From: a virus
Virus record (IMG/VR): IMGVR_UViG_3300045988_051638
Span: 1 to 18,971 of that record
Direction: 5' to 3' (one strand)
DNA length: 18,971 bases
Shown: in pieces, positions 1 through 18,971 of the stretch
How positions within the stretch are numbered: position 1 is the first letter of the stretch
Layout: every line of letters starts with the position of its first letter
Position numbers and translations under genes: made by a program
The notes under the pieces: model-generated
Told to the model about the DNA's origin: nothing
Seen by the model: the letters and a program-made list of their open reading frames with translations, nothing else
The model's database searches: none

Positions 1-111
1 GTGGGAGGGGTGTGGGTTTGTGTGAAGATTTTCCCTTGTGGTTTTTTTTATTTGTGTATTATTTTTTTTTGTTCTGTGCCTTCATTGACGCTTTGTTTTG
101 TTTACGCCTCT

Positions 112-140
112 ATTATATTTTTTTTATCCTAACCTGTCAA
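112..140 (-). promoter_or_regulatory. Outward-facing consensus sigma70/SigA-type promoter in the left ITR (TTGACA-N17-TATAAT)
   Basis: On the minus strand, TTGACA = complement of 135..140, the spacer is exactly 17 nt, and TATAAT = complement of 112..117. Transcription would run toward position 1. Confidence 0.7.
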
Positions 141-172
141 GTTTTTTTATTTTGGGCGTGTCGTTTTTTTTA

Positions 173-201
173 TTGACACTGTGTCAATGGTTGTATATAC
201 A
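173..201 (+). promoter_or_regulatory. Inward-facing promoter in the left ITR
   Basis: TTGACA at 173..178, 17-nt spacer, TATACA at 196..201 (TATATA at 194..199 is an alternative). The -35 lies in the palindrome TTGACACTGTGTCAA (173..187) and the -10 in the palindrome GTTGTATATACAAC (191..204). It drives the 356..613 gene. Confidence 0.6.
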
Positions 202-217
202 ACAATCTATGTCCGGT

Positions 218-245
218 TAAGTTACGGTAACGTAACCGTAGCTTA
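218..245 (+). promoter_or_regulatory. 28-nt imperfect palindrome / leader hairpin inside the ITR (mirror copy at 18727..18754)
   Basis: TAAGTTACGGT-AACGTA-ACCGTAGCTTA forms an 11-bp stem with one G.U pair (218..228 pairs with 235..245) and a 6-nt loop. It lies in the predicted 5' leader of both terminal genes. Confidence 0.5.
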
Positions 246-355
246 CTGCTCGGCCGGTAACTGTCTTTTAATATTTTGCTTTGTTTTGTTTTGGGCGTGT
301 CGTCTGTTTGTTTGTGTTATGCTGTAGTTATCGAGTTCAAGGGAAAGGAAATAAA

Positions 356-613
356 ATGATTAACATTGACGCCTATGTTATTGAGTTCGAGCCTGACAAT
401 TCTTATAAGGTCATTATCAAAGGTGTATATGCCGGAATTGTCTCCGATAATGGTACAGTTGATGATAGTGTTGTCACGTTCGAGTCAGCACTCGCTACGA
501 TTGTCGAATGTTTCTTGAGCTACGATTACGACTATGTTGAGACTGCTCGCGGACTATCTCGTAAGCGGCGCCCGTGCCGCAAGTACACTGTTTCGATTGA
601 TAACGGCGACTGA
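356..613 (+). CDS. Hypothetical early protein, 85 aa; the only + strand gene
   Basis: ATG at 356 with AAGGAA (345..350) 5 nt upstream; stop TGA at 611..613 is followed by a terminator hairpin. The ORF-track version starting at 281 uses TTG and translates T/G-rich ITR sequence, so I trimmed it. No recognisable motif. Confidence 0.6.
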   Translation: MINIDAYVIEFEPDNSYKVIIKGVYAGIVSDNGTVDDSVVTFESALATIVECFLSYDYDYVETARGLSRKRRPCRKYTVSIDNGD

Positions 614-625
614 CAGATAATAAAT

Positions 626-653
626 AAGCCCCTAGGTGTAAACCTAGGGGCTT
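626..653. terminator. Bidirectional intrinsic terminator between the convergent 356..613 gene and the endolysin gene
   Basis: Perfect 12-bp stem AAGCCCCTAGGT / ACCTAGGGGCTT (626..637 pairs with 642..653) with loop GTAA. T-rich sequence follows on both strands (ttgcttatt on +, tatttattat on -). Confidence 0.85.
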
Positions 654-666
654 TGCTTATTCTCTG

Positions 667-1470
667 TCACTGTTTGTCAGATTTTTGCAGTCTGTCGATT
701 TTTTCGGTCAGCGCATCGATTTGCTTTTGCTGTTCTTTGATTGTTTTGGTGAGTTGTTTTATCATTCCGGGTATTTCAAAGCAAAGAGTGTTGTAAACGT
801 TGCCCCCCGGCGCGGTGTTTTTGAAGTCATATTGCATGATGCCGTCTCTAATGCGTATTGGCAGTTCATATGTAAGCAAGTTGTACATGTTGCCTCCCGG
901 TGTGGCATTTTTCCCGTCCGGCTTGTATGCCCAGTTCCAAACGTCATCCCCTGCGCTAGCCATTGTTATACCTCTTCCTATTATTCTGTTGGCTTTGTCG
1001 ATTACTTGCTGGTATGGCAGTCCGTTTGGTGCTAGGTCTGGACATGTGGCGTGGTCGGTGCCGCTGATTTCTCGATGCAACCATATATTGCCGCGTGTCC
1101 CGTCATGCCACAGCATTCCCAGTCCATAACGTTTCGCTATGTCGGCGCAGAGTCGAGCGCTTGCGTCGATGCATGCTTGAGTGCATTTTGCCTGCGGTAT
1201 GCCACCCTCATGTTCGATGCTGATTGTTGACATGTTCGATTCGTAGTTGGCGTCTGACCATGCTCCGTTAGTTTCGTCCACGTATTGGTGTATTTCACCG
1301 GTTGAACCGATACCGTAGTGTGCGCTCGACTGACTGGATGAACGTGAGAACACGCTATCGGTACCGGCTAGAAAACCGGCCATGATATGCAAGGTTATAT
1401 GTGTGACCTTGCGCCCGACTCGTCCACTGTAGTGGTTTGGTGAACCGATCCATTTCACGCCGTCCATCAT
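667..1470 (-). CDS. Endolysin, N-acetylmuramoyl-L-alanine amidase (Amidase_2/PGRP type) with an atypical C-terminal region
   Basis: Motifs HITLHIMAG, SAHYGIGSTGEIHQYV, ISIEHEG and WLHREISGTDHATCPD are typical of Amidase_2. The start overlaps the holin stop (ATGA). It is the last gene of the late operon. Confidence 0.88.
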   Translation of the reverse strand: MMDGVKWIGSPNHYSGRVGRKVTHITLHIMAGFLAGTDSVFSRSSSQSSAHYGIGSTGEIHQYVDETNGAWSDANYESNMSTISIEHEGGIPQAKCTQACIDASARLCADIAKRYGLGMLWHDGTRGNIWLHREISGTDHATCPDLAPNGLPYQQVIDKANRIIGRGITMASAGDDVWNWAYKPDGKNATPGGNMYNLLTYELPIRIRDGIMQYDFKNTAPGGNVYNTLCFEIPGMIKQLTKTIKEQQKQIDALTEKIDRLQKSDKQ

Positions 1471-1829
1471 CCCGCCTTATGCTTGCCATTGGTGGATTGA
1501 GCGAAAATCTGCATGAATGGTGCGTCTGCCAGTTCTGGATTGATTACTGTGATGTTTTCTAAAATCGAAGTAAGCTCGATTAAGCATATTCCGCCCACCG
1601 TGCAGACAAATACGGACACCGGCAGTCCTAAGTCAACATGTAGATTTATCTCGTCAATAAACCATGCTGTCAGCACGAGGATGAAGTAGGCGAACTTGTG
1701 GCCTAGCCCCTCCCGCATTTTTTTTGAGCTGAGATTATCCTGCATGATGGCTTTTGCCACGCCGGTTACGTAGTCGGTGGTGATGAAGAACGCGACTGCA
1801 ATGGTACACCATACGTCTGCTGTTGTCAT
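1467..1829 (-). CDS. Holin (phage holin family 4 / TIGR01593-like), 120 aa
   Basis: Three hydrophobic helices and the DYVTGVAKA motif characteristic of this holin family. RBS AGGAAGGAA lies 8 nt upstream, and the gene sits immediately upstream of the endolysin. Confidence 0.85.
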   Translation of the reverse strand: MTTADVWCTIAVAFFITTDYVTGVAKAIMQDNLSSKKMREGLGHKFAYFILVLTAWFIDEINLHVDLGLPVSVFVCTVGGICLIELTSILENITVINPELADAPFMQIFAQSTNGKHKAG

Positions 1830-1844
1830 TGTTGCTGTTCCTTC

Positions 1845-2912
1845 CTATTTTCCTAGCAGTTCTCCGATTATCAAGCCGAAGTCTGCTTTGACTTGTGAGT
1901 CATCGAATCTTATTTTACCAAGTCGATAGCCGGTTGTGAGTCGGCGTATTATATCATCTGACTTTTTGACGTACCACGTTCTTTCATCAACATGGCTAGG
2001 ATCGAGCGTATATGTCGGCCGGTTATTGTCTTTAGGAATACGCCGTGAAACATATTGTGAAACACGCCCGTCCGTATCCGAAACGGTTATCCAAATACCA
2101 AAACGCGCATAATCGGCAGTGTCCAGCACATATGACAGCTCGCCATCTTGTGGTATCTGCGCAATTAACGTGTCCGACTCGTCACGGAATTTGTTACGTA
2201 TCGCATAGTCGGCGTAGTCGCCATCATACTTTTCCAAGAATCTGCCGAACTTTGACTTTGCAACTTTTGCCGAGAAGCCGCCATAGTCGGCTAGTTCGAG
2301 ACAGATAAAGCCACCGCAATAGAGTTTGTATTGCTGTTGATTAGTTTGTTGTGCTCCAATGTCCAGCCGGTATTTTGCGAAATACGGATTGGCCTTTTGC
2401 ACAGCATTTGAAAGGAATAGTACTTTTGTTCTATCCTGCCATCGATCAACGGTATTGTAGAACTCGCTGAACGAGTTCACTTCATTGCTTAAAAACCGCA
2501 GATTGTCGGGGAAAATCTCGTCGAAAATAATCAAGTGTACTTTGGGATAGGCGACTGACTTGAGTCCGCCCGCTTGCGAGAGGGCCACAAAATAGCAGCA
2601 TGTCCGCCAATCCTTCTCATCCCACGACGTCTTATGAATCTGCCCCTTTTCACCGTTCACGCGAAACTCATAGGATGGGAAAAACTCCTGAATGTCCTTG
2701 AAAAAGGTCTCTTTGCGGTGCTGTTCCACGTCGGTTCGGCGCAAATAAACGAACTCATAACCGTGTTTGATATACTCTTTTATGCCGTATCGTTTGGCGG
2801 CGAACGTTTTACCGAGTCCGCGTGCGCCGATTATGAAATTCCACGGTGCGTTTCGCGTCAACAGATTGTGCAAGTCGTAATAATCGCTCTCGTCAAGCGT
2901 CTGCAATGTCAT
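1845..2912 (-). CDS. DNA encapsidation ATPase (phi29 gp16-like)
   Basis: Walker A GARGLGKT and Walker B HLIIFDE. NFIIGARGLGKTFAAKRYGIKEYIKHGYEFVYLRR aligns with recalled phi29 gp16 NFVIGARGIGKSYAMKVYPINRFIKYGEQFIYVRR. RBS AGGAGG is 9 nt upstream of the ATG. Confidence 0.92.
   Translation of the reverse strand: MTLQTLDESDYYDLHNLLTRNAPWNFIIGARGLGKTFAAKRYGIKEYIKHGYEFVYLRRTDVEQHRKETFFKDIQEFFPSYEFRVNGEKGQIHKTSWDEKDWRTCCYFVALSQAGGLKSVAYPKVHLIIFDEIFPDNLRFLSNEVNSFSEFYNTVDRWQDRTKVLFLSNAVQKANPYFAKYRLDIGAQQTNQQQYKLYCGGFICLELADYGGFSAKVAKSKFGRFLEKYDGDYADYAIRNKFRDESDTLIAQIPQDGELSYVLDTADYARFGIWITVSDTDGRVSQYVSRRIPKDNNRPTYTLDPSHVDERTWYVKKSDDIIRRLTTGYRLGKIRFDDSQVKADFGLIIGELLGK
1948..1956 (-). promoter_or_regulatory. 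Candidate extended -10 promoter TGATATAAT inside the 3' end of the ATPase gene, about 120 nt upstream of the holin start
   Basis: The complement of 1948..1956 reads TGATATAAT, identical to the 9-mer at 13193..13201. There is no -35 box. Confidence 0.35.
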
Positions 2913-2933
2913 GCTTGCAATCCTCCTAAACTA

Positions 2934-2969
2934 GTGGAGGGCGTGCGCCATGACTCGCACGCCCTCCAC
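2934..2969 (-). promoter_or_regulatory. GC-rich 14-bp hairpin immediately upstream of the ATPase RBS (attenuator, RNA stabiliser or processing site)
   Basis: GTGGAGGGCGTGCG (2934..2947) pairs perfectly with CGCACGCCCTCCAC (2956..2969) around an 8-nt loop. On the minus strand it is followed by UAGUUUAGGAGG and then the ATG at 2912. Confidence 0.6.
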
Positions 2970-3032
2970 CAACCTATCAACATGGCGGCTGTTTAAGGGG
3001 GAAAGGTCATCACATAACCACCGCCACTATTA

Positions 3033-3041
3033 AGTATATCA
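3033..3041 (-). promoter_or_regulatory. Candidate extended -10 promoter TGATATACT upstream of the ATPase-holin-lysin block
   Basis: The complement of 3033..3041 reads TGATATACT in the context GTGTGATATACT. It lies in the intergenic region just after the tail-lysin stop (3047). No -35 box. Confidence 0.4.
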
Positions 3042-3046
3042 CACTT

Positions 3047-4270
3047 TTAGAACGCGGGCGGATTAGACTTGCCATTCCAAACACTTAAAAGTGAATATGC
3101 CTGATTATACCGTGTCGTGTACGGCCCGAACGGGAACGTGGCTAGAATATTGCTTTTGAGTTGTGCGAGGTTCGACGCTTTCGGCACTTTCAGGGCGTTC
3201 GCGGGCGATTGGTGATATGCCGTCACCCACAAAATTTGCATTTTGACATCATCGTACTGTTTAGGATAGCTCACGTAGTCTTCCGCGAACTGTTTGCGTT
3301 GTCCGTCACGCGACTCATTCCGTCCCGCCCACACGCGGAATGCGGCCGCTTCCGCCGAGGTGAGCGAGCGTTTGAACGTGCCGCCTGACTCCATGAGTGC
3401 GGCGATCTCAGGTGCGGCGGTTTTAAACGTCGCGTATCCGGTTGGGTCGGCGGCTTTCATGGCGTTGAGCACCTGCAAGCGGCGCTCGAAACTCCATTGC
3501 GCAATTCCAATGCCTTGGAGGTTCGCAGCTTCGACTGCATCCCATCTAAGACCCGCTTCGACTGTGCCAATCACGTAGAGGGCGTACGAGTTCTCCGCTG
3601 ATAAAGAGACAGATGGGTGCGCCTGTCCGTTGTCGCTGGATGGCTGTGATTGTGACGCTTTTTCCGAAAAATTGTTGGCGGTGGTTTTGTAAAAGATGCG
3701 GACTCGCGTTCCGGTGTTGTCGGTTTCGTGTAAGTAGAGGTTGTCGCCTTGCCAATGTATCCAAGCGCCACCACGTGCGGAGTCGGCGGAACCGTGGCTA
3801 TTATCTCCGGTGGGGTTCTTCTCCGTCGAGGTTGTTCCACCCCCTTCGCCCAGTGCCTTCGGGTGCAGGTAGCCCAAGAAGGCGGTTAGATCGAACGTCA
3901 TGCGCTGTGCCGGATTAGGATTTTGAGACAGCACGGTGATGCGTCCGTTATGTACTCCATTCTCCATAACAATACTCACGTGTGATCCGGTATGTTGGCT
4001 GGAGAAATTCCAAAACGCCACGTCACCTTTGACTGGGCTGTAGTCGGCGGGTTTCTTCTCGAAAATCTGCGCTATTTTTGCGTTCGTGGGGAACCGCGTG
4101 TAGTTTCCTTCCGCGTATCCGGTTGGAGTGATGCAATCGCTTACGGACGCGCCGTATAAGTCCATACAATACTTGGCCCACAGGTCCCAGCACTGGGCGC
4201 CATATGCCCCGTCCATGTCCCAGAACCGGCCCTGTGTCTGTTTTATCCAATCATCAAAAGTAATAGCCAC
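3047..4270 (-). CDS. Tail-associated cell-wall hydrolase: N-terminal CHAP domain plus C-terminal lysozyme/lytic-transglycosylase-like domain (functional analogue of phi29 gp13)
   Basis: CHAP signature YGAQCWDLW (Cys), GSHVSIV (His) and LSQNPNP. The C-terminal TVEAG...GIGIAQWSF resembles the E...G-L-M-Q pattern of SLT-type enzymes. The start is GTG at 4270 with a poorly spaced GGTGGT, so the start is less certain. Confidence 0.8.
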   Translation of the reverse strand: MAITFDDWIKQTQGRFWDMDGAYGAQCWDLWAKYCMDLYGASVSDCITPTGYAEGNYTRFPTNAKIAQIFEKKPADYSPVKGDVAFWNFSSQHTGSHVSIVMENGVHNGRITVLSQNPNPAQRMTFDLTAFLGYLHPKALGEGGGTTSTEKNPTGDNSHGSADSARGGAWIHWQGDNLYLHETDNTGTRVRIFYKTTANNFSEKASQSQPSSDNGQAHPSVSLSAENSYALYVIGTVEAGLRWDAVEAANLQGIGIAQWSFERRLQVLNAMKAADPTGYATFKTAAPEIAALMESGGTFKRSLTSAEAAAFRVWAGRNESRDGQRKQFAEDYVSYPKQYDDVKMQILWVTAYHQSPANALKVPKASNLAQLKSNILATFPFGPYTTRYNQAYSLLSVWNGKSNPPAF

Positions 4271-4309
4271 ACCACCATTATAGGCGATATGGCTATCACT
4301 GGTAGGACG

Positions 4310-5821
4310 TCATCCCATGTGAGTCGCAAAACTCAGGTAGACTTCCGTGTCGTTTGGAATCGCAGTGGTGGAGCCAATTTTGCAAGCTCTAATTTCATTG
4401 TCATACGACAAATACAACAACTTGTTAAGACTGTTTGGTATAAAGTAGTTTCCGCCGCCGTTGCGGGCGGCGGCTGGTACTTGGAAGATGCTTGCATACG
4501 CGCCGGCATTTCCTACCACTTTGCCTTGGATGTGGCATGTTACCATGTCTCCATCAACATGGAATTTCGAGTGCGTGATTTCGCCGTGGGCGTCCTGTCC
4601 GGCAACGTAACCGTCCCACGAATTTCGGACGGTGGCGCCATCCATCGCTTCACAAATCAGCCTAAGCAGCACGTCGTTACCTTCGTCGTTCGGGTGCACG
4701 TCGTCGCCGGAACTCCAATCACGGCTTCCATTAAGCCACTCCCAGCCATATGGGATAACCTGCACGCGGCGCATGTTGCAAGCGGCGATAATCCTGTCAC
4801 GCGCACTAAGGACGCCACTGTTATAGATGCGCGGGGGGGTGAAACCGCAGATAGTCGGAATGGTTTGAATTTTCGCATGCGGGAAATTGGCGCGCGCATA
4901 ATCCAGCAGCGATAATACTGCGTTGGTGAGCAGTGAATCGGTCATAGAACCGTCCGACACATGAGTTTTGTCATTGATGCCGCCGGCGATGAGGATGCGC
5001 GTTACGGCGTCTTTGTTGCCGGTGAAACCCTTAAGTTGCTGCGCAAACGTGGTTGGTCCGTTGAGATATCCGGCATCATTTTTCGCAAGATTGGTAACAG
5101 TTGCGCCCCTATACTCGCCCAGTCGGTTGGCCCACGATTTTGACGTGGCCGAAGCTCCTGTGCCGTATGAAATACTGTCACCAATTACGATGATGTTCTC
5201 ATGAGCCAGTTCGGTAAGGATATTGACTCGTTTCACCACGTCCGCAACGTCGGCGCTTGCTTTGTCCCACTTGGTTTTTGCGGCGGCGGCGTGGTCGGTG
5301 GAATCCGTGCCCAGCGCGGAAAGAATGGCGCTGTTGTCATCTGCCTTGCTGTTTGCGGTGTCCGCTTTGCCGCTTGCGGTGTTCGCCTTGTTGATCGCGG
5401 TGTCCGCTTTGCCGATCGCGGATGTGGCATCAGTGCTTGCTTTGTCCCACTTTGTTTTATTTGCCGTGGCGTGAGCGGTGGTGTCCGCACCTAATGCAGT
5501 GAGGATTGAGGTGTTCGCATTGGCTTTACCGGTTGCGGTGGCGGCGTCGGCCATCGCCTCGATGGCGTCCGCACTCGCCTTATTCCACTTGGTCTTAGCT
5601 GTGGTGGCGGCGTCTACGGTATTGTCGCCAAGCAGTGCTTTGGCTACTTCTTCGTCGTGTGTTTCACGCGACTCCACGGCTTCGATGCGATTAAGATGCG
5701 TTCCCAAAGTCGTATCGATAGTGCGCATGGAGCCGTTATAGCCGTCCCTCAGGTCGGCGGGGTCATTGTCGCCATACAGGTTCAAGCCGTAATTGTCGGT
5801 TTTGGTGTATACGGTAGCCAT
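4310..5821 (-). CDS. Tail appendage/fibre protein with an SGNH (GDSL) esterase domain
   Basis: It has an N-terminal adaptor motif (YGLNLYGDNDPADLRDGYNGSMRTIDTTL) and an Ala/Thr/Lys-rich stalk with three KTKW[DN]KAS repeats. SGNH blocks are VIGDSISYG (block I), AGGINDK (block III) and DDVHPN (block V). A roughly 110-aa C-terminal domain follows. RBS AAGGA is 7 nt upstream. Confidence 0.82.
   Translation of the reverse strand: MATVYTKTDNYGLNLYGDNDPADLRDGYNGSMRTIDTTLGTHLNRIEAVESRETHDEEVAKALLGDNTVDAATTAKTKWNKASADAIEAMADAATATGKANANTSILTALGADTTAHATANKTKWDKASTDATSAIGKADTAINKANTASGKADTANSKADDNSAILSALGTDSTDHAAAAKTKWDKASADVADVVKRVNILTELAHENIIVIGDSISYGTGASATSKSWANRLGEYRGATVTNLAKNDAGYLNGPTTFAQQLKGFTGNKDAVTRILIAGGINDKTHVSDGSMTDSLLTNAVLSLLDYARANFPHAKIQTIPTICGFTPPRIYNSGVLSARDRIIAACNMRRVQVIPYGWEWLNGSRDWSSGDDVHPNDEGNDVLLRLICEAMDGATVRNSWDGYVAGQDAHGEITHSKFHVDGDMVTCHIQGKVVGNAGAYASIFQVPAAARNGGGNYFIPNSLNKLLYLSYDNEIRACKIGSTTAIPNDTEVYLSFATHMG
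5207..5614 (-). repeat. Intragenic imperfect tandem repeats in the fibre stalk
   Basis: Protein repeats are TTAKTKWNKASADA, TAHATANKTKWDKASTDA and TDHAAAAKTKWDKASADV, plus ILTALGADTTAHA / ILSALGTDSTDHA. On the + strand the DNA shows recurring gctttgtcccacttgg-like segments near 5260, 5440 and 5580. Confidence 0.75.
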
Positions 5822-5824
5822 TTA

Positions 5825-6007
5825 TCAATCCTTCTCTCGTATTTGAGTTTGCAATTGGGTGAGCGCTTGGTCAATCATGCGCATGGCGCGGTTATATCCA
5901 TCACGCATGTCCATAGATGTCGCGTCATTGTAAAGAGGTAGTCCCCAATGTCGCGTCACGTCGTATGCGGCGGAGTCTACGGGCGTGGTCTGCTGACTGT
6001 TTGACAT
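5825..6007 (-). CDS. Stand-alone fibre-adaptor-domain protein, 60 aa (63 aa if the TTG at 6016 is used)
   Basis: It contains WGLPLYNDATSMDMRDGYNRAMRMIDQAL, paralogous to the N-termini of the flanking genes. ATG at 6007 is preceded by GGGGGA 9 nt upstream. The ORF-track start at 6016 is TTG and overlaps the upstream stop. Confidence 0.55.
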   Translation of the reverse strand: MSNSQQTTPVDSAAYDVTRHWGLPLYNDATSMDMRDGYNRAMRMIDQALTQLQTQIREKD

Positions 6008-6012
6008 AACCG

Positions 6013-6366
6013 TCAATCCCCCGAAGCAGTGGTGGAGACGAACGGCAGACCCTCCGCGGTGACTTTGGTGTTGTTGAGGTTTTTGACGGTATACTGTCCG
6101 CCACCGGTTGCGGGAACACGGTTGAGAAAATGGTTGAGTGCGGTGCCGAGCGCGTTGGCGTTCGCGGCGCTCAATCCGAGAGCGGAGGCGAATGTCTTCA
6201 ATCCTTCCGGAAGTGACTCCGGTGTCGGAATGGCGTCAATCTTATCCGACTGCGTTTTCAGCGTCGTGTCAAGAATGTCCATTGAGCGATTGTATTGCCC
6301 CTCAAGGTTAGGCGCGTCCGTCGCATCATACTTTTCAAGATTATAATTTAAGGTTTTGCTGGTCAT
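6013..6366 (-). CDS. Small fibre/appendage protein with the same N-terminal adaptor motif, 117 aa
   Basis: LNYNLEKYDATDAPNLEGQYNRSMDILDTTL at the N-terminus. RBS AGGAAGGA is 9 nt upstream of the ATG at 6366. Confidence 0.7.
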   Translation of the reverse strand: MTSKTLNYNLEKYDATDAPNLEGQYNRSMDILDTTLKTQSDKIDAIPTPESLPEGLKTFASALGLSAANANALGTALNHFLNRVPATGGGQYTVKNLNNTKVTAEGLPFVSTTASGD

Positions 6367-6384
6367 TTGCCGTAATCCTTCCTA

Positions 6385-6984
6385 TTATTTTGCGGTTTTC
6401 ATAAAATTGTTTTCCACCACGCCGTTGGCGAGGTTTTCCACCGTCAGCGGACTGACGTGATCGCCATCTTCCACATGTACGTCACGCGGCGTGATGCGCG
6501 GCTCGTCATTGTGAAAAATAGTCTTATTACCAAGCACGGCGAACTCAAGACACGTGTGCGCTGCGGCCATTGGCACGGATAGTTGTGCCATCTGGTTGAC
6601 GCGCGCGCCGAACACTGCAAGCTCGCGGTACATGTCGCGGTTAGTGTTTTTCGAGTCCTCGTATTTTCCTCGCGTCGGATTATAGGTCAAGTCAGAGTCT
6701 TCGTACTGTCCGACCTGCTTTTCCAAGTCATCCAAGGTTTTGTTGATACGCTCGAACTGTTCGCTAAAACCGGCGATCAATTGCTTGATGGCTTCGATGT
6801 CCGCGTTTTCGTCCTTTGCTAGGTTGTCTAGCTGTTCGCGCAATTCGTCCACATGTTCGGCCACCTCCTGTACGTAACCGAGCACAGTCAATGTATCACG
6901 GTACGAGAACGGCTGAACAGTTGTGAAATAGCGCTGCCGCGGGTCAATGTCGAGCGGTGCGGCGCACATGTTTAGTCCATTCAT
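6385..6984 (-). CDS. Hypothetical structural protein with a central coiled coil, 199 aa
   Basis: It lies between the lower collar and the fibre genes in the late operon. GGAGGA is 3 nt upstream of the ATG (short spacing). No catalytic motif recognised. Confidence 0.65.
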   Translation of the reverse strand: MNGLNMCAAPLDIDPRQRYFTTVQPFSYRDTLTVLGYVQEVAEHVDELREQLDNLAKDENADIEAIKQLIAGFSEQFERINKTLDDLEKQVGQYEDSDLTYNPTRGKYEDSKNTNRDMYRELAVFGARVNQMAQLSVPMAAAHTCLEFAVLGNKTIFHNDEPRITPRDVHVEDGDHVSPLTVENLANGVVENNFMKTAK

Positions 6985-7015
6985 AATCCTCCAATCTGTC
7001 TATGTCAAGTATACT

Positions 7016-7828
7016 CTAGTGACCGAGATTGTAGGCGAGTGACGTGCTGTAGAGTTGTGGCACGTTGGTCATATTGTCCCCACTGCCCCACATTCCTAAA
7101 AAGAGGGTTTCAAGCGAGTTGATTACCATAAGATCTATGTTGAGCATGGTATTACGCCAATCCTGCAATAATTGGGATTGCGAACCACTGGTGCCGAGCG
7201 TATGCGACACGCTGTTGCCTTTGTCGGAGGAATGCGAAAAATCGGTGTTGCTGGTACTGGACGCAGTAGTACTGCTGTCCTGCTGCGTGCTCGTATGCGT
7301 GTTGCCGGTCGAGTCGGTTTGTGACGCACTGGTGGCGAATTGTTTGAAGTCATCGATGCGAGTTTGCGGAAACTCCGAATTGAACGTCATTGATGAATTG
7401 TCGGCGGTGGTGTCGGACGTGCTGTTCGCCGTAGACTTGTTCGATTGCGTGCCGGAAGATTTGCCGCTGGACTCGTTAGTGCTGGTTGAGTCCATTTCCT
7501 GCCGAATGTCCGAAGTGACAAAAGGGTCGAACTTGCGTTGCGCAGACAAATAGAGCTGGTTGAAATAGTCCATCTGTTCGCGCATGGTACGACCGAGATA
7601 AAAAATGAACATTTGCGGCGTTTCCGAACCGATTTCGCGCAATGCGTAGTGTGCCACGATTTTCTCGTTCAATTTCGCCCTATATTTTTCGTCGAAAATC
7701 GGGTAATATTGCGCACTTAAATGCAGTTTTTCATCAGTGTCGAAACCGCGTGCAATCAGATTGCCAAGCGTCAAAGTGTAATCCGCCATGCTGTCTTTGA
7801 CAGCATACATGCTCAAGTCCTGTACCAT
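7016..7828 (-). CDS. Lower collar protein (phi29 gp11-like)
   Basis: N-terminal YYPIFDEKYRAKLNEKIVAHYALREIGSETPQMFIFYLGRTMREQMDYFNQLY matches the conserved lower-collar signature of Picovirinae as I recall it. The gene overlaps the portal stop by 1 nt (TAATG). It contains a long Ser/Thr-rich segment. Confidence 0.82.
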   Translation of the reverse strand: MVQDLSMYAVKDSMADYTLTLGNLIARGFDTDEKLHLSAQYYPIFDEKYRAKLNEKIVAHYALREIGSETPQMFIFYLGRTMREQMDYFNQLYLSAQRKFDPFVTSDIRQEMDSTSTNESSGKSSGTQSNKSTANSTSDTTADNSSMTFNSEFPQTRIDDFKQFATSASQTDSTGNTHTSTQQDSSTTASSTSNTDFSHSSDKGNSVSHTLGTSGSQSQLLQDWRNTMLNIDLMVINSLETLFLGMWGSGDNMTNVPQLYSTSLAYNLGH

Positions 7829-8769
7829 TAGTTTTCTTCCTCCTTGTTTCCGTCAACGTCCAAGAGTCCGCCAGAAGTGGTGTCGTTCCATTCAATGCTT
7901 ATTGGCTTACCTAAGTCTGCCATTTGCGGCCACAACCGGTTAATCGTATCGCATGCTTGTTGCCGCGCCTTGAGATAGCTCAAGCGAAACACGTTCGTAC
8001 GTGAGTTGCCTGCCGTGACTTCACTTTCGAGCAAGCGTTCTTTTTTTTCGGTGGTCGAGTTGTCGATGCCAAGATAATTGACTAACTCGTTCCACACCTG
8101 CGTCTTGGTGGTGATAATTTTGTCTGCCAAAAACGGGGTCATGTTAGGGAACGTCTGAAACATTCCAGTAATATCGGCGGTATCATAGACGTAGATGTAG
8201 GGATCTCCATCTTCACGCGCCTTTACGAGGTTTTGTGCGGTTAGTTTGTTGGTTTCGGACGTGGCGATAATCAACGGCACACTAATATTGTCCAAGTTCA
8301 CGTCCAGCGCGCGGTCAGCAATCGCCAATCGCGTGGCGTAATTCCACATGACGTCAATCATGGTGCAACGTAGCTGATTATCCCAAATCGGAACGCACTC
8401 CTTGCTCCCGATTTGCGGATGCGAGTAATTCGTGGCGACCGGCTGGAATGATGTCGGATTGTTGTAATTATTGACCCCCCCGATATTACCCGACGTGACC
8501 ATAAAACGGCGTACCCCCTTGCGTTCGTCGGGGAAAAAGAGTGCAAGCCCGTTTTCAAATAGGGTCAGTTCCAAATATCTTTCATCAATGTAGGGAGGTA
8601 GGTTAATCCATTTGAAGCGTGATATCGCCAACATTTCAATCAGTTTCATATATTGGTTGATTCTCAGGCTTTGGCGCATTTCGGGCAGATTCAGATTGCC
8701 CCACATCGACCCTAAAACGCTCTGATTGTCCCAGTGCGCGGCTTTGCGCGCGTTATTGCGTTTACTCAT
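7828..8769 (-). CDS. Portal / head-tail connector (phi29 gp10-like)
   Basis: [28 protein letters not shown] aligns with recalled gp10 [54 protein letters not shown] aligns with [26 protein letters not shown]. I prefer the ATG at 8769; the ORF-track start at 8775 is GTG. Confidence 0.92.
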   Translation of the reverse strand: [313 protein letters not shown]

Positions 8770-8780
8770 AATCACCGTCC

Positions 8781-8820
8781 TAAAAAATAATGGAGAGAGT
8801 TATATAACTCTCTCCATTAT
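8781..8820 (-). terminator. Intrinsic terminator/attenuator between the tail-knob and portal genes
   Basis: Perfect 34-bp palindrome ATAATGGAGAGAGTTATATAACTCTCTCCATTAT (8787..8820). On the minus strand it is followed by UUUUUA, then the portal RBS. It begins 2 nt after the tail-knob stop. Confidence 0.8.
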
Positions 8821-8822
8821 AT

Positions 8823-11063
8823 CTAGTATGCGATACCGGATAGTGGCGTATTGTCCGCGTAATCGGTGACGCCGATTTTATCAGGGTCAGTCCACACCGT
8901 CACGCCGGACTCAAAAATACCTTTGACTGTCAGGCGGTACTCTTCAGGGCACGTCGAGCTGCGCACATACAATTCATGCAACTTCCAATACGTGAAATTG
9001 CTCATGGCCATGAGATTTTCCGGCAGCTTCATAAATCGCTGCACGTAATATCCGTATCTCAGCCATACTTCTCCAATGGAGCGCATGGCTGCGGGCGGTA
9101 TCTGCCGGAACCGTATCATGACGCCAATCAGCCCGTTGGCAAGATTGAAAGCGTCACCGCCCAACGCACCGGACGTGGTAGGGGGTACTGTTTGCGTCTG
9201 CTGCACTTGGGCGTTGATACCGGCGATAGTGTTTTCGTAATCACCTTGCGCGGTGGCCTGCGCAAGCTGTTTGTTCATGTCCGCGATCTGCATTGTCTGT
9301 TGGTTGGACAGATTTGTTTGCGCAAGACTGTAGGCATTCGACTGTGAGGTGGTTGCGCCGTTCGTCGCCAAAGTGTTCGACAATTGCTGGCTGTTAGAGT
9401 CCACGGCATTGTTGTAACTCATCTGGTTAGCCACCGCGCCGATGGCTGTGCCCGCTACGGCGCCGACCACGCCACCAACGTTCCCCGTGACGGCGGAGCC
9501 AACCGCGTTCGCCACACCGGAGCCAATAGTGTTGAGCTGATTCATACGGTTCCCGAAACTCAGATTTTTCAGCGTCAAATCGGCCGACATCTGCGCGGCT
9601 TGATTATTAATCGACATCATAGCGTTGCGATTGCTAGTGCCAAGCTGGTTCTGCGCACTCGCATACTGCGTGCCCAATTGCGCCTGAGCGTATGCGTTGT
9701 TGATACCCATTTGCGTTTTCTGAAATGACCAATCCGCGCTCTGCTGTGCATATTGACGAGTGTACGCGGAATTGGCGAGAGCAAGGGCGCTACCATTGTT
9801 CACCGCCATAAAAGTCGGGAAATTCGTGATACCAAAGCTTGCGTTAAGCATTTCACCGGTATCTATTGGCAATCCTTTACCGTCCGTCAATGGTTGACGT
9901 TCTCCAAGGTTTCCAGCATGATAGCCACGCGCGTAAAAATTGAGTCGCGGCGAGGGCGGCGCGTAATTCCATGACTCGCGGATAATCAGATCGGCACTTG
10001 GTATCTGTTCTGGTTCATACGTGATTACGGTGCCGTTCAAGCAACTGCATTCGACATATGCGTAAGGGGCTGTCAGAAACTTTTTCAGATACTTATAGCG
10101 TTCCGGCAGCTGGAAAGTATCACGGAAGTTCTTGAGATTGATAATGTCCGCGTAGCGTGCATTGGAATCGCTTTTAGCCTTGCGGAGTTCCCAACAATTG
10201 CCAATAAAACCGACGGAATGGCCGAAAAGTTCCGTCTTTTTCGGCTGGCCGTCCAATAACGCTTGCGGCAGATGCGGTACAGCGTAGATGCCGCAAATAC
10301 CTTGAGTGACCCACGGCGCCGTCATGCCTTCCGTGAAAAATGTGACAATATCGGCCGGAGTGTCCAAATAGTACATGCTGGTACCGTTGAGCTGGTTTTC
10401 AAACGCGCTGCCTGTAGCTGTGTTGACCACCGGATTATCCTTGGTACCGGTATCTGCCTCAAGGTCGGTTGTGCTGACAATAATCAGCCCATAGGATATG
10501 TATTTCACTCCATCATGCGCGCCGACGTCCATAAGTGGTTTCCAAGCTTCGTTGGTGAGCACGGTGCATTTGCCGGTGTCCAATCCTTCGGGTAGGTCGA
10601 GATAGGTTTTGCCGTAGTCTTTCCATGCGTTTTCGTTCGCAACCCCGACATGCCCTCGTTCGACATAGGCGTTGCCGAGTTGGATGTCATGCTGGAAGCT
10701 CTGCCACACGTCCAGCTGGATATTGAGTTGCGTGGTGTTGGCGTTGACATAATCACACGTCTGGATAAAATAATACCAACTACGGGGGGTGTCGAAATCG
10801 TAGTCGTTCGTCGCAATCAAATAATTATATTGCGACGCTTGAGCGAACGGCACCGGCAGTCGCACCGGCAGTCCATATTTTGCCATCGTACAGTTTGTGA
10901 ACTCGATACCGTCCAGTCGGTCGAAATACTCTTTTTGAGCTTGCTTGCTCCATTTAACGATGTCCCTGTAGCCCATATCCCACGGGACATTGCACAATTT
11001 AAACCGCGTGTTTGGCGTCCATCGTGCGTAGCTGAAGTTGATGGGCAGATCGTTTGCACTCAT
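8823..11063 (-). CDS. Tail knob protein (phi29 gp9-like), 746 aa
   Basis: KLCNVPWDMGYRDIVKW and QYNYLIATNDYDFDTPRSWYYFIQTCDYVNANTTQLNIQLDVWQSFQHDIQLGNAYVERGHV align with recalled gp9 ILADVPFSNDYKNTRWF and [60 protein letters not shown]. There is an internal Gly/Ala/Val-rich hydrophobic segment. Confidence 0.9.
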   Translation of the reverse strand: MSANDLPINFSYARWTPNTRFKLCNVPWDMGYRDIVKWSKQAQKEYFDRLDGIEFTNCTMAKYGLPVRLPVPFAQASQYNYLIATNDYDFDTPRSWYYFIQTCDYVNANTTQLNIQLDVWQSFQHDIQLGNAYVERGHVGVANENAWKDYGKTYLDLPEGLDTGKCTVLTNEAWKPLMDVGAHDGVKYISYGLIIVSTTDLEADTGTKDNPVVNTATGSAFENQLNGTSMYYLDTPADIVTFFTEGMTAPWVTQGICGIYAVPHLPQALLDGQPKKTELFGHSVGFIGNCWELRKAKSDSNARYADIINLKNFRDTFQLPERYKYLKKFLTAPYAYVECSCLNGTVITYEPEQIPSADLIIRESWNYAPPSPRLNFYARGYHAGNLGERQPLTDGKGLPIDTGEMLNASFGITNFPTFMAVNNGSALALANSAYTRQYAQQSADWSFQKTQMGINNAYAQAQLGTQYASAQNQLGTSNRNAMMSINNQAAQMSADLTLKNLSFGNRMNQLNTIGSGVANAVGSAVTGNVGGVVGAVAGTAIGAVANQMSYNNAVDSNSQQLSNTLATNGATTSQSNAYSLAQTNLSNQQTMQIADMNKQLAQATAQGDYENTIAGINAQVQQTQTVPPTTSGALGGDAFNLANGLIGVMIRFRQIPPAAMRSIGEVWLRYGYYVQRFMKLPENLMAMSNFTYWKLHELYVRSSTCPEEYRLTVKGIFESGVTVWTDPDKIGVTDYADNTPLSGIAY

Positions 11064-11075
11064 AAAAGTCCTCCT

Positions 11076-11117
11076 AAAAAAATAATAGGTGTGGATATAA
11101 GCCTATCCACACCTATT
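11076..11117 (-). terminator. Intrinsic terminator/attenuator after the major capsid gene
   Basis: 14-bp perfect stem AATAGGTGTGGATA / TATCCACACCTATT (11084..11097 pairs with 11104..11117). On the minus strand it is followed by A-U7, then AGGAGG and the tail-knob ATG. Confidence 0.8.
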
Positions 11118-11134
11118 TTACCGGTTTGCTATTG

Positions 11135-12853
11135 TCACTGTGCGGTGACGGTGACTTCTGCCGTCCCAGTGGCTCCCGCAAACTTCACGGAAACATTGGC
11201 GGCGCCTGCCGTCTTACCTGTCAGCACGCCATTAGGTGTAACAGTCGCATTAGCGTCAACCGACCACATGGCGAGATTAGTCACGTCGGCGGTGTTGCCG
11301 TCCGTCTTGGTGGCAATCGCCTTAAGCGCGACATGGCCGTTCACCTTGACCGACTTTTCGCCCTGAATCTCAATAGACTCGATGGCTCCGGCTTTCCAAC
11401 CACCAAGCCAAGCGCCAACCACCGGCACGGACAGCGCGGCGGAAACCGTCTGGTCGATCTCAGGCGTGTCCGGATTGATGTAGGTTGCCTGAGCGGTGAC
11501 CTTAAGCGTTTCGGCGGTTTCATCAAGGCCGCAGCGCAGAATACCGTCGTTGTCGATAGTCGTAAACTGCGAGGTTGCGCCCTCGACCTTGTATTCGATG
11601 CCAACCGGCTGGAACGACGCCTCAGTCTTGTTTGCGCTGGAAATGACGGACTCGACCTGAACCAAGTCGCCACGCGACACGTTTTGAGGAGTAATGGCGG
11701 GCTGTCCATACTTGCGCACTCGCAGAGTGAATTCCGGCTTCGAGGTAGTGAGCGTATCCGGCAAAGTCACGGACTCGGCGGAACCCTCGCCAGTCCAAAA
11801 GAGGATAGCGTTAGCAAAAGGATTAGGGGTAATAGAACCACGATGCTTATAAAAGATGTTTCGCGTTCCGTCAATCGGGTTCACGGGGCTGTTCGTCGTT
11901 TCCAGCATTTCATCCCAACAGAAGAAGAAGTCTTCCGTGGTCAGCACAGCCTGCACCTTTCCAGCAGCGCCACCGATACCGAACATATCCTCCGGGATCG
12001 GAATAATCCTATACGGAATGTTCACTTTATCGATATTGAACGCGGCGGCGAGGGCTTCAACATTGAGTGCGGCGATAACCTGCGGAGTGGCGAAGAGGAT
12101 GGCTTCCGAATCACGCCAAGGGGTGACCCAGCCCATGGCATTATAGCGCGGCATAGCCGACATTGGGCTTGCCTTGAGTTCGTTGGCCGTCTGCTGAATG
12201 AGACGAAGAAGGCTCTTCGCGTCCGCTTCAGTCGAGTTGGCGGCGCCGACGTCGGAGGTATGCACGCGGTAGAAGCCACCCTTACGCGCGTATTCCGCGA
12301 AGGTCTGGGCTTTCATCAAGTACATATCGTTTCTATCCGAGAGGATAGGCGCGTTCATGATTTCAGCGATATAATCCGACATTCCGCTTTCGCCGTCGAA
12401 CGCCGTCAACAGCGCATCTTCCGGAATGGTCACGGGGTAATAATGGTCGAAAGTAAGGGGGTGGAAAACGCTTGCGGTTGGGAGCGAGTAGCGTCCGTAA
12501 ACGTCGTCTCCGAGGTATTCCTTGTTGAAATTGCGTGTGCGGGCCTTGACCAAGCCAACCGCCGCCTGCTCATAGGTGGAGCCGTAGCGCTTGAGCGTGC
12601 GAGGCGAGCCAATGAGTTTCAGCGGGTCATCCCAATCCGCGTGCTGGACGTAAAGGCCAATAAGACGCTGAATCAATACCCCCGTAAACTCGTCGCGCAA
12701 GTACGGAAAGTTGCGCATGGTGTCAACCGCGTTACGGATATTGCCTTGAGTCGCGGACGGAATGCGCACCTGAAACTGGGGAGAGGTGGCGGAACGGACG
12801 GCGTTGAAAATCTCAACGTCACCTTTACCTGCAAGTGGTCGAATATTGGACAT
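11135..12853 (-). CDS. Major capsid protein (phi29 gp8-like) with two C-terminal Big_2 Ig-like domains
   Basis: Position after the scaffold gene and size (572 aa). The C-terminal ...IEIQGEKSVKVNGHVALKAIATKTDGNTADVTNLAMWSVDANATVTPNGVLTGKTAGAANVSVKFAGATGTAEVTV is a textbook Big_2 pattern, preceded by a second copy. RBS AGGAGA is 8 nt upstream. Confidence 0.9.
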   Translation of the reverse strand: MSNIRPLAGKGDVEIFNAVRSATSPQFQVRIPSATQGNIRNAVDTMRNFPYLRDEFTGVLIQRLIGLYVQHADWDDPLKLIGSPRTLKRYGSTYEQAAVGLVKARTRNFNKEYLGDDVYGRYSLPTASVFHPLTFDHYYPVTIPEDALLTAFDGESGMSDYIAEIMNAPILSDRNDMYLMKAQTFAEYARKGGFYRVHTSDVGAANSTEADAKSLLRLIQQTANELKASPMSAMPRYNAMGWVTPWRDSEAILFATPQVIAALNVEALAAAFNIDKVNIPYRIIPIPEDMFGIGGAAGKVQAVLTTEDFFFCWDEMLETTNSPVNPIDGTRNIFYKHRGSITPNPFANAILFWTGEGSAESVTLPDTLTTSKPEFTLRVRKYGQPAITPQNVSRGDLVQVESVISSANKTEASFQPVGIEYKVEGATSQFTTIDNDGILRCGLDETAETLKVTAQATYINPDTPEIDQTVSAALSVPVVGAWLGGWKAGAIESIEIQGEKSVKVNGHVALKAIATKTDGNTADVTNLAMWSVDANATVTPNGVLTGKTAGAANVSVKFAGATGTAEVTVTAQ

Positions 12854-12874
12854 TGTGTATATCTCCTAACTATT

Positions 12875-13156
12875 TTAGTCGAACAAATCTTCGATTGACT
12901 CGCCGTCGCCGTCACCGTCGCCGTCGTTGTCGGTTGGGGCGGGGTCATTGTAGCCGAGCGTGTCCAGCATGGCCTTCAATGCGGCCAATTCCTTTTCAAG
13001 CGTGTCAAGTCGAGCGCTTACGTCCGGTTCGGACGGTTCCGGTTCCGGCTCCGGTTCTTTCGGCTTAACCTCGTCATCTACGGTTTCCGTCTGCTGTTCC
13101 TCTTCGGTCGGCGGCGGGGTGGTATTTTCTTCGCCGTCATTGTCTGGGTCTGCCAT
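12875..13156 (-). CDS. Scaffolding protein (phi29 gp7-like), 93 aa, highly acidic
   Basis: Small acidic protein with a short helical/coiled segment (LDTLEKELAALKAMLDTL), immediately upstream of the capsid gene. RBS AAGGAG is present. Confidence 0.75.
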   Translation of the reverse strand: MADPDNDGEENTTPPPTEEEQQTETVDDEVKPKEPEPEPEPSEPDVSARLDTLEKELAALKAMLDTLGYNDPAPTDNDGDGDGDGESIEDLFD

Positions 13157-13192
13157 GCAAATTCTCCTTACGTTGGTAGTGTTTCCGTCAAA

Positions 13193-13201
13193 ATTATATC
13201 A
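13193..13201 (-). promoter_or_regulatory. Probable late promoter, extended -10 type (TGATATAAT)
   Basis: The complement of 13193..13201 reads TGATATAAT. It lies between the early terminator and the scaffold RBS, about 37 nt upstream of the scaffold ATG. There is no -35 hexamer; only the terminator T-tract sits upstream. Confidence 0.6.
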
Positions 13202-13210
13202 TGCGTCGGG

Positions 13211-13242
13211 AAAATAAAATGGCCCCCCAATCACGGAGGGCC
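13211..13242 (-). terminator. Intrinsic terminator ending the early (replication) operon
   Basis: The minus-strand RNA GGCCCUCC-GUGAUU-GGGGGGCC (13221..13242) forms an 8-bp stem with one G.U pair, followed by AUUUUAUUUU (13211..13220). On the + strand the stem has a C-A mismatch and no T-tract, so it is unidirectional. Confidence 0.75.
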
Positions 13243-13254
13243 TGAATTGTCCTA

Positions 13255-13344
13255 TCAGAGCGCGAGTTGAAAATCGTAGGGCACTACCGCCACGGTAGTG
13301 ACTTCATGGTCGGCGGCATTCTCAGCCGTGGCAATCCGACTCAT
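13255..13344 (-). CDS. Possible micro-ORF, 29 aa (MSRIATAENAADHEVTTVAVVPYDFQLAL); alternatively part of a structured non-coding RNA
   Basis: ATG at 13344 with GGGAG 6 nt upstream; stop TGA at 13255..13257. It is below the 60-aa cutoff of the ORF track and contains an 8-bp hairpin (13282..13300). Confidence 0.3.
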   Translation of the reverse strand: MSRIATAENAADHEVTTVAVVPYDFQLAL

Positions 13345-13387
13345 ATGTTACTCCCAGTCGAAAATCGACGCTCACAAGACTCAATTA

Positions 13388-14839
13388 TCATAGCATGACC
13401 ATTGTGCCGTAATCATCCATGACTTGCGCGCCATGCCGGAATTGCTCGTACGGTATAGGTTCCGTAAACATGTTTCCGGCCATGCAGACGTCCACTTCAC
13501 CGTCATCCCGCCACCCCTCATAACGGTTCATTCCGAGGATAGTCAGTTTTTCGTATCGTGCGGCGATTTTCCATTTTCCGAGTTCGGTTGGATGTATGTC
13601 ACATGATTTCACCGGTTCCCAACCGCTCAGGATGCAACCATCCGTGTTCGCATACAAGACTCGGTCAGAGTTGGCGTGGCACACGTCCATAAGCTTGCGG
13701 CGCGCATACGCGTTGACCCATATCGGCACGGGCAAGTAGTCGGTTTTCAAATTCAATTCTTCACGCTGTGCGACATCCCAGTCCAAGGTGATGCCGTCTT
13801 TTGAGGTTGGCAGCATGACGGCGCCTTTTGGCAGACTCGCCATTTTACCTACGAGCGCGTTCATAATCAGTTTCGCCATTTGCCGTTTCTCGCCGGTCGA
13901 TTGTTGTTTCAGCTCCCCCCATTCGTCAATGAACGAACGGAAGAAACCTTTTGAGCGGCGGAATTTCCACCCCCTTACATGCTTGTAGACGCTCACATCA
14001 TAGTTTTTGTAGAGCAGTTCTTGATCAATGTCGGTCAAGACGCGCGTGACGTATCCACGAGTTGAGGTAAGGCGGTTGAGTCCGTACGCGCTGCGGTTGT
14101 CGAGCAGGAAGGGGTATCCGTTCGGTTTGAGTTCCGCGCGAAACGTAAGTTCGTCGCAATGCAACGGCATATTGTCATCTTGGATGTATTTGCCTTCGTA
14201 TGGTTCCGGTTCGCTCCACGGCAGCCACTCGTCTCGTAATATGGATGGATACATGGAATTGCAGTCAACGTCGACGGCCTTGCCATACGTCCCTTCCTTG
14301 ACCAGCATGAAACCGCCTATATAGGCGTCATGCAATGATTTTTTATCCTCCGGTTCGAGCTGTGGAAATTTGTCGTAATACCATTTCCACTCGCCGGACG
14401 CGAACGCTTCCATACTTGCACCGCCCGCCGTGATTTTACACAGCCCCCGATTGTCGTATTCTCGCAGGATGTTGAGTAGTTGCGTGTCGGTCATGGTAAG
14501 CTTACAGTTTTCCCGCAGAAGATTCGATATATCAAAAAATCGTGCGGAATTTTCGCGGTCGATGCGTACAGTAAAGCTGAAAAATTTGCCTTTTTTCGAC
14601 ACTATCGCATCCCAACTCAGGTTAGAGTTATGTTCGTTACGGGGGAGGGAGTGTACGACGTGTGCCATGAACGGGCCTAAAACGTCTGGGTCGGTCACGT
14701 AGACGGCGAGTTTGCCGCCTGACATGATGGACGCCAAAAGGCGATTGGGTGCGGTGATATTACGCAGGACGGTGCCGTCCGTAAAACGTATGACGTCATC
14801 TGAGCACCATAATCCCACTTTTTTGTCTTGCACGGCCAT
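13388..14839 (-). CDS. Protein-primed family-B DNA polymerase (phi29 gp2-like), 483 aa
   Basis: Motif A VDCNSMYPS, pre-motif AYIGGF, motif B KLIMNALVGK, motif C YANTDG. LPWSEPEPYEGKYIQDDNMPLHCD aligns with recalled phi29 LPYGEPIVFEGKYVWDEDYPLHIQ. LGKWKIA and VDVCMAGN align with LGYWAHE and FSVKCAGM. Confidence 0.93.
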   Translation of the reverse strand: MAVQDKKVGLWCSDDVIRFTDGTVLRNITAPNRLLASIMSGGKLAVYVTDPDVLGPFMAHVVHSLPRNEHNSNLSWDAIVSKKGKFFSFTVRIDRENSARFFDISNLLRENCKLTMTDTQLLNILREYDNRGLCKITAGGASMEAFASGEWKWYYDKFPQLEPEDKKSLHDAYIGGFMLVKEGTYGKAVDVDCNSMYPSILRDEWLPWSEPEPYEGKYIQDDNMPLHCDELTFRAELKPNGYPFLLDNRSAYGLNRLTSTRGYVTRVLTDIDQELLYKNYDVSVYKHVRGWKFRRSKGFFRSFIDEWGELKQQSTGEKRQMAKLIMNALVGKMASLPKGAVMLPTSKDGITLDWDVAQREELNLKTDYLPVPIWVNAYARRKLMDVCHANSDRVLYANTDGCILSGWEPVKSCDIHPTELGKWKIAARYEKLTILGMNRYEGWRDDGEVDVCMAGNMFTEPIPYEQFRHGAQVMDDYGTMVML

Positions 14840-14866
14840 GGTATAACTTCCCTTGTTTGCCGTCTA

Positions 14867-15829
14867 CTACTTTCCCAGTGCGCCCGCTTCCGACAACCAC
14901 CGGTCAAACTGCCGCCGTGAACGCTGATAACCCTTGCTGTTATCGCGGAATATCGACGTGAAGCCGTGCCGAACTGGATCGTATACCGTCCAGTCGAACA
15001 CGATACGAGGTGCGTCCGTCTGTTCGATAAAAGCCCTCTTTTGCGCGGCGGACAATTGACGGAATCGTTTCAATCGTTTCGAGCCAAGCGTGGTAGCTAG
15101 GATTTTCTCGAAAACTTCATAACGTCCGCGACTCATGTACGACGGCCATTCGTGCTCACCATACAAGTCTTTACCCTGTTTGCCTGTCCCCCGCTTTTTG
15201 GACGGTTTGCGTTTCTGCTCCGTGCGCAATCCCAGTATTTCGGCCACGTCGTGTATTTGTTCACGCAATTCATTGCGGTGTCCGCTCTCCAATTGGGAGC
15301 GAACGAACGCTTCATCGCTCAGCACGTTCGTCATTTGCAGAAAATCGGTGAGTTTTGATGGAATGATCTGATTGCGTCCGAAACTTTCTCCGGTGGTTCC
15401 GGTGATTTCGGCAACGCGCTGGTCATACACGCTTTTTGCGGGCATGGCTTGAGATTTGTTCCATTCGTTGATTTTCCGGCGGGCCGCGTTGATTTTCCGC
15501 TGCTGCTGTCTGAGCAGTTTGCGACGTTTCGCCACCGGTTCCGCCTGAATTTGCGCGTCCGAGATTGGCGTGCGGTTGGCGAACATGATATCTTTTTTCG
15601 TCGGTTTCTCAACTTCGGCGGCATGATACGGTGTTGCTTTCGCTTCCGCTACAGCCTGTTTCTTCTGCCGTTCCCATTCCTTGCCCAGCGTTTTTGCAAT
15701 GTTGACTAGTTGTTTGTCGGCGGTTTTGGCGAGATTCGAGTGCGAATAAGTACCAAGCTGTTTGATATTGCGGGCGGCACGTGCTTGCGCGGCCTGACGT
15801 GCCTTGACATGCTTTTGCTTCCGAGACAT
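14867..15829 (-). CDS. Putative terminal protein (phi29 gp3 analogue), 320 aa, very basic
   Basis: Immediately upstream of the polymerase as in phi29-like phages, Lys/Arg-rich, and the genome has ITRs. Assignment is by synteny and composition only. RBS AAGGA is 9 nt upstream. Confidence 0.7.
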   Translation of the reverse strand: MSRKQKHVKARQAAQARAARNIKQLGTYSHSNLAKTADKQLVNIAKTLGKEWERQKKQAVAEAKATPYHAAEVEKPTKKDIMFANRTPISDAQIQAEPVAKRRKLLRQQQRKINAARRKINEWNKSQAMPAKSVYDQRVAEITGTTGESFGRNQIIPSKLTDFLQMTNVLSDEAFVRSQLESGHRNELREQIHDVAEILGLRTEQKRKPSKKRGTGKQGKDLYGEHEWPSYMSRGRYEVFEKILATTLGSKRLKRFRQLSAAQKRAFIEQTDAPRIVFDWTVYDPVRHGFTSIFRDNSKGYQRSRRQFDRWLSEAGALGK

Positions 15830-15853
15830 ACGGCACAGTCCTTAAGATGGCGA

Positions 15854-15876
15854 GAGCACCCAAAAATTGGGTGCTC
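15854..15876 (-). promoter_or_regulatory. Stem-loop between the SSB-like and terminal-protein genes
   Basis: GAGCACCCA (15854..15862) pairs with TGGGTGCTC (15868..15876). The U-run is in the loop and no U-tract follows, so this is not a canonical terminator. Confidence 0.45.
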
Positions 15877-15912
15877 CCTATGAATGAACGCTACTCAGTT
15901 ATTATAGCAAGC

Positions 15913-16347
15913 TCACTTGGCTTCCTCATCCACCGGCTCAATGCTGAAAAACTTGAAACCACGGCGAGAGCGGCGTTCAACCACCTTGATGCACAGCGGT
16001 TCCGCCCAAGTATTCGGCGTGCCAAAAATGCCGAACATTGTATTCAATCCCGCGGCGAGAGTCGGAGAAGTGGCCGCGTACGCCTTGTTATCATCGGTCA
16101 CGATAATGACGCGCACCGTGTTGGAGATTTCTCCCGTCTGATCGTCCGTCACCTGCACCGCCTGAGCGACGGCGTTCGTCATGTTCAGCGGCTCGTTAAG
16201 GTGTTCGTCAAGCTTTTCCGCGTTCTGCAATGCGCTGTAGAGCTTGATTTTGCCTTCACGAGTCGAGGTGTCGATGAAGTGCTGGACGGTGCCGAGTTCG
16301 GTGTTTTCGGTATTGAATGCGACGAGTGCGGTATTATTGTTTTCCAT
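15913..16347 (-). CDS. Putative single-stranded DNA-binding protein (phi29 gp5 position), 144 aa
   Basis: Position between the p6-like gene and the terminal protein. Small acidic-tailed protein (…IEPVDEEAK) whose overall pattern resembles phage-type SSBs as I recall them. Mostly a synteny call. RBS GGGAAGG is 7 nt upstream. Confidence 0.5.
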   Translation of the reverse strand: MENNNTALVAFNTENTELGTVQHFIDTSTREGKIKLYSALQNAEKLDEHLNEPLNMTNAVAQAVQVTDDQTGEISNTVRVIIVTDDNKAYAATSPTLAAGLNTMFGIFGTPNTWAEPLCIKVVERRSRRGFKFFSIEPVDEEAK

Positions 16348-16403
16348 TGTTTAACCTTCCCTAGATTGTTGTTATTTTGTTTTCAGGCTTATGCCTAAAA
16401 TCT

Positions 16404-16412
16404 TTTATATCA
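16404..16412 (-). promoter_or_regulatory. Candidate extended -10 element TGATATAAA upstream of the SSB-TP-polymerase block
   Basis: The complement of 16404..16412 reads TGATATAAA in the context GTGTGATATAAA. Its TGA is also the stop codon of the upstream 104-aa gene. Confidence 0.35.
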
Positions 16413-16724
16413 CACGTCTTCATTATTTTCAACGTCGGCGTGTCGTTTTGTATGCTCCTCAGGGTTCCACTTCTGCGGTTCCCCAAAGGTTGCATGCTTG
16501 AAGAAAGTTTCCTCGTTCATGGAGACTTTTTGCGAAAAAATGTTAATGGAACGCGGAATGAAATTCGGAAACAATTTCTTCGCACGAATCGAATACGCGC
16601 GTGCATCCTTCAAGCGTCCGTCGATAACGTGTTCAGCCTCCATAAAATCGCCATCCACCAATTCCATCCCCTTTAGCACAGCATAAACACGTGTGCGGAA
16701 AATTTCGATTTTCGTTCGTGCCAT
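16410..16724 (-). CDS. Putative histone-like dsDNA-binding protein (phi29 p6-like), 104 aa
   Basis: Same length and gene position as phi29 p6. RTRVYAVLKGMELVDGDFMEAEHV and VSMNEETFFKHAT resemble recalled p6 KTTVNVAKMVMVDGEVQVEQL and YELPVEKFLEVAT. It has an acidic C-terminal tail. RBS AGGAAAGG is present. Confidence 0.5.
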   Translation of the reverse strand: MARTKIEIFRTRVYAVLKGMELVDGDFMEAEHVIDGRLKDARAYSIRAKKLFPNFIPRSINIFSQKVSMNEETFFKHATFGEPQKWNPEEHTKRHADVENNEDV

Positions 16725-16730
16725 GAGATT

Positions 16731-17249
16731 CTACCTTTCCTGTTCAAAGATTTTTTGCAATCCTATGTCATTATATCGTGTCGTGTCCAGTCTGTCAAAA
16801 TTTTTAAACACTGCGATAATCAAGTTTTGCGTTTGCGGGTTGTCGAAAATCGTGCAACAGTCATACGACGTGCCGCCCTTGACCGCACACACCGCACACC
16901 ATGCAATCAAGTTAGGCGGATTGACGGAACCATCCAAATATTCGACGTCGAACGTGCGGGATAGGGCGGCGGCGAGTCCGTCCCACATAGTTAGACTGCC
17001 GCAAATTTGCGACACCATGACAACCGCTTGCGAAAACCACTCACTAGGCGCATCCCGCCACAGTTCGCACAGCATGTTCACGGCACGGCAGCACGTTTCA
17101 AAATCGCCAAAACCCATGTCGAAACGTTTCAAGTTCAGCTCACGTTTATGGCCTTTCATGGCGCGGGCAATACGTTTGCTCTCCATAATAGCGTCATCGA
17201 AGTCACGCATGCGGTAGATAGGCCGCCTGTCATCACCGCGCCTAAACAT
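16731..17249 (-). CDS. Hypothetical early protein, 172 aa, Cys-rich
   Basis: ATG at 17249 overlaps the upstream stop by 8 nt, with GAGGA 8 nt upstream. Tightly packed in the early operon. No motif recognised. Confidence 0.7.
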   Translation of the reverse strand: MFRRGDDRRPIYRMRDFDDAIMESKRIARAMKGHKRELNLKRFDMGFGDFETCCRAVNMLCELWRDAPSEWFSQAVVMVSQICGSLTMWDGLAAALSRTFDVEYLDGSVNPPNLIAWCAVCAVKGGTSYDCCTIFDNPQTQNLIIAVFKNFDRLDTTRYNDIGLQKIFEQER

Positions 17250-17418
17250 AATACCGTTCCTCGACGCGGAAGTACGCTATGTTTTCCACGTGCGAGCGGA
17301 TAGCCGCCCACCGTTTAATCAAATCTGCCGCATCCTTATACGAGGGCGCGTAACCGACTTCGATAGGCGGTTTGCGTGCGTCCCTCAAGTATGCGAGCGC
17401 GACGAAAGTGCTGTACAT
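17242..17418 (-). CDS. Hypothetical early protein, 58 aa (C-terminal part of the 102-aa ORF-track entry)
   Basis: ATG at 17418 lies 1 nt after the TAG of the upstream ORF, with GGAG 8 nt upstream. The N-terminal extension to 17550 uses rarer codons (ATA, AGA, GGA, CTA, CGA) and leaves a 74-nt gap. Confidence 0.5.
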   Translation of the reverse strand: MYSTFVALAYLRDARKPPIEVGYAPSYKDAADLIKRWAAIRSHVENIAYFRVEERYYV

Positions 17419-17419
17419 G

Positions 17420-17623
17420 CTAAAACTCCAATTCGTCCACGAAGTCACTGTCACCATATATCCACATGGCCACCCACAGTTGCCGGTTAGGGCAGCGTTT
17501 CGGCGGATTAGTGGCGCTCCTCTTATGTTGTCGTCCGGCCCAAAACGCACGCAAACGCCAATAACTGTCAGCGTCCGGGCACGTGCCGCACGTCCACGAA
17601 TGTATCCAACCGCGAAAATACAT
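17420..17623 (-). CDS. Hypothetical early protein, 67 aa, Trp-rich
   Basis: ATG at 17623 lies 1 nt after the TAG of the 81-aa gene, with AGGGA 5 nt upstream. This is the same stop-N-ATG spacing seen at neighbouring junctions. It competes with the 5' part of ORF 17242..17550. Confidence 0.45.
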   Translation of the reverse strand: MYFRGWIHSWTCGTCPDADSYWRLRAFWAGRQHKRSATNPPKRCPNRQLWVAMWIYGDSDFVDELEF

Positions 17624-17624
17624 A

Positions 17625-17870
17625 CTAATCCCTATCCTTAAGCGGTTTGGACGCAATATCCATAGCGTCCAACACCATAGCACGCATTTCATTTGCCTTA
17701 GTAGGGTCATAACCGCACCGTGCGACCCCCTCAGTCAAACCTACCGGCGTATGGAACTCCACGTTATATGTCAGATAAAACAACTGTTGATGCGTGCAGT
17801 ATTCGATACGCACGTCACCCCCCCTGTGAGGGCTGTTGAATTTTCCGACACGAATATCACCATAACGCAT
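17625..17870 (-). CDS. Hypothetical early protein, 81 aa
   Basis: ATG at 17870 with AAAGGAAG 6 nt upstream. No motif recognised. Confidence 0.65.
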   Translation of the reverse strand: MRYGDIRVGKFNSPHRGGDVRIEYCTHQQLFYLTYNVEFHTPVGLTEGVARCGYDPTKANEMRAMVLDAMDIASKPLKDRD

Positions 17871-17888
17871 TTTATTCTTCCTTTCTAA

Positions 17889-18053
17889 TCACATTCCACA
17901 AATAAAAACCAACACAATGGACACACTCACAGCAAGCATGACCAAAAAACAGAAAACGTCACGCGCGTTGCGCGGGAGTTCGCAAAACACTGTAGCCGCC
18001 ATCGTGAGGAACAGCACGGAAAGAATGCAGACGGCAACAATCATGCCAACCAT
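17889..18053 (-). CDS. Small membrane protein, 54 aa, two predicted TM helices
   Basis: Internal ATG at 18053 is preceded by GGTGGTGA 7 nt upstream. MVGMIVAVCILSVLFLTMAATVF and VFCFLVMLAVSVSIVLVFICGM are hydrophobic. The longer 80-aa form lacks an RBS. Confidence 0.5.
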   Translation of the reverse strand: MVGMIVAVCILSVLFLTMAATVFCELPRNARDVFCFLVMLAVSVSIVLVFICGM

Positions 18054-18085
18054 TATAACATCACCACCTATCAGATTAAAAACAC

Positions 18086-18154
18086 TCAAACCATGCCAAA
18101 AACGACGACAACACCAATAATGCACGCGCAAATAACAAGCACCGAAAAAAACAT
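18086..18154 (-). CDS. Possible hydrophobic micropeptide, 22 aa (up to 33 aa if it starts at 18187)
   Basis: MFFSVLVICACIIGVVVVFGMV. Its ATG lies 1 nt after the TGA of the 77-aa gene, with GTGGTG 7 nt upstream. Very short, so uncertain. Confidence 0.3.
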   Translation of the reverse strand: MFFSVLVICACIIGVVVVFGMV

Positions 18155-18155
18155 A

Positions 18156-18389
18156 TCAATACACCACATTATAATAATAAGCCACATATCCGGCCCCAAC
18201 GTTGCGCTGGGAAGAAAATTGGTTAACATAAGCGTGAAGCATGACTCCCTCAATCTGGAGGACCCTACGCAAAGCCTCATAAGAGTCTTTGGCGTGGACT
18301 ACATGGTAATTACGAGTCGGCGTTTCCACTTGGAGATATTCGGTACAAGGCCAGTCAACAACGATATATGTATGCACTCTCACAATCAT
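18156..18389 (-). CDS. Hypothetical early protein, 77 aa
   Basis: ATGA overlap with the upstream gene; GGAAGGGAG precedes the start. No motif recognised. Confidence 0.6.
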   Translation of the reverse strand: MIVRVHTYIVVDWPCTEYLQVETPTRNYHVVHAKDSYEALRRVLQIEGVMLHAYVNQFSSQRNVGAGYVAYYYNVVY

Positions 18390-18616
18390 TCTCCCTTCCT
18401 ATTTGCGCGATAATAGTCAACGGAACCGTCCGTTCGCCAATACTTCAGGTTTGACAATTCCACGCCAGTCGCCCCACGCAGCTCCCTACGCATACGCTCC
18501 TTCACGCCCTTGGCGGTGACGGCGTTGCCCATCGAAAAATAGTGCGCGGTATTGTAGTCAGTAAATGCCACTGTGATGGACTTGTGCCACCAATCAAACG
18601 AAACAACGGTATTCAT
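18386..18616 (-). CDS. Hypothetical first early protein, 76 aa; its promoter, leader, RBS and ATG lie in the right ITR
   Basis: The ATG at 18616 is the mirror of the ATG at 356, with the same AAGGAA RBS. The ORF-track extension to 18691 is TTG-initiated ITR sequence and was trimmed. Confidence 0.6.
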   Translation of the reverse strand: MNTVVSFDWWHKSITVAFTDYNTAHYFSMGNAVTAKGVKERMRRELRGATGVELSNLKYWRTDGSVDYYRANRKGE

Positions 18617-18770
18617 TTTATTTCCTTTCCCTTGAACTCGATAACTACAGCATAACACAAACAAACAGACGACACGCCCAAAACAAAACAAAGCAAAATA
18701 TTAAAAGACAGTTACCGGCCGAGCAGTAAGCTACGGTTACGTTACCGTAACTTAACCGGACATAGATTGT

Positions 18771-18799
18771 TGTATATACAACCATTGACACAGTGTCAA
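18771..18799 (-). promoter_or_regulatory. Inward-facing promoter in the right ITR (probable early promoter for the leftward early operon)
   Basis: Mirror image of 173..201. TTGACA = complement of 18794..18799 and TATACA = complement of 18771..18776. It lies upstream of the first minus-strand gene, which starts at 18616. Confidence 0.6.
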
Positions 18800-18831
18800 T
18801 AAAAAAAACGACACGCCCAAAATAAAAAAAC

Positions 18832-18860
18832 TTGACAGGTTAGGATAAAAAAAATATAAT
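18832..18860 (+). promoter_or_regulatory. Outward-facing consensus promoter in the right ITR (TTGACA-N17-TATAAT)
   Basis: TTGACA at 18832..18837, 17-nt spacer ggttaggataaaaaaaa, TATAAT at 18855..18860. It points toward the right terminus, about 105 nt away. Confidence 0.7.
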
Positions 18861-18971
18861 AGAGGCGTAAACAAAACAAAGCGTCAATGAAGGCACAGAA
18901 CAAAAAAAAATAATACACAAATAAAAAAAACCACAAGGGAAAATCTTCACACAAACCCACACCCCTCCCAC

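What the first reader, a model, noticed from the sequence alone, without database searches (positions are those of the whole stretch)
13388..14839. Protein-primed PolB with an apparently degenerate proofreading site and non-canonical motifs B, C and KxY
The 483-aa polymerase aligns convincingly with recalled phi29 gp2 over the palm and TPR regions, but it is about 90 aa shorter. Using flanking conserved blocks as anchors (DLYFHNLKFDGAF vs KLAVYVTDPDVLGPF; IYDSLKKL vs FFDISNLL; GLDRMTAGSDSLKGF vs GLCKITAGGASMEAF; AYRGGF vs AYIGGF), the exonuclease residues map as follows:
- ExoI D12-x-E14 becomes S-D-D-V (the Glu is lost).
- ExoII N62/D66 becomes D50/L54.
- ExoIII Y165-x3-D169 becomes L-T-M-T-D (the Tyr is lost).

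Other motifs also deviate:
- Motif B Kx3NSxYG reads KLIMNALVG.
- Motif C YCDTDS reads YANTDG (first Asp to Asn; verified at 13637..13654).
- The KxY lysine aligns with Asn.

As the only replicase of a complete genome it is presumably active. It may therefore be a naturally exonuclease-deficient, possibly low-fidelity, protein-primed polymerase. That would be unusual for this family and biotechnologically interesting.
Basis: partly seen in the sequence, partly recalled or inferred. Interest (0 to 1): 0.66.

Follow-up and report, generated by a model that had tools for sequence, protein, structure and literature searches.

The report
Phage replicase without a proofreading site
This complete Bifidobacterium phage genome copies itself with a phi29-type, protein-primed DNA polymerase whose proofreading domain has shrunk to a conserved catalytically dead stub, so the phage probably replicates without error correction.

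Summary
ORF 13388-14839 (-) encodes a 483-aa protein-primed family B polymerase (Pfam DNA_pol_B_2; phi29 DNAP E=2.5e-42; AF2 pLDDT 92, TM 0.82-0.84 to phi29 structures).

Motifs B (KLIMNALVG), C (YANTDG) and KxY (NRY) read as reported and are fixed in 118-120 of 120 close homologues.

The N-terminal 128 aa are a reduced remnant of the phi29 exonuclease fold. No D-x-E exists in any register. D66 is replaced by a hydrophobic residue. A ~35-aa deletion removes K143 and Y165.

This is not a one-off. The window's phage has 368-bp terminal repeats and is closest to cultured Bifidobacterium phages BP1 and BD811P1-3. It belongs to a monophyletic "short" polymerase clade (454-496 aa, 17 sequences: the window plus 16 representative clusters at 50% identity) with no conserved acidic residue in the N-domain. 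Full-length relatives keep E14/N62/D66/K143/Y165/D169 invariant and D12 nearly so.

The remnant is under purifying selection (dN/dS 0.07-0.11), so it probably serves as a scaffold (template tunnel, terminal-protein contact).

About 14 other phage representative clusters also show decayed exo motifs. Loss of the exo domain is published for eukaryotic mavirus and polinton-like viruses; I found no report for phi29-like phages. Exonuclease loss and low fidelity remain biochemically untested.

The parts
13388..14839 (-). [quoted passage not shown]
   Evidence: ORF and translation; Pfam PF03175 95.5 bits; phi29 DNAP E=2.5e-42; AF2 pLDDT 92.2 and Foldseek TMq 0.82-0.84 to 1xhx/2pyj
14456..14839 (-). 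aa 1-128: vestigial exonuclease domain. It keeps a reduced phi29 exo fold (b1 6-11, b2 17-19, helix 31-41, b4 43-48, helix 51-64, b5-b7 75-103, helix 118-130) but has no DEDDy catalytic set.
   Evidence: hhalign aa 29-128 to phi29 42-136; N-domain AF2 pLDDT 86.7. In the Foldseek search the nine phi29 DNAP chains are the only hits with E below 0.01 (E 1e-3 to 8e-3, TMq 0.52-0.66; the next hit has E 0.13). Only N106 is invariant across the clade. dN/dS 0.07-0.11.
14669..14701 (-). aa 47-57 YVTDPDVLGPF: remnant of ExoII (phi29 YFHNLKFDGAF). hhalign puts D50 at N62; V53 (or L54) lies at D66.
   Evidence: hhalign and mafft-profile; residue spectrum in 120 homologues
14480..14506 (-). aa 112-120 CKLTMTDTQ: junction of the ~35-aa deletion that removes the Kx2hxA lysine (K143) and the ExoIII tyrosine (Y165). 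D118 may be the remnant of D169.
   Evidence: MAFFT, hhalign, mafft-profile and hmmalign
14246..14272 (-). Motif A, aa 190-198 DVDCNSMYP (catalytic D192, steric-gate Y197)
   Evidence: Invariant in 120 homologues and across the clade
13946..14230 (-). TPR1 insertion (aa ~204-298, matching phi29 261-358), a hallmark of protein-primed PolBs
   Evidence: Continuous alignment with phi29
13844..13873 (-). Motif B, aa 323-332 KLIMNALVGK (phi29 KLMLNSLYGK). Y390 is replaced by V330.
   Evidence: V330 in 118 of 120 homologues; non-Tyr in all 17 short-clade sequences
13757..13828 (-). TPR2 insertion (aa ~338-361, matching phi29 398-420), the processivity and strand-displacement subdomain
   Evidence: Alignment with phi29
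13637..13654 (-). Motif C, aa 396-401 YANTDG (phi29 YCDTDS). The first Asp is Asn; catalytic D400 is kept.
   Evidence: N398 in 120 of 120 close homologues; D/N varies across the short clade while T399 and D400 are invariant
13520..13528 (-). KxY motif, aa 438-440 NRY (phi29 K498-T-Y500). The Lys is replaced by Asn and an Arg is adjacent.
14867..15829 (-). 320-aa protein in the terminal-protein position (between SSB and pol): the presumed protein primer
   Evidence: Synteny SSB / ~300-340-aa protein / short pol in the window, BP1, BadAztec1, L009 and L010; homologous to the BadAztec1 counterpart, E=2e-16. No similarity to Av-1 TP, Pfam or PDB, so this is an inference.
15913..16347 (-). phi29-type single-stranded DNA-binding protein
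   Evidence: Pfam Phi29_Phage_SSB 1.7e-16; PHROG 6243
1..368 (.). Left inverted terminal repeat (replication origin of a linear, protein-primed genome)
   Evidence: 368 nt, 99% complementary to 18604-18971
18604..18971 (.). Right inverted terminal repeat

Best explanation
The gene encodes the sole, active replicase of a complete phi29-like Bifidobacterium phage.

Shown by sequence and model: it is a protein-primed family B polymerase with an intact palm (D192, Y197, D400), fingers (K311, K323, N327) and TPR1 and TPR2. Its 3'-5' exonuclease domain has been reduced from ~189 to ~128 aa and has lost the two-metal DEDDy site. There is no D-x-E. D66 is replaced by Val/Leu. K143 and Y165 are deleted. 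At most two carboxylates (D14, D118) survive.

Inferred:
- The enzyme has little or no proofreading activity.
- The remnant domain is kept because it is a structural part of the machine. In phi29 the exo domain closes the downstream-template tunnel with TPR2, palm and fingers, which gives strand displacement without a helicase. It also contacts the terminal protein through R96; Lys82/Lys83 occupy that position here.
- Replication proceeds from the 368-bp ITRs by priming on the 320-aa protein encoded just upstream. It then continues by processive strand-displacement synthesis with SSB.
- Fidelity rests on nucleotide selection alone.
- The fixed changes Y390V, K498N(R) and D456N are lineage-specific retunings of an active site that no longer has to partition the primer between the pol and exo sites.
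For: Polymerase identity: Pfam 95.5 bits; phi29 E=2.5e-42; hhalign probability 100%, E=6e-93 over aa 29-474; AF2 pLDDT 92.2, pTM 0.90; Foldseek TMq 0.82-0.84 to phi29 DNAP.

Loss of the exo site:
- In 24 full-length pPolBs F13, E14, H61, N62, D66, K143, Y165 and D169 are invariant, and D12 is present in at least 90%.
- In 22 short-clade sequences the only invariant N-domain residue is N106.
- The hmmalign survey of ~137 representatives shows none of the exo residues in any short-clade member.
- The ~35-aa deletion appears in four independent alignments.

The remnant is a folded, selected domain:
- N-domain AF2 pLDDT 86.7; the nine phi29 DNAP chains are the only Foldseek hits with E below 0.01.
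- Conservation 0.866 against 0.895 for the pol domain in 120 homologues.
- dN/dS 0.07-0.11.

Active enzyme in a viable phage:
- Complete genome with 368-bp ITRs.
- phi29-type SSB, packaging ATPase, connector, capsid and tail knob; no second polymerase, helicase or exonuclease detected.
- 75-86% identical polymerases in cultured lytic phages BP1 and BD811P1-3.
- Motifs A, B and C and NRY are invariant or nearly so in 120 homologues.

Structural roles of the exo domain, and D249/D458 as the catalytic carboxylates: PMC4974454.
Against: - No biochemistry: exonuclease activity, fidelity, strand displacement and protein priming are all untested.
- I could not obtain model coordinates. The spatial positions of D14, D50/D52 and D118, which sit near the ends of the elements that carry ExoI, II and III, were therefore not checked. 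D14 and D118 are conserved in 118-119 of 120 close homologues, so a weak non-canonical site is not excluded.
- The register of aa 1-28 differs between alignment methods.
- The terminal protein is assigned by position only.
- In phi29, mutations of exo-site residues are reported to impair strand displacement (my recollection of Soengas 1992 and Esteban 1994, not retrieved here). The scaffold argument therefore assumes the function has been re-optimised.
Confidence: 0.8

Rival explanations
1. The N-domain still proofreads through a non-canonical site built from residues conserved in the close family (D14, D50/D52, D118, perhaps E69, D77, D94 or D103).
For: D14 (118/120) and D118 (119/120) are strongly conserved. 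They lie after b1 and at the start of the last helix, where ExoI and ExoIII carboxylates would sit. D50/D52 lie at the start of the helix that carries ExoII.
Against: None of these is conserved across the short clade, and four members lack the first strand altogether. Position 50 is Asn in 66 of 120 homologues, and position 52 is Arg or Gly in 20 of 120. The general-base Tyr and K143 are deleted. In phi29, loss of any single DEDD carboxylate is reported to cut activity by orders of magnitude (my own knowledge, not retrieved here).
Confidence: 0.07
2. The polymerase itself is exo-dead, but proofreading is supplied in trans by a host DnaQ-like exonuclease or by one of the unannotated early phage proteins. 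The phage's mutation rate would then be normal.
For: Nine early ORFs (16410-18691, and 12875-13156) have no detectable family. Trans proofreading exists in bacterial Pol III (epsilon subunit; established knowledge).
Against: No early protein matches an exonuclease in Pfam, PHROGs or PDB; the only one large enough (172 aa, 16731-17249) has no hit. In phi29 the TPR2/thumb arch encircles the growing duplex at the polymerisation site and acts as an internal clamp (PMC4974454), which should make access by an external exonuclease to the primer terminus awkward (inference).
Confidence: 0.1
3. The ORF is a decaying or inactive polymerase (D456N, Y390V, truncated thumb), and the genome is replicated by another enzyme.
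For: Three conserved polymerase-site positions deviate, and the thumb is about 13-17 aa shorter than in phi29.
Against: The catalytic D192 and D400, together with K323, N327, G331 and Y197, are invariant. The deviating residues are themselves fixed in 118-120 of 120 homologues. Pol-domain dN/dS is about 0.05. No other polymerase is encoded. ITRs and phi29-type SSB imply protein-primed replication, which a host polymerase is not expected to carry out (inference). Relatives are cultured lytic phages. A PolB group with the first motif C Asp substituted is already described (PMC7544198).
Confidence: 0.02
4. Assembly or annotation artefact: the ExoI-bearing N-terminus is missing because of a wrong start or a frameshift.
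For: GenBank records of BP1 and BD811P2 start the CDS at different internal codons.
Against: A stop codon lies upstream in frame, the TP gene ends 27 nt before the ATG, and a Shine-Dalgarno sequence precedes it. M1 and the 483-aa length recur in ~118 of 120 independent clusters, and the short length recurs in all 16 diverged representative clusters.
Confidence: 0.01

Closest known systems
Bacillus phage phi29 DNA polymerase (gp2; PDB 1XHX, 2PYJ, 2EX3)
   Same: Protein-primed family B polymerase with palm, fingers, TPR1, TPR2 and thumb. Same gene neighbourhood (SSB, TP-position gene, pol) in a ~19-kb linear phage genome with terminal repeats. Foldseek TMq 0.82-0.84.
   Different: 92 aa shorter. 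The exo domain is cut from ~189 to ~128 aa with no DEDDy site, K143 and Y165 deleted. Y390 becomes V, D456 becomes N, K498 becomes N (R439 adjacent). The thumb C-terminus is shorter. ITRs are 368 bp, against 6 bp in phi29 (PMC4974454).
Polymerases of Bifidobacterium phages BP1 (PQ571273), BD811P1-3 (OP172658-60) and BadAztec/BadAargau (NC_048858, NC_048859)
   Same: Same short-polymerase clade: 85.6% (BP1), ~75% (BD811P) and ~31% (BadAztec) identity, with the same synteny. All cultured members infect Bifidobacterium.
   Different: These are annotated only as 'DNA polymerase' or 'hypothetical protein', with inconsistent start codons. In the papers I could search I found no mention of the missing exonuclease site. 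BadAztec keeps DTDS in motif C.
Mavirus-type virophage pPolB and PLV/transpoviron pPolB-S1H fusions (PNAS 2024, PMC11161782)
   Same: Protein-primed PolBs that have lost most or all of the exonuclease domain. The authors likewise predict lower fidelity.
   Different: Those are eukaryotic Preplasmiviricota enzymes with TP-vOTU N-terminal domains, and the loss is accompanied by gain of a helicase (S3H or S1H). Here a folded remnant is retained, no helicase is detected in the genome, and TP is a separate gene.
Exonuclease-inactivated cellular PolBs (Pol alpha, Pol zeta, archaeal PolB2) and the phage divPolA1
   Same: Replicative-family polymerases that keep a degenerate exonuclease fold as a structural module (PMC4104785, listed but not read; divPolA1 in PMC11348598; Pol alpha/zeta from established knowledge).
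   Different: They are RNA/DNA-primed or family A enzymes. They work inside multi-protein replisomes or alongside a second, proofreading polymerase. Here the enzyme is the only replicase.

Membership tests
[quoted passage not shown] | Profile match above the curated threshold | tested here: met
   95.5 bits against a cut-off of 25.8, aa 136-397; PHROG 1907 E=4.5e-42
[quoted passage not shown] | Motif A DxNSxYP with catalytic Asp and steric-gate Tyr | tested here: met
   D192, N194, S195, Y197, P198; invariant in 120 homologues
[quoted passage not shown] | Motif B Kx3NSxYG: Lys, Asn, Gly | tested here: met
   K323, N327, G331
[quoted passage not shown] | Motif B tyrosine (phi29 Y390) | tested here: not met
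   V330. It is V/I/T/A in all 17 short-clade sequences, and also non-Tyr in ~10% of exo-intact representatives.
[quoted passage not shown] | Motif C YxDTD: second (catalytic) Asp | tested here: met
   T399-D400 invariant
[quoted passage not shown] | Motif C first Asp (phi29 D456) | tested here: not met
   N398 in 120 of 120 close homologues; D or N across the short clade
[quoted passage not shown] | TPR1 and TPR2 insertions specific to protein-primed PolBs | tested here: met
   aa ~204-298 and ~338-361 align without large gaps to phi29 261-358 and 398-420; global fold TMq 0.82-0.84
[quoted passage not shown] | KxY motif | tested here: inconclusive
   Y440 is kept. The Lys position is N438, with R439 adjacent. 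The Lys position is non-Lys in 16 of the 17 short-clade sequences (often Arg) and unaligned in P0142.
[quoted passage not shown] | ExoI (DxE), ExoII (Nx2-3FD), ExoIII (Yx3D) and Kx2hxA | tested here: not met
   No DxE in any register; V53/L54 at D66; K143 and Y165 deleted
[quoted passage not shown] | Genome context: linear genome with ITRs and a terminal-protein gene next to pol | tested here: inconclusive
   ITRs of 368 bp are present. The 320-aa upstream protein is TP only by position and by conservation within the clade.
[quoted passage not shown] | Covalent priming on a protein hydroxyl | not testable with these tools
   Needs a TP-dNMP initiation assay
DnaQ-like DEDDy 3'-5' exonuclease | Four metal-binding carboxylates plus a general-base Tyr | tested here: not met
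   At most D14 and D118 remain in the close family, and none is conserved in the clade
DnaQ-like DEDDy 3'-5' exonuclease | RNase H-like alpha/beta fold | tested here: inconclusive
   The N-domain model matches the phi29 exo domain (E 1e-3 to 8e-3, TMq 0.52-0.66), but other DEDD exonucleases only at E~1 (WRN, rank 25)
phi29-like podophages (Salasmaviridae and relatives) | phi29-type capsid, connector, gp16 packaging ATPase, tail knob and SSB | tested here: met
   Pfam Phi29_MCP 8e-57, Phage_connector 3.4e-40, Podovirus_Gp16 1.5e-44, phi29_gp9_C 5.4e-8, Phi29_Phage_SSB 1.7e-16

The most novel reading that the evidence does not exclude
A whole lineage of abundant gut dsDNA phages (Bifidobacterium podophages), plus several other phi29-like lineages that lost the site independently, replicate with a helicase-free, proofreading-free protein-primed polymerase. 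They would therefore run at mutation rates one to two orders of magnitude above other dsDNA phages. Recurrent loss would mean that dispensing with proofreading is selected in ~19-kb genomes, for speed, genome economy or evolvability against CRISPR and receptor variation. The enzyme would be a naturally optimised exo-minus, strand-displacing polymerase.
Probability: 0.3. Interest if true: 0.75.

Novelty: new variant of a known kind. Interest (0 to 1): 0.57.

Why it matters
phi29 DNA polymerase is the textbook self-contained replicase, combining processivity, strand displacement and proofreading in one chain. Its exonuclease site is treated as a family hallmark.

A cultured-phage lineage that has dismantled that site yet kept the domain shell gives three things:
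- A natural experiment on what the exo domain does besides editing (template tunnel, terminal-protein docking).
- A testable case of a dsDNA virus replicating without proofreading, which bears on mutation-rate limits for small DNA genomes and on the fast diversification of gut phages.
- A source of naturally exo-minus, strand-displacing polymerases. Sequencing-by-synthesis and modified-nucleotide applications currently rely on engineered phi29 exo-minus mutants (PMC10661337 abstract).

The finding also shows that exo decay is recurrent among phage pPolBs. Annotation pipelines calling these proteins simply 'DNA polymerase' miss this.

Tried and rejected
It was rerun without that row.
- Model coordinates are not returned by the tools. 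A residue-level superposition on the phi29 metal sites could not be done, so I relied on four sequence/profile alignments, which disagree for aa 1-28.
- Terminal-protein identity: no Pfam, PHROG or PDB match and no BLAST similarity to Av-1 TP. The only homology is to the BadAztec1 counterpart.
- Search for a trans-acting exonuclease or helicase among all other ORFs found nothing.
- Literature searches for a prior description of exo-deficient phi29-like phage polymerases found none. The library lacks most subscription journals, so absence is not proof.
- The 590-aa ORF antisense to the capsid gene is not open in relatives and was rejected as chance.
- The idea that only point substitutions inactivate the site was rejected in favour of truncation plus substitution.
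- The idea that this is a singular oddity was rejected: it is clade-wide and recurrent.
Full report
**What is there**

The minus-strand ORF 13388-14839 encodes 483 aa. Its ATG is preceded by AAGGGAAG. The upstream gene ends 27 nt before it, and an in-frame stop lies upstream, so the protein cannot be longer at the N-terminus.

Pfam assigns DNA_pol_B_2 (95.5 bits; cut-off 25.8), but only over aa 136-397. phmmer against PDB finds phi29 DNA polymerase at E=2.5e-42, aligning aa 129-438 with phi29 181-498. The first 128 residues have no pairwise sequence match.

**The genome**

The window is a complete linear genome. Bases 1-368 and 18604-18971 are 99% complementary inverted terminal repeats.

It encodes phi29-type capsid, connector, gp16 packaging ATPase, tail knob, holin, lysins and a phi29-type SSB. 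No second polymerase, helicase or exonuclease is detected.

A 320-aa protein sits between SSB and pol, where phi29-like phages encode the terminal protein. It matches only its BadAztec1 counterpart (E=2e-16). It does not match Av-1 TP, Pfam or PDB, so its role is inferred from position.

The closest cultured relatives are Bifidobacterium phages BP1 (85.6% polymerase identity) and BD811P1-3 (~75%). Honeybee-gut Bifidobacterium phages BadAztec and BadAargau are ~31% identical and also have a short polymerase (469 aa in BadAztec1). BP1 is described as an isolated podovirus; its paper does not discuss the polymerase.

**Checking the motif claims**

- Motif C is YANTDG at exactly 13637-13654.
- Motif B is KLIMNALVGK.
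- KxY reads N438-R439-Y440.

In 120 close homologues from metagenomes (73-89% identity), N398, N438, R439, Y440, D192, Y197, K323, N327, G331 and D400 are present in 120 of 120, and V330 in 118 of 120. These are fixed features of a constrained enzyme, not decay.

According to the phi29 review, D249 and D458 supply the catalytic carboxylates (PMC4974454). Both are conserved here as D192 and D400. The first Asp of motif C is naturally replaced in another PolB group (PolB_SITDG; PMC7544198). It flips between D and N within the clade described below.

**The exonuclease domain**

I built two alignments.

- In 24 full-length pPolBs (phi29, Av-1, Reje, CH17P1 and 20 representatives of 540-630 aa), F13, E14, H61, N62, D66, K143, Y165 and D169 are invariant. 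D12 is present in at least 90%.
- In 22 sequences of a "short" clade (the window, four close homologues, 16 representatives of 454-496 aa sharing 26-36% identity with the window, and BadAztec1), the only invariant residue in the N-terminal 128 positions is N106. No acidic residue is conserved.

Profile-profile comparison of the two alignments gives probability 100% and E=6e-93 over window aa 29-474 against phi29 42-553. Its mapping is:

| phi29 | Window |
|---|---|
| Y59 | Y47 |
| N62 | D50 |
| D66 | V53 |
| ~137-170 (including K143 and Y165) | gap of ~35 residues |

D118 can be placed on D169, as hmmalign does, or before the gap, as hhalign does.

For aa 1-28 the methods disagree:
- Global hhalign and MAFFT L-INS-i align QDKKVGLW with phi29 EDCRVWAY and delete the ExoI strand.
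- mafft-profile aligns D14/D15 with D12/E14.

No register produces D-x-E. Residue 15 is Asn or Gly in 110 of 120 homologues.

It is off by one residue at D66, and it understates the damage: the Kx2hxA lysine is gone too.

**Structure**

AlphaFold2 on a 60-sequence alignment gives pLDDT 92.2 and pTM 0.90. Foldseek against PDB returns phi29 DNAP chains as the top nine hits (TMq 0.80-0.84); archaeal PolBs are far behind.

The N-domain modelled alone (pLDDT 86.7) has the element order b1-b2-b3-helix-b4-helix-b5-b6-b7-helix. From my recollection of the phi29 structure, this is the order of the phi29 exo domain minus its helical ExoIII region.

In the N-domain Foldseek search the nine phi29 DNAP chains are the only hits with E below 0.01 (E 1e-3 to 8e-3, TMq 0.52-0.66). 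The next hit has E=0.13, and WRN exonuclease appears only at E~1. The domain is therefore a cut-down descendant of the exo fold, not a new domain.

**Is the remnant functional?**

It is nearly as conserved as the polymerase domain (mean major-residue frequency 0.866 against 0.895). It evolves under purifying selection: dN/dS is 0.07-0.11, against ~0.05 for the pol domain, in window/BP1/BD811P2 comparisons. Synonymous sites are near saturation in those comparisons.

In phi29 the exo domain, together with TPR2, palm and fingers, forms the narrow downstream-template tunnel that underlies helicase-independent strand displacement. Exo-domain R96 contacts the terminal protein's priming domain (PMC4974454). 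The window has Lys82/Lys83 at that position, and TPR1 and TPR2 are intact.

My reading is that editing was lost and the scaffold kept. This is an inference.

**How widespread**

An exhaustive HMMER search of 1.84 billion representatives found 1,654 homologues. Among the best ~137 of adequate length, 17 sequences form the short clade (the window plus 16 representatives). This clade is monophyletic in a rough neighbour-joining tree of the pol domain. All 17 lack the exo residues and have a non-Tyr at Y390. None has Lys at K498: 16 carry another residue there, and P0142 is unaligned at that position.

Two diverged members sit in the same SSB / ~300-aa protein / pol / capsid synteny on ~10-20-kb contigs.

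About 14 further representatives of 510-590 aa also have decayed ExoI-III. They fall in at least five or six separate places in the tree.

P0250, the NJ sister of the short clade, keeps ExoI and ExoII but lacks the K143/Y165 region. This hints that the ExoIII deletion came first, although the tree is crude.

Non-Tyr at Y390 is enriched among the long exo-degenerate proteins: 7 of 13 against ~10 of 100, Fisher p=5e-4, not corrected for phylogeny.

**Comparison with what is known**

Loss of the exonuclease domain in protein-primed PolBs has been published for mavirus-type virophages and for PLV/transpoviron pPolB-helicase fusions. Lower fidelity was predicted there, and the loss is linked to the gain of a helicase (PMC11161782).

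Cellular Pol alpha, Pol zeta and archaeal PolB2, and the phage divPolA1, are other polymerases with dead exo folds (established knowledge).

I found no report of this for phi29-like tailed phages, including the 2024 review of phi29-like phages and the BP1 paper. The searchable library omits most subscription journals.

The present case differs from the eukaryotic ones in three ways: a folded remnant is retained under selection, no helicase is detected in the genome, and the enzyme is the sole replicase of phages that can be grown.

**Verdict**

This is a new variant of a known kind: a phi29-type protein-primed polymerase with a clade-wide, structurally retained but catalytically dismantled proofreading domain and a retuned polymerase site.

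What remains unproven is the biochemistry (no exonuclease, fidelity, strand displacement), the phage's actual mutation rate, and whether proofreading is supplied in trans. Interest is moderate to high: it is directly testable with cultured phages and has practical appeal, but it is neither unique nor conceptually unprecedented.

Noticed in passing
window 1-368 and 18604-18971: The 368-bp ITRs are far longer than phi29's 6 bp. Each contains A/T-rich promoter-like tracts, a Shine-Dalgarno sequence (AAGGGAAAGGAA) and the ATG of an inward-facing gene (ATG at 356 on +, ATG at 18616 on -). The two terminal genes therefore share promoter, RBS and start codon and diverge only after 'ATGA'.
   Followed up: partly
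window 152-166, 290-304 (mirror copies in the right ITR) and 16426-16449: The motif TTTTGGGCGTGTCGT occurs twice in each ITR, with a variant upstream of the early gene at 16410-16724. It could be an operator, a promoter element or an origin-binding site.
   Followed up: no
L001 (BP1, PQ571273) 4813-6264; L007 (BD811P2, OP172659) 1501-2952: The GenBank CDS of the BP1 and BD811P2 polymerases start at internal codons (471 and 445 aa). The upstream start, giving 483 aa, is conserved in 118 of 120 homologues and has an SD in the window. The deposited annotations probably truncate the vestigial exo domain.
   Followed up: partly
proteins P0188/P0249, P0247, P0172, P0200/P0241/P0232/P0246/P0257/P0252/P0202, P0234, P0167/P0211; P0250: Other pPolB lineages of nearly full length (510-590 aa) also have decayed ExoI-III motifs, at several separate places in an NJ tree. 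P0250, sister to the short clade, keeps ExoI and ExoII but lacks the K143/Y165 region and may be an intermediate.
   Followed up: partly
window 13844-13873 (motif B) and the representatives: Loss of the motif B tyrosine (phi29 Y390) is enriched in exo-degenerate polymerases: all 17 short-clade sequences and 7 of 13 long degenerate ones, against ~10 of 100 exo-intact. Fisher p=5e-4, not corrected for phylogeny.
   Followed up: partly
window 13388-13480 (C-terminus of pol): The thumb is truncated. The protein ends ...DDYGTMVML, lacking about 13 residues of the phi29 C-terminal hairpin (PVQVPGGVVLVDDTFTIK). It also lacks the phi29-specific insertion after KxY. The short C-terminus is shared by the whole short clade.
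   Followed up: no
window 11126-12898 (+): A 590-aa ORF runs antisense to the whole capsid gene (11135-12853, -). The equivalent frame is interrupted in BP1, L009 and L010 (longest open stretches 294, 233 and 354 aa), so it is a chance open frame.
   Followed up: yes
window 4310-5821 (-): A 503-aa tail-region protein carries a GDSL esterase/lipase domain (Pfam 3.8e-16). The corresponding BP1 gene (gp6) is annotated as pectate-lyase-3-like, and the BP1 paper notes divergence of gp5/gp6. This is likely a swapped receptor-degrading module.
   Followed up: no
window 1-20: The genome end reads GTGGGAGGGGTGTGGG. It has no simple terminal reiteration such as the one the phi29 review says sliding-back initiation requires. 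The true ends may be missing a few bases, or the initiation register may differ.
   Followed up: no
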